DNA of 63,471 nt, filler included, from Licmophora abbreviata (taxonomy: Eukaryota), in the NCBI GenBank assembly GCA_900291995.1. It is 16 parts of 16 records of this genome, joined end to end, with 100 filler letters (N's around TTAATTAATTAA, not from the genome) between each part and the next. Parts side by side here need not be neighbours in the genome. Positions count along the whole stretch, not along the records: positions 44,154 to 48,576 come from OLMU01003529.1; 15 more parts are not named here. One strand, written 5' to 3'. This document shows positions 1-63,471 of this stretch, one piece after another. Position numbers and translations under genes: made by a program. The notes beneath the pieces are model-generated. The model was given only the letters and a program-made list of their open reading frames with translations. It was not told where the DNA came from and ran no database searches. Each line of letters starts with the position of its first letter. Position 1 is the first letter of the stretch.

Positions 1-24
1 CTGTTCTTGTCTTAATAATTGAAG

Positions 25-361
25 GTTCTTTAGCCGCAGCAAGAAAGCCGATCCCGCGACCACTCCCAAGGGCGCTCCAGGCAAGCGTCAATCGACCAAG
101 AAAGCTCCCAAGGCCAAGCCCACCCCTAAGGCCAAGCCCTCTCCTAAGAAGGAAGAGAAGCCGCTCCCACCTCCCAAGGAAGAGGCTCCACCAGCCCCAG
201 TCGAGGAGAAGGTCGCGGAGAAGGTTGAGGAGATTCGCGAGGAAGCCCCCGAGACTCCTGTTGAAGCCGAAGAGCCTGTCGAGCAAGTGATCGAAGAGCG
301 CCAGGCTCCAGAAGAAGAGAAAAAAGAGTCCTTGATGTGTGGCTGCTTTGAGACATCCTGA
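25..361 (+). CDS. Terminal exon of a small Lys/Pro/Glu-rich protein ending in a Cys motif (LMCGCFETS*); 5' exon(s) outside the window; missed by the ORF track
   Basis: AG acceptor at 23-24, then an open frame FFSRSKKADPATTPKGAPGKRQSTKKAPKAKPTPK...EEKKESLMCGCFETS, TGA at 359-361. Confidence 0.7.
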
Positions 362-635
362 GCACCATTTATCCACCGCAGGATCTTCCCCCCAGGGTGG
401 ACCACTTTGGCTTGAGACAAAGACGGATGCGTATGGATCGCTACGTTGGGCATTCAGTTGAGTTGGGTGGCCATGGTCTCTCAATGTGTTGTATGTGAGG
501 AAATCGTTCTGAGACTTTTTTACTAGTAGAAGCGGGAACACGTTAATGTCTAGAGCGACTCAGTCTTGTTTAAACAGCGTGTATGCTTGCTGCCTCCATT
601 CTCACCAGCAAATATTGGGTAGCTGGAAAGGTCTA

Positions 636-3600
636 CTAGAACTCATATCGTCGGGCCGCGCCGGAAATCTGCCGCACGAGCTGTATGTCTTGGTTTGCAC
701 GCAACTTTTCTAAAACCTCTCGAAGCAGTCCCTCCTGGTCTTCTTCGGGCAATGCGAGAGCGAACTCCATTATGGCCGTGCGGCCTTCAGTCTGTTCGTG
801 CCCTCGAAGGCCATACTGGAGAATACGAATGCGCGGTGCCGCAAGCTGGATTACGGACATGGTGCGAGGCAAAACGCCATGGTCATCTTCGGCTTCCACG
901 CGCAGCCAGATAGAGGACTCGTTTAAATGTCGCTTGCGATCCAGTGATAAAATAGTGAACTCTCCAAGAAGCGACTCGATATGACGAGCCACTGATTTCG
1001 CAGAGGGACGATCGGGTGACCGGGGAGACAACATCTCCAAAAGCAGACTATGCACTGTCGGAAAAGAACACGCCGCACCATTCATCCACTCGTCCGGGAA
1101 TTTCAACTCTCGTAACCCTGAAAAGACGATATGCCTTTCCATTCCCTATGCAACGTTCCGACGTGCGTTCGCATTTGTGTTAGTCCAATTCGGCACAGAT
1201 CAAGCAGAAACACCAAACAGACAAGACGTACCGTGTACATGGGATAGCACAACTCAAATAGCATAATGCCGAGCGAATACACATCGGTGCTCGCATCATA
1301 GTCCGACCCACTCATCTGCTCCGGACTAGCGTACGACCGAGTACCCACCCCTGCAGTATTCTCGTCCGCGCCTAGCGACTTTCTACTTCGAGGTTCCAAT
1401 TCAAGTCCGTACTCTTCCTCGTCCATCGCACCTGCTGAAGATTCACGACTAAGTCCAAAATCACCAACCTTGACTACTCCAGCATCGTCCATGAAGCAGT
1501 TGCTTGGTTTCAGGTCTCTATGGATCAAGCCCTGCTCATGAACGTGCTGAACCCCTTGCGCAACCTGATGGAAAAGACCCAAGGCGCAGGGGATATCGAC
1601 ACTACCATCTATAGAATCCGCTGTTCTCCCTTTCCGTGAATCTGGATTGGATAGAAAGTCACCGAGAGTCTTTTGACTACACAGCTGCATCTGTATGTAC
1701 AAAGTGTGTCGTACCTGCGCCGGCTTGACCAACGCGGCTCGTCCTGTCGTTGAAATTTTTGATCACCTGCCTCGATCTTTGTCGTATCGGCATCCTGTTC
1801 GTCCTCCAATGAAACAGACGTATTCGACGCACTGCTGTCACATGACGAAGCGCTATCGCTGCTGCTGCTGGAATTGCCTTCATCACGAATCACAGGCAAC
1901 TGTTGCACAGAGGGTGAGCGCATGGCTCGGTCATCTCCGGCAGTAGCACCACTCTCACTTGCTTCAAAAGTGAATCCACAGTCAGCTTCTTCTGTCAACA
2001 AGGTGCGACCTCCGCGGAGCGACTCATCAAAATCGTTTGGAAAATTGTTCCATCCCAGGGGGTTGTTGCGTCGATGTCGTTCCCCATGTGGGCTGGACGG
2101 TGGTCGTCGGTCCGCAGTAGATGCTCCCGTCAAGAGCTCGCTGGAATAGCAACGACTCAAGAATTTCGAATCGTCCTGAGTACTGTACTCACCGTTCGTC
2201 ATCCTGTCATCGTTCTGCGGATCGTCCTCCTTGTCCTCCTCGAGCTCCAGCCATGCCGTGTAGTATCGAACAATATTGACATGATCGAGCAAGGCCAAGA
2301 TTTTCACTTCGCGTAGCACACGTTGCAATCGTTGCGAAAACTCCTTTGTGACATTCCCAGTAGCAGCGTCGATCTCCGACTGTATATGAATCTTCTTGAT
2401 GGCATACTCGCGACCATCCAACTGGTTGACACAGCGAAAGACCGAACCGAACCCACCTCGTCCCAGAGGAGACAACTCTCGAAATTCCGATTGATACCGA
2501 GAGTACCTCACGAGCGGTATGCCATCAATGTGTCCAATGTCATGAGGCCGAACCGGTTCTGGTGCACTGCTACTCGCAGTGGCTGTCGTCGGCGACGCGG
2601 CCGTGTTGGTTTCCTCCACCGGTCGCTGCAACACAGAAGCTTCGCCACGAGCGAGAAAGGCGCCGTTCAATCCAGGAAGACTGGTGTGTCGTCGTGTCAA
2701 GGTTGTCGTCGACACTGTAGAGGACAATCGCACTGTGGGATCCATAGAACGATGTTGTGGTTTCCATACTTTGGACGTCGGAAGGATCGTACTCCTCGTA
2801 TTCGACGACCGATCCAACCAGTGTCGTTTCTTTCGAATGTACACGAGACGCAAGACCCAAACACCCACTACCATGAGACCCATCAGTCCCGCCACCATGT
2901 TCCAAGATACAAAGACACCATTGTGATTGGTACTTGGCGATGGCAATGGTGGATCTTGACCGGACCCCAACAACAATTGTTGTGGGTGCATTCGTGAAGT
3001 TCCGTCATCCATCACACACACACCACTACTGGCATCCCGGACACAATCATAGTGTGGTGCACTACGACTCGGATAGTACCACCCATGCATATCCTCTGGA
3101 TATAACACAACATCGCTGGGCCGATGCGACCGACCCGCCAGCTGTTGCAGCTCATTCCACAAGAGATCATTCAAGTACTTTTCTTCCTTTTCTCGCTGGT
3201 CGTTTCCAATGCCACTACCACCATCTGTAGTAGACGGAAGCAAGAGTCCTCCTCCATCCGTCGTCTTGTAGTAGTAGTATTGTTGCTGTTCCAATAGCAT
3301 CAATTCATCATCATCATCTACAACTTGAAGTGGCACCCATTCATATCCTCGTACACCATAGACCGATGCTACGACCGCATGCCATTGTCGTTTCCACAGA
3401 AGCCTTCCATCAGAACCAATGGCCGTCAAGGTCTTTCCGTTCTTGCCAAAGGCAATGGAAGGCAATACTAGTTTCGATGATGATTTTGTAGAATACTCTT
3501 CATCATTGTCGTCGTCAGTACTAGTAGTAGTAGTAGTAGTAGTAGTAGTAGCAGGCAAGTAGGAGGAGGAGGAGAATCCATCCACCCTGTTGTGGTTCTT

Positions 3601-4557
3601 GCTGCCGCTACTACCAGAAGTAGACTCATCGTCATGGTCACGAGGAGAATGATCAAAGTCCAAGGCAGTGAATCGTCCCAAGGTGACATTCCATTCTTCC
3701 TTTCCCGTCACTGTAGATATATGACGCACCACAAAGTCTTCTCGTTGCAACAAGAGTGGTGGAACGGAAGAAGAAGAAGTGGATTCTTCGTGCGATTGTT
3801 GTTGATGTGTAGTAGTAGTAGTAGGAGGAGGCTGTTGCGTCCATTCCAAGAGTCGTGTATGTGGATTCCAGGCGTACAAGTGGGTAAGTTTGGTTCCCGT
3901 GACAATTCCACACAAAGTCGTTGTTGTGGATGATTGTGTTGTGGAAGTCTCGTCGTTGTTTTTCGTATTGGTAGTGGTGGTGGTGGTACAGGTTCGTACT
4001 GGATGTCCCAAGACATCAAAGACCGTCATGGGCAAGACTTGCAATTCAGGTTCATCGTCATCTTGTTGTTGTTCACTAGTAGTAGTAGTAGTAGTACTAG
4101 TACTGGTAGTATATTGATACAAGCGTCCATCGAGACCTGGAACGACATGATGCGGTACCGAGGCAGCCACCAAGGGTCGATTCGTTTCAAGGAGACCCTG
4201 GAAGGCTCCTGTGAGTGCATCGACAATGGCAATGGAACCATCGACCGAACAGACGAGAAAGGTAAGAATGGAGGATGGTGATGTAGACGCATCCTCCTTG
4301 TCGTCGTCATCGTCGTCGTTGCAGTGTGAATCATCGGTAGTACAAGTAGTAGTAGTAGTAGTAGTAGGAGGAGGAGTAGTAGGAGGAGGAGAAGAGGATG
4401 CTGTGTGTAGTGATGTGACAACGGCAGTAGGAGACAACAGGGTGCTGTCGTCGCCGTCGTCGTGGTGTTGCGCCACAACGGCAATCCGCGTATAGATACT
4501 ACTACTCAGAAGAAGCATCAGGAGAATGACGACGACATGCATACTCCGAAGCAGCAT
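636..4557 (-). CDS. PERK/PEK-like eIF2-alpha kinase: signal peptide, luminal domain, TM helix, split kinase domain, C-terminal ACT-like region
   Basis: Signal peptide; luminal [16 protein letters not shown] and [10 protein letters not shown] (IRE1/PERK-like); [101 protein letters not shown]. Intron 1146-1231 (YPMYT|GMER). One frameshift near 1755-1760 in an A5 run of the coding strand. Confidence 0.9.
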
Positions 4558-4827
4558 CCTCCCAGAAGATGAGTAAGCTAAGAGTAAACTACTACAGTCT
4601 ACACAATGACAAATCTTCTCTGTTTACACAACAACATCACGACTCTGCTGCCTATGCTCTTGGTGTCTTTAGGATCGACACAAACGGAACATGGTCCGCG
4701 TGTCATCACCGGGTCACTTCGTTGGATCGCCATTACACGATTGAAACGTCATCACGCAACACCCAATCAGTTATGATAACACCTTATCAGATTTAGGAAC
4801 AACAAACAGACACAGCCCGCACGGACC

Positions 4828-6043
4828 ATGAGGACGATGACAACGAATTCACCTCCAGCCGTTCGATGGAAGTCTCGTGGGACCATCGGGATCCTTGTGA
4901 CCGTGACGGTTCTATTCGGTGTCCTTAGTAACTGGCGGAGAGATGCTTTCGCATCGTGCGTGGAGAAGAAGAAGATCATCGCGTCTACCGCTGCTAGTAC
5001 TGCTANNNNNNNNNNNNNNNNNNNNNNNNNNNNNNNNNNNNNNNNNNNNTTAATTAATTAANNNNNNNNNNNNNNNNNNNNNNNNNNNNNNNNNNNNNNN
5101 NNNNNAATATGGTACCGAACATCACTTTGGGATTTACATTGTTTGAGTTGGCACGGAAGGAAATCTCTTTGAAACCTTGGAACAACGAACACAATCGAAC
5201 CATACAAAAAGACTTTTTATTCCGAGCGTTTTTCGAGCTACACAGAGGCGCCTTTCTGTATCATACATTTCTCCCGAGAACCAACCAACTCTATACATGG
5301 ACATTTGGAAGTGTGCGCATGAACAGATAGAAGCCTGGGCCCAAAACACCTCCAATCTCCTGGACGGGGAATTCACTGTGCTTCCACCAGAGGATGTTGC
5401 CTTGTCGCTAGAGACTTTGAAACGAAAAAATCTTCTGGACCGAACGTGCGTTGTCACGGCAATTCGTGATCCCGTGTCCCATTTTTTGTCGGGATACAAT
5501 GAGATTGAGTATCGCAACATTCGCAATCGAGCTCGCCTACGGGACGCACCGGGACTCTTGTTTCCACGATACCAGCCAGGAAGTCAAGAGCGCTTTCTTC
5601 AATTCGTTGCCGATTTCCTGACTGGACCAATGGAAGGATCATGGTCACAAACGTTTCAGGCAGAGCGGATGCCGCATGTGTACAGCATGTCGGCGATTCT
5701 TCATGCACTCGCGCTCCAAGGAACACAGATGACGTCCTACCTGCCGTCACTACACAATCTGCTGGAGGAATGGCCACGGTTTATTCAAAAGACGTGCCCG
5801 GGGCTTCCCGAACGTGTCGCAGAACCGATGCAGCTCATTGAAGCACATGGCTCGGCGGAGGACAGGTATGGATTCTACCGGGCCTCCAAAATGGTGTTTG
5901 CAAATGGCGGGCCAACCGCACGAGCTCTCTGCGCATTGCATGCGATAGACTACGCGTGCTGGGAGGACCTCCCAGACGGTGTGCCCGTGGTATGTCAAGA
6001 CGTCTACTCCACGCCGCAGTTTGTAGAGGCCATCACGACTTAG
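4828..6043 (+). CDS. Type II membrane sulfotransferase-like protein, spanning the 5006-5105 gap, with a probable frameshift near 5280-5295
   Basis: N-terminal TM (GILVTVTVLFGVL) before the gap; after it, YMDIWKCAH (5'PSB-like) and VVTAIRDPVSHFLSGYNE (3'PB-like). Joining across the gap is inferred. Confidence 0.6.
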
Positions 6044-6381
6044 TACTCCTGTGCTCATCATGAGAGACTACCCCAGCGGATATCGAATAGTTAGTCTAGC
6101 ACTCTGTTTGGGGGCCTGGTTCGTCGTCCACTTGCTAGCAGGAATCGGGAATTTCTATGTATCGTATATACTTGGGTGGGTATCGAAATACACACCGCCA
6201 CCCATTTTCAATAGATTGGTTTCTCAACAAGCAACAACAGAAACTACATACAACAAAAGTCCATCACCCATCATCAATGCACAAGAAGTTAAGTTAGCAT
6301 TCCACAAGGACGATGTCTGCTACAGATGATGCTGCTGAAGACCAGCGAAGACAAAGAAATAGATTAAGAAGAAGAAGAAGA

Positions 6382-6562
6382 ATGATGAATCCTCCTTGTT
6401 TCTCCTTTTTCTTGTTTTGGTGTATGGCAAGTACTACTATTGCGTCAGTTTCTTCGTATTGCCCTCTGCTTGTCCGAGACACTACCTTTCGAAGAACTAG
6501 TACTTTAAGAAGAAGCGGTAATAGACTGCCTGGAAGAGTAGTACTCTACAATACTCCAAATC

Positions 6563-6620
<58 letters not shown>

Positions 6621-9016
6621 GCAGCAAAGAAAAAGCCGCTTTTCTCAACAAGCACACCATGATGAAAGCAACAACAAAAGTAAGGCTCCAAGCAACAATG
6701 CACAGTCACAGAAACGCGCACTCTGGAAGTCACACAAGTCCATTGAAGAATTGGAACGTAGCATGACGCAACGATGGGGTGTAGGAGGATTGGATCAGTG
6801 GACGTTTGATCCACAGGAATATGAAATTGATACGGAGGATGGTGCAGATCAAACATACAACAATAACAATAACAACAACAAACGACCCAAGGTGTGGGAT
6901 CCGTGGCAGAAGGATCAAGAAAAATCCAACAAGAAAAAGGAGAAGAATAAGGACAAGGCATCGAAGCGTACATTTGGCACATCCAATAGCAGTAGAAGCA
7001 GCAACGACCATGACGACGAGGATCCCATCGCACGTCGTGTACGTCGCAATCAAGAACGATTCACGACAACTACTTCCCCTAAAACTATCCAAACGAAGCA
7101 ACGCACAGAGTATTACGATGAAGATGACGAGGGATATGAAGCTACGACTCAAACTACTTTTCCCGACGACAGTGACGAAACGATGGAACAAGGCTTGTAT
7201 CGATTGGATCATTTGATCTCGCCTCAGCCTGTGGGAGGACGAGGGTCCAATACTAGGAATTCAAATACGAATAATGACGAGAAAGAGCGGCGGAACAGTC
7301 ACGACGACGACGATGATGATGATTCAAAGGCACCTGCAACCTTTTTTTTCAATCCACCGACGGCTGCGAGTAATACGGATGAAGCACCAAGCGACAAGAC
7401 GAGTACTGCTGCAACTCAGAATAAAAAGCCAAGCAGTGGACGTGCAATATTGGATGCGAATGGGAATCCTCTGTATCTGACGGTGGAACAGGCAGAGCGT
7501 GACTTTGAGTCATCGTTCCTTTCCAGTGAGCCAGACGAGGAGGACGAGGAATCGCGGGACTTTTCTCCTTCGAGGTCGTGGGAGGAGTTGGGGGTCACGT
7601 CGCCGCAGCTTGTGCAGAATCTGCAGAAGACCGGGTGTAGATCCCCGTTGTCGGTGCAGGATAAGGCATGTCCGTCCATCTTGACGGGGAACGATGTCCT
7701 AGTCGGGACTTACACTGGAAGCGGTAAGACTCTTGCCTTTCTAGTTCCACTTGCTCAGCGACTGCTGTTTGTGGGGAATAGTCCATCGACAAGTGACGAG
7801 CTGCAGGTGCTAATCATCGCACCTGGACGTGAATTGGCTAGCCAGATTGTGAGTGTCGCAAGGACTCTGCTGGAAGGAACGGGATTGAGTGTCATGCTTT
7901 CGATTGGTGGGACGACGTTTTCGCGGAATCTAGATCAGATTCGAAAACGAAAGCCATCGATTCTTGTGGGCACACCGGGTCGGATTGCAGAACTCGTTGT
8001 GGGACGGCCCGGCGAAAAGTACGTTTTGTGTGGTGGCTTGTATGTTTGGAATGAAGGAGAGCACCAGAATCGTTTCCTAACCACCAAGAATTCAATTTCC
8101 TCACGTGTAGAAGTGGAAGACTCAAGGTCGGTGGTCTGCAGACAGTCGTAATGGATGAATTCGATGCACTGCTGGAGTATAAGCCGCACCGCGATCCCAC
8201 GCGAGCAATCATGACCACATTGAAGAAGCGTCACGGCGATGCGCTACAATCGGTTCTGTGTTCCGCGACGGCTGCGGATCTCATCGGATCAAAGAAAGTC
8301 GAGGCCATTCTGAGACCAGGATATGCGAAGGCAATGGCGGATGCGGATGATCGCTTCGTAACCGCTTCGAACGACAAGTCTCGGACCACTCGAGTTAGTC
8401 GAACAGTCATTCATGGAGCACTCCATCTGTCTCACCGCCGTCTTGCACTCGAGACGCTGCGGAGAATTCTCCACACGGAGCCTCTACCACAGCAAGTTCT
8501 CATATTCGCCGACAATGCGAGACGAGTCGACATTGTAGTCGAGAAGGTAAGCGGAATCATCGACGAACCAACTTGCTTGACGCCTCAATCTCAATCTCGA
8601 ACGCTCACCTTGTGTGCGACCTGTATTAGCTGGACAAAATGGGGATCATCGCGGCTCCTCTCCACGGCGGATTCGGAAGCGAAAAGATGGATCGAGCAGA
8701 AGTAAGCAAAGCGTTGCGCGAGGGATATGTGGGGATTGTGGTTGCAACGGAGCTCGCCGCTCGGGGCCTCGACGCTCCACTGCTCACCCATGTAATCAAT
8801 CTTGACTTGCCAACGGACGCTTCGCACTATGCCCACCGAGCGGGACGTTGCGGTCGCGGTGGCCGTCCTGGTGTGGTCATCAACGTCACAACAAACCCAA
8901 AGGAACGGAAAGTCCCGACTCGATTTGCTGATAGCCTCGGAATCGATATGCACACAGTCGAAGCTCGGTCCGGGAAGCTCGCTATTGTGGAGCCCGACAC
9001 CGCCATCGACGCATAG
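6382..9016 (+). CDS. DEAD-box RNA helicase (DEFD variant) with long low-complexity N-terminus; probably plastid-targeted
   Basis: Q motif [45 protein letters not shown]. Introns 8019-8110 and 8547-8629 restore the frame. Signal-peptide-like N-terminus [26 protein letters not shown]. Confidence 0.9.
6565..6618 (+). repeat. (AAC)18 microsatellite encoding poly-Asn
   Basis: Perfect trinucleotide run inside the helicase N-terminus. Confidence 0.9.
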
Positions 9017-9077
9017 TACGAGTTGTAAACTACCGTAGAGATTGTCTAATCTTTCTGCGCGCTTGTACCTGATATAT

Positions 9078-11447
9078 CTAATTGTAGTGGCGCTGGTCTG
9101 TGTCGTCAAAGAAGAGATCATCATCGAGGACCTCTTCGCCGTCGCCCGATGCTTCGTGATTCCTCATGATAACTGTGTCGTTCTTGTCTGTCGAATGTTC
9201 GTCGCTGCTGATCCACCCCAGATCGCTGCCGGTGGACTTCACAATCTGTTCAGCCTCGCCTCTGGTGCGAACTTTGACGGTATCACCATCAGCGACTCCA
9301 CCCTCCAAGATCATCCGACTCAAGGGTTGAGTACATCTCTCGCCAACGTACGCTTCAGAGGTCTAGCGCCATACCGAACATCGTATCCGCGCTCCGATAG
9401 GCAGTGCAACGCTGTCGCCGATATATCAAGCTGCATGTTCTGTCCTGCCTCAAGTCTTTTTGCAATATCCTCAACGCCAATTTGGGTGATCCGGTCCATG
9501 TGTGAGCGCTCGAGCCTGTTGAAAATAACAGTTTCATCGATGCGATTCAACAGCTCTGGACTGAGCGTGCCTCGGACGACATCCATGATGGCTTGTCGAA
9601 CCTTGACCGATCGAGCCACAGCAGTGATAAATATCATTAGCACACACTCCCCTCACATATTCTTTTGGGCTTGACGGGACACGCGGCGAACTTACCTCTG
9701 GGGCCGTACTCTTGACATGCTCCGGAAGCTGGGCAAGAACGTGTGCACCTAGGTTGGATGTCATGACAATAATCACATTCCTAAAGTCCACACGCCTTCC
9801 TGACATGTCATGGAGCACGCCCTCGTCAAAGGTTTGGAGGAGAATATTCCATACGTCGGGGTGTGCCTTTCAAAGTGTAAGCAGGACTCGTGAGCATAAG
9901 TCAGTGGATCACCTCAATTGTGGCTCACTCTTCTGATATCGATCATTTTTGTAGATATTATCACACATACCTTTTCAAACTCGTCCAGCAATATCACTTG
10001 GTAGGGACGGCGGCGAACACTCTCTGTCAGGACTCCACCCTCATCGTCTAAAGAAGAGTAAGAGGAAGGATATTGAACATGGTCAAAGCTTGCTGACGGT
10101 CAAAACAGCCATATACTGTGAAAGCAAATATTGAGACTTACATCCAACGTATCCAGGAGGAGCGCCAATGAGGCGCGAGACAGTCTGTCGAGAGTCATCA
10201 AGAAAGGCGTGAGAAGGAGGCACGGTATGTTCTAGCGAGCGTACAAACTTTCATGTCGCACACGGCCTTGTTGTTGTTGGCAGGAGACTCCCGTGTATGA
10301 TACGTACATGCTTCTCGCCATACTCGCTCATATCAATCCTAGTCATGGCATTCTCATCGTCAAAGATGAACTCAGCCAGCGCTTTGCAGAGTTCGGTTTT
10401 TCCAACGCCAGTCGGTCCCAGGAAGAGTAGATTGCCCAGAGTTCGGTCCTGGGCTTGCAAACGAGTGCGCGCCAAACGAACACAGTTGCTGACGGCCGCG
10501 AGCCCTTCCTCCTGACCAACAACTCTCTAGGAATGAAAGGCAACGGCGTCGGAAAAAAAGAGCAATAAGCATACGACTCCTGCGTGATAAGCTGCGACTG
10601 CAAGACACTTGATCTACTATAACGCACCTTTCGAAGTTTCTCTTCCATGTGCAATAGCTTGCTGGACTCGCTCCCCGTAATTCGAGACACCGGAATGCCC
10701 GTGTGACGCGCAACGATGGCAGCTATCGCATCCGACGTGACTGCACCCGACAACATCCTCGCCGCCTCAGACTCATGCGGTTCTACTTCAAGTTCTTCCA
10801 TCTCACGCTCGAGTCGAGGGATAGTTGAATGCAAGAGCTCTCCAGCCTTGTTGTAGTCTCCCCGTTGCCGGGCCGCCTCGAGCTGCGCTCGAGCCTGTTC
10901 CAAGTCTCCTTGAACATTCTTGCGTCTCTCCAATTCATCCTTTTCTGCGAGCCACGCGTCCGTCAGCAGTTTGAGCTCTTTCGTCAGATCCTCTGCCTCT
11001 TGCTGGACATGCTTCTTCCGAGCCACCGCCTTCTTGTCGTCCTCCTCCTCATTTTCCAATGCTGTCAATTCAATCTGCTTCGTCAACAAATCTCGTTCCA
11101 GCTTCCAAATATCCTCCGGCTTACTTTCCTGTTCCAATCGCAATCGACTCGCCGCCTCATCCATCAAATCAATACTCTTATCAGGCTGCTTCCGATCCGC
11201 AATATACCGATCCGAAAGCGTCACTGCCGCAAGGATCGCCTCGTCCTTGATCCGAATCCCGTGGTGCAACTCATAACTTGTCTTGAGTCCCCGGAGTATA
11301 GAAATAGTATCCTGCACGGTGGGTTCGGCAACGTAGACCGACTGGAAGCGTCGTGCCAGGGCAGCGTCCTTTTCAATGATGCGGTACTCCTCCAAGGTGG
11401 TCGCGCCAATCAGTTGCAAATCGCCGCGTGCCAAATGCGGCTTGATC
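9078..11447 (-). CDS. clpB: ClpB/Hsp104-family disaggregase (Hsp78/ClpB-like); 5' part lost in the 11550-11649 gap
   Basis: [43 protein letters not shown], coiled-coil middle domain, [60 protein letters not shown]. Introns 10527-10627, 10185-10307, 10048-10141, 9867-9970, 9602-9695. Frameshift near 9321 (CCT TG AGT, one T missing). Confidence 0.93.
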
Positions 11448-12098
11448 CTGTTTTATACAAGGCATAGGGAGTAATAGCACGCAAGACGTGAGAGTGCATC
11501 TCATCAGCATTCGTTTTTTCCAAACCAGTGCGATAGCATCACACTCACANNNNNNNNNNNNNNNNNNNNNNNNNNNNNNNNNNNNNNNNNNNNTTAATTA
11601 ATTAANNNNNNNNNNNNNNNNNNNNNNNNNNNNNNNNNNNNNNNNNNNNTACGACACTAGTATAGCATTGAAATATATCCGTGGTACTACTGTTGTTGGG
11701 ATGAATGAGAACACGATTCGACTCTGCCATCACACACACACATCATGTTTGGCGCGCAAGACACGAAAAAGTTTCGAACGAAATCTTGAAATCTTGGAGG
11801 ATCTCGTTTTGGATTTGAGACGCGCCCGCTATATATACATAATCATGCATGGAGTATATATTCGAAACAGGCTCTTTGGCGTTGAAGTGTTCCAGAGCGT
11901 CGCTGCCGAGTCCATAAGTGCAATGTGCGTAGGAAATGTCAGTGGAGAATAGAGTGTCACAACGTCACTTTTTCTTCTGACACCCATTCTTCTTTCGGCA
12001 CTCTTTTCTTTCGTGTCAACTCAAGCCCACAGACTAAACACACAGAGAGAGAGAGGAAATGAATTTGTGTGGCGCAGTGTGAGAGAGCAACCAGCAGT

Positions 12099-12782
12099 AT
12101 GCCCAAGGTCTCCAAGCGACGTTGTGTAGGACATGCCGCCGTCGTCGACAGATTTCCTGCTGTACAAGTAGCAGAAGCACAGGCGGACCGCGAGGATACT
12201 GTTCCTCCTGGTACCGTCCTAACAGTGCGCAAGGTTTCCTTCGAAGACGGAACGCAGCAGCAGGACACGAGCACTACTACTTCTAGTGGTAGCTCTTCTC
12301 TTCCTCCGAATCGTGCGGTGATGGACAATGCTGCTCTTCCTCTGCTCCAGCGAAAGCCGACTCCTTCCGTCTCACTCACGGAACTATTCGTAGTATCCGA
12401 AGATTCTCCCAAAAGTACCATGTCCGTATTGCCTCTGACATCATCATCATCACCACCAACTACCGATTCATGCTCTTCACCGGCATGGGGTCAGTTTGTA
12501 GATGTCATTGTGGTTCCAGATGACGACGACGACGCAACGGCACGCCATCCCCATGGCACGTCAACAGGAGTATCATCCAGTGGAGGAGGAGGAGGAATCC
12601 AGAGTACCAGCAGCTACCACCACCATCCTTATAGTCGTCGTCCTCCTCTTCGGATTCGCAAGAGCAAGACTTGTATGAATGGCTTCCTACTGACACGGCC
12701 TAGTACTACTCATGACACGAAGACAACAACAACCACAATCGGCGTCGAGACCGCCATGGGACAATTGCGCATGTCACCATAG
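12099..12782 (+). CDS. Hypothetical Ser/Thr-rich disordered protein with a short SPAWGQFVDV motif
   Basis: 227-codon ORF from ATG 12099; low complexity; no recognisable enzyme domain. Confidence 0.6.
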   Translation: MPKVSKRRCVGHAAVVDRFPAVQVAEAQADREDTVPPGTVLTVRKVSFEDGTQQQDTSTTTSSGSSSLPPNRAVMDNAALPLLQRKPTPSVSLTELFVVSEDSPKSTMSVLPLTSSSSPPTTDSCSSPAWGQFVDVIVVPDDDDDATARHPHGTSTGVSSSGGGGGIQSTSSYHHHPYSRRPPLRIRKSKTCMNGFLLTRPSTTHDTKTTTTTIGVETAMGQLRMSP

Positions 12783-13713
12783 CATCGGTCCACTACATTA
12801 TACTACAATTTTAGGATGCACCGCGCTCATCCTTATCACAAAGAGACCTTTTTCAAGACAAAGAAAACGTCGTCTCTCCAACGAAACACAGTTTCAAGGA
12901 TGCCCTGTAAATAAATTACCTCCAGAACCTGAAACTTTCTCTGCACTAGAAGCAAACAAAGAAACAAATCATAGTACTCATTGCCTATTTCGATTGATTA
13001 CTGTGGTACTGTAGTATATGACTTCTTTGCATAATTGTTCAATGCTCTCTGTAGCTTGTAGCAGATGATTGAGCAAAAGACTCAAGGTCTATCACCGTTA
13101 AGTAGCAGCATCCAACATGAACTCTTGGCTCAACGAAGAACTCTCTAGACTGACTCGCCTCTGGTCGTACCTAAAATTGGACAGCAGTCTACCAAATTTT
13201 GACTTCTCGTCACAAGATGCGCAGGACAAACGACACAGGTTCAGTGAGACTGATGTCTGTACATGTGTATCTGCCCGGTCACATAGGTATGATATCCTCC
13301 TGCACGAGAGAGAATCTTAGAAACAGCCTTGAAAATCGAGTCAAAGCAGTCAACTCGGACAGATCTGCAAGCACTATGTATCATGCCTTCCGGTGAGACG
13401 AACGCTCGGCGCGCGCGCCATTCAACGGAAAGCTGGGCAACTGCGTTTGGAACGCCGCGGCACCNNNNNNNNNNNNNNNNNNNNNNNNNNNNNNNNNNNN
13501 NNNNNNNNTTAATTAATTAANNNNNNNNNNNNNNNNNNNNNNNNNNNNNNNNNNNNNNNNNNNNAGTTCTTCTGATTCTCGTTCGACCCACAGTATAGTA
13601 CTGTAGGTATTACTGAGTGACAGTGGTAGTAGCTTCGAGAACACACTTTCGAAAGTGGGGTTGAAAGTGTGATCGTTTTCGTCTTGAACGAAAGAGGAAC
13701 CACCAGTCTCTCG

Positions 13714-16700
13714 ATGCGCCGGTCCACACTGTCGTACGACGACGAGGACGAAAAGCGATCGATATCTTCTCGTTCTCAGTCCCCAACAGCATCCGACTCC
13801 AATACCATCTACAAGCACATTCCGGAAGAGTACAAGAGGCATGGCGACAGCACAGAGCCTCTGTTGCATTATCTCCCCAAGTGCGACAAGGACGCCAGCT
13901 TGCGCCGCCTCTTGAAGGCCGCCAAGGCGGACGTGCGTCTCCACCAAGCTCGCATTCAGGCAGCACTGAACCAAGACCCGAAGCTCTTACGGACCTATAA
14001 AGTCGAGACAGACGAGGGGTGGAGGGAGCGCAGGGGGCGTCAACAGGAGCGTGTGGCCATGCTGGAGAGACTGCAGAGCGACTCGGCCAAGATCCTGCAG
14101 GAACTTTCCGAATCGGAAGACAAGCAAGGACTGACCCAGACGGAGCGAGTGCAAGTCAAGTTGGCGCGCTGGCAGAAAGCATTAGAACTTATGTCTACTC
14201 GCCTGCCCATATGCAGGATATGGATATGCTAGGACTCCTTGAAAAGCTCTTGCAAGGATCGTCCGAGGTAAGTGGACGCCATGATTGCCACGTACAAAGT
14301 CTCGCTGTTGCTCCTCGCTGCTGATCATCCAATATTATTATACGCACTGATGTCTCGTCGCCCTTTTTATCGTCGTGTAGGAGGAAGAAATGTCCGAAAT
14401 GCTCTCCCAGGCGAGTCAAATGTGCAATTCGTTGGTCGAGTTGACCTCCCAGTCGGTCCGGGATGCTGCCGACGGCGCGGCCGAGTCGGAAGATGCCTAC
14501 CAGATTCGTCTCGAAGCACACGCCACCTTTTGTCGCAACGCCATGCTGCAGACGGACGACATTCAAACTCAGTTTCGTACCAACGGCCGCGCGGCACTTC
14601 AGATTGGACATCAGCTCGAGTTTGCCGAGTCCAAGAGAAGCCAGTGTGAGAATGCCTCCATTCTCATTCGCCGCTGGTGGATGATGGAAAGTCTCGCCGA
14701 GCAGGAAGCAATGTCGGAAGAGCCACTGCGTGTGGAAGAAGAAGTCCATGGAGTGATCCCAATTGCCTCGTGCAGGATGGACTCGCTCTTTACAGCTCCC
14801 GAGAGATCGTACGAGGCCGCCAAGGCCCTCAAGCAACTCCGAGCTGTCGTACGGAGTAGGGGGAACGCCGCCACAGCAACGGCCACAGCGGTGGGAGGGC
14901 AGTGGAATGATCCAAACTCCTCGAGGAGGTTCGAGTTGACGGCAAGACTCATTATGAGAACCAGTTTTTCTCTAGAGAATCGATTGCTGAACGCGTTCAA
15001 GAAGATTTACAGCGAAGGCGGGGGATATGAGCTTTCCGACAATCCTCGTCCTGGCCGTGTGGACTGGATGACGCTTCGTGAGCTGGCACAGGCCTTGTTG
15101 CTCTTTGATTCCGGTAGGAACCTTCGTGACAAGTATCTGGAGTGTGTAATCAATTCCAGATTTCCAGAGCTCTTCAAGGTCAAGCGGGCGGACGGTGAAG
15201 ACAGCGACGACGACGGTGACGAGTTCAACATGGAACGGACTAGGAGCACGCTGTCTAGTCTGTTCCATCGTGTCAGCGAGGGCTGCACTGCCGAATTCGA
15301 GCTGATTGCTCGTGTATTTGGATCCGCCCCGAACGATGGCTACGCTGTGGCGTTGACGGCTGGGAGCGAGGAGATGCCGCTGACTGTTGCACGTGCTCTC
15401 TTGCAGCGCGTCATTTCGGATCCCAAGAATGGTCTTCAGGCCCGCATCACGGAGTTGTTGGAGAGCATTGATCGACGCGGTGACTTTGACGCCGGAGCCA
15501 AGAAACTGGACACGTTTGTTGTGATTCACGAGAAAGCTGCTGGTCTCTTTCACCTTTTGAAAGAGGCATCTGAGAAAATGCTCGTCAGTGAGAATCTCAG
15601 CTACGATCCTCTTGATGACGACAGGTACGTAGTGCTTGGGCCGACTTTGCTCTTATTTTTTCATGACGTGAAACTGCTTCTTACCCTCTCGTTGTTCTGT
15701 GTCCAATCACGATACAGTCCCATGGTTAGCGAGGCCTCGATCCGCGCTGTCAATTCTCTGAAGCAATTCCTCACGTCACAGGAAATCTCGTTGAGCAACG
15801 GTCACCGTCGCGGCTATCTCAATCTTGAGCTTCGTTTGTTGCACCATGACTGCTGCTCTGCTATAGCACAGATCGAAGGCATCGAGCTACAAAGTGCGTC
15901 ATCCAGTCGTGTGGACCCTTCCTTCGCAGAGAAAGGAATCTTGGAAGAGTACCGAGCTCCCATATTGCCCATTAAAAAGCAATCCTTGATGCGTGTCGGA
16001 TTCATTGGTATTCTCAGCGGCCCCGTCAAGTCGTCAGTACTCCGACAGCCACTTATTTGCGCCACCGACTCTCTTGCTCGGGCTCGACTCATGTTTGGCT
16101 TTGGGAAGAATGGGAGCGAATCGACCGCAAGAGTTATCACGTCCATCTACGGGCAAATGTGTTCTTTCTACGGCTCAGCATTTCTCTTTCCCATTGTTGA
16201 ATCTCTCGGAGACCTACTTCCGAAGAGCTCGCCAGCAACGCCTCCTTCGCTTCCATTTGACGAGAATTCCCCCGCCCCGGATCTCGGTGTCGATCCCGCC
16301 TTTTGGGTGGGCCTTGAGCGAGTCCACTCGGCGGCCAAGTCTTTTGATCGCGAGTTGTGGGCCGAGAGTCGTCCCGGCAGCGCACGCGTTTGGGAGATTC
16401 TTGCTACCACTGGTAGCGTGGACCATCTCCAGAACGCGAGGAAGTGTCGACTGCAGTTCTTCTCCGAACTTGAACGACTTGGAGAGTCCGCTATTCTCAA
16501 AGCTCTCACCACCTTGAACGAGCACATTCGTTGGATCCTTGTGACGGGAGGCGAAGGCATGTCAGCAACCGGTGGAAACCGCATCCGTCATCACATGACG
16601 GGTCAGTCCAGCGGTCCTTACTCGATTCCTGCCGGCTCTTCCTTGGAGGCTCCAAACAGTCCCGCCGTCAAGTCACTGACCTTTTGTCTGCGTTCGCAGT

Positions 16701-17209
16701 TCGTCAACATCCAGGCGGCGTTGACGGCCGAGGCGCTTTCGGCTTTCTGGACTGCTCTCTCTATGCGCCTGTACGATGTTTTGGTGCCTCGTTTGTTGCA
16801 GCACTATTACGTATCGACCGTTGGAGCTGTCATTCTGTCGCGTGATGTTGAGGCTTTGAGATCTGTGTCCATGTTGGCCGGAAGCGACCACACTCATTGG
16901 GACAACCTTCGTGAGTTAGTTACGCTGTACATGACTCCACCCGATGCGCTAAAGACCATGCTTGTCGGTCCGGAAGGGAATGTCAACTCTGGAAAGGGTC
17001 TGTTCAACCGTGTTGGACGGCATCAAGCTCTAGTGTTTATGTCAAGGCGTATCGATTATCGGTACAAGACAGCGCAGGGGCTCAAGCAGAGTGGATGGGC
17101 CGTTCAACTCCTCAACGAGCTCGGCGTTCCAGATCCAACAGATGGCCAGGGTATTACGAAAGAGCAGCTTGGAATGTTTGCGGCTCAGCGCTTCATGGCA
17201 AAGAAGTAA
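13714..17209 (+). CDS. SEC10: Exocyst complex component Sec10 (EXOC5)-like, with N-terminal coiled-coil extension
   Basis: Long helical protein whose C-terminus (YVSTVGAVILSRDVEALR...WDNLRELVTLYMTPPDAL) resembles Sec10. Frameshift near 14190 (CTT ATG vs CTT TAT GTC). Intron 14268-14380 and a probable stop-free 93-nt intron 15625-15717. Confidence 0.72.
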
Positions 17210-17373
17210 GCAGTTGATGTGAAGTTCGCACGTACATGTTAACTCGATTAGTATCAGTTGTCATTTCTACGCACACAAAGTGTCTCTATACCGGCAGGAT
17301 CGAACTACTTCCACGACAGTAGCGTGGAATGACAGTTCATTGGTGACAACTGCGAGGCACCGTCACCTTTTTC

Positions 17374-19279
17374 TCATGAGAACCAACGTGCTACTTCTTC
17401 GTATGGCGGCACATTGGACAGTTCATCCCCCACGGATGCAAGCGACGGAGGCTTCTTCAACGCCCGTCGTACCAGATCGCGGAGATCTTCCTTTTGCACA
17501 GCGTCAATCTTTCGACGCATCGTTTCGATATCCTCTCGGCGCCCGTACGTCAACACCTGCCGCCCCATATCCTCAAACAGGACAAGTCTCGATTCCAACT
17601 GCGTCAACACATTGCATTTCAGCATATTGCGGGCTCGATCAAACTCCTCGTCCGATACCAGATCCAATGAGAGCTTGGCAAAGTGGTCGGCTAGAACATG
17701 AGTCATATCGCGACTCTTGATCGGCTGGGAGGACCCACTGACGCCGACCATTCCACTCTCGTCATGAAACACAGTAAAAGCCTCCGCTGATTCTGCCCAA
17801 TAGTGTCGATTCAAGACTTGTCGATAGAGACGAGAGTACTGGTTGGAGAGAGAGAGAGAGAGAGAGAAAATCGCGCTGTTGTTAGGATTGGACGTTCTCC
17901 GCGCGGTGTAGATGAATATGTAAATTATTCGCATGCCACACTAGCACTCTTCATATTCTCACCATGCCTTTCCCAGGCCCTCCAGCAGAAAAGCTGTTTC
18001 CTCCCCCCAGCAATGTCTGCAAAACACACGCCGGGACAAGATCGTCCGAATGCCATCCTCCCACTTCAAAGCCAAGCGAGATACGCGTAAATCCATCCAC
18101 CGAATTCGTCGTCTGGTACTGATGCGAGCCTCCTCGATAGGTCGATGGGAGGGTCCGCGTTTCCGATCCTTCCTGCTGCACCAAATGACCAAAGTGGTAG
18201 TTGGCCATATCCACGAGCTGATCGTGTCCGATACCAGCACCCGCCACCACCAGTCCCTTGGGGTTCTGCATCATGTGCGTTTCATGAAAGTCACGCACCG
18301 TCTGGGCCGTCAAGTATGGAATGTCGTTGAGCGGACAGAAATGAGGCTTGCCCAACTGCTGGTCCGACCCATACGCGGCCTCCTGCAACACTTCTCCCAA
18401 TGTCAATTCCGGGATCGTCTCCATCGCTTGATAGGTCATGGCTTGCTTGCACTCCTGCACCTCCTCCGGTAGCAACTGCGGCTCCAACGTGACCTGCTTG
18501 AGCAATTCCATCCCCTGTTCCACATTGGGACGGAGTATATCAAGACAATACAAGGTCTGTTCCCTATTCGTATTGGCAAAACTGGTCCCACCCCAGTCTT
18601 GTAGCTGCTGGAGAATATGCAAGGCCGAAGGGTAGCCCGAGGTGGAATGGAAGGCCAACAGTTCCATCAAATGACACGTTCCCGTGAAATCTTCGTGCCG
18701 AGAACCCACATCTGACAGTACTCCCACTGTACTACAGACCTGTCCATACATTTCTTGCGAGACGACACGTACGCCATTCGACAATACCGTCAGTTCCGTG
18801 GTGGGTACTTGCAAGTCCTCGGTTCGTACAGCGTTTGGGGGGATAAAGTCAGGGATCTCTACAGAGATGGGCTGAGATCCAGTCAAGCTGGTGGAAAGAT
18901 GATGTTTCTGGGCCATTCTCTGCGACTCTCGTTCGAACGCACTGAGCGTCTGCATGTCATCAAAGTGATCCACCGAGGAGGAGGAGGAGGAGGATGTGGG
19001 CGACGGCGGCCGTGCGTGTGTACTGCTGCTACTGAGGAGTTCCGCTTCTTTGGAAGTCGTTCGTGTCACCACGGGAGCTTCCTTTCTCAGAGGATACTCA
19101 TAACTCGAAAAAGGCTGTTGGGTCGTGGCGAAGAAACGTCGTGCTGCTGATGATATGAGACCATCAGTCCTGTTCTGTTGGGGTATACTACTAACACTAC
19201 TACTACAAGTACTACTTCTTCGATGACAACGCCGAGTGAGCGAGGAGAAGTAATAGCGAGCAGACAAGGACGAAGCCAT
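17374..19279 (-). CDS. PMPCA: Mitochondrial processing peptidase alpha subunit (M16B)
   Basis: Arg/Ser-rich presequence; TVLSNGVRVVS; degenerate HLMELLAF; diagnostic Gly-rich loop GGGNSFSAGGPGKGM|YSRLY across intron 17839-17962; LESRLVLFEDMGRQ. Confidence 0.95.
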
Positions 19280-19515
19280 AGTAGTAGTGTGACTGATACA
19301 AGGGTGTCAACCAGTCAAGCAGGATGACGACGGGTGGCTGTGGTGACTAGCAATGCGGGGGACAACAACAGCAAAGGAGACTGTGACGGCGGCGGCCATG
19401 CGATGATGCCATCGTCGCAGTCGAAATTCGAGGTGGACAGGAATAGGTTCTGAGACCTAGTCTATTGCCGTAGACACTGTGTTATTGTGTATTAATACAC
19501 AGCCGTCATTACATC

Positions 19516-19945
19516 TTACAAGTATCCAAGAACTACCATGAAGGAAGCAATCATCGTCGTCGTGACCACGAGCAAGGGACTATCGATGCCACCCACCGTC
19601 GTTGTGCTTCCGCTAGTCATGGCTGTTAAGCTGTCCTTCATTGAGCATACGACTCCCCACTTGGCACACACGTTCCAACAGTTATTGAAACTCCTCGAAA
19701 GCAAGGGTCGACTCGACAAATACATTATCTTCCCGAAATAATGAAATCAAGGTGCGCTCCACATCAGTACACGAGACACCCAAACACTCGGGAATGTGTT
19801 GAAACACCGTAGTCTGGACGAACGCCGGAGTGCTGCTGTCTGTGGTAGGACGACGACATGTCACATGAATGTCCGCCTCCACGAACTGTCCCTTCATGCA
19901 GTTCGTCCCCGCACAAGTCTTCAATGTTGGATGGATTATACATAA
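19516..19945 (-). pseudogene. Disrupted Cys-rich, possibly GPI-anchored surface protein fragment
   Basis: Fragments in three frames: YNPSNIEDLC / GQFVEADIHVTC...HIPECLGVSCTD / CSMKDSLTAMTSG + hydrophobic tail LLVVTTTMIASFMVVLGYL*. Needs at least two frameshifts; 5' end near the gap. Confidence 0.35.
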
Positions 19946-20261
19946 TGAGCTAGAGCTAGCTGCTACCTCTCTGTGTTCTTAGTCGTTCATGTAGTTCCAG
20001 TCCCAACCACAGTAGCATTCGTGTTGTTCTTTCGTCNNNNNNNNNNNNNNNNNNNNNNNNNNNNNNNNNNNNNNNNNNNNTTAATTAATTAANNNNNNNN
20101 NNNNNNNNNNNNNNNNNNNNNNNNNNNNNNNNNNNNTCCCGCGGGTCTCAATCGAATTCGGGACTCAAAAGTCAGTGAGTGTGATGCGACGCGACGGGAA
20201 CTCATCCGCACACGCGGACCGCAAACACTATTGTTGGCAGAGTTCATTCGTCACTATCCGC

Positions 20262-21962
20262 ATGAGTATGGACGAAAGCACCGCCTCCACCCCCTTCCTA
20301 TCCATGGGGAAACAGACATACAAGGTCCCTGTAACGTTGTTTCAAGAGAATCGGCGTAAATGCGCCGGAAAGCTCAACGAGTCAACAACAGCCTCTGGCA
20401 GCGTCGTGCTGTTGGAGGGAGGCAAGTCGGAAACGCGCTTTGATTCCGACCACGAGCCGTTGTTTCGACAGGAAAGTTATTTTTTGTATTTGACGGGTGT
20501 CAAGGATCCCGACTGTTTCATGTGTATGGAAGTCCCGTCTGCGAGAACGACTCTATTCATTCCGAAATTGCCGCAAGACTATGCGACTTTCATGGGCCAC
20601 ATCAAGACGCCCGAAGAGTTCAAAGCCCTGTACGGAGTAGATCATGTCGAGTATACGGAAGACTGTGAGATGTATGTGGAAGCATTACTTTCATCCTCAA
20701 CGTCGAATGGAAACAAACCGAAACTCTTGCTCATGGAGGGGACAAACTCGGACTCAGGACGTCAATATCCAGCTCCTTCCATTCGGTCGACGAAACTTCA
20801 GTCGCACGCTGACACATCCATCTTGTTTGATATTTTGGCCGAATGTCGTGTTCAAAAAAGCCAAGCGGAGTTAAACTTGTTGCGTCATGTCACGGAAATT
20901 ACCAGTTTCGCCCACGCTTACACCATGCGAAATACGAAACCCGAAATGATGGAATACCAATCGGAATCTCTCTTTCGTCACTATTGCTATTACAATTATG
21001 GTTGTCGACTTGTCGGGTACACTCCCATCTGTGGATGTGGACCGAACGGTGCAATACTTCACTACGGTCACGCCGGAGAACCAAATGCGCGACAGATTCA
21101 AAATGGCGACATGTGTCTTTACGACATGGGAGCCGAATATCTTGGCGGCTACGGCAGCGACGTGACGTGCAGCTTTCCTGCCAATGGCAAGTTCACAAAA
21201 CGCCAAGCCGATATATTCAATGGTGTACTGGACGCCCAAAAGGCAGTGTATCGCATGTTGAAACCTGGAGTCTCGTGGGTGGACTGCCACAAGGCGGCGG
21301 AGGCAGCCATTCTGAACAAACTTGTCGAGGTAGGAGTCGTCACTCCCAATGACAAGAGTGTCGCCGAATTGGTGAAAATGAGGCTGGGAGCTGTTTTCAT
21401 GCCGCATGGTTTGGGACATTTCATTGGCATCGATACTCATGATGGTGCGTTCCTATTGTGTGCGTTTGTGTACGCTGGACCGAGAGCGAACGTGCGTGAT
21501 TGTATCTCTCCATAACTCATTGCATGTTTGTACTATACTATTTTGCTAGTCGGTGGTTACCTTTCAGCGAACCCTCCGCGCAGCTCGGAGCCTGGACTCA
21601 AGTCCTTGCGTACTGCTAGAGTCGCAGAAGCCTACATGACATTGACGGTCGAACCCGGTTGTTACTTTATCGACCATTTGCTCGACCAAGCACTCGAGGA
21701 GAAATCACCCTTCGCTCCCTACTTGAACGCCAATCTCATTAATAGCGAGTACCGGGGCTTTGGTGGGGTCCGTCTGGAAGATGTAGTTGCAATTACGGAA
21801 GATGGTATGGTGAACTATACGTTGTGCCCGAGGACCGTGTCAGAGATTGAGCATGTCATGGCAGGGGGGAAGTGGCCACCAGGGAAGAAGGATGAGGCAC
21901 CGGAATTGTATCGAGAGCGACTGATCGATCAATCGCCGTTGCCGTCGCCGTTGTCGATGTAG
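20262..21962 (+). CDS. PEPD: Xaa-Pro dipeptidase (prolidase, M24B)
   Basis: FRQESYFLYLTGV, ICGCGPNGAILHYGH, LYDMGAEY, SDVTCSFPANGKF, PHGLGHFIGIDTHD|VGGY (intron 21445-21549), TVEPGCYF, GGVRLED. Confidence 0.95.
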
Positions 21963-22184
21963 GACTAAAATAACAGAGTCAATCAACGAACAGAGATGTG
22001 TACTGTCTTTGAGTCCTTGGTTGTCAAATTGGAAGGTGTAGGCAATGCAACCTCCATCTTGTATTCAATGTCGACACTGTTTTCCTTTCCGGGTTACCAG
22101 CGGTAGCTCATGTTTCGTACGTCAGCGGTCAGTTTGGTGCCTCGCGAAACACAGCACAGAGTCAGAGGAAAATCTAGAATCACC

Positions 22185-23342
22185 ATGGTGTCACAAAATC
22201 ATCCTTCGACCTCAACAAGGACGGGCCGTCGTCCTGCAATCACCTATAACCCTAGGAGCTGTCAATCCCATCGCCTTGTGATCCATCTCTTGTTTGTGAC
22301 ATTGTCCGCTTCGCACTTTGCCGGCGCTTCTTGTTTTACATCACTTTCTATTCATCACAGCACGGATCAGCAAACACAAACTGCTGCTGCTCGGATCATG
22401 TCGCTTCGAAAGAATAAGAACAGACCATCCTCGTCTGGTAGTGGACGTCGACCTATCAGTCGTGGTGGTGCCTCGTCATCGTCATCATTCAAACTTGCAC
22501 CTACCGTCTTTGACAACAGTCCCTTCTGGCAAGCACAGTCGGTGTTTCTAGGCGCCAACGTCTTGGGATACCTTGTAAGTCTCCTTACGAATGGATCTCA
22601 CATCCATCTCGACTTGTTGGGAACAGGAGCGTTTGCTGCAGCCGCTGCCGTTGTTCCCTTGACGGCTCAAGCTGCAGCGACGCCCCGTCGTGTGCATCTC
22701 TCTGCAGTAGCCGTGTTTGCCTGGGGATTCAAACTGGCGTCCTTTCTCTTTTATCGTGCACTCATTGCAAAGCACGACAATCGATTGGACGGTGTCAATA
22801 TGTCTAGCTTTTGGATTGTATCTTTGGTATGGGGCGCAGTGTGTTCCCTTCCACACACGCTCGGTACAACATCGTCGGCATTCGGCAATCCACACATGCT
22901 CAAATTCGGAAGCGCCATGTACGTTGTGGGATTGGTGACGGAAACTCTTGCAGACTTGCAAAAGTGGCAGTTCAAAAAGTCTCTCTTGCATGCTAGTAAT
23001 GGTGGAGCATCCCAGTTCTGCAACGTTGGCTTGTGGTCCATTTCGCAACATCCCAACTTTTTTGGAAATCTGCTCGTGTGGTCGGGAATCTTGCTTATGA
23101 ATGCGACCGCCCTGGTGGGAGCTACTGGCAGTCCTCGACGTTATCTGCGATTGGCATTGGCCGGTTTGTCTCCTCTCTTTATGTGGACTCTATTTTACGG
23201 ACAAGCCAGTGGAGCAATCATGAATAGTGTGGAGCTGGCCACGGCCAAGTATGGACACGATCCGTCCTACCAAGAGTACATTCAAACGGTCCCGCTCATT
23301 GTCCCGAACCCGTTCCAGATGCTGCTGCGTAGCAAAGAGTAG
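22185..23342 (+). CDS. DUF1295 / steroid 5-alpha-reductase-like integral membrane protein; possibly plastid-targeted
   Basis: WGFKLASFLFYR...DNRL, ETLADLQKWQFK, GLWSISQHPNFFG, YQEY; several TM helices; start codon uncertain (22110 or 22185). Confidence 0.85.
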   Translation: MVSQNHPSTSTRTGRRPAITYNPRSCQSHRLVIHLLFVTLSASHFAGASCFTSLSIHHSTDQQTQTAAARIMSLRKNKNRPSSSGSGRRPISRGGASSSSSFKLAPTVFDNSPFWQAQSVFLGANVLGYLVSLLTNGSHIHLDLLGTGAFAAAAAVVPLTAQAAATPRRVHLSAVAVFAWGFKLASFLFYRALIAKHDNRLDGVNMSSFWIVSLVWGAVCSLPHTLGTTSSAFGNPHMLKFGSAMYVVGLVTETLADLQKWQFKKSLLHASNGGASQFCNVGLWSISQHPNFFGNLLVWSGILLMNATALVGATGSPRRYLRLALAGLSPLFMWTLFYGQASGAIMNSVELATAKYGHDPSYQEYIQTVPLIVPNPFQMLLRSKE

Positions 23343-23379
23343 TTTCTTGGTATCATCATTGTTTGATCGAGTCTTATCT

Positions 23380-24609
23380 TTATACTAGCTTGTACGCCCT
23401 CTTTCCGGTTGGCATGGCCTCCAACAGCGGCACAACTGGATAACTCTCGTACAGAACGGCCTCATCGTTACGTTTGTACAATGCGTAGATTTGCAACGTT
23501 CGGTTCTTGTCTGGCTGAAGCGCAATGTGCAATATTCCTTGCGTGTCGTCCTCGTTCTTTTTGGACACAAATACATCGGATCCAACGACCGTTCCCGACT
23601 GGTCCTTGGCATAGGCCACTTGTGCCAACATACCCGTGTGGGCATCTCGCAACGGAATCTTGACAGTCAGCTGCACCAAGTCTGGCTCGAGCCATTCGGA
23701 AGAAATCTCATTGCTTTCACATCCCACAGCCTCATCAGTATTGGGAATGTCCTCATCAATGCTCGTACTACTACCACTCTCCTCCGAAACAAGCAGCCTC
23801 CGTTGCGCAGCGAAACGTTCCACAATTTCACCCCAATGCTCCTTGTAATACAAGGTCAATGGTTCCCAATCCATCGTGAAGGATGAAAATCTGGCACGCT
23901 CATGAGGTTGGATTTCCTTTTCCATGGGATCGATGAATTCCTCCTGATACACTTGGTTGAAGTAGGTCAAATAAAGATTACGATAGTCACGGGTACACAT
24001 CATCCAGGGCCACATGTACTCGTCGCATACTCCCGACGACGCCACCGATTCCTGTTTCAAACTATCATCCTCGTCAGAAGGAGTATGTGGATTTTCCTTG
24101 AGACAGCGTTCGACCTTGCGCCACAGTTTACGACAGGGACCCGGTCGTCGATTGGCCAAGCACATGATGCAAGACGTAGGTTCATCTTCGTCGTCGTCGT
24201 CATCATCTGTTGTTGTAGAAAGAGTACTAGTTGAAGTCGAAGGTTCTGTTGGGATTATTGACGAGGTTGCAAGAAGAGTGACTGATCTTGTCTTTTCGTG
24301 TGGATCGCATCGAGTCGACAAAGGCGAACACGATGCGAACGGAAAAGAAGTAGGTCGGGACAGGGCGTGAAGCAACCAGTCATTCTTGTTGTAAGTAGTA
24401 GTAACAGAAGTAGACTGTTCTTCTTGCGGGTGGCTAGCGCTCAAGGAAGAAGAATATACGACGATTCCAGCAGCAGTCAGGGTCGCCATCATCATTGTAG
24501 CAGCAACAAAAGGAGTAGTACCTTCAGCAGAGCGCAATGATACGCCAGGTGCAGTGGCCCAAAACTTCGACGACGACGAGGTCAAAATTCTTCTGGGCAG
24601 CAACGACAT
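23380..24609 (-). CDS. Mitochondrial-type protein with presequence, TM helix and CxxC + twin CX9C (GCK/Mia40-like) domain
   Basis: MSLLPRRILTSSSSKF presequence; TM FVAATMMMATLTAAGIVVY; CIMC...GPC-RKLWRKVER-C...C-DEYMWPWMM-C...Y. Confidence 0.65.
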   Translation of the reverse strand: MSLLPRRILTSSSSKFWATAPGVSLRSAEGTTPFVAATMMMATLTAAGIVVYSSSLSASHPQEEQSTSVTTTYNKNDWLLHALSRPTSFPFASCSPLSTRCDPHEKTRSVTLLATSSIIPTEPSTSTSTLSTTTDDDDDDEDEPTSCIMCLANRRPGPCRKLWRKVERCLKENPHTPSDEDDSLKQESVASSGVCDEYMWPWMMCTRDYRNLYLTYFNQVYQEEFIDPMEKEIQPHERARFSSFTMDWEPLTLYYKEHWGEIVERFAAQRRLLVSEESGSSTSIDEDIPNTDEAVGCESNEISSEWLEPDLVQLTVKIPLRDAHTGMLAQVAYAKDQSGTVVGSDVFVSKKNEDDTQGILHIALQPDKNRTLQIYALYKRNDEAVLYESYPVVPLLEAMPTGKRAYKLV

Positions 24610-24990
24610 GATGTGTAAAAAGTAAGATTCTTGATATATAATAAGATACGTGTAGCGGATGTGGGTGGGTGGGTGGTTTCGTTCGTTGGTTGGTTCAATC
24701 GGTGAGCGTAGGTCAAAGAATGTGCTGGCCGCGACAAACGCATCATTCGTTGTATTTTGGAACGCCGATGAACGACTCGTGATTTCATATTTTGGCGTTT
24801 TGCGGTGGAGAGCATACAAGTCTGTACGGCGATCGTTCAGTCACGCGGGACTTGATGAACTGTGAGTGATGAGAGTACGTCAGTCACACTTCCACAACCA
24901 TCAACCAAAACAAAAACTGGAAATCCTAAATACCAGCGCATTCATTAGAGGTCTGTGGCAGTACCATTCTCTCTCTCTCTCCCTCCAGTA

Positions 24991-26442
24991 CTACTGCAGT
25001 GCTGCTGCTGTCGCAAGATATTCATCCCGAAACTCCATTGCAAGCTGCACATGTCTCCCCATTAAACTCTCCATATGAAAGGGAACTCCATCCGACTGAG
25101 TCTTTTTCCACAAGCGCGTATGGGCCGTAAACGCCGATGTCATGAAACGGTCCAGCTCGGCTTTGGTTGCATTGTTGGAAATAGCTTCGAGAATACCTGG
25201 ACAGACATCCTTACATGTCTTCCAACATGGATCAACGAGGCCCATGGGCATGCGGAAGAAGCCGTCGTCGAGGTTGGAGGGGTGTGTTGTTTTGATGAGC
25301 ATATTCGGAAGGCCGTCGTTCAGGAGCCAGTGTTGCAATTTGGAAAGACTGGGGCCCTTGGCGTCGTCCAAGCTTATCCCGTGGGGTACTTCTGTAATAG
25401 CAACAAGCATGCGTCGCTCTGCGCGAGAGTATGGTCTTGGTGCGTACAGGAAGTGGCCGTTCGTGTAGCCACGGGGGTATGGAAAAGACGGGAACAAGTG
25501 GAGACCAAGTTTCACAATTGGTTCCAGACTTTGAAGAGGGACAGTATCGAAATCAAAGTAAAAGCCACCGTAATTGTGCAACAGCACGTGTCGATGTACG
25601 TCAGACTGCCACGCTGTAGGCATACCATCTACAACCTCAGGGTTGCCATACTCTCCTGAGAACTGCAGTGCGTTCTTTTTGATCTCATCCGAGTACTTGT
25701 AGCGACGAAAGCGTACACGGTCCATGGGCAAGTCGGCCACAGGCGCAACTCCGGCCTCGTTGAACACCATCTCAGGAGGCGGGTGACTTATCCAAATATT
25801 GTAGACCCAAGCGTCGTCGGGGTGGGACATGAGGAAGGCCCAGAACCGGTAAACGTACAAGTTCTGTGGATTATTCAAGAGATGCGGATCAATACTGTAA
25901 AGCCACTCGTGCACTGTCCGCTGAGAAAAATAGTTCTTAGCAGCATCACTCACTGCACTGATTTTGTTCCGCCAGTCTGCAACTTCCACAAACCGAGGCA
26001 ACGCATTGCAATCGTCAAACATGTCGGACTTCATTGCCGGTTCGTTGAGCTCCATCAGGAACTGAATCCACTTGCTCGATTTCGAAAGGCGGGCGACTTC
26101 ACGTACACTCTTTGCTCGGAAGCTCAGTTCTTGCTCGCTGTCGTCCTGTTCAGCCAGAAAGGTAGCCATTGGGCCCAGACGAGTGCTGAGGAGGGCGCTT
26201 TGGACACTACTGAGATCAGAGTAATTCATAGGCGGAAGTTCGTCCCAGTCGACAGAGTCTTCTTCTTCTTCGCTCTTTCCACGCAGTTGTTTCGTCGTAC
26301 CATTCTGAGAAAGTAAGAAGCGGATGGTATTTACACCCTGCGTATTGTTTATGTACAACATACGGACAGCAAGGATCACCAGAATTGCAAGCGAACGCGA
26401 AGGCCTCCACGAGGCTGCTGCTGATGACACGACGAAATTCAT
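24991..26442 (-). CDS. Glycosyltransferase family 32-like (DxD sugar-binding) type II membrane protein; intronless
   Basis: N-terminal TM SLAILVILAVRMLYI; WQSDVHRHVLLHNYGGFYFDFDTVPLQSL matches the SD.R...L...GG.Y.DxD signature. Confidence 0.85.
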   Translation of the reverse strand: MNFVVSSAAASWRPSRSLAILVILAVRMLYINNTQGVNTIRFLLSQNGTTKQLRGKSEEEEDSVDWDELPPMNYSDLSSVQSALLSTRLGPMATFLAEQDDSEQELSFRAKSVREVARLSKSSKWIQFLMELNEPAMKSDMFDDCNALPRFVEVADWRNKISAVSDAAKNYFSQRTVHEWLYSIDPHLLNNPQNLYVYRFWAFLMSHPDDAWVYNIWISHPPPEMVFNEAGVAPVADLPMDRVRFRRYKYSDEIKKNALQFSGEYGNPEVVDGMPTAWQSDVHRHVLLHNYGGFYFDFDTVPLQSLEPIVKLGLHLFPSFPYPRGYTNGHFLYAPRPYSRAERRMLVAITEVPHGISLDDAKGPSLSKLQHWLLNDGLPNMLIKTTHPSNLDDGFFRMPMGLVDPCWKTCKDVCPGILEAISNNATKAELDRFMTSAFTAHTRLWKKTQSDGVPFHMESLMGRHVQLAMEFRDEYLATAAALQ

Positions 26443-28283
26443 GATATGCTATCAGCAAGGATGGCGAAGGACACAGGCGTAGTAAATATTGCCGCGATCA
26501 CGACAGGTGTAGCGAGTGGCAGGTCGCTGCAGCTGGGAAGACTTTCTCAAAAGTACAGTGAATACTTGTGGCTGATGCTTTCAAGTTTCAACAGTTCGTG
26601 ATCATCATTGATCACGTGATCGCAATTTGAGTCTCGGCCATCGCAACACCGAATGGAATTGTATCTTAACACTATTCGCGTCTGAATATATCTAACAATA
26701 TACTTCTGTAACCTATATGGGACGGAGTCCGAACGCTTCGTTATGTGTATTCTAAATAATGGGTCACGAGTCCACACGTGCTTTGGAGCACGCCGCGCGC
26801 GGCGGCCGCCGCGTCATCGCAGAAACATACGAACTATTGCAACCATGATGAGCTATCGTATGCATATCGACTGTTAAAGTGACTATCATCAGGTGAACGT
26901 ACACATAAGTTCCAATGAAACAATACCCTATCGTCGTGACCTGGTTCATCTCCAACAGAGCTGCCTTCTTGAGAGAGTCCGGAAAAGGGAGCAGTTCTGA
27001 CACAACGCCACGAAAGAAGCAAACAACATCCTACCACGCAGAGGAGTATGCTACGTCAACGTAAGCACTCTGCCGTTCACTAGAAGCGTACTCGAGTACC
27101 CGGTCAAGGCAGACAAAAAGGACGAGTCAATTGCTCGAGTGTTACGGAAATTGATGGCAATCACTACTGTTGTGTTCAAAGAAGTCGTCCGTCTGGGAAC
27201 ACTCGAAGGACAATTAGTCTTACGAGATAGATGCTAGATTCCTGGTACTGGTAGTGTGGCAACAATAAAGCAGCCGCGGTAAGCTCTGTACCTACTAAGA
27301 CATGCATCGCGGAATGTCCTGGACTCAAACGTAAAACGACGCAACAATTGTGAGTATATGTAGACAGGAGATATGGCTGTCGCTCCTTGCCATCCTGGAA
27401 TAACAGTACAAATCGAATCGGAAAAGATGTAGATCGGGAATATCAACAAGGAATTCAGATGCCAGTAGTCATAAATAAGCTTCGATCGGGAATCGTCATG
27501 TTCGAGTGATGTGCTATATTTCTGAGAGTACATCCTAGCGTAGTGCAACATACCTATTGGAGCAGGATCGATCGATCAAATACCGTACGAATGCAGCCTG
27601 TTGAAAAGGATGCTGTTTAGCATCACCAACGCTACTCATGCCCCTGTCGCCGGTAGAAATTAGCATCACTCAAGCGATTCCGCGTCTGCGTGTGCGTCTT
27701 CGCACTGCTTCCATCGGTATTTGAGTCACACCAGAGCCTTCACCGGGGTAGTCAGAAAATGTATCCGGAAGGACAAGCCACAGCGGCAGCGTAGAGATTT
27801 AGAAGTCAAAGGACCAGCAGGATAAAAAGCGCTCGAGGCAGTAAGCATCCTGCTCCACGCGGACACAACACGTTCCGGCAAACTCGATGAACAGAAGTTT
27901 GACACAGCCACGGCAGTGTGTTATTTCCTATTGACTTCCAGCTCGTCGCAGAGGTATAGTGCTCCTCGCGAATCCATTCTGTCGTCCCGAAAGCGCTGCA
28001 TCAATGCACTCCGTCAGTTTTGGGAGCATCGCGTTCTTCTTTTTGTGGCTGTGAGAGCGCCATCATCACACTCTCAGACGTCTGGCGACCCATGCGAGTG
28101 ATATTTAATATACGCGCCGCGCGACATCATCGCGCACCTCGACACAAACACCATGACTTGAAACACACACACTTCGTTGAGGTCAACTTGGGGCGAGTGT
28201 CGAAGAGCCGTAGTCCGCTCATCACCCTTGCCTTCTCACTCATTTCCCATGGCTCAGACGGGACACTCGAGCGTACAAGAATC

Positions 28284-29302
28284 ATGGTTCGACGTACGCC
28301 CCTGAACGTGATAATCTTGGCGCTCTTGGTCGCCATGGCAGCCGTCACCACGCTCTGCTATCCGTCTCTGATTTCTGGAGGCATACAAATTGGTGGTCGG
28401 ACAGGTCTGATGACCGCTACATGGACCATGTCAAGCCACGACGAGAACAGAATCCCGAATCTTCTCTTAGCAGGAGCGCAAAAGGCGGGTACCACGTTTG
28501 TATCGTCCTGGCTAGATTCGAGCGAGGACGTCTGTGTCCACCGACCCATCCCAGGAGCCACGGACCCTGTAGATCGGTTGGTCTACGAAATGCATTTCTT
28601 CAACAAGCCCGATCGGTTGGAACAGGGAATTGACTTTTATCGCAGCGGCTTTGTACACTGCGGAAATAGCTCCTATATACTGGACGGCACACCAAACTAT
28701 CTGCAGCAGGCAGACACAATTTGGCAGTTTTACGACGAACAGGGCACGGCGGATGAGCTCAAAATAATTTTCATCTTGAGAGAACCAGTATCGAGGGAAG
28801 TATCATTTTACAACATGATGCTAAGGGACAAAGCGTCGACTCCGTGGGTGTTGGACTACCTGCAGAAGCCTGACGGGACGACTCGGACGTTTCAAGAATA
28901 CGTCGCTCACTGGTTCCCGCCAGCGTACGGTCAGAAACGACGCCCAGACTTTTATCGTCGCAAGGGTGTGTATGCGGTGAATCTCCGACCGTGGTTTGAA
29001 GCGTTTGATCGAAAAGAGCAGATACTTGTTTTATCCTTTGACGAACTCAAGTCGGACCCCGAAGCGTTCTTTGACCGCATCCACCGGTTTCTTGGACTGC
29101 GCGGCAATGTCACAGTCTTTGGAGATGAAGACGGAGATCGCAATTCGGGTCAAAAAACAGCTGAAACCCCAAAATGCTCCGCACAGAAGCGATTAGGTGA
29201 AATGTTTGAACCATTCAATGAAGAGCTGTACGCATTGCTGGACGAGAATCCAGGACCAGAGATGGAGCAGCGCCCTTTTCCGAGGTTCACCAAGCTTCGT
29301 TG
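28284..29302 (+). CDS. Golgi-type carbohydrate sulfotransferase (heparan-sulfate sulfotransferase-like); 3' end at the gap
   Basis: TM VIILALLVAMAAVTTLC; PNLLLAGAQKAGTT (5'PSB), EMHFFN, DGTPNYL, KIIFILREPVSREVSFY (3'PB), QILVLSFDEL, FLGL, FEPFNEELYALL. Confidence 0.9.
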
Positions 29303-29493
29303 NNNNNNNNNNNNNNNNNNNNNNNNNNNNNNNNNNNNNNNNNNNNTTAATTAATTAANNNNNNNNNNNNNNNNNNNNNNNNNNNNNNNNNNNNNNNNNN
29401 NNCGGAAAATTTACGAAAATTACAAAATTACGAATCTCATTGAGAAGGAAAGAGGCACACCCACAGTACAGGCAAAGAGGCAAATAAAGGCAC

Positions 29494-31418
29494 ATGATGA
29501 AGAGCGCCAAATCAGCGCGACAGTCGGGACAGAGGGCTCGTCCTGTAGGATGGCAATTTGCATTGCCGGCTGTAGTTGCGTTAGCTGTCTTATCGCTGGT
29601 TAGCAACGTGTCGTTTTACTCACGAAAAACTGCGGGGGGAGAGCAAGCCAAGACGCACAGTCATCAGCACCAAAAGGACGAGAGCTCCTTCTTTTCGGAG
29701 GGGATTCCCCTGATCGATCCACTTCTTGCTCATGAGCCTGCACGATACGATTTTGAACCTTTCTGGTCCGACTATGCCCGCCATGAAATCAAGAGGACGC
29801 CTTCCGAAAATGCAGGCTCGTTCGCGAAGTACTTGTCTGTGAACTTGCATACGATGCCGAACAGTACTTGGGACGCCGCATTCGGTACGAACACCACGGC
29901 TCCGATTGGCAAAGGAGACGCTGTGCTAATTAGTCTATGGGTGCGAGGGAAGGCACGGAATGCGGTGGTGTCGGATATACTAACTTTGCCCCACGGCGAC
30001 GACGGTGTGGGTGCGGTAGCAAGTAGTACTGGGCAGGAATATGCCCCATCGTCCCAAGAGCGACTTGTATCGCCTGGAAGCGGAGAGGAAACAGAGCACA
30101 TATCTCATTGAAACAAAAGCATCGTCGAGTACGTCCGTGGAGCAATTGGATTGGCAGCGATACTGGTTTCGATTTCGATCGCAGGATGACTACCCCGTAG
30201 GGATGGCACGCATCTTGATTCACGCCGCGTACGTCGAAGGAACCTTGGAAGTCGGTGGACTCCAAGCTTGGACGTTTGGTAATTCAAAAAAAACAGCTGG
30301 AGAATCTGCCGAGTACACCCATGACCTACGAGGGACGGGAAGCCACGGCTCCGTGGCGCGCTGCTGCGGCAGAACGAATTCGAAAGCATAGGCAGGCAGA
30401 CCTGACGATTCGAGTCGTTCAGGAGTCTGCGCCGAAGCGCGGTGGCATACCCGGCGTGCCAGTGGAGATTCGTATGGATCGACATCACTTCCGTGTGGGT
30501 TCCGCTGTGAGAGAGGAGTTGATTTTGGGAACAGGCGACAACAGTACACGCTATCGGGACCTTTTGAGACGCCACTTCAATACAGCAGTGATTGAAAATG
30601 GAATGAAATGGAAGTTTTGGGATCCTACTCTGTCCAAGAAGCGGAATGATACTATGAAGACGTTGCGTTGGCTGAGGTACACGGCTGGAATGCGCATTCG
30701 AGGACACACTTTTGTTTGGCCAAGCTTTTGGCGTCAAGAGAAGCGCCTCAAGGCTGACACAAGAACGAATGCCTCTGCACTTCGAGCAGCTATTGACGAA
30801 CATATTCGAGAGAAGGGCAAAGCTACCAGAAATCTAGTGGATGAATGGGACGTCATCAATGAGCTCTCGTACCAACATGATTTCACGGACATCCTTGGAA
30901 TGGACGAAACGGTGCGTTGGTTCCACAACGCCAAATTAGCCACGGGAGGAGTCGATACCTACTACAACGAGATGCAACAATTCAAGTATGGGGGTTTCTG
31001 TGCCGGTTACGCCCGTAAGGTATGGAGAGATCTGCGCTACATGGTAGAGCACGGCGCTCCAGTGGATGGTTTTGGTATCCAGGGTCATTTGGACACCGCG
31101 ACACCTCCACATNNNNNNNNNNNNNNNNNNNNNNNNNNNNNNNNNNNNNNNNNNNNTTAATTAATTAANNNNNNNNNNNNNNNNNNNNNNNNNNNNNNNN
31201 NNNNNNNNNNNNAATGGGAGCTGACGCGTCTCGGAAAGATCTGGGTGGACTTGTTCGACAAGGAGTGGACCACACATGAGACACATAACACCGACCGGGA
31301 AGGCGAGATACATTTGCGTGCGTTCCTAGGCGACTATACTATCCTGGCTGATGGGAAGGAGCTTTCGTTTTCGCACACTTCCATCGATGGTACGCAAGTC
31401 GTTCTCAAAATCCCATAG
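29494..31418 (+). CDS. Membrane-anchored glycoside hydrolase family 10 (endo-1,4-beta-xylanase-like) with N-terminal beta-sandwich/CBM-like region; spans the 31113-31212 gap; two frameshifts
   Basis: TM FALPAVVALAVLSLVSNV; FNTAVIENGMKW, IRGHTFVW, WDVINE (acid/base Glu), YYNE, DGFGIQGH. After the gap: WELTRLGKIWVDLFDKEWTT...TDREGEIHLRAFLGDY, TAG at 31416-31418. Frameshifts at about 30020-30110 and in the A8 run near 30286-30293. Confidence 0.88.
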
Positions 31419-32493
31419 TATAGTGGACCACTGTGGTGTTGCGCCTAAAAAGAAATGAGATAGAGAACAGCAAGACGGGTGTGGAAGTGTTAGTTACAAG
31501 TACGTCTCATACGACCAAACAGGTTTCGTCGCCCATTTTCAGAGTTCTTCTTCATCTTCTAGAGAGCACGCAAGAATCAGTAGTAGTTGTATATTTGTGT
31601 AATTCGGTGTGTCGACAAGAGTTATAGAATAACTTCATTCCGACAGCTCCAATAAAGTTTGTCATCTTGTTCGTTGCGAGCACCGTGAAGAGCGAGAGAG
31701 AAGACAGCATCCGTACCATCGGCCTCAGAGAGCACGTACCAGTTTATGCGCAGCGTATCGATACTGTGTGCCATCAGTGTGCCATAATTCAGACACATAA
31801 ATCTCGAGGGGAATTCCTGAACGAGACACAACAATGCAAACAAGGAGTCAATCGGCGCCAATGAGTGATTCGACCACGACGAGATCGTTGCCCGACACCA
31901 AAACAAAACCAGGAGGCGATACCATCATTGCGCACATGGAAACGATCGTCACGATGTAAATAAATCAGAAACCGTAGTAATAAGAGCTTCCGTTGTTTGA
32001 ATCATGTGGCACCTCTCTCTCGCGTGTTGCGTCGTCCCATGGTGTAAGATTTTGTCTTACCTATTGTCTTCTGCACATTTTCGTACTCTCTACTGATTGT
32101 CTAGGTATGAAGCTGTAATCTTTTAACAATACTTAGGCATCCCGACATTCGTGCAGAGGAAAACCAGCATACGAACGGCGCCCTCAGTTCGTCATGGTCG
32201 TTCTGTGATGTTGTTGGTGTGATTTTGTGGTATGCAACGCATGACACACCAATGTGCGCGCAAAGACACGCGCGAAATGCAACGAGCTCCGAGCTCGCAT
32301 AACGTTGTAGTATGTCATACGATACCGCGCGCGCGCGGTATGAATGTCGTCGACATTCCCAAATTCTCGTTCGAAACAAAATTCAAGAGAAAAGTGTGTG
32401 GCTGCACCATGACAATGTCTATATGCGGCGGTATTTTAGGTGAAATTACGACACGCGGACGACGCTGACACGCATCTTACTGTCAAATTAAGA

Positions 32494-34980
32494 ATGACGA
32501 TGCATTCTAGCAACGAACGAACATTACGACGACGAGGATCCACCATAAGAAGAAGATGTACTACTACGCTCGTGTTTTTTCTTCTAGCAGTAACATCATT
32601 ATTGGTACTTTCGAATGCATCAGCACCCAAGACTGCCAGTGCATTTCTCATCCAGCGCAGTAGCAGGACACGACTGCCACTGTCATCTTTGCCCAATTCG
32701 CGTTCCACCAATAGCAGAGCTTCAACGACAGACCAGCCAAGTAAAACTGCGAGCCCGCTTGCAAGTCAGAAGCAACACGACGACGACAGCAAGAAGTCGA
32801 TACGTGACCGCCGTTCTCCTGATTTTTCATTACGACGAAAATTTCTTTCATCCGTATCCCATACGACAGCACTGCTTCCTATAATAATGATGATGGTGAT
32901 CCTAGTGATACTTCCATTTCAGGCTACTGCTGCTCCAAGTTTGGAAGACGACGACACCCCAGAATGGTCTCGTCGCTATTGGAATGTAATGACTACTTCT
33001 TCTACAGCGAACAAGCAGCAACAACGCGAACAGCGTATCGCGACCAATGAAGCCTTGTTGGATCATGCCGTGGGGACGATAACTACCATGTACTATGATA
33101 ATTCGGGCGGTGCGTTCTTCAACTCCAAGGACTTTTACTCTCAATGGAGGCAATTGCGACAAGAAAGCAGGCGGAACAGCAGTGCTGGAACGACGACGAA
33201 AAGAACGACACCATCACGTCTCATGAATCGACTTGGCGGAGGCGACGACGGCGAGAAGCAAAATTCCATCCCCAAGAATATAAGACTGGACGAACGAGAG
33301 GGTGCTGTAGAGGGCCTAAAGTGGCTAGTGGGGAGTTTGCATGATCCCTTTTCTAAGTATCTTACTCGAGAAGAACTACGGCAAGAACTCAAAGGTGGTG
33401 GAAACAACAACGATGGTTTCATTGGAACCGGGGCCATGGTGGAACCGCCCAATGAACTTCCATGGAAGCAGACTACAAGTATGATGAGAATGCGCAACAG
33501 TCGTTTGTTGCCGTCGTCGAGAAGGCAGACCAACTTGATTAGCAACAGCAGGGCTGCCAAACTACCAGTCGTGACGGCAATCGCACCGAACTCTCCGGCG
33601 GAGCGTGTGGGCTTGATTGTAGGAGATCGTGTCGTGGCAGTGGGCAAGGACAAGTTTGTTGGTTTGACGCCGTCTGAAGTCAGTCGAGTGTTGAGAACGA
33701 GGTACTCGGCAGAAAACTATGGCGGGCATGTCGAATTGACCATTGCGAAACCTGTCGTTGTGGTGCCCATGGCGTCGTTGCCACTACAAACAGCAACAAC
33801 GATGGAAGGAAGTACTTCTATGACTGGTGACAGACGGCAACAGCCCGTCGCCAATACGAACAGTCCCTCATTTTCTACACGAGAGGCTGTCGCCGGGTAT
33901 CGTCTATCAAAATTGGTGTTGCCTACAATATCGATTGACCCCTATCGGGAGCAACCGCAACATCGAAATACCGAAACGGGAGCGCTATCGGGTGGTGACA
34001 CCTTTGTCCAGTTCAAGCTGCTGACCTCTTCCGATACGATGCNNNNNNNNNNNNNNNNNNNNNNNNNNNNNNNNNNNNNNNNNNNNTTAATTAATTAANN
34101 NNNNNNNNNNNNNNNNNNNNNNNNNNNNNNNNNNNNNNNNNNAGTACATTGTGGACACGCGTTACCCTGGCTACTTGTTGTCGAGCGAATCCAAGTCAGT
34201 TGCCTTGGACCAAGTGAAACGTGAGACACCGGCATTGTTTTCACAGAACGGCGATGGCTGGATGCCACCGAGTTCCTTTGCGAGTCTTCATGAGCAAGGA
34301 GTGAAACGGGGCATTCGTCGAGCGGGCGACAGTTCGGTCAACCAATGGAACGCCGGTCTTACTGCGGCGACTGGAAACTTCGCGGTTCACTCCACGGACC
34401 CACTGCGTTTACAAAAGAAGCTAGTTATACTCATCAACGAAGGAACAGCCTCTTCGGCTGAAGTCTTTGCGTCTTCCTTGCATGACAACGGTCGTACCGT
34501 GGCCCTGGTAGGCACCAAGACGTTCGGCAAGGGTCTCATTCAACACACGTTCCCCATGCCCGACGGCGGTGGTCTCCGATTGACAGTGGCCGAGTACCTC
34601 ACTCCAGCTCTTCGACATGTGACGAATGTGGGCAGTGCACGATATGATCGCGACACTGGAGAGTGGGTTGGAGGAGGTATTCGCCCTGATGTTTTATGTG
34701 AAAGTAAACAAGGCATTCCAAGCAATGTCGGCGCCGATTTGTGTGTAGGTATGGCACTGGATGCGCTTGAGGATGCCGAAGTACAAGAGGCTGAAGCCGA
34801 AGCTCTTGGCACGTCATTGTTGAAACGCGTTGGCGGAAGTGCCGATGGCACAGGAGTGCGAAGGCGTGTCTCAGCAGGCATCGCCAAGGTAAGTTAGCAT
34901 CACTCTGAACGTGTATCTGTGCGATGAACACTCTTCTTATGGTTTCGTGTCGCTTGCCTTGTTTGTAGGATGACTTTTGA
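32494..34980 (+). CDS. ctpA: Carboxyl-terminal processing protease (CtpA, peptidase S41A with PDZ domain), plastid-targeted; spans the 34043-34142 gap
   Basis: Signal peptide + TASAF; second hydrophobic lumen signal ending ATA; SLHDPFSKYL; PDZ VTAIAPNSPAERVGLIVGD; LINEGTASSAEVFA; GTKTFGKGLIQ; LTVAEYLTP. Terminal intron 34889-34968. Confidence 0.9.
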
Positions 34981-35390
34981 CTACATGAGCGGGACAACGA
35001 TACGGCACAAACAGCAATGACAGCCCCGAGCAATGCCATCGCAACCAGCCTGTACAGAGGACGACTAGATAGTAACGATATGCGCTCGTGCCGTCACATG
35101 CTAGATGCGGCACACACTATATGTAGACTCGTGTTGCACATACGAGCACCCCAGCGACACATATTGGCAATGACAAATCAGAGCTCTAAGTTTAGGATGA
35201 CTCTTTCACTCTGACAGCCTGACATTCTTGTCTACCCAACCAGACCTCATCAGTGCTCGACACGTCGGCATACGTACAGAGTCACCAGATCGTCATGTGA
35301 CGACATGTACCTTGAACCAACCGTTGTATATCACACACAGATAGACATGACGACTCCATCCATATTACCAAAAACCTCGCTCGTAGTACG

Positions 35391-35905
35391 CTACTCCTGA
35401 TACATGATGCGACCACGCTTGGTCGGAGAGATACGAACGTCAGGCTTGTTAGCAAGACAATGGAGTGCGAATCCAGCGCACAATCCACCCGCTCCTCCCA
35501 ACACAGCAATGAGGGGGTACGTGGACGGGTCGCTCAACCATGCCGTGCGGAACTTGGAGCCATTGCGGAGCGTCACGAGGGTCGCGCTCGAGGACGACTG
35601 GAGACGGCGCTGGTGGACAAGCGTCGTGCTATTGTCGGGTAGTCAAGAGAAGGAAGCAAGCACGCGATAAGAAAGAATGAGAAAACGATTGCCATTACTT
35701 CCCCCATATTTTACTCAGTAGAACATGTAAAAGTAGTGTCGCACTATTGCATGCCTAAGGTCTTGATTTCCGACGAATCTTGTCGAAAACATTGCGCTCT
35801 GAGCCGTTCTCTCAGCTTTTTGGCACCTCCTATACACCCCACACAGGACTATATACGCATTGAGCTAACGTACCGAGCAGCTTGCTTCAAGGCGTGATTC
35901 ATCAT
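35391..35905 (-). CDS. NDUFA4/MLRQ/B12D-family small mitochondrial inner-membrane protein
   Basis: Exon 1 MMNHALKQAAR, intron 35629-35873, exon 2 TTLVHQRRLQ...WLSDPSTYPLIAVLGGAGGLCAGFALHCLANKPDVRISPTKRG. Confidence 0.8.
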
Positions 35906-36597
35906 GGTTATAACGATGACTATAGCCTGCAGCAGAACAAAAATGTGCCAATCCAAAGCTGGCAAAGAACAACAAGTTCAAGACGGTTGTCAACCAAACC
36001 GCGAGCCCGATGTCTTGGTTTGGTACAAAGTTGTCGTTGATTTCTACGTGCCACGCGGTGGCATCAGGTGTTTACTCAAAGTGTTCGTTTGATATTCCAA
36101 AAAAATGTTTATTGGGTCTTCAACGCTCAATCGACGCCAGCAAGCTGCAACCATGGCTCCGTTACCCAAACACATCAATAGATCTATCAGTTCGTACGAA
36201 AGGACAGCAAGGCACATATAAGTTAAACGCTGACCATCCGTAGTATCGACTGACCGGAGTAAGCGCCCTAGCTAGCTCCGAGTCGATACCGTCCCGTTGA
36301 CAACCACACTACTCCGGTGTAGACTACAGTCGTCGGCATGTTAAATTACTTCTCTCAGACCGTAACAGAACGTCTCTCATTCTCTAGACTTTTTAAGAGA
36401 GAGATAGCCTACAGAAACATGCAGCGACTGGTTTACTCCGACAATGAGACCTGCGGTAAGACACGTTCACACGGGCAAGTCGACGTTGTAGGGTTTTTTG
36501 TACATTTTCTCTCTCAACACGACGGACATCATGACAAAACGACGCAATGGACGGCAGGTTTGTATAAGGATTCGCCAGGAAAAACATCGTTTCGTTA

Positions 36598-38218
36598 TCA
36601 GTCGGTAATATCTTTTTCAAAACGCAAAATTCCGCCGTGTTCGACGACTCCGAGCAAACGGATGCTCTCTCCCCAGTAGGTCTTACCGGTTCCTGCCGAT
36701 GACTTTCGATCCTTCATAGCAAACAAACGATGCCTCATTTGAGTAGAAATCATCTCGCAGTAATTACCAAAGTGACCACTGGCCATGTTCTGTGCAGCTT
36801 GGTACACTCCTGCTAGCGTGGAGGGATAGTATGTGGACCCGCGAGCCCTCACGGCTGGATGCAGTATGCGGCAATGCACGCATCGTATTCCCACTTGACC
36901 TTTGACTAGTTTTCGGTTGCGACCTTGGGCGCTGGTCTGAGCGTCTTGATCGTCTGCCGCGAACAATTCAATGTTCTTGCGAACTAGACACTGAAAAGTT
37001 GACAAACTCTCGTCGTCCCAAGTTCTGTATAGAGTGACGACCCCTCCCAAATCTGGCGGTCCCACCTGTCCAGGAGCCCACAGAGGCGACGCGTCAGAGT
37101 CCCTTGACGGCTCTGTCACGACATTCGGCACCGTCGCACCGCTGTCGTGTCCCGTTGGGGGTGCACCTCCAGTGAGCAACGAGTTTCGTATCGGATCCAG
37201 TTCCTGAAGTAGAAGTAATCGGTACAATTTCTGCTGCTCCTCCAAGAGAACAGCAGCCAACAATGGATTCGATAGGGAGCTCTGAGGGTACATCAACGAA
37301 GGAGAAAGGCCACCTCCCATCATGGCAGCGTGATGGTATGCCGAAAGTGCAGCCTGATTCACGGGCATGGCAGTGGCAATGGACTGCAGTTGTTGTCCTT
37401 GCCCGAAGAACCCTCGAGACTCCGCGCTGTTCAAGGCAGAAGATTCGCCTCCTGGACGATTGCTCGTCGAAAAGCTTGGAAGCGCGTGTTGATTGAAATT
37501 CAGGATGGACGGTGTGTCGGTGGTAGTGTCGCTCCCTCGACGTTCCAGGTGCGCTCTACCCGGAGGTGCAACAGCAGGAAGCTGCCCGGAAGCGGCGTGC
37601 ACACTCCGGAGATGGATCAGATCATTCACAGTAAGCGGACGCTGTTGTGGGCGTTGCTGATCAAAGCGGGCAGTAGACTGCAAGGCCAATAGTTCATTCA
37701 CTGTGTGATGGCGAGTAAGCGTTGCGTGAGAGCCGTGAACTCCCGAGTGAGTTGACGCACTCGCCCTATATCATAGGTAACAGCAGATGCATGACAGTGG
37801 TAGGACCGACGCTCAAGGCACACTCACCTGGTATTTGTGCGAGCGGTGATTGCCGCATTAACATTGGGTTGGAGTGAAACGTTGTACTAGGATTAACATG
37901 CATCGACGGGTGCATCTGTGGATACTGTTCGGTGAGGATGTGGTTTCTTTGTAAAAAGTCTTGTTGCCGACTTCCAATATACCTTCGAGACGGAGGATCA
38001 TCGGTAGATTTCGCAGTCGTACTCGATAGCCCTGTTTCTTCAGCTTCCTTACTCTCATGTTCGTCTCGTTTTCGTTTGGCAGCACTTCCGGGCGAAGTAC
38101 GAGTTTCCGAAAGTTGCACCTCATCCGATCCACCAGGGCCTTCGGCCTGTCCTGTAGTAGTTGTCTCCTCTCGGCTCCCCTCCTCGGAGGAACTCCTGTC
38201 GCTCAGAGGAACGCTCAT
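36598..38218 (-). CDS. Putative nuclear regulator with a C-terminal Cys/His domain of the diatom-expanded GQVGIRC type
   Basis: NLS-like KRKR; Gln/Ala/Leu-rich linker; LSTFQCLVRKNIELF...GRN...GQVGIRCVHC...YYPSTLAGVYQAAQNMASGHFGNYC. Intron 37701-37827. Confidence 0.7.
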
Positions 38219-38648
38219 CTGTCACTCGCAGCCCGGATCCATGTGTTTTATTCGCAAGGTGATGGTGTATCGTGTGGAGGAAGAACGAACGGGGCGTCCA
38301 TCCAGCATCGTTTCAACTGCATTGAGGCAGTCGAGTTCAGAGTTCAACGTATTCAGAGCCTTCTTGTACCGCGGTACCCCGTGGGACCAATCTTCTTGAA
38401 GAACGACATGAATATCCCGAGCTGCGACATTTTGTACTTATCATGACGAGAAACTTCCGACTGAAAAAAGGCACTTTCGACAAAGATGAAAACACTGCCC
38501 TTCAGAAAGAATGAATCGGTTTGTACGTCTGTCAAAACTTTTCAGGCTCCCCTAATCGCGAGCAGCCATTCAATTTCGAATTTCAATAGGATCTGTAATG
38601 ATGTTGATGTGATATCGCTATGCACACATCATTGATGACCATCACAGC

Positions 38649-40499
38649 ATGATGGCGACCCCCCAACGGCTCTTTTGGCTCGCCCTCGTGACTACCACCG
38701 CTTCTTCATTCTTTCTCCCGCCCCCAGGCAAACAGAATCGAATACCGGATCTTCGTGCGAGCAACGATGGAGCACCCGAGGCACTGCAGCGCACAGCAGC
38801 GCACTTGGAGAAATTGAAGCGATCGGCAGAAAGAAGACCCGACACCGTCCAGGATGATGATCCGTTTGCGGAAGAACGAGAAACTCTGTATCGAGCATAC
38901 CTTCAAAGATCGGCGAATTCCCTCAAGGATGAGCTCAAATCTCGCGGTCTACGAAGGACGGGAAGAAAGCCAGATTTGGCAAGTCGACTGGCAGAATACG
39001 ACTTGCAGTCACGACATGGGGTTGCCACAGCTCAAAAAGGCCATCAAGACACAGCAACTGAATCACCATGGACAGGCAGTTTTGCCAAGGCTACAGTTGT
39101 GCAGGATTTTGCTGGAATTGTCCTGTCGGAGGCTGCAGGCCAGGCGCTCGGATCTGCTGGCTTTGAAGCTCCGTCGCCGATCCAGGCTGCTGCTATTCCG
39201 TCGCTTACTCAGGGGGAATCTGTGATTTTGCATGCAGAGACTGGTTCAGGAAAGACGCTTGCCTACTTGCTTCCCTTTACTGAAACGCTATGGCTAAACC
39301 AGGATGAAGAGCACCTAGGGTATACGATCATTATGACGCCTACTCGAGAACTAGCAGCTCAGGTTGCTGGGGTTGCCACTGTATTGTCGCCTCCGGGAAG
39401 TGTGCGTTTCGTTTCTCGGGCGACCAATTTGATGTCAGATGGCCTCAAAGAACGAGGTGAGCTCGAATATGGAGGTCGACTGGATGACGCGCCAGCAGGC
39501 GTGACACCACGTTTGTTTGTCGGTAGCGCCAAGGCCATTATGCACAGTTTGTATGGCGACGGTGTCATGCCAGCTTCCCCGACCACCAAACCAGAGGCCA
39601 TGTTCCTCTTGCGAAATGTCAAGTCTCTCGTTTTGGACGAGGTTGATCGACTGCTCCATGTTCAAAAGTCGCGCAGCGACAATTCTAAGCGTCGACACGA
39701 AAAGCCTGCTGCAGTCGTCGCTTCTGCCGTGGCGCGTCTCACGTTGGGACGAGCCCAAATCGTTGCTGCGAGTGCAACCGTCGGACGTCCATTGAAACGC
39801 GAAATGACACGAGTATTGGGACTCGCACCACAAGACTGTCCGCGCGTCATTCGAGCGGACGACGGGAACAAGAGGACGGAGCATGAGCAAAAGCACATGG
39901 GTCGCGCCGTGACTATCCCATCGACCGTGCGAAACTATGTCCTGCCCGTGGATGGCTCATCGGTTGGAAATCTTTTAACTTCTGCGTTCCGAACTATCCA
40001 ACGCCTGTCGTCAGGTCGTCAGCGACGCATTCTTCTCGTGCTGACTCGAGGCTGCGGTATAAACACCCAGAATGCGATTGGCGCACTAAAACACTTTCGA
40101 TGTCAACCGGAACCACAGTCATTGCTTGATGCTTTGGAGGCAAGTGGCACTGATCGATTGATCCAGGTACATCGAGAAGTATCGGGCGCCACTGGTCTCG
40201 GTGAATCGTCTGAGCTGGCAGGTGCGGGGGGCCAGCAAGAGGGGTATCTGCTAGTGACCGGGGAAGACTCTGTTCGAGGCTTGCACCTGGATGGGCTGGA
40301 CACTGTTATTCTTGTGGGTCGACCACATGGGCCCGACGAGTACACGCATATTGCAGGACGAACAGGACGAGCTGGCCAGACTGGAAGTGTCATCAGTGTC
40401 GTAAGCGATGCAAATGCTGCAGCATTGAGATCTTGGGAGCGAATGCTAGAGATCGACTTCGAGCGGTTGCAATTGAATGATTTAGAGAATTTGGAATGA
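38649..40499 (+). CDS. DEAD-box RNA helicase (DEVD) with N-terminal SAP domain; plastid-targeted; intronless
   Basis: Signal + TASSF; SAP SANSLKDELKSRGLRRTGRKPDLASRL; PSPIQ, AETGSGKT, PTRELA, DEVD, SAT, VRGLH, HIAGRTGRAG. Confidence 0.9.
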   Translation: MMATPQRLFWLALVTTTASSFFLPPPGKQNRIPDLRASNDGAPEALQRTAAHLEKLKRSAERRPDTVQDDDPFAEERETLYRAYLQRSANSLKDELKSRGLRRTGRKPDLASRLAEYDLQSRHGVATAQKGHQDTATESPWTGSFAKATVVQDFAGIVLSEAAGQALGSAGFEAPSPIQAAAIPSLTQGESVILHAETGSGKTLAYLLPFTETLWLNQDEEHLGYTIIMTPTRELAAQVAGVATVLSPPGSVRFVSRATNLMSDGLKERGELEYGGRLDDAPAGVTPRLFVGSAKAIMHSLYGDGVMPASPTTKPEAMFLLRNVKSLVLDEVDRLLHVQKSRSDNSKRRHEKPAAVVASAVARLTLGRAQIVAASATVGRPLKREMTRVLGLAPQDCPRVIRADDGNKRTEHEQKHMGRAVTIPSTVRNYVLPVDGSSVGNLLTSAFRTIQRLSSGRQRRILLVLTRGCGINTQNAIGALKHFRCQPEPQSLLDALEASGTDRLIQVHREVSGATGLGESSELAGAGGQQEGYLLVTGEDSVRGLHLDGLDTVILVGRPHGPDEYTHIAGRTGRAGQTGSVISVVSDANAAALRSWERMLEIDFERLQLNDLENLE

Positions 40500-41029
40500 A
40501 ACCACGGTAAAGGTCGCGTTCTGGAGTCAACAGCCGACGTAATGGCATAGTGTAGCCATGAACACTCGAAGTAGACTACTCCGGAGTAGGGTTTGAGTTT
40601 TTGCGTCCTTTGTTCTCTCTTCACTTCGTTTCGCGGTCAAACGGGTCAAACGAGGACCCGCGCGCAGTGTCACCGCTAGGCAGATTACGGCGCGGGTTTT
40701 CTCGCGTCGCTTTTGCACGCTTTTCACTTTTTGGAGTCACAATTTCGAGTTTCGGATGCTCGTGGGCAACACCATAAAAGGCCTCTTCTACCATCAGTAT
40801 GTGTCGACAAACTTGTTCGATCCCGACTATCCACATCCACTGCGCAGTCCCGAATGACTGGAACATCTCCCAGAGGACCCGCGGATTGCACTGCATAGCT
40901 AGCGAGAGCGACAGTAGCTCTCGAGCCCAAGTTCTTGCTTCTTCGGCCCTTGACCCTCTCTTTGTCGAAAGCCGAGCCCAACTATCAAAGCGACTCGACT
41001 CGCCTTCAAAGCACCAAGCAAAAGTTCAA

Positions 41030-42147
41030 ATGAATCGAGGAAGTTCCTTTCCTCGACCATTGGTGCTCCTCGTGGTGATTGTAGTCATCATGCTGGAACG
41101 CTTTGCCTTTGTCACCAAATGGGGCCCGGATACGTCCACTCTTCGGACTCTCATCTGGACGATTCGGTTGCCGCCGTTCCCAACACGGAACAGAGCAACA
41201 GTTCCACTGTTCCCTCGCCACTCGTGTCCTTTGCATGGGACTCTTTGCCACCGAAAAGTGGCCACGGCGTGATATTTTGTGCCTATAGCAAAGACACAAA
41301 CGTCTCTCTCCCACTGTTCTTTGAGGAGGCGGCGACCTCTGCGTCGATGCTCAAAGCCAAGAATCCTTCCATACAAACGGCCATGATTACAAATGCACCA
41401 AGGAAGGATGTGCCTGCTGTATTCGACAAAGTCGTCACCGTGGCTGATAGCATGCTCTTTTCAGGTGAAAGTTCTCGCAATGATGGTGTCTTCCGACAGT
41501 GGTTCAGCCGGATCTACTATTTGGCGCACTCGCCGTTTGAAACAACGTGGTATTTCGACTCGCATGCTCACTTCTTGACCACAGAGATGGAAGGAGCCTT
41601 TGAAGAATTTGAGAGTGGCGACATTGATTTTGCTGTTGCGAACCAAATTCCACAAAGTTTTCATTGCCACAATTTTGCAATGCTGTACAAATGGAATGAT
41701 CGGGTGCGGGCCCTCTTTGTGGATTGGTTGCTACGTCAACTCGAGTCGGGCGTATCCAAGGATGATCAAGGTACATTATGCCAAGCCCTCAAGAGCGCTG
41801 GAAAGCAATACGATCTTGTGTATGGAGCAATTTCTCCACAGTGGTCCCTCGCTTTACTCTCGTTGAACTGGGGACCGGAAAGGACGTGGTGGAGGCATCG
41901 GACTACTGGAGTGATCACCGGAAAGGCCCATGTGTGCCACTCCAACTGGGGTAACTCATGCGAGATGGCAGCCAAAACGCAGGAAGATCCTCGCATACTC
42001 TACCTGGACTCGAAAGATCCTGTGCAAACATTCCGAAGCTTTTACTCCCCTGCGGACTGTAAAAGCGCGGGGCTGTTGCCCTACGAGCATCCTCTGAAGG
42101 TATTCCACAGCACATCCGCGGTTGCTACTAGGAAGTTAGTTCCATAG
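41030..42147 (+). CDS. Type II membrane GT-A fold (nucleotide-diphospho-sugar transferase-like) protein; frameshift near 41117-41119
   Basis: MNRGSSFPRP + TM LVLLVVIVVIML in one frame; adding one A at ACC AAA TGG joins the 41119 ORF; EEAATSASMLK, SRIYYLAHSPFETTWYFDSH, DDQGTL. Confidence 0.6.
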
Positions 42148-42749
42148 ATCGCGATTCAAAAGCCTGAGCGGCGAAGGCTCACGACGACCGCTGTCAGAGC
42201 TGCGTCATAAATACGATAGACTGTCTCAGCGGGAAGCGGTTTGTTGGTGATCGACACACAGCAACATCGATTTATAGCAACACCACCTTTGATCATTCGT
42301 CCCAACTCCTAAAAATCCTGCTGGGCTCTCTAGTCAACTCCTTTCATCGGGAATAACAGACTAGATTACCTACAGTTATTTTAAGCTCCTAAGGATCCCT
42401 TCATNNNNNNNNNNNNNNNNNNNNNNNNNNNNNNNNNNNNNNNNNNNNTTAATTAATTAANNNNNNNNNNNNNNNNNNNNNNNNNNNNNNNNNNNNNNNN
42501 NNNNATTACCTACAGTTATTTTAAGCTCCTAAGGATCCCTTCATCGGCACAGGAAGACCGGTTCAAAAATGATCGAGGCGTTTGATGGCAGAGCTGAGAG
42601 CTCGGAGCTCGCTCGCGGTGCTGCTGTGTGTCTGTCGTCGGTCGTCGTTTGAGCATTATGATACGATGGGGAGGATACTCGTACATCAGCAGCTGCAACA
42701 TCAGTGTGCTGCCGTTCGATTTCTTCTTTCTGTCTAGACTGCTTGAACA

Positions 42750-43993
42750 ATGCCTTCCTCTGCCGTGTCAGAGACGCCCATAGCAGCGTCTATGGACGTG
42801 GTGGAGATGGACGACTATTTACTCTCGCTGCTTATGCCGAGAATACGAACCATCATTCGTACGTCGAAAGCCATGCTGTTTCGAAACACGACGCCTGGAG
42901 ACGACTCTGCTGCTTGGGATCTGGTGTTGATGGCAATTCTACGGGCTGCTACCTTGTATATATCTCGAGGGCAGACGCCAGCGACACAGGCTCTGGGAGT
43001 AAAGGCATCGGAAGATTCGACGAAAGAGTCTATCGGCACGGTGAGCCCCACTTCCCGCCTGAGCTCCTTGTTTCTAGCCAAGTGGATCCTCTTCTCTGTG
43101 ACTATACCTACGATATATCGACTGCTACAGTTGTGGAAGGACCGACTGGATGATGAGGAGCGACATGTTCATGGGGGCGAAAGCTCTGGCACAGCGACCG
43201 ACGACAGCGCCGACGAAGACAGGCGCAGTCTGAACAGAATAGCTCGACAACGAAAGCGGCAAGTGCTCGAGTACGTGCTAGACTTGGCTCGACAGACTGT
43301 TCCAATTGTACGGTTTGGGACGTTACTAGGTTACTGGATACGGACGTCCACATTCCTCCCAACCGCTTCTGCTCCGGGACTGGCCATGGTGTTGGCTGGC
43401 GTGACCTATACAACGCATCAGTCGACTTTACAACACCAACGTCCGATTATGAATGTCAGGTATGCGCACCGACGATGGCTCTTAGACGAAGTGTTTCGGA
43501 CAGGGAGGATGCTTTCGTTCGCGGAAGCAGTGTCGGGTGTGCGATCCTTGTACGACGGGTAAGAAGGATTTTCTTGAGCATATTTGAAAAAGTCAGTCGA
43601 CCAAAGCCACTCACTGTTCATTCGCCGACTTGTTCCCCAGACTTCTGTTGCCGCTCAGAGAGAAGTTGGCGTCATTTCGCGCTTTGGAGTTGAATGATGG
43701 GACAACGCTGGCGACAAACCGGTAAGTGCTTGTCAATCGCGTGAAGCAGCGTGTCCTTTCTCGAACCGGCTGACTTGCTCATTCGCGTTGACACTATAAC
43801 TTGCAGATCCTGCCCCTTGTGCGGAACCGACGCAATCACCATTCCATATCAAACGAATTGTGGGCATATTCATTGCTATTCCTGCTTGTGGACTTCTCAA
43901 CAAAACCCGAGAGACGCCTCGGGATCACTATCATGTCGTTTGTGTCGACAGGTTATCGTTTCGGCAACTCGATATGACGACGACGACTCGTAA
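42750..43993 (+). CDS. PEX2: Peroxisomal RING peroxin, PEX2-like
   Basis: Pex2/Pex12 N-domain (SMDVVEMDDYL, GQTPATQALG, MNVRYAHRRWL). Introns 43559-43640 and 43722-43806. C3HC4 RING CPLC...CGHIHCYSC...CRLC. Confidence 0.78.
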
Positions 43994-44250
43994 AGACAGT
44001 TGCCGCCACGGTTCAAACACATAGATGCATTTATAAATTCAGTTTATTCTAACNNNNNNNNNNNNNNNNNNNNNNNNNNNNNNNNNNNNNNNNNNNNTTA
44101 ATTAATTAANNNNNNNNNNNNNNNNNNNNNNNNNNNNNNNNNNNNNNNNNNNNCATAGATGCATTTATAAATTCAGTTTATTCTAACACAAAGTAAAACC
44201 TCCCCCCGACGGAACTTTGATCTGGACATGTCTCCCACACTGTACGTTCA

Positions 44251-45714
44251 TCACAGACGGACACTTTCGAGATCACTGTCGTCTTGTAGCTCCTGCTGCA
44301 ATTGGCGATAATCTGATCTTGCCCGACGCGAATGTGAACCCGCAGAGTCTTCCATAGATGCATTGTCCTCCTCGCTTATGGGCGACAGATATGCAAACTG
44401 TGGCGGGTCCGTCGATCCTTGTGATGACACCTCAAGGGTTGTGCCCCCGGAGATACTAGTACTCTCTTGAGACGGAGGGGCCTTTTCGTAAGCAGAGTCA
44501 CTTTGATCTCGACGCCTTTTGTACAAGTACAAAATAGCCCCTCCCGACACTAGCACCCCTGCTGCCACAATCAACGCTACGGCAGAGGCACTCAAGCTTG
44601 ATGTTTTCTTCCCGGTGGCCTGTTCGAGGGATGAAGTGGAGGAGAATACATTGTCGTCTGGAAGCTTTTCATTCATTGAAAGCACAAGAACCTCCATGAG
44701 CTCTCCTTGGAACGCCGTGACCAAGAGACCGTCCAACTCACGCTTTCGGGGAGTTCGCGGTGATTCAGGATCGAACTTTGCCTCGGCGATGTAATCAATA
44801 CGAATGGGCTCTCCAGGGAGGTAGGTGCCTCCGTTATAAAAGAGATTGAGATGTTCGAACTCGATTCTGTTGGTCTCAGAGAAGAGCTCAGAATAGTACC
44901 GTTGAAGAAACTCTTCGGTCACACTCATGGTAGCAAGGTAATCTTGCTTGGATGGAACTGTATCATCTTTCACCGTGTGAAGCACGGCGAAGTTTGACAT
45001 TTCTACCTTACCATCTTCTTCGGGCGTAACCGGTTGAGCTGTAACAGGAGACGGTCTCCTCGTAGCGGTCGGTCGCCGAGTTCCTCTCGTAGGTGTGGGT
45101 TCCAATGTAGAAACTGGCCGTCGTGAGTTGTCACCGCTGGGACCAGTAAAGCCGGAGATACTTGGTTGACTGGTCGGGGCAAGATCGATTGGGATCGGTT
45201 GTACCGAAGGCATTGGCGACATTGAAGGCCCTGGACGAGGAGTCGGCTTGGGCGTTGGCTTAGGCGTTGGCTTGGGCGTTGGCTTAGTCGGCATCGGTTT
45301 CGGAGTAGGCTTATCACATGACGTCCCTCCTTTTCCCTTTTTCCCCTTTGATGAACACCCGCCCTTCTTGCCTGAGCTGCTCTTGCTGCTCTTGCTACTT
45401 TTGCTACCCTTTCTGCTGGGTTCCGGCTTCGTTGGCTTTGACACCGGTTTCCTCGTAGGTTTTGAGACTGGTTTCTTCGTGGGCTTTGGAGATGGCTTTC
45501 CATCATAAATATTCGTACGATCAAAGTCTTGACCAGGAAGAGCCCCTTCCCTTCCGTTTAGAAGATGCGGGTGCTCATTGTGATACCATCGGCTCCTCTC
45601 AATCATTGTGTCGCCGCGGAACGGATCCTCAAAGGTCTCCTCGAAGGCATCAATCTTTGGGACCAGGCCCATCAGAAGTGGTGCGATACAAAGCAGAAGG
45701 GATAGCCACATCAT
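44251..45714 (-). CDS. Type I membrane protein with signal peptide, Lys/Ser/Gly cluster, KPTP repeats and an uncharacterised luminal domain (paralog A)
   Basis: Signal MMWLSLLLCIAPLLMGLV; KGSKSSKSSKSSSGKKGGCSSKGKKGKGG; (KPTP)n; globular domain ending NVFSSTSSLE; TM AVALIVAAGVLVSGGAILYLY followed by KRRR. Confidence 0.85.
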   Translation of the reverse strand: MMWLSLLLCIAPLLMGLVPKIDAFEETFEDPFRGDTMIERSRWYHNEHPHLLNGREGALPGQDFDRTNIYDGKPSPKPTKKPVSKPTRKPVSKPTKPEPSRKGSKSSKSSKSSSGKKGGCSSKGKKGKGGTSCDKPTPKPMPTKPTPKPTPKPTPKPTPRPGPSMSPMPSVQPIPIDLAPTSQPSISGFTGPSGDNSRRPVSTLEPTPTRGTRRPTATRRPSPVTAQPVTPEEDGKVEMSNFAVLHTVKDDTVPSKQDYLATMSVTEEFLQRYYSELFSETNRIEFEHLNLFYNGGTYLPGEPIRIDYIAEAKFDPESPRTPRKRELDGLLVTAFQGELMEVLVLSMNEKLPDDNVFSSTSSLEQATGKKTSSLSASAVALIVAAGVLVSGGAILYLYKRRRDQSDSAYEKAPPSQESTSISGGTTLEVSSQGSTDPPQFAYLSPISEEDNASMEDSAGSHSRRARSDYRQLQQELQDDSDLESVRL

Positions 45715-45789
45715 TACAAACGTTGGCTTCGAATGATCATGGATTGCTTACGTGACAGTTGTGGTTGCCCTGGGAGATTGGGGTGGATG

Positions 45790-45836
45790 CCAAAAACGTG
45801 AGTTCTCGCGCCAAAATTTTGATCTGCATGCGTTGG
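45790..45836. promoter_or_regulatory. Putative cis-regulatory module upstream of paralog A
   Basis: CCAAAAACGTGAG (45790-45802), GCCAAAATTTTGA (45810-45822), GCATGCGTTGG (45826-45836); all three recur upstream of paralog B. Confidence 0.6.
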
Positions 45837-46065
45837 GTCTTGATGTGTGATTGAAAAATATCATGACAGACAGTTTGAGAGAATGGGTTCTTACATTATG
45901 AAGTAGTGTAATCAATCAAATGTTTATACAAACTTCAAACATATATACTATGATATTCCCCTTCTGCTCTTCCCTTGCTCATCAGTTACACGAATCGCCG
46001 CTAGTAGGCACGCAAACATTGACTGTACCGGTATCACCACCACGGTGCTGGATGTACCTGGCACC

Positions 46066-47916
46066 TCATGAGTCGCTACCGGTAGTGTTATCTTCGACAT
46101 CTCCCTCCGAGCTACCGGTATCCGTCGCCTCTACCTCCTCTTCGCTCTCGCTGCTCCCCTCTGATTGGGCTGTCTCTGATTCTTCATCTTGACTTTCCCT
46201 TCCTTCATCGATATCTTCGCTATCATCCATGGACAACATATCCATATCGCGGAGCACTCTCATTTCGTTCACATTCGTGTCCCCTTTATTTCCAATTTGT
46301 TCGTCTGGTAGCTCCACATTGTCTTCTTCGTCACCAGGACAAGCTTGGTATGTCGTCATTAGCATCACAGGAGGAGGAGGTGGATTCGAGGTCATGGATG
46401 CAGTGTCTCCAGCGTTCGAAAATTCAACCGTACCGGCGTCTTCAGGCGCAATGTCATCTTCCTTCGTCGGTACCCGTTCCCCCCGATTGCGTCGTCGCTT
46501 GACGAAGAAAAAGAGGAAAATGCAAATAACAGTAGCTGCGCCAGCTACAGCGCCAATAATTGGACCCAGATTTTGGTTCTTGCTCTTGGAGTTCACCGAG
46601 GGGTCGCCATTGACTTGTCCGCCGGCGCCAATGTCAGCGACGCACTCTACTCCCGTCGTACTTGAGAATGGGTTGCTCGAATCAAATTCTTGTAGAAGGT
46701 CAACATAGAGCTGAAGTTGATCGCCACCAGAACACAGGAGCCGACCAAAGATGTCATCCAATTCGCCCTTTGTAGGAATGGTCCCATCGAACCCGAACGC
46801 TGTTCCGCTTTTATAGCGGACGACGAAGGTAGACATTGTTGACAACTCATTCACATTCGAACCTATAAACACGACGTTGGTCGCACTAAGGAAATGTGCG
46901 TACAGAAAGTCATCAAGGAACCACCCAGTGAGGTGGGCTAGATCCTCGTAATGCTTTCGTTCCGGAGCCTTTGACCCTGTAGAGACCAGATATTGAAGTG
47001 AAATCTCGTTGGTAATTTCAGCTAGATCTCCGGATCCGTACGCTGAACAAAACGACGAAAGGCGTGATGAGTTTCAGCAATTTTTATGATGGCATCAGCT
47101 CAAACATAGACCCATTGACTTACGATCACCTGAATCTCCCTCTCCAGTCGGCTTTGATGGTCCCTTGGTGGGCGATGTTCCTGTCCCCCCATTGTCGGAA
47201 GTGTCGACGCTATTTCCTGTTTTCCGGCTGCTGTCTGTTCCGTCGGAGTCACTGCCAGATGAATCATCGGTACCAGACATATCAGAGGTACCAGATGAAT
47301 CATCGGTGCCAGACATATCGGTGGTACCAGACGAATCATCGGTGCCAGCTGAATCGGTGGGACCGGAGGAGTCGCTACCGGCGCCGCCATTCCCTTTGCC
47401 CGGATTGTCGTATGAGGAGCTGTCATCACTTGACGCGTCATCAAACGACGATTTATTTCTTGGAATTTTGGAGTGACCTAACTTGTCTTTCTTCTGGCGT
47501 TTACGCTTCTTGCCTTTGCTGCTCCCTTTGCCGCTTCTTTTGCTACTTCCTTTGCCTCCCTTTCCCTCCCCCTTGCCACTTTCGTCAATGCTGCCTGAGT
47601 TCACGTCCAGTCCACCTGCGTTCGCGGTGACTGTTATTGGTTCGAGTTGTACATCCTTTGTTGTATACTCATACGAAATCAAGTCGTTTATATCACCGTC
47701 CACCTCCCCTAAGGTAAAGTCTCCGTTCGCGTTTCCGACCGGTACATCACCATGCCAATCACCAAAAACCCGTCGACTGCCCTTCGGTTGAGAAAGCGAT
47801 CTCCGGCTACGGATGCTGCCTCGGTTCCGCTTGCTTTCAATGCCGAGCGTGAAGCTACTGGCGCTTAGCAAGATCAAGGATAATATCCACCGATTGCAGA
47901 AGCGGTCGTTCTTCAT
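46066..47916 (-). CDS. Type I membrane protein with signal peptide, RxL motif, Lys/Ser/Gly cluster, acidic repeats and the same luminal domain (paralog B)
   Basis: Intron 47043-47123 joins ORFs 47095-47916 and 46066-46872 in frame; RRSL; GKGEGKGGKGSSKRSGKGSSKGKKRKR; domain ending NPFSSTTGVE; TM IIGAVAGAATVICIFLFFFV followed by KRRR; acidic cytosolic tail. Confidence 0.85.
47254..47350 (-). repeat. 36-nt coding tandem repeat (GTDDSSGT(T/S)DMS), about 2.5 copies
   Basis: Repeated ccagatgaatcatcggt(a/g)ccagacatatc units on the + strand. Confidence 0.85.
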
Positions 47917-47973
47917 GGCTCAAACGTTCCTTGACTAATATTGTGTTCCTTGGAGGTCACGGCCTCTCCTTCC

Positions 47974-48025
47974 CCAAAAATGTGAGGGCATGCGTTGGAT
48001 CCTTTGGACGGAGCCAAAATTTTGA
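47974..48025. promoter_or_regulatory. Putative cis-regulatory module upstream of paralog B
   Basis: CCAAAAATGTGAG (47974-47986), GCATGCGTTGG (47988-47998), GCCAAAATTTTGA (48013-48025). Confidence 0.6.
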
Positions 48026-48063
48026 CACGGGTCGTGGATGGTGACGTATTCATGCCGAGAAAG

Positions 48064-48321
48064 GAGAAAGCTGCTTTGAGTGCTCCTATCGAGTTGAAAG
48101 ATTAAGAATATAGAGTGTCGACTGTAGCTTAGTTGTATCGGGCATGCTTTGCAAGATTAAGAGCGTCGAATGCTACTGTGTCGGTTCGGGTCAAGCTACG
48201 AACTGGGGAGTCGAGCTAGAGTATCTCGAGTGCTACTTTGCATGTTTGTGTAGATTTGCGAGATGTAGAGACACGAGAAAGCTGCTTTGAGTGTTCGTAT
48301 CGACTTGAAAGATAAAGAGTA
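48064..48321. repeat. Imperfect ~47-bp direct repeat, two copies 211 bp apart
   Basis: GAGAAAGCTGCTTTGAGTGcTCcTATCGAgTTGAAAGATtAAGAaTA (48064-48110) vs GAGAAAGCTGCTTTGAGTGtTCgTATCGAcTTGAAAGATaAAGAgTA (48275-48321). Confidence 0.85.
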
Positions 48322-48676
48322 TCGGGTTAGTGTACAGTGAGAAGTGAGGGCGGTCGCATCCTGCGTTGTCCAGTTCCACCTGTGAATTGGCACCAGAATC
48401 AGTTTGAGCACTTGCCGATCCATCTCTCTAGTAAAGCAGAATTGACGCTCGTAGACCATGGTGATGGCGCAGCGCCGCTGGCCAATTAGATGCACGTACG
48501 TTCTAAACAAGCTTCACTTCGACGACTTAGTGAAAAACAAGTACGAGTAACTAAATGCCTTACTGCTACTAACTGGNNNNNNNNNNNNNNNNNNNNNNNN
48601 NNNNNNNNNNNNNNNNNNNNTTAATTAATTAANNNNNNNNNNNNNNNNNNNNNNNNNNNNNNNNNNNNNNNNNNNN

Positions 48677-50013
48677 ATTCTGCCACACGCAGTGTTTCGA
48701 CTGCAATCTCAATCGTCGCAATGCCCGCCGGCTCGGTTCCACTGGCACAGAAGGCCGCAACACGCTCCTTGACGGTAATGTAATCGGGATCCTGAGAAAA
48801 GAAGTAGGGCATGGCACCAGGATATTTTGCCTGCAAGACAGAGACATTGGCCTTGTCTTCTTCATCGGGCATGGAGTGACGAAAGACCTCCGAGTCACTC
48901 GCATCGGTCACCATGGCATAGGAGGTATCGCCACCACAGCGATCCGCCTGAACACTAACTTCCTTGCCAGTCTTGGTTTTGATGGTGAATTTGATCTTGT
49001 CAAAGTCGGTAAAGTCTTTTCCAGAACTCGGTCCCTTGAGGGTCTGACTGGAGGAAAAGTCCTTATCAGCCGAGGCTGTGTCAATGTTGTCGACCGAGAC
49101 ATCGTAAAAGGACACGAGGAGTGCCAATTCGTGAATGGCCATGTTTTTGAGCATGCCTTCGGCGTTGCGCTCAAAGCACTCGCCGAGGGATTCGGGCGTG
49201 TTCTCGTACGTATTGTTGGAGACAAAGGTTACGTGCGTTCCTGGGTTCGCAGCTGCATAGTCACGCGTCTTGGTCACGTACTTGCAGACGTTCTGTAGAA
49301 CAAAGAGAAAGACAGGAGTGAGACACTCTACAACGATCACACTCACATCCTCCCACACACGTACACATGCAAACTCCTACCTTATTGTAACCCATGAGAA
49401 CCTTGACACCCGCCTCATCCGCTTCTTGTTTCATCGCTTCCAATTCCGCCACACTGGGCGCTCCAGGCTTTTCCAAGTAAATCGTAGTACATCCCGCCGC
49501 GATGGCTTCACCCAGCAAACGCGGATTGTCCGCCGTCCTTCCACTGATCAAGGCAAGACGCTTGGTGCTACCAACAGGAGGCAATTCGCCAACGCTCTTG
49601 TAGAATTCCACGCCATGGGATTCTTCCGTTTTGGTCTTGAATTCAGCAAACTCGGGTCCACCGGGACCAGCAGCACCTGGAACGAGAGGACATGAAGAAA
49701 GACAGAGACGAGTCGAATGGAGTACAGGATGAGTGTATACACAGGATATAAAGACTACACAACAGCACATAACTCGCAGAAGGTAGCATAGCGCTGACGA
49801 AATCCACTCTTACACACACAGACACACTACGACTGAAATAATGATGCACTTACCAGCTCCCAAGAACCACGGTTCGACAATGTACGCCAACTTGGCCGAA
49901 GGACACTCATTTCCAAGCATCTGGACGGCATGATACCATCCCATCCCACGAAGGGGACATCCGCAGCCAATGAGGACGACCTCGGCTTGATTTTCCGCAA
50001 CAGAAGGGGCCAT
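48677..50013 (-). CDS. Gfo/Idh/MocA-family NAD(P)-dependent oxidoreductase; 3' end at the gap
   Basis: VVLIGCGCPLRGMGWYHA Rossmann start; IYLEKPG; VLMGYNK; NMAIHELAL. Introns 49677-49853 and 49293-49380. Confidence 0.85.
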
Positions 50014-50391
50014 GTTGAATCTTTGCAGCAACCAAATCTTTGTGATGACAGCAAAGAACACAAAGCGTCGCACAAAAGCAAACACCAAACTCCGGTACCA
50101 TGTAGTACGTGGTCCACGCACGACCCACAACCATTCCAAATGCCGGCATTCGAAATTCCAAATTCCGGAGGTGGTGCGAGCTATTCCGAGCAGACGTTGG
50201 AAGGAGTTCGTGGAACCACGAAACAAATTCAAAATGAATCATTCGATTCACGAATTGACTGTGTCTGGACTGGCTGCGCCTGAGTGAGTCANNNNNNNNN
50301 NNNNNNNNNNNNNNNNNNNNNNNNNNNNNNNNNNNTTAATTAATTAANNNNNNNNNNNNNNNNNNNNNNNNNNNNNNNNNNNNNNNNNNNN

Positions 50392-51817
50392 TGTTGCTGC
50401 ACCACTACCATCATCATCGACTCTGCGAACGTCATCCTCGCTGACTGCTGCTGCCGACACTGCATACGTGACGGTGCAAAACAATGAGGATGACTCTCCT
50501 GATGGGCTCTTCCTTTGGTCTCCTACCACCTCTTCTTCACGGTCCGCATGGAACTGTCGTGCCCTGGGCATCACTCTTGTGGTACTCATTGTCGCCTTGC
50601 TTGCCAACGTGATAGTTTTACTAGTAGTACCACCATCAAGTTCGTCGCCACAGCTCGACCCCCACGCAGAAACCTGCACTGAAACTACTACAGCCGCATC
50701 AACAACGATTCCCTGGAAACCTCTTCCACCGCCCGATTCAGTCATTACTCGCATTGCCTTTGGCAGTTGCGCTCGCGCCGAAATGCCTCAGCCCTACTGG
50801 GATACGCTCCAGCACTACTACCAACCCGACCTGACGTTGCTCTTGGGAGACAATGTCTACGGGGATTGTACTACGGATCAGTGCACGAAACTGCTACGTG
50901 CCTATCAATACTTTTCGGAATTGCCCTCCTTTCAGGGTGCCAAACGGTCCCTGTCCATGTTGGCGGTTCTGGACGATCATGACTATGGCATGGACGATTG
51001 CGACGGAGAAAACAATCCTTACAAAGACATAGCACTGGCCAAGTATTTGGACTTCTTCAATATAACGGACGATCGTAGACAGCGATTGGACGGTGTCTAT
51101 CAATCCTATCTCTTCGGACAAGACAACCAACAGAACCCCAACAATAGTACCACATTGCAAGTTATCTTGTTGGATACACGATTTCATCGATCGCCATTTT
51201 TGCCTTCGGACGAACCCAACACGCCTCGGAAGGAGCGGTACATGGAAGATACCGTGAACACAAGCAAACGCATGTTGAGTGATACTCAGTGGACATGGCT
51301 ACAAGATCAGTTGAAGGTCCCCGCCAAAGTACGACTCATTGTCAGTTCCATCCAAGTCTTGGCCGATGGTACGGGATTCGAATGTTGGCGCATGCTACCC
51401 CACGAACGAACCAGATTGATGCGTTTGCTGGAAAGTACCCTCGATGAGTCGGCAACATTCTTGCTGAGCGGGGATCGCCATGTCGGGGGAATCTACTTGT
51501 ATCCATCCAGCGAGGAAAAGAATCGAACATTGCTCGCAGAAGTGACGGCTTCGTCGTGGACGCATACCGCACCACTCGGTGCCTTTGATGATTGTTCGAC
51601 GGCAGCGGAATGTGATGAGGTAGACGACCGACGAGTGTCGGAATTTGTTCGTGTCAATAATTTTGGATCCGTTGATATTGACTGGGAGGCGCGTCGAGTG
51701 CATTTGGGAATACGAAGGGCGGAATCATCTCCATACAGCGCTTACAGCCACCATCACCGCAAGGGACCGACGGATGCGGGGGAGTTGTTGCAACAACAGA
51801 CATTCGAGATTCCGTGA
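50392..51817 (+). CDS. phoD: PhoD-family alkaline phosphatase/phosphodiesterase with N-terminal membrane anchor; 5' end in the gap
   Basis: TM LGITLVVLIVALLANVIVLLVV; RIAFGSC, LGDNVYGD, DDHDYG, LLDTRFHR, QWTWL, LLSGDRHVG, EVTASS, NFG. Confidence 0.92.
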
Positions 51818-51974
51818 ATGAATGTACTACGAAGGTAGAATCAAAGTGTTAGATTGTGTTCGTAGAAAGCTCCTTCTAGTGTGTTGTAGAACTGTTTGAT
51901 AGACCGAGCTACTAGACTACCGTGCGAAGATGCAAAGGAAAATCCTAGACTCAAGGCATGTACCGGGTCTTCCA

Positions 51975-52693
51975 CTACGCGCACTCAAACGCACTCCGCG
52001 GCACAGCCGCTGAGCCACCGACAATGGTCGACAATTCACTCTTGTTTACGTGCTGTCTTAGCTCAGTAGCACGGCTCACCACAATGACCTTTGATCGAGT
52101 CCTTCGGGATGAGATGTAGGACCGTATGGTTAGACTCCCACCCATACCCGTGAACATGTCGCCGGGAAGAATGAGGGCCTTGTGCAGACGTTCTGGGTAG
52201 TGGTCTTGTAGGGTCTCCACCAGGCGTCTAATAGCTTCGCTGTTGGTGTGAACGCTGTACGTTTCTGTAGGGTTGAGTCGAGGATTAGCGCCTTTGCGCA
52301 GAGGATTCCACGTCGAGGCGGTTGTCGTCTCGGTTGTGACAGATCGTGATGTGTCGCCCTCGTCGGCTGCCACGGTGGTGGTCGCTCGGGTGTCGTCTGC
52401 ATTAGTTGCCGTGTCTTCGTCGCCGTCCTTTTTCTTCTTGGGCTTTCTGTTCCTCTTTAATGGTTTACCCATGTTAATGATGACTGTGCACTTGACCGTT
52501 GGTTTCTCCCGACGAATGCATTTTTCCAGTCGATAGAGGAGAGCCGATATTAGTGCGTCCTCATCCTTCCGCCAAGGCCCGAGACACATGTTTTGAAAGT
52601 AAAAGACGGGACGGCCCATCACATCACAGCCTTGCTGGAAGAACTGACCGGACTGTAGCTCAACGCGGCATTCGTCTACGTGGATCGGAAACG
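51975..52693 (-). CDS. CRAL-TRIO (Sec14-like) lipid-binding domain; probably the 3' part of the gene upstream of the gap
   Basis: Frame is open from the gap: FPIHVDECRVELQSGQFFQQGCDVMGRPVFYF...LQDHYPERLHKALI...TRSKV...ELSTIVGGS. Confidence 0.8.
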
Positions 52694-52793
52694 NNNNNNN
52701 NNNNNNNNNNNNNNNNNNNNNNNNNNNNNNNNNNNNNTTAATTAATTAANNNNNNNNNNNNNNNNNNNNNNNNNNNNNNNNNNNNNNNNNNNN

Positions 52794-55448
52794 CTGATTG
52801 GAAGCCTCGATACGAGTGACTGCACTGTAATATGTCGGCAACGCGACCTCGACTGGATCCACATGCACAAGCCGTACCGACGCCAAGGCGCGCTCTGGAA
52901 GTTCGTCTAGCTTTTCGCCCTCCAGGACGAATGTGAAATCTACAATGCACGCAGGGAGCGCCCCTTCTTCCAAGCGTTCGTACAGAGCGCGTACTGCCAC
53001 GTTGCTCATTTGATTCACATCAATATGTGATGTGACGGAAACGTAGTTGCTTGGGAGAGACGGATCCGTCCGAAGGGAGCCACCAAAGTGTCGACTTTCA
53101 GTGTAGTTGCCCAGAGTCATGCCGGGAAAGGGAGTTCGATCTGCGCCACTTTCCGGTGGAATCTGTGTTTCGCCTCTGCGAGTCCAGCGAAACAGCATCG
53201 TCACCGCCTTGAGTGCTGCCCACGTGAGAGGAGATAGTTTTGATCCCGGCCCCAACTGCATGAATACTTCGAACTTTCTCTTGCGATCTTCGGCAGTGCC
53301 GCTGACGAACATGTCAATCTGAGGACAGCGGAAAGACACGAGAATGAAAGTGAGACCAGGGCTTATTCTATGCTCGATCGTACGCCCACAGCCGCAATTA
53401 CGTACAATCCTGTCGAAGCTGAGGTCGACGCCCCTTGGCAGTGAACGAACAAAGACGTGCACAAAACCGACTCGAATACCCTCCGGAAAGAAAGCACACA
53501 CAAAGAAATCTAAGTCGGGGTGTGCTTCGATCATTCTGCGTAGCGATGGAAGTGCCTCCACTGGGTCTTCCGAAGGCTTCAAGGGATGCGCCTCCCCCTT
53601 CGGCGGAAGCTTGAAGACGTGCGACCCCACCAGCGAGTACGCTTGATACGCACTAGCACCACTCGCACCGTGTGACTTTAAATGGCGTCGAGAGTGTACT
53701 GTACACTTCACATCGCGGGAAACAGTAGCTTCATAATACTCATTCGAGGCCTCTTTATCGCGGTCGACATTGTCCAAGTTCGCATCATAGGCAAGTCGTC
53801 TCGTCAAGTAGCCACTAGAAGATTCTTCCACCGGCAAATTCCAACCACGGTTCACGACGATTCGCGCCGCCACGAAGCTCTGTACCAAAACCGCGGCCTC
53901 CGCGACTAGCTTCCGTGCACGCAGCAGCTGTTCCATGCGCTGGGGATTCGACTCTTCGTAGGGGAAGGAGGTCGTGGGAATGAGCGGCACAAATAGACGG
54001 AAAAAATCCACGGGTCCAAGCAATTGTCTCTTGTCAGCGTATTCTGCCGTAATGTCGCTTACGTCTCCGCCGTTACTTGCGTCTTCGTCCTGATTGGACA
54101 TCATCAACAACAGCCGACCGGCCAACTGCTTTTCGAGAGCAGACCGAACACTTGCGAGACCTGAAAAGCATCGCATGGCGTCATCCCAAGCAACACTCCC
54201 TTTCTTGATCTGCTCGTCACTCTCAGAGTCATGCAACAAACACTCCTTGCCATCATGCGCCAGACTTCCCTTGTGCACAACCTCCAACGCATCGTACATA
54301 TGCCGAATCGCCGCTCCAAGAACTTGACACCCCAACAAGTCATACTGGAACTGCGCAGCATCCAAGGCTGTCGGAAATGTATGTTCCATCCACTCCTGTT
54401 TTTGATTCTTCACCCTACTATTGTACAACTCCAAGACCGCTCCCTCGACGGGTGTTTTGACATGCACCGACACATCATCCGTCAAGGTCGTTTGGACATG
54501 ACGATCATTTGTGTTGACCCCCTGCGTCGTGATTGTTCTCATTCGAACGTCCAGCACGACCTTTTTCTGCGATCGAGTTTTCGTATCCTTGGGCAACAGC
54601 TTCTTGGACGCTTCAGACCATGCGAGAGGCGGTGTGTGAGTCGAGTACACCAGTGTCGCGACCGATGGACCCATAACGACGGGAAAGAGGTCCTTCTTAG
54701 TGTTGCTGTTGTTGGCAGCAGATGATGACGATGAAACTAACAGACCATCGTCCGCCCGTGGAAACAACCCCGTTGTTGTATCCGAACTGATAGCTCGAGG
54801 TCGATTCATCATCATGATGCCGGATGTTGGTGAGATCATCAAGTTACCAGTAGAACTATTCGCACGCCGACGATTCCCCCCTGCGGATGGTAGTACTACC
54901 ATTCGTTTTCGTCGTCGTCTCCACAAGAGAAGAATCATCAAACACAAGAGAACTGACAAGAACACGATCCACAAGAAAATGTGTTCTTCTTGGCTTGTCG
55001 ATGCTGTCTCGTTCCATGATGATGATGATGAGATCCACGCAAAGCCTGTAGGAAACGCAATGATGCGGTCCACCAGAACAGTCCAGGCTCCCGCTGCAGT
55101 AGTATTACCAGATTCATCAGCATCGGCCTGTAGTACTACTCCTTCCTCGCCGCTCTGTTGAAAGTCATTTGGAAAGTCCGTAACTTCCTTTGCCTCACGG
55201 TTCGAAGTGTGATGGTCGCCATCGTCGTCGCTGCGGAACCATGATGTCGTGAAACCGGAAAGGAAATCAGGATATGAAAGAGACTTCCAAGACTCTGCTA
55301 CTGGACGATCAAAGAGTCCGTCATTTCTACTGCTACTACTAGGAGTACTCGATATTGTACTACCAGCAGTATCATATGTTTCTGTTGTTGTTCTTTCGGA
55401 GGAGCTGCCAATTGTCGTATCCTCCTGTTGCTGTTGAGGAGACATCAT
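52794..55448 (-). CDS. Large membrane-anchored protein with EDR2 C-terminal (DUF1336)-like domain; runs into the gap
   Basis: TM IFLWIVFLSVLLCLMILLLW followed by RRRRKR; C-terminal CIVDFTFVLEGEKLDELPERALASVRLVHVD; probable stop-free 87-nt intron 53319-53405. Confidence 0.7.
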
Positions 55449-55785
55449 GGTTTTTGAATCGTTCAAGAGTAAAAGACAATGTCGTTCGTACAGTGTGCAT
55501 GCCCCGGGGCGTGATGTGATATTATACCGTAGCGTCAAGAGAAGATGACAGTCTCCTTGGATCTTCCTTGTTGCGTTTTGGTGTTTGTCTCCATTTTGAA
55601 CCAGAATTCAAGAAATTCAATTCACCTCGATCGCGCGGATCGCGCACATCGCATTATCGGCAACGACCAAACTTCATCATAACTTCCATTATCTTCATCA
55701 TCTTCTACAATATCTATCTCTGGCGACATTCAACCGCGCAACAAGGGGCACGCTAAATTAAGAGAGCAACACGCTATGATACACG

Positions 55786-56702
55786 ATGTTGCTGCCAGGT
55801 AAGAGAGAGAGAGCCGCGATGCTCTCAGCATGCAGATACATAAGTTTCATCGCAGTACACATCATGGTCAACAACTCACCCTCTTTGACTCGTTGTCTCG
55901 TCGTGTCACCTTACATATACACAAATAACCATGCGACCCCCATCACTGCTACGACTAGTTCATGATCTCGTGAAAGGAATGAGAGTCGACTTGCGCGACG
56001 AATGCTTCATTTGGTCAGCCGCACGCATTCTAAGCGTCTGCCGATCTACTACTAAACCAAACAACAACGACAACAAGAAAAAGAACGNNNNNNNNNNNNN
56101 NNNNNNNNNNNNNNNNNNNNNNNNNNNNNNNTTAATTAATTAANNNNNNNNNNNNNNNNNNNNNNNNNNNNNNNNNNNNNNNNNNNNTTTCTCACCTCGT
56201 CCTTGAATGGTTGCTCTACTAGCAGGCCTTGCCCCCGACTCTGCCGCCTCCGATATACATGACAGAATCGCTTTTTCCCGGTGTCAAGCAGTGCATAACG
56301 TCCAATGAATTCTTGGCGTTTGTCAACATGGGAGGGAACGATGTGATTCTTGGTACCTTTCCGACTCAGACTCAGGCATACCAAGCGACACAACTAAGCC
56401 AAGGTCGATTGTCAGAGGACGATCTAATTCTCGATACGAAGCAGGCTAGACATGCGGACTTGAATGCTGTTGCTATGGAGACGGTGATCGACGCCTTTGA
56501 GCAGCAATACGAGCCGGCAATCGACTTTTCGCTGCACGACTGGACGCTCGATACGATTGCGGAGCGATGTCGCAACAACAACAACAAGTTGGCGCAAGAC
56601 CATTCAGTAGAGCCAACATCTTCCACGGAAACGAGACAGTCGAAACGAAAAGGAATTCCGCGAAAGGTGGATTTAGCAAAGCGTAGGTACATTACTCCTT
56701 AG
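55786..56702 (+). CDS. Small putative nuclear protein with N-terminal Tudor/Agenet-like and C-terminal AP2-like segments; spans the 56088-56187 gap
   Basis: Exon 1 MLLP, intron 55799-55958, VHDLVKGMRVDLRDECFIWSAARILSV; after the gap FPGVKQ...FLAFVNMGGNDVILGTFPTQTQAYQA and basic tail KRKGIPRK. Confidence 0.5.
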
Positions 56703-56756
56703 TAGTAATCAGTCATTGGTCACGTACGACGGAAGACAGCAAGAGCAGGACTTGGA

Positions 56757-57797
56757 CTACGCACGAGCTTTCTTTGTCTTGTTCGACGGCTTTGACGCAG
56801 TTGATCTCTTCTTCGCGTTGGGATTCGACGCTCGGTTGAAGACCAATATCGTATCGCTGGACTTGCCAGGCACGAACTGGTATCCTTCTTCATCAAACTC
56901 TTGAATCTCCCCCAGTGTTGTCACATTCCGCTCGGCTGCATACCGCACCATGAGTCCACGTGCTCGCTTGGCATGCACGGAAATGACACGACCGCCGTCC
57001 TGAAAGACAACCTTTACATAGCACGTGTGTAGTGGAAGCGCAGAGGTATCGATGGCTGCAGAGTACTCGTCACTTGCTAGATTGAGCAAAAGCGTGGTAT
57101 TTTGCTCCTTCGTAGATGTCTCTTCTGCATTCTTGTTCAATTCGTCCCTCAACATAGTTGTCACACTTGCCTTCCACCAATCGGCCAATTTTATCTTGGA
57201 CTCGTCCTTGCCGTCAAGCACACCTTTGGTAGCCATTTCCAATCGATATGGCTGAAGGGCATCCAGGGGACGAAGCAATCCGTACAGGGGATCGACAATG
57301 CGCAAATTCTCTTGCAGGTAGGATACCGATTTCGCATTCAAGGAAGTAGCCTGCAAGCCTTGGTAGGCAGCGCCGGAAAATGAAAAGAGACAAGGCTTGG
57401 TGCCCGTTGCGGGACTACTACAAGTGCCATCGATCTGAAAGTCGGTCCAATACTGTGAGGGTAACAATGACGAGGAAGAGAGCGCGATGAGTGAATGAGG
57501 TTTCAGGGCACCTTCGGCAAACGACGAAAGTATTGCACGAGACTAAGTATGATAAATACACGCAACCTATATACATTTTACCTGATGAGCCGTCTCGGCG
57601 AGCTTGGGGGATATACTTAGCAGCTTTTGCAGTTGTAGTTTGCTGCGCTTCTTCATTGACTCCGCCACACGACGCGTCTTGGATGCATCACACGACGGAG
57701 GCGTTGCTTGTAGTGTGACGAGTCTGCTGGTTGGGATGAGCGGGGAAAGATCCAGCGTCTTGGCGGGAGACAAAATCATCATGACTCCGTTCGCCAT
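56757..57797 (-). CDS. yaaA: YaaA/UPF0246 (DUF328) peroxide-stress DNA-binding protein
   Basis: MMILSPAKTLD, LLSISPKLA, FSGAAYQGL, LYGLLRPLDALQPYRLEMAT, LLNLASDEYS, SVHAKRARGLMVRY. Intron 57453-57581. Confidence 0.93.
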
Positions 57798-58353
57798 GAT
57801 GACGAAGGTAGTGAACTACTTAGTATACTACTACTTCTATATTTCTACCTGGACGATAGGAGCAAGCGGATGTATGGTGTGTTTCATGTAAAATATGTGG
57901 CATGCCGTGATGACATTGTGTTCAGTCAAGACACAGTCACACATGATCCACGGCATGATCGCGAGGAAACGTTGCCGTCGTATAGTACACACAGTCCGTC
58001 CGCCATGCCACGACGAAACTTGAGGCAGATCGTGCTCACCGCCCATCCATGCATCCATGCATTCATTCATTCGTCCTCATCACCACACAGCCGCAATNNN
58101 NNNNNNNNNNNNNNNNNNNNNNNNNNNNNNNNNNNNNNNNNTTAATTAATTAANNNNNNNNNNNNNNNNNNNNNNNNNNNNNNNNNNNNNNNNNNNNCCT
58201 TGAACGTGCTTCTCGCCTAGGAGGTCAGCTTGTGACTCCTCCGTATGATTCGACTGGGCATGACGACTCGAGTTTCTACTGATATAAGCACTTGTGCGCA
58301 TGCATCATACGAATTAATAGCTAGTAGTCGTGTATTTTCTTGCGGTAGCGTGC

Positions 58354-60124
58354 TTAAGATTTCGGTTGCTTCAACAAGTCCAAGCCGTCGGTGACTTTGG
58401 CAGAAACGATAACGTCGCCTTCCTTCATATCTTGCAGAAAGTCCGAGCCCTTTACAACGTATCCAAAGCTGAGACAACGTGCGCACGTACAAGGAGGTTA
58501 GACACAGAGTATTCGAGATGAGAACGCTACCAAAAAAGTCGGTACCGCCCTTCTTACCATGGATACCTCCCATCCAGCACGTTCTTCCCAGCAGGTGTAA
58601 GATCCGACTCGAATAGCAACCAAAAGAACTGACTGCTGCCCGAGTTGACATCATACTCTTCTCTCGCCCATCCCATGGCACCATAACTCGAGAACGGCAA
58701 CACCGTCGCCTCTCCACCTCGCCCTTCGTCTTCCACAGTCGTCTCATACAACGGACCCTTGTCTCCCTTGAGAAAGATTTCCGACGGAATCAGCCGTTCC
58801 CCATGCGGTCCAGCGCCGACCGACTTGGACGGCGTACCGACGTACCCGTCTGCCTCGCCTTGTGGATCTCCCGTCTGCACCACAAATCCATCACTGCGCT
58901 GAATGGGCATGTTGTCGTACACACCCTTCTTGACCAAGTCCACAAAGTTCCCACCCGTGACCGGCGCTGATGGTGTAAAATGGGAGAAAGACAAACACAC
59001 ATGTGTGAATCCACAATTCGTCACACACTAAAATTGATCACACTCACACACAACAAGTCCCAAACGACGCGCACATACCCGTATATCCATCAATGACCAT
59101 TGTCATTTTGGCCTCGTTGAAGAGCTTGCCATTGATATCAAAGGGCGCCTTGTCGGGCTTTTTCACAACAAACTCGACCGTCGCTCGTCCCTTGAGTTGC
59201 GGCAAGTCACTGTAGTCGTCCGGCACAATCGTTTCATAGTTGGCCGGCACCATTTGCTCTTGCAAATCCGTCAACTTTTGTTGCAAACGATCCTGCGCAT
59301 CATAAGCCTTATCCAGAGCCTCACGCTCCTGTTCACTCCCATTCAAGTACTTGGTCGACGCCTGCACGGCATCTTCGAGCGGTTCCAAATCCGCCGCCAT
59401 GCCCTGGAGTAGTTTCGTACAGACACTGGCCTCGCGACAGGATGCCGTGAGCTTGTCCGCCTTTGTACCAAGGTAGGTTCGAGACTTTTTGACACCGTCG
59501 AGTGCGGCAGCCTTGCGTTTCGAGGAAACGTCCAATTTAATATCCTCAATCACTCCTTGCAACTGACGAGCCTGTGTGTGTGTGAAATTCCAAAATTCAA
59601 AAAAAAAGCGTAAGATGTCTCGTGGCATACCTTTCCAAAAAAGCAAAACACACGAAGATTTACCTCCTTGTTGTTAATGGGAAGACCGTATCGCAACAGC
59701 GACTCTGCATCCTTATTGACGCGACTGCCACTCGCAGACGCCTTGTCCTTGGCATTGGCAACAAGCGAGGAGGAAAAGACAGTAGGATCGCCGTGTGTGA
59801 TAGCTGGAAGCGACGCCGGAGTCGCCCACAGTGCTCCTGCCAAAAAGGCTGTTGCCAAGGTCTTTTGCAGGACTTGTTGTTGTTTTGGAAGACTACTACT
59901 ACTACTACTACTACTAGTAGTAGTAGTAGTAGTAGAAGAGCTATAGTGAGGTCCTTGTCATGACTCACATCATGTCGCATGGAGTGCAGTGACGACGATC
60001 GGAGGACCGGCGCACGTGGAACAAAGGCAGACACGACAGAGCAGCTCATTGCAATCATCATGATGACTGACAGTAAGACCCAAAGGCTTGGAAACCTCGT
60101 TGTAGTCGTTGCAGTAAAAGACAT
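58354..60124 (-). CDS. CYP38: Thylakoid-lumen cyclophilin CYP38/TLP40-like PPIase
   Basis: Signal + VSAF; DAESLLRYGLPI, LPQLKGRATV, IDGYT|APVTGGNFVDLV, SDGFVVQTGDP, SGSSQFFW, LDGRYPC FGYV. Introns 59572-59663, 58967-59078, 58469-58557; apparent frameshift near 59943 in the transit peptide. Confidence 0.9.
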
Positions 60125-60673
60125 GATGGCGGATGATGGTGGTGGTTGTATGCAATGGCACGTTCAGCACAAGAAGCAATGTACGATCCTCTCTCCCGAA
60201 ACTACAATCTTCGTCCTTGCGTATATGGCGTTGCTATACTCTCTAGTAGGCGACTAGCAAATTGAAGATGCCGTTCAAAATAAACACTCCTGTTTGCTGC
60301 TGCTGTCTAAATTAGGATTGTATGCGTTGGTGTGTCGATGATGTGGTTCGTTTTTGGAAGGATGGTTTGTTGAGGAGTGCGGTTTGGATTTTGTTGACAT
60401 CCCATGGTACGAGTTGCGTCGTAGAAAAAAGAGATCACTGACGCATTCGAATCTATCGAGCGCGCGAAAGACTGTGCGTCGTACGTGTATGTAGCCAAGT
60501 ACGTAGAAAATCCTACCACAGTTCACAGGCCGCTCGAGGATGAGAACACGAGGACACAACAGCACAGCGCTCTTGATGAACACACACAGTCTCTCAAGTT
60601 AGAGAGTCTTCTTGTTGTCGCAGTTATCTAGAGTGTGTGACTCCATCACAGTAACTTATCGGACAAACAAAAC

Positions 60674-61424
60674 ATGACGAACGCTTCCTCTTGGATTGTC
60701 CTGGTGTTCTGGACGACGACCGTGATGCTGGTGTCCTTGACACCCTCTGCAACCGCCTTTGCTCCTCTGTGCAGCAATCCTACTGCTGCTGCTGCTGCTG
60801 CTGCTGCTACTACTACTACTACTACTACTGCATTGCACATGGCCAATGACGAAGACATGGCACGCTGGTCTCGCTCCTCTCGTTCAGCAGGAATCAACGA
60901 TCGCGTGGTCGAGCTCAAGAGGCCTCTTGGAGTGGTCTTGAATGAAGATGACAATGGGAATGTCTATGTGGAGACAGTAGCGCCCCGGGGCAATGCCGCA
61001 AGGACAGGTCAAGTCAGCGAAGGCGATGTCGTGGTACGTCGTTTCCAAGAATGCGCGTACTAGATGGACTATATCTTCCTACCACTCTCTTACACATTCT
61101 CCTTCTTCTACTACTACTACTACTACTACTATTATTACTACATAGACCATGTGTTCCGCCACGTTTGGAGATCAAATGTGGAGTACTCGCGGTGTGGGTT
61201 TGACCCGCGTCCTGGCGGCAATCCGCGTCCGGGCGGGACCGACGGTCAAACTCGTCTTGGAGAATGTCAAGGAGAGCAAGCGCAAGTCCACACTGACGTC
61301 CAAACAAGTCAAGGCCATGGAAGAGGCGCGTGTGGCGGCGCAAGCCAAGAAGGATCAACTGCTTAGTCAACTGGAAAAGGATGAACGGAAGCTTAAAAAG
61401 GGAAAGTTCCTTGGGTTGTTTTAG
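60674..61424 (+). CDS. Plastid-targeted PDZ-domain protein
   Basis: Signal + ATAF; VELKRPLGVVL...VYVETVAPRGNAARTGQVSEGDVV|TMCSATFGDQMW (intron 61034-61145); C-terminal KFLGLF*. Confidence 0.85.
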
Positions 61425-61524
61425 NNNNNNNNNNNNNNNNNNNNNNNNNNNNNNNNNNNNNNNNNNNNTTAATTAATTAANNNNNNNNNNNNNNNNNNNN
61501 NNNNNNNNNNNNNNNNNNNNNNNN

Positions 61525-61797
61525 AGCCAAATGGACGAGCTGTCCCTGATCCTGCATAAACCTCGAGTGTACAATGTGTAAGAGCGAGGACGGCGATTGC
61601 GACGGGGGTGCATCCTCGTGGTCGCTTAGTGCATTCGCCGTCTTTCTAAAAATTATAGCTGTGGAACGGGAAGAAGAGAGTTCCCACGATGAAGATCCTG
61701 GTGTTGTCGTTGTGGAAATCACATGCACAATCGATACCAAGGAGGCAAGTCCAATAAGAAAGTTGACCAGGACCGCCACGACATATGCTTTGCGCAT
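61525..61797 (-). CDS. 5' fragment of a putative rhamnosyl-transferase-like (GT-A) type II membrane protein; paralog of the adjacent gene; truncated by the gap
   Basis: TM YVVAVLVNFLIGLASLVSIV; LLHIVHSRFMQDQGQLVHLA closely matches LVHIVHTRFMQEQGKLVFLA of the neighbour; start codon uncertain. Confidence 0.7.
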
Positions 61798-62105
61798 GCT
61801 CAGTATATCACAACGGGGGGAGGCTTAGCAAGAGCTTGTTGTCGATACTTGCGCGTCATGAGAAGAAGGAGCAACTGTCCACAGCGCGAAGGTTCAACAA
61901 GGCGAAGAGCGCCATGGGGCTCATCATCACTTTGATGATCCCGCGGGCATAAATCGCCCCATCGCCCGGCGCGGGGCGAGGTCGTTTTCAGTCACGCGCG
62001 CGAGACACAAGACGGATACTCGGGAATGAAAATCGGATGATCGATCCAAAGAAGATGTTACAAAAGCCGAACGCTAATAGGCTACGACAATTATATCCTA
62101 TCTAT

Positions 62106-63441
62106 CTACTGCCCCTTGACTTCCCTCACGAGTTTCTTCAACAGCTCCGCACTCGACTCCTTGCAGCTATGCCCTTTCGTACATTGGCCGGCCAGGTTGT
62201 CTTTAGCAATCTCCAACAGGTTAGCTTGAATGTACTCCGCAGTTTGTCTCGATGCTTTTTTCGAAAGGCCAAAGGTCTCTGTCAACACACGCCATAACTC
62301 GTCTTGATGCGAGGGGAGTTGTTTTCGAGTACTATTCCACAAAGCATCCATCATGCCTGCACTTGTGGGCGTTCGGGATCGCACCGCTCCAATAGTCGGG
62401 TCGTCCAGCAGTCGTATACACTTTGCATCGTCGTTGACACTGCAGCCGCCGTCTCGCACTACCGACTTGTATAAGGTATCGTGAGGATACTTGGGGACAT
62501 GGGTCGTTCCAACATTGTATCCAACAGTCAATCCCGGAGTAACACACAATTTGGAGTGCTGGACAAGATTCAGAATACCCTCCTCTGGTAGTATCACATC
62601 CTCCGTCGATGCGGAGCTACTGTACCATACCAAGTGTCGCTGTACACACCAGTACATCCATTGCTTGGGGATTGTAGACTCCCCTAGAGTTTGAAATTCG
62701 GTCAGCGCCTGTTCCTGTACTGTTCGAATCCACTCTTGCTGCAATCCATCGTCCGCGTCGAGTCTCGTCTCGAGTACCGGCACATCGTTTCGGATGTCAT
62801 ATGCATGTTGCAGCAGCTGGAGATCACCCGTATAAAGTTGACCCTTGAGCACTTCGTGTCCCTCTTCTCCACCCCGCCAGGAACCCTCCGCCTCTCCCGC
62901 CTGAAAGTTGGTGAGTGAGCCCACTAGAAAGAAATGAGGATGCGGCTTGAGGAGTGCCACTAGTTCGTCTCGAATGCTGACATGCAACTGTGGGTCCGTC
63001 TTTATGATCCAGAGAAAGTCCGATGTAGATTGATCAATCAAGGTGGGCAGGCAGATGCTCTTGAAGAGCTCGAGGCGTGCTCGGGCCAAGAATACAAGCT
63101 TCCCTTGCTCTTGCATGAAACGTGTGTGCACAATGTGCACCAACGGATTTGGCATGATGCTGTTGTGAAGGTTCCTTTTTGGAATCACTTGCTGGTCGCA
63201 AATAATAACGAGAAGACTGATCCAGCCTCGAGGATGACGGCACAGAAACAAGCCAGTAGACTACAGTGACAAAGACAAGCCCGAAGCCGCACAAGACTGC
63301 CATCAACAGCGCAGACTGCCCGGACGAATACTGTCGCTGCGATGATGACAAGGCGGACGCTCGATTGGCCGCTGTTGTGGACGGAAATCGTCGCTGTCGA
63401 CGCCGCCGACGTGTGCTGGAAGAATCTGCAATGGCTCTCAT
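62106..63441 (-). CDS. Putative rhamnosyl-transferase-like (GT-A/GT2-related) type II membrane protein; frameshift near 63148-63150
   Basis: TM LLMAVLCGFGLVFVTVVYWLV; ARLELFKSICLPTLIDQSTSDFLWIIKTDPQL and LETRLDADDGL, motifs typical of the putative rhamnosyl transferase family. Confidence 0.72.
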
Positions 63442-63471
63442 TGGAATTCATCAGAGATTATCTATTATATC

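Follow-up and report, generated by a model that had tools for sequence, protein, structure and literature searches.

Two co-oriented genes of similar layout

Within the window, a 63,471-nucleotide stretch of Licmophora abbreviata DNA (filler included), a preliminary description had placed two co-oriented genes, here termed A and B. The ORF and splice models agree with this placement, and both genes, with all of the features detailed below, lie on the minus strand. Gene A (44251..45714) is an uninterrupted ORF whose translation yields a single-exon type I membrane protein of 487 aa plus a stop, while gene B (46066..47916) has two exons and a spliced product of 589 aa. Exon 1 of gene B (47124..47916) supplies residues 1-264 and the first base of codon 265, the 81-nt intron (47043..47123) reads GTAAGT...TTGTTCAG with GT..AG boundaries and two in-frame stops, and exon 2 (46066..47042) encodes the end of the stalk, the domain, the transmembrane (TM) helix, the tail, and the stop. 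The spliced coding sequence keeps its frame and contains no internal stop, and both hhalign and the profile match place the start of the family domain directly downstream of the intron acceptor.

A single layout had been proposed for both genes, and each of its elements was located in the translations: a signal peptide, a Lys/Ser/Gly cluster, a repetitive stalk, a folded domain of ~130 aa, a TM helix, KRRR, and an acidic tail. It should be noted that the signal-peptide assignments derive from crude hydropathy and visible hydrophobic N-termini. In A, the signal-peptide-like hydrophobic N-terminus (residues 1-23; 45646..45714) has Kyte-Doolittle windows >1.6 at residues 1-3; in B, such an N-terminus is visible, yet it falls below the 19-aa hydropathy threshold. 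Residues 72-134 of A (45313..45501) form a basic K-P and K/S/G cluster, KGSKSSKSSK...KKGGCSSKGKKGKGG, with a net charge of about +18 and a composition of 29% K, 24% S, and 14% G; K[SG][SG]K occurs at residues 102, 105, and 108, and tandem repeats in the DNA of this region lie at 45376-45417 and 45429-45488. The following stalk (residues 135-235; 45010..45312) is basic and Pro/Thr-rich (29% P, 16% T) with KPTP repeats, and its DNA repeats at 45238-45287 with a period of 12/24 nt. Next come the folded juxtamembrane domain (residues 236-366; 44617..45009), supported by an AF2 model and homologues, and the TM helix (residues 373-397; 44524..44598), whose hydropathy is highest at residue 379 (2.36) and which is followed by KRRR. 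The acidic, Ser-rich cytosolic tail (residues 398-487; 44254..44523; pI 4.26) ends in LESVRL, which matches the C-terminal [VI]x[LIF] motif of the family.

In B, a strongly basic segment past the signal peptide (residues 27-50; 47767..47838) contains RSL at residues 39-41 (47794..47802), the RxL-type site that had been noted there, and no RxL was found upstream of the domain in A. The K/S/G cluster of B (GKGEGKGGKGSSKRSGKGSSKGKKRKRQKKDK; residues 112-147; 47476..47583) has a net charge of +12 and consists of 33% K, 28% G, and 17% S, with a 12-nt DNA repeat at 47513-47563. Its Ser/Asp/Gly/Thr stalk (residues 148-264; 47124..47475) carries GTDDSSGTxDMS repeats and a net charge of -17, extends ~10 residues into exon 2, and includes a 36-nt DNA repeat (2.6 copies, 93% matches) at 47255-47348. 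The opposition of a basic stalk in A to an acidic one in B, as described earlier, is evident from their pI values of 11.8 and 3.67, respectively. The remainder of B comprises the same juxtamembrane domain as in A (residues 276-405; 46621..47010), as identified by the profile, hhalign, and AF2, a TM helix (residues 423-445; 46501..46569; hydropathy windows at residues 422-430) followed by KRRR, and a very acidic cytosolic tail (residues 446-589; 46069..46500; pI 3.2) whose residues 453-589 carry a net charge of about -36. This tail lacks the [VI]x[LIF] motif at its C-terminus.

The juxtamembrane domain and its family

Three motif pairs had previously been matched by eye between the two domains. 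BLASTP and Smith-Waterman alignments pair them in the same way, and they correspond to the most conserved columns of the family. Similarity of the two proteins is marginal on pairwise comparison but decisively supported through the family profile. BLASTP of A against B returned E 4e-4 with 21% identity over 198 aa, the TM helix included, and the domain-only Smith-Waterman score of 46 (27.0 +/- 4.6 for shuffles) was reached by 7 of 2000 shuffles. When all six-frame ORFs of the window (948) were screened with a profile built from A and 51 homologues, A and B were the only matches, with B scoring 86.7 bits (E 9.3e-26) and A, itself part of the profile, 196.6 bits. Alignment of the profile with B by hhalign gave a probability of 98.2% and E 3.1e-14, and the B domain alone matches 83 of 151 homologues of A at E<1e-3. 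At the level of sequence comparison, the reality of a shared, predicted luminal domain is confirmed. A recent duplication giving rise to the pair was considered and rejected, as A and B belong to different clades of the domain tree. The same comparisons provide good support for regarding the two as divergent members of one large family.

For the A domain, 175 homologous cluster representatives were recovered at E<=1e-3, of which 14 pass E<=1e-10. The nearest ESM-Atlas clusters score 0.80-0.82 and are no more than leads; one of them carries a mainly Haptophyta label. Pfam scans found no match on the domain in A and B or among 52 sequences scanned at E<=1, the latter yielding TM-type matches only, and a PDB sequence search with the domain also found no match. 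Among 30 long homologues, 29 are without any Pfam family; homologue P0011 combines its domains with an FG-GAP repeat. The domain had been called uncharacterized at the outset and can still be so described, as it belongs to a family that is absent from Pfam. Of the 151 homologues examined, 139 have a TM helix after their last domain, 97 have a basic cluster after that helix, and 18 contain 2-4 copies of the domain. No conserved Cys column is found in the family alignment. The globular domain, which is conserved, lies on the luminal side, and cytosolic conservation is confined to short motifs, namely [TS][VIL]xG[ED]T in 54 of 151 homologues and [VI]x[LIF] at the C-terminus of 25 of 135, where 1.3 would be expected. 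The sole homologue with a named source, P0047, has the layout of A and B and comes from the diatom Thalassionema nitzschioides; the family is probably diatom-specific.

The AF2 models indicate a confidently folded domain in A (pLDDT 94.3, pTM 0.88) and in B (pLDDT 90.6), with a common predicted topology of beta-alpha-beta-beta-alpha-beta. A Foldseek search with the domain model found no match at E<=1e-3. Among the best 13 structural neighbors of the A model, 10 are SEA, MAD, or other membrane-proximal ectodomains, led by PCDH15 MAD12 (Z 8.4, 112 aligned, rmsd 3.6) and further including Gpr126 SEA (Z 7.5), TMPRSS6 (7.2), MUC16-type SEA (6.8 and 6.6), and SorCS2 (6.6). The best 10 neighbors of the B model are all of the SEA/MAD/membrane-proximal type, with a MUC16-like SEA domain at the top (Z 7.7, 100 aligned, rmsd 2.6). 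The Z scores of the SEA/MAD neighbors, 6.3-8.4, are middling and lie in a range that models lacking a true relative often reach. The position of the domain is also that of SEA/MAD domains: it is extracellular/luminal and adjacent to the membrane, with its end 7-23 residues ahead of the TM helix in both proteins, and a mucin-like region stands above it. Metazoan SEA domains (MUC16, TMPRSS6, Gpr126) and MAD domains (PCDH15 MAD12, CDH23 MAD28) similarly place this sandwich directly outside the membrane and below an extended stalk or repeat region, whereas the A/B domain is without a sequence match to Pfam SEA (PF01390). The autoproteolytic Gly-Ser site of SEA domains lies in the beta2-beta3 turn and reads G/SVVV; this turn instead reads LPGEPI in A and G-x-P-I in the family consensus, in which no Ser/Thr/Cys follows the Gly, and the SEA autoproteolysis motif is absent from it. 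Based upon the models, we predict that the domain adopts an SEA/MAD-like sandwich of the ferredoxin type. This predicted fold speaks against the alternative of a fold orphan.

Silaffin-type features and known biosilica proteins

A silaffin-like character had been ascribed to both genes, and several published descriptions allow it to be gauged. Silaffin-like composition has been defined as at least 18 S and at least 10 K per 100 aa (PMC3478156); windows with at least 18% Ser and 10% Lys number 29 in A and 53 in B, and they occur in only 16 of 33 homologues. PMC5501833 describes silaffin KxxK motifs (x = S or G) as repeated 1-6 residues apart, and pentalysine clusters as five non-consecutive lysines within 12-14 residues. 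A has seven KxxK motifs and B has five; those in the KGSKSSKSSK of A share lysines, and B contains a single strict K[SG][SG]K. Windows of 14 aa that start with K and hold at least five K number seven in each protein, with some of the lysines adjacent. Beyond the two genes, a lysine cluster precedes the domain in 26 of the 33 homologues whose upstream part is 100 aa or longer, as against none in 118 tails of that minimum length. RxL sites, described as typical of diatom biosilica-associated proteins (PMC5647440, PMC5525289), are found no more than 50 aa past the signal-peptide core in 12 of 18 homologues, compared to 1.2 expected from shuffles. Composition and pentalysine clusters support the ascription of silaffin-like character, and the family counts support its being a conserved family property, as far as motifs and composition can indicate, more than an oddity of two genes.

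Like diatom silaffins and in-silico silaffin-like proteins (SFLPs), A and B have a putative ER signal peptide, Lys/Ser/Gly clusters with KxxK, and repetitive low-complexity sequence; B and most relatives also share the RxL site, while A is without an N-terminal RxL. However, PMC5525289 portrays silaffins as luminal proteins that are soluble and unstructured, whereas in A and B a folded domain and a TM helix, together with a long tail in the cytosol, tether the cluster.

Silicanins are portrayed as type I proteins with a signal peptide and an N-terminal RxL that are conserved in diatoms and have a proposed location in the membrane of the silica deposition vesicle (SDV) (PMC5525289, PMC5501833). 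Type I topology and a putative signal peptide are common to the silicanin-1/SiMat7-like family and A/B, and B also has an N-terminal RxL. According to PMC5525289, the luminal domain of silicanins spans 341 aa, is NQ-rich, and contains 18 conserved cysteines; their cytosolic domain measures 20 aa, and a conserved heptapeptide, GGQKFAL, precedes the TM helix. In A, Cys is present only at residues 9, 120, and 133, and in B at residues 7, 368, 398, 438, and 499, leaving two past the signal peptide in A and four in B, one of which is inside the TM helix. GGQKFAL is absent from both the A and B sequences, and their tails measure 90 and 144 aa versus ~20 aa. With silicanins taken by description, we rejected A and B as members of that group on account of the few cysteines, the absent heptapeptide, and the long tails. 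The luminal part of silicanin-1 (Sin1) is cleaved off during SDV exocytosis.

SAP1-3 are described as having a signal peptide, an RxL, a Ser-rich luminal region, and a single TM helix, with acidic and basic members and a cytoplasmic part thought to contact cytosolic factors (PMC5647440). A and B resemble them in the putative signal peptide, the RxL (in B), the single TM helix, the Ser-rich luminal region, and the occurrence of acidic and basic members. The same description, however, puts the conserved SAP domain on the cytoplasmic side, beside the TM helix, and has SAPs without KxxK, whereas the conserved domain of A and B is luminal and KxxK-type clusters are present. Assignment of A and B to the SAPs, as these are described, was rejected for the KxxK motifs, and the luminal position of the domain likewise speaks against it.

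Candidate roles of the family

Family membership, topology, and fold of A and B are well supported by sequence comparison and structure prediction, while their role in silica is one that we infer from motif hallmarks. We see about an even chance that A and B are membrane-tethered silaffin-like type I glycoproteins of an undescribed family that reside at the SDV and/or plasma membrane. The predicted luminal part of each protein consists of the Lys/Ser/Gly cluster, preceded in B and most relatives by an RxL propeptide site, a long repetitive stalk that is probably heavily modified (Pro/Thr-based and basic in A, Ser/Asp-based and acidic in B), and a compact domain of SEA/MAD-like fold directly on the membrane. 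KRRR after the TM helix conforms to the positive-inside arrangement, and the acidic cytosolic tail carries short conserved motifs. The protein would travel through the secretory pathway to the SDV and/or plasma membrane, and its lysine cluster would associate with or embed in forming silica or a charged silaffin/polyamine matrix. The stalk would act as a spacer and the folded domain as a rigid membrane-proximal module, possibly force-bearing or protease-accessible, while the tail may couple the complex to cytosolic sorting/patterning factors via TxAGET-like and C-terminal [VI]x[LIF] motifs. Cluster, stalk, domain, and tail acting together would amount to a membrane-tethered silaffin, and because the lysine cluster sits on a stalk above a folded domain and a membrane anchor, A and B would be good candidate links between the cell interior and silica.

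A mucin-like stalk combined with an SEA-like domain is a classic glycocalyx/adhesion layout that needs no silica connection. A and B could accordingly be generic mucin-like cell-surface glycoproteins for glycocalyx, adhesion, or mucilage anchoring, with an O-glycosylated stalk as spacer, the SEA-like domain as the membrane-proximal module customary in this class, and a lysine cluster that binds anionic polysaccharides rather than silica. The Pro/Thr- or Ser-rich repeat stalk, SEA/MAD-like fold, TM helix, and tail would all suit such a function, as would structural neighbors drawn from the juxtamembrane domains of metazoan mucins, proteases, and cadherins and the pairing of domains with an FG-GAP repeat in P0011. 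We nonetheless consider this rather unlikely, since the excess of RxL sites and the prevalence of K/S/G clusters in the family are reported hallmarks of biosilica proteins (PMC5647440, PMC5501833), although other secreted diatom proteins could share these hallmarks.

The same architectural evidence that suggests a membrane-tethered silaffin could also describe a cell-wall integrity or mechanosensor tether, in which the lysine cluster would be fixed in the silica wall, the stalk would be a spring, the domain would respond to force, and the tail would signal. Analogues would be yeast Wsc1/Mid2 and MAD12 of protocadherin-15; indeed, the top structural neighbor of A is the membrane-adjacent domain of this force-transmitting cadherin, and conserved cytosolic motifs are likewise consistent with signaling. 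We find this highly doubtful, as the argument is purely analogical and a similar fold shows no function, there is no sign of A or B persisting at the plasma membrane after wall exocytosis, and the SEA autoproteolysis motif is absent. Finally, it is scarcely conceivable that the likeness of A and B is low-complexity noise or that gene B is two unrelated ORFs, as the marginal pairwise scores might suggest: the profile, hhalign, and the B fold model (both domains having pLDDT >90 and one topology) refute the lack of a shared domain, exon 2 by itself would begin within the domain and lack a signal peptide, and the canonical intron restores the family layout.

Returning to the membrane-tethered silaffin, a further-reaching version, which we regard as distinctly unlikely, would have the family serve as the long-postulated SDV-spanning adaptors. 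The luminal clusters and oppositely charged stalks would nucleate or organize the silaffin/polyamine matrix, the tail motifs would be read by the cytoskeleton or by cytosolic patterning factors such as dAnk proteins, and after exocytosis the proteins could stay on as an SEA/MAD-type force-bearing tether from the plasma membrane to the frustule. The transmembrane receptors of dAnk proteins are described in PMC9894196 as still unidentified. If such an adaptor/tether role were true, the A/B family would be a protist counterpart of the transmembrane-mucin layout.

To our knowledge, the known diatom SDV membrane proteins (silicanins, SAPs) are without silaffin-type lysine clusters and the known silaffins are without a membrane anchor. 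The A/B family joins the two via a confidently folded juxtamembrane domain and adds conserved cytosolic motifs. Its domain profile provides a handle for screening biosilica/SDV proteomes and silicon-response transcriptomes, and its members are concrete, taggable candidates for the transfer of information across the silicalemma and for holding the wall to the cell.

The luminal domain common to A and B

The two genes A and B, which lie on the minus strand at 44251..47916 and encode silaffin-like type I membrane proteins, had been described as sharing a luminal juxtamembrane domain of ~130 aa. Judged pairwise, the sequence similarity of the two is weak: BLASTP aligned them at 21% identity over 198 aa, including the transmembrane (TM) helix (E 4e-4), while a Smith-Waterman alignment restricted to the domain scored 46 vs 27.0 +/- 4.6 for shuffles, with 7 of 2000 shuffles reaching 46. 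It was the family profile that settled the question. Exhaustive HMMER searching with residues 230-397 of A returned 175 cluster representatives at E<=1e-3, including 14 at E<=1e-10 (best 2e-13), and these matches spanned the domain as well as the TM helix. When a profile composed of A and 51 homologues (A1) was compared with the full set of 948 ORFs from six-frame translation of the window, only A and B were recovered, the latter with 86.7 bits and an E-value of 9.3e-26. Comparison of this profile with B by hhalign yielded a probability of 98.2% (E 3.1e-14, 166 columns), and the B domain alone matched 83 of 151 homologues at E<1e-3. Thus, the shared domain is real, and the observation is broader than the preliminary description had recognized.

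Inspection of the 151 homologues, many of which are N-terminally truncated predictions, revealed the domain in every one, with 18 having two to four copies. The last copy is followed by a TM helix in 139 of 151, and 97 have a basic cluster after that helix. Among the 33 homologues in which the first domain is preceded by at least 100 aa, 26 have a Lys/Ser/Gly cluster, defined as at least 5 K plus at least 7 S+G per 20 aa; no such cluster was present in any of the 118 tails that reach this length. RxL was found within 50 aa downstream of the hydrophobic core in 12 of 18 homologues with a crude signal peptide (1.2 expected from shuffles). Two short cytosolic motifs are likewise conserved: [TS][VIL]xG[ED]T occurs in 54/151 homologues, and [VI]x[LIF] forms the C-terminus of 25/135 vs 1.3 expected (binomial p ~1e-24), typically as L-x-[DE]-V-x-L. 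The end of A (LESVRL) fits the latter motif, while that of B does not. One homologue (P0047) is from the diatom Thalassionema nitzschioides. A word-indexed protein search, which is a poor estimator of range, gave 0 matches for A residues 232-372, 3 for A1, and 4 among longer proteins for a family profile designated A3, while scans of metagenome contigs with single proteins (the A domain and the protein P0154) confirmed no locus.

A phylogenetic tree of 167 domain copies placed A and B in separate clades (supports 0.70 and 0.84), and B ranks only 141st among 166 tips by proximity to A. Therefore, the two are not a recent tandem duplicate. Among individual homologues, the 1164-aa P0011 has an N-terminal FG-GAP repeat (E 4e-21) followed by three domain copies. 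It also has what appears to be a hydrophobic segment within the protein but lacks a TM helix after the third copy, so its topology may differ or the model may be truncated. In P0014, P0024, and P0064, Tyr/Trp-rich patches flank the lysine clusters (e.g., SWSWGKGKGTYYKGSKK and KYYYPSKGSK), a pattern resembling the Y- and W-type cingulins.

Gene models, protein layout, and surroundings

Gene A is an uninterrupted single ORF of 487 aa (44251..45714, minus strand). Gene B, also on the minus strand, consists of exon 1 (47124..47916), which ends at a GTAAGT donor, an 81-nt intron running from GTAAGT to TTGTTCAG with two in-frame stops, and exon 2 (46066..47042), which continues in frame to give a spliced product of 589 aa. 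Exon 2 alone would start within the conserved domain and have no signal peptide, so the spliced B is the only model that reproduces the family layout. A search for a further 3' exon through which B might acquire the C-terminal motif turned up no convincing splice site. The genes are compact with a short intron and ~49% GC, which, along with the silaffin-type motifs and the homologue from Thalassionema, suggests a diatom source. The opposite-strand ORFs over A and B are low-complexity mirror images.

Both proteins begin with a hydrophobic N-terminus (A 1-23, B 1-26), which in B only is followed by a basic segment (27-50) containing RSL at 39-41, and both then have an acidic segment (A 24-71, B 51-111). 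The lysine-rich block of A (72-134; 29% K, 24% S, 14% G) contains KGSKSSKSSK and then KKGGCSSKGKKGKGG between two Cys, and that of B (112-147) is 33% K, 28% G, and 17% S. Next is the stalk, which in A (135-235) is Pro/Thr-rich with a pI of 11.8 and KPTP repeats and in B (148 to ~275) is composed of Ser/Asp/Gly/Thr with a pI of 3.7 and GTDDSSGTxDMS repeats. The globular domain (A 236-366, B 276-405) leads into the TM helix (A 373-397, B 423-445) and a KRRR sequence that is positive-inside in this type I topology. The cytosolic tail of A (90 aa) is acidic and Ser-rich, and that of B (144 aa) has a net charge of about -36 across residues 453-589. Every element of the layout originally proposed was thus confirmed, with Tandem Repeats Finder also detecting the stalk and cluster repeats in the DNA of both genes, and the sole qualification is that A has no RxL upstream of the domain.

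The co-oriented genes are separated by 351 bp of AT-richer sequence (45715..46065) between the B stop and the A start codon, so the 3' end of B and the promoter of A must share that stretch. Paired runs of 44 N with 12 bases between them occur at 15 places within window positions 5006-61524 (1320 N in total; e.g., 44054-44153 and 48577-48676), mostly between ORFs or at ORF ends, and give X runs in translations; one pair lies ~100 bp downstream of the A stop. An ORF at 32440..34098 (plus strand), ~10 kb from A along the window, encodes a PDZ domain (PDZ_6, E 9e-9), and both LESVRL of A and the [VI]x[LIF] ending of the family are similar to the hydrophobic C-terminal ligands of PDZ domains. Other neighbouring ORFs, located at 27960..29354 (+), 38613..40499 (+), 50348..51817 (+), 51975..52745 (-), and 52746..55607 (-), encode domains of the sulfotransferase, DEAD-box helicase (with SAP motif), PhoD-like phosphatase, CRAL/TRIO, and EDR2_C types. 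All belong to the usual eukaryotic gene repertoire, and none has an obvious functional connection with A or B.

Identity and predicted fold of the domain

The domain was originally called uncharacterised, and no Pfam family matched it. Pfam gave nothing above cut-off for A and B, only TM-type matches outside the domain itself for 52 sequences at E<=1, and no family for 29 of 30 long homologues, the other having an FG-GAP repeat outside the domain. A profile search of PDB sequences had a best E-value of 0.075, with all matches being noise at TM or tail positions. AlphaFold2 with family alignments produced confident models for both A (pLDDT 94.3, pTM 0.88) and B (pLDDT 90.6, pTM 0.83), with an identical beta-alpha-beta-beta-alpha-beta order. 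At E<=1e-3, Foldseek had no match in the PDB or among viral models. An exhaustive structural aligner run separately on each model placed membrane-proximal ectodomains at the top of both lists. For A, these were the membrane-adjacent domains (MAD) PCDH15 MAD12 (Z 8.4, 8.1, 7.9) and CDH23 MAD28 (6.4), the SEA domains of Gpr126 (7.5), MUC16-type proteins (6.8, 6.6), and a protease (6.3), as well as TMPRSS6 (7.2), SorCS2 (6.6), and IA-2 (5.9). For B, they were MUC16-like SEA (7.7), PCDH15 MAD12 (7.5-7.0), Gpr126 SEA (7.5), TMPRSS6 (7.0), SorCS2 (7.0), and a protease SEA domain (7.0). Because the aligner describes Z-scores in this range as common, we refer to the modeled fold as resembling SEA/MAD domains, rather than as a SEA domain. 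SEA domains self-cleave at a Gly-Ser in the beta2-beta3 turn. The corresponding turn is LPGEPI in A and G-x-P-I in the family consensus, and thus autoproteolysis of the Gly-Ser type is not expected. ESM Atlas scores for the domain were only 0.77-0.82, with a SEA cluster at rank 6 as a mere lead. Literature searches returned no account of a SEA-like or comparable luminal domain family in diatom silica proteins, and the family appears to be undescribed. In Pseudo-nitzschia multistriata, MRP1, which is a mating-type-related protein, is reported as structurally SEA-like (bioRxiv 10.64898/2026.03.25.714164).

Comparison with silica proteins and possible role

Silaffin-like proteins have been screened for by a signal peptide combined with minimum contents, per 100 aa, of 18% Ser and 10% Lys (PMC3478156). 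A pentalysine criterion and a screen for KxxK, where x is S or G, are given in PMC5501833. Windows of this Ser/Lys composition number 29 in A and 53 in B, and both have windows with at least 5 K per 14 aa. A has KGSKSSKSSK, and B has just one strict K[SG][SG]K. RxL past the signal peptide is described as typical of biosilica-associated proteins in PMC5647440 and PMC5525289. The latter defines silicanins by an NQ-rich luminal domain in which 18 cysteines are conserved, a tail of 20 aa, and the sequence GGQKFAL ahead of the TM helix, and A and B have none of these. In SAPs (PMC5647440), the conserved domain is cytoplasmic and KxxK is lacking, which is the reverse of A and B on both counts.

In both proteins, the luminal part is ordered as lysine cluster, stalk, and folded juxtamembrane domain. 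A general function as surface mucins or in adhesion seems unlikely, a wall-integrity tether is more doubtful still, and we give very little credence to an artefact. The reading of A and B as membrane-tethered silaffins is, taken as a whole, evenly poised. As such, both proteins would be routed through the secretory pathway, with B undergoing RxL processing, and the lysine cluster may associate with forming silica or the charged organic matrix inside the silica deposition vesicle. The stalks, presumably modified, would serve as spacers, the A stalk being basic and the B stalk acidic, and the folded domain would form a membrane-proximal module that is either rigid or open to cleavage. The cytosolic tail would bind sorting or patterning factors. 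According to PMC9894196, no transmembrane receptor has yet been identified for the dAnk proteins, which are cytosolic patterning factors. From their sequences, a role for A and B in silica biology is plausible.
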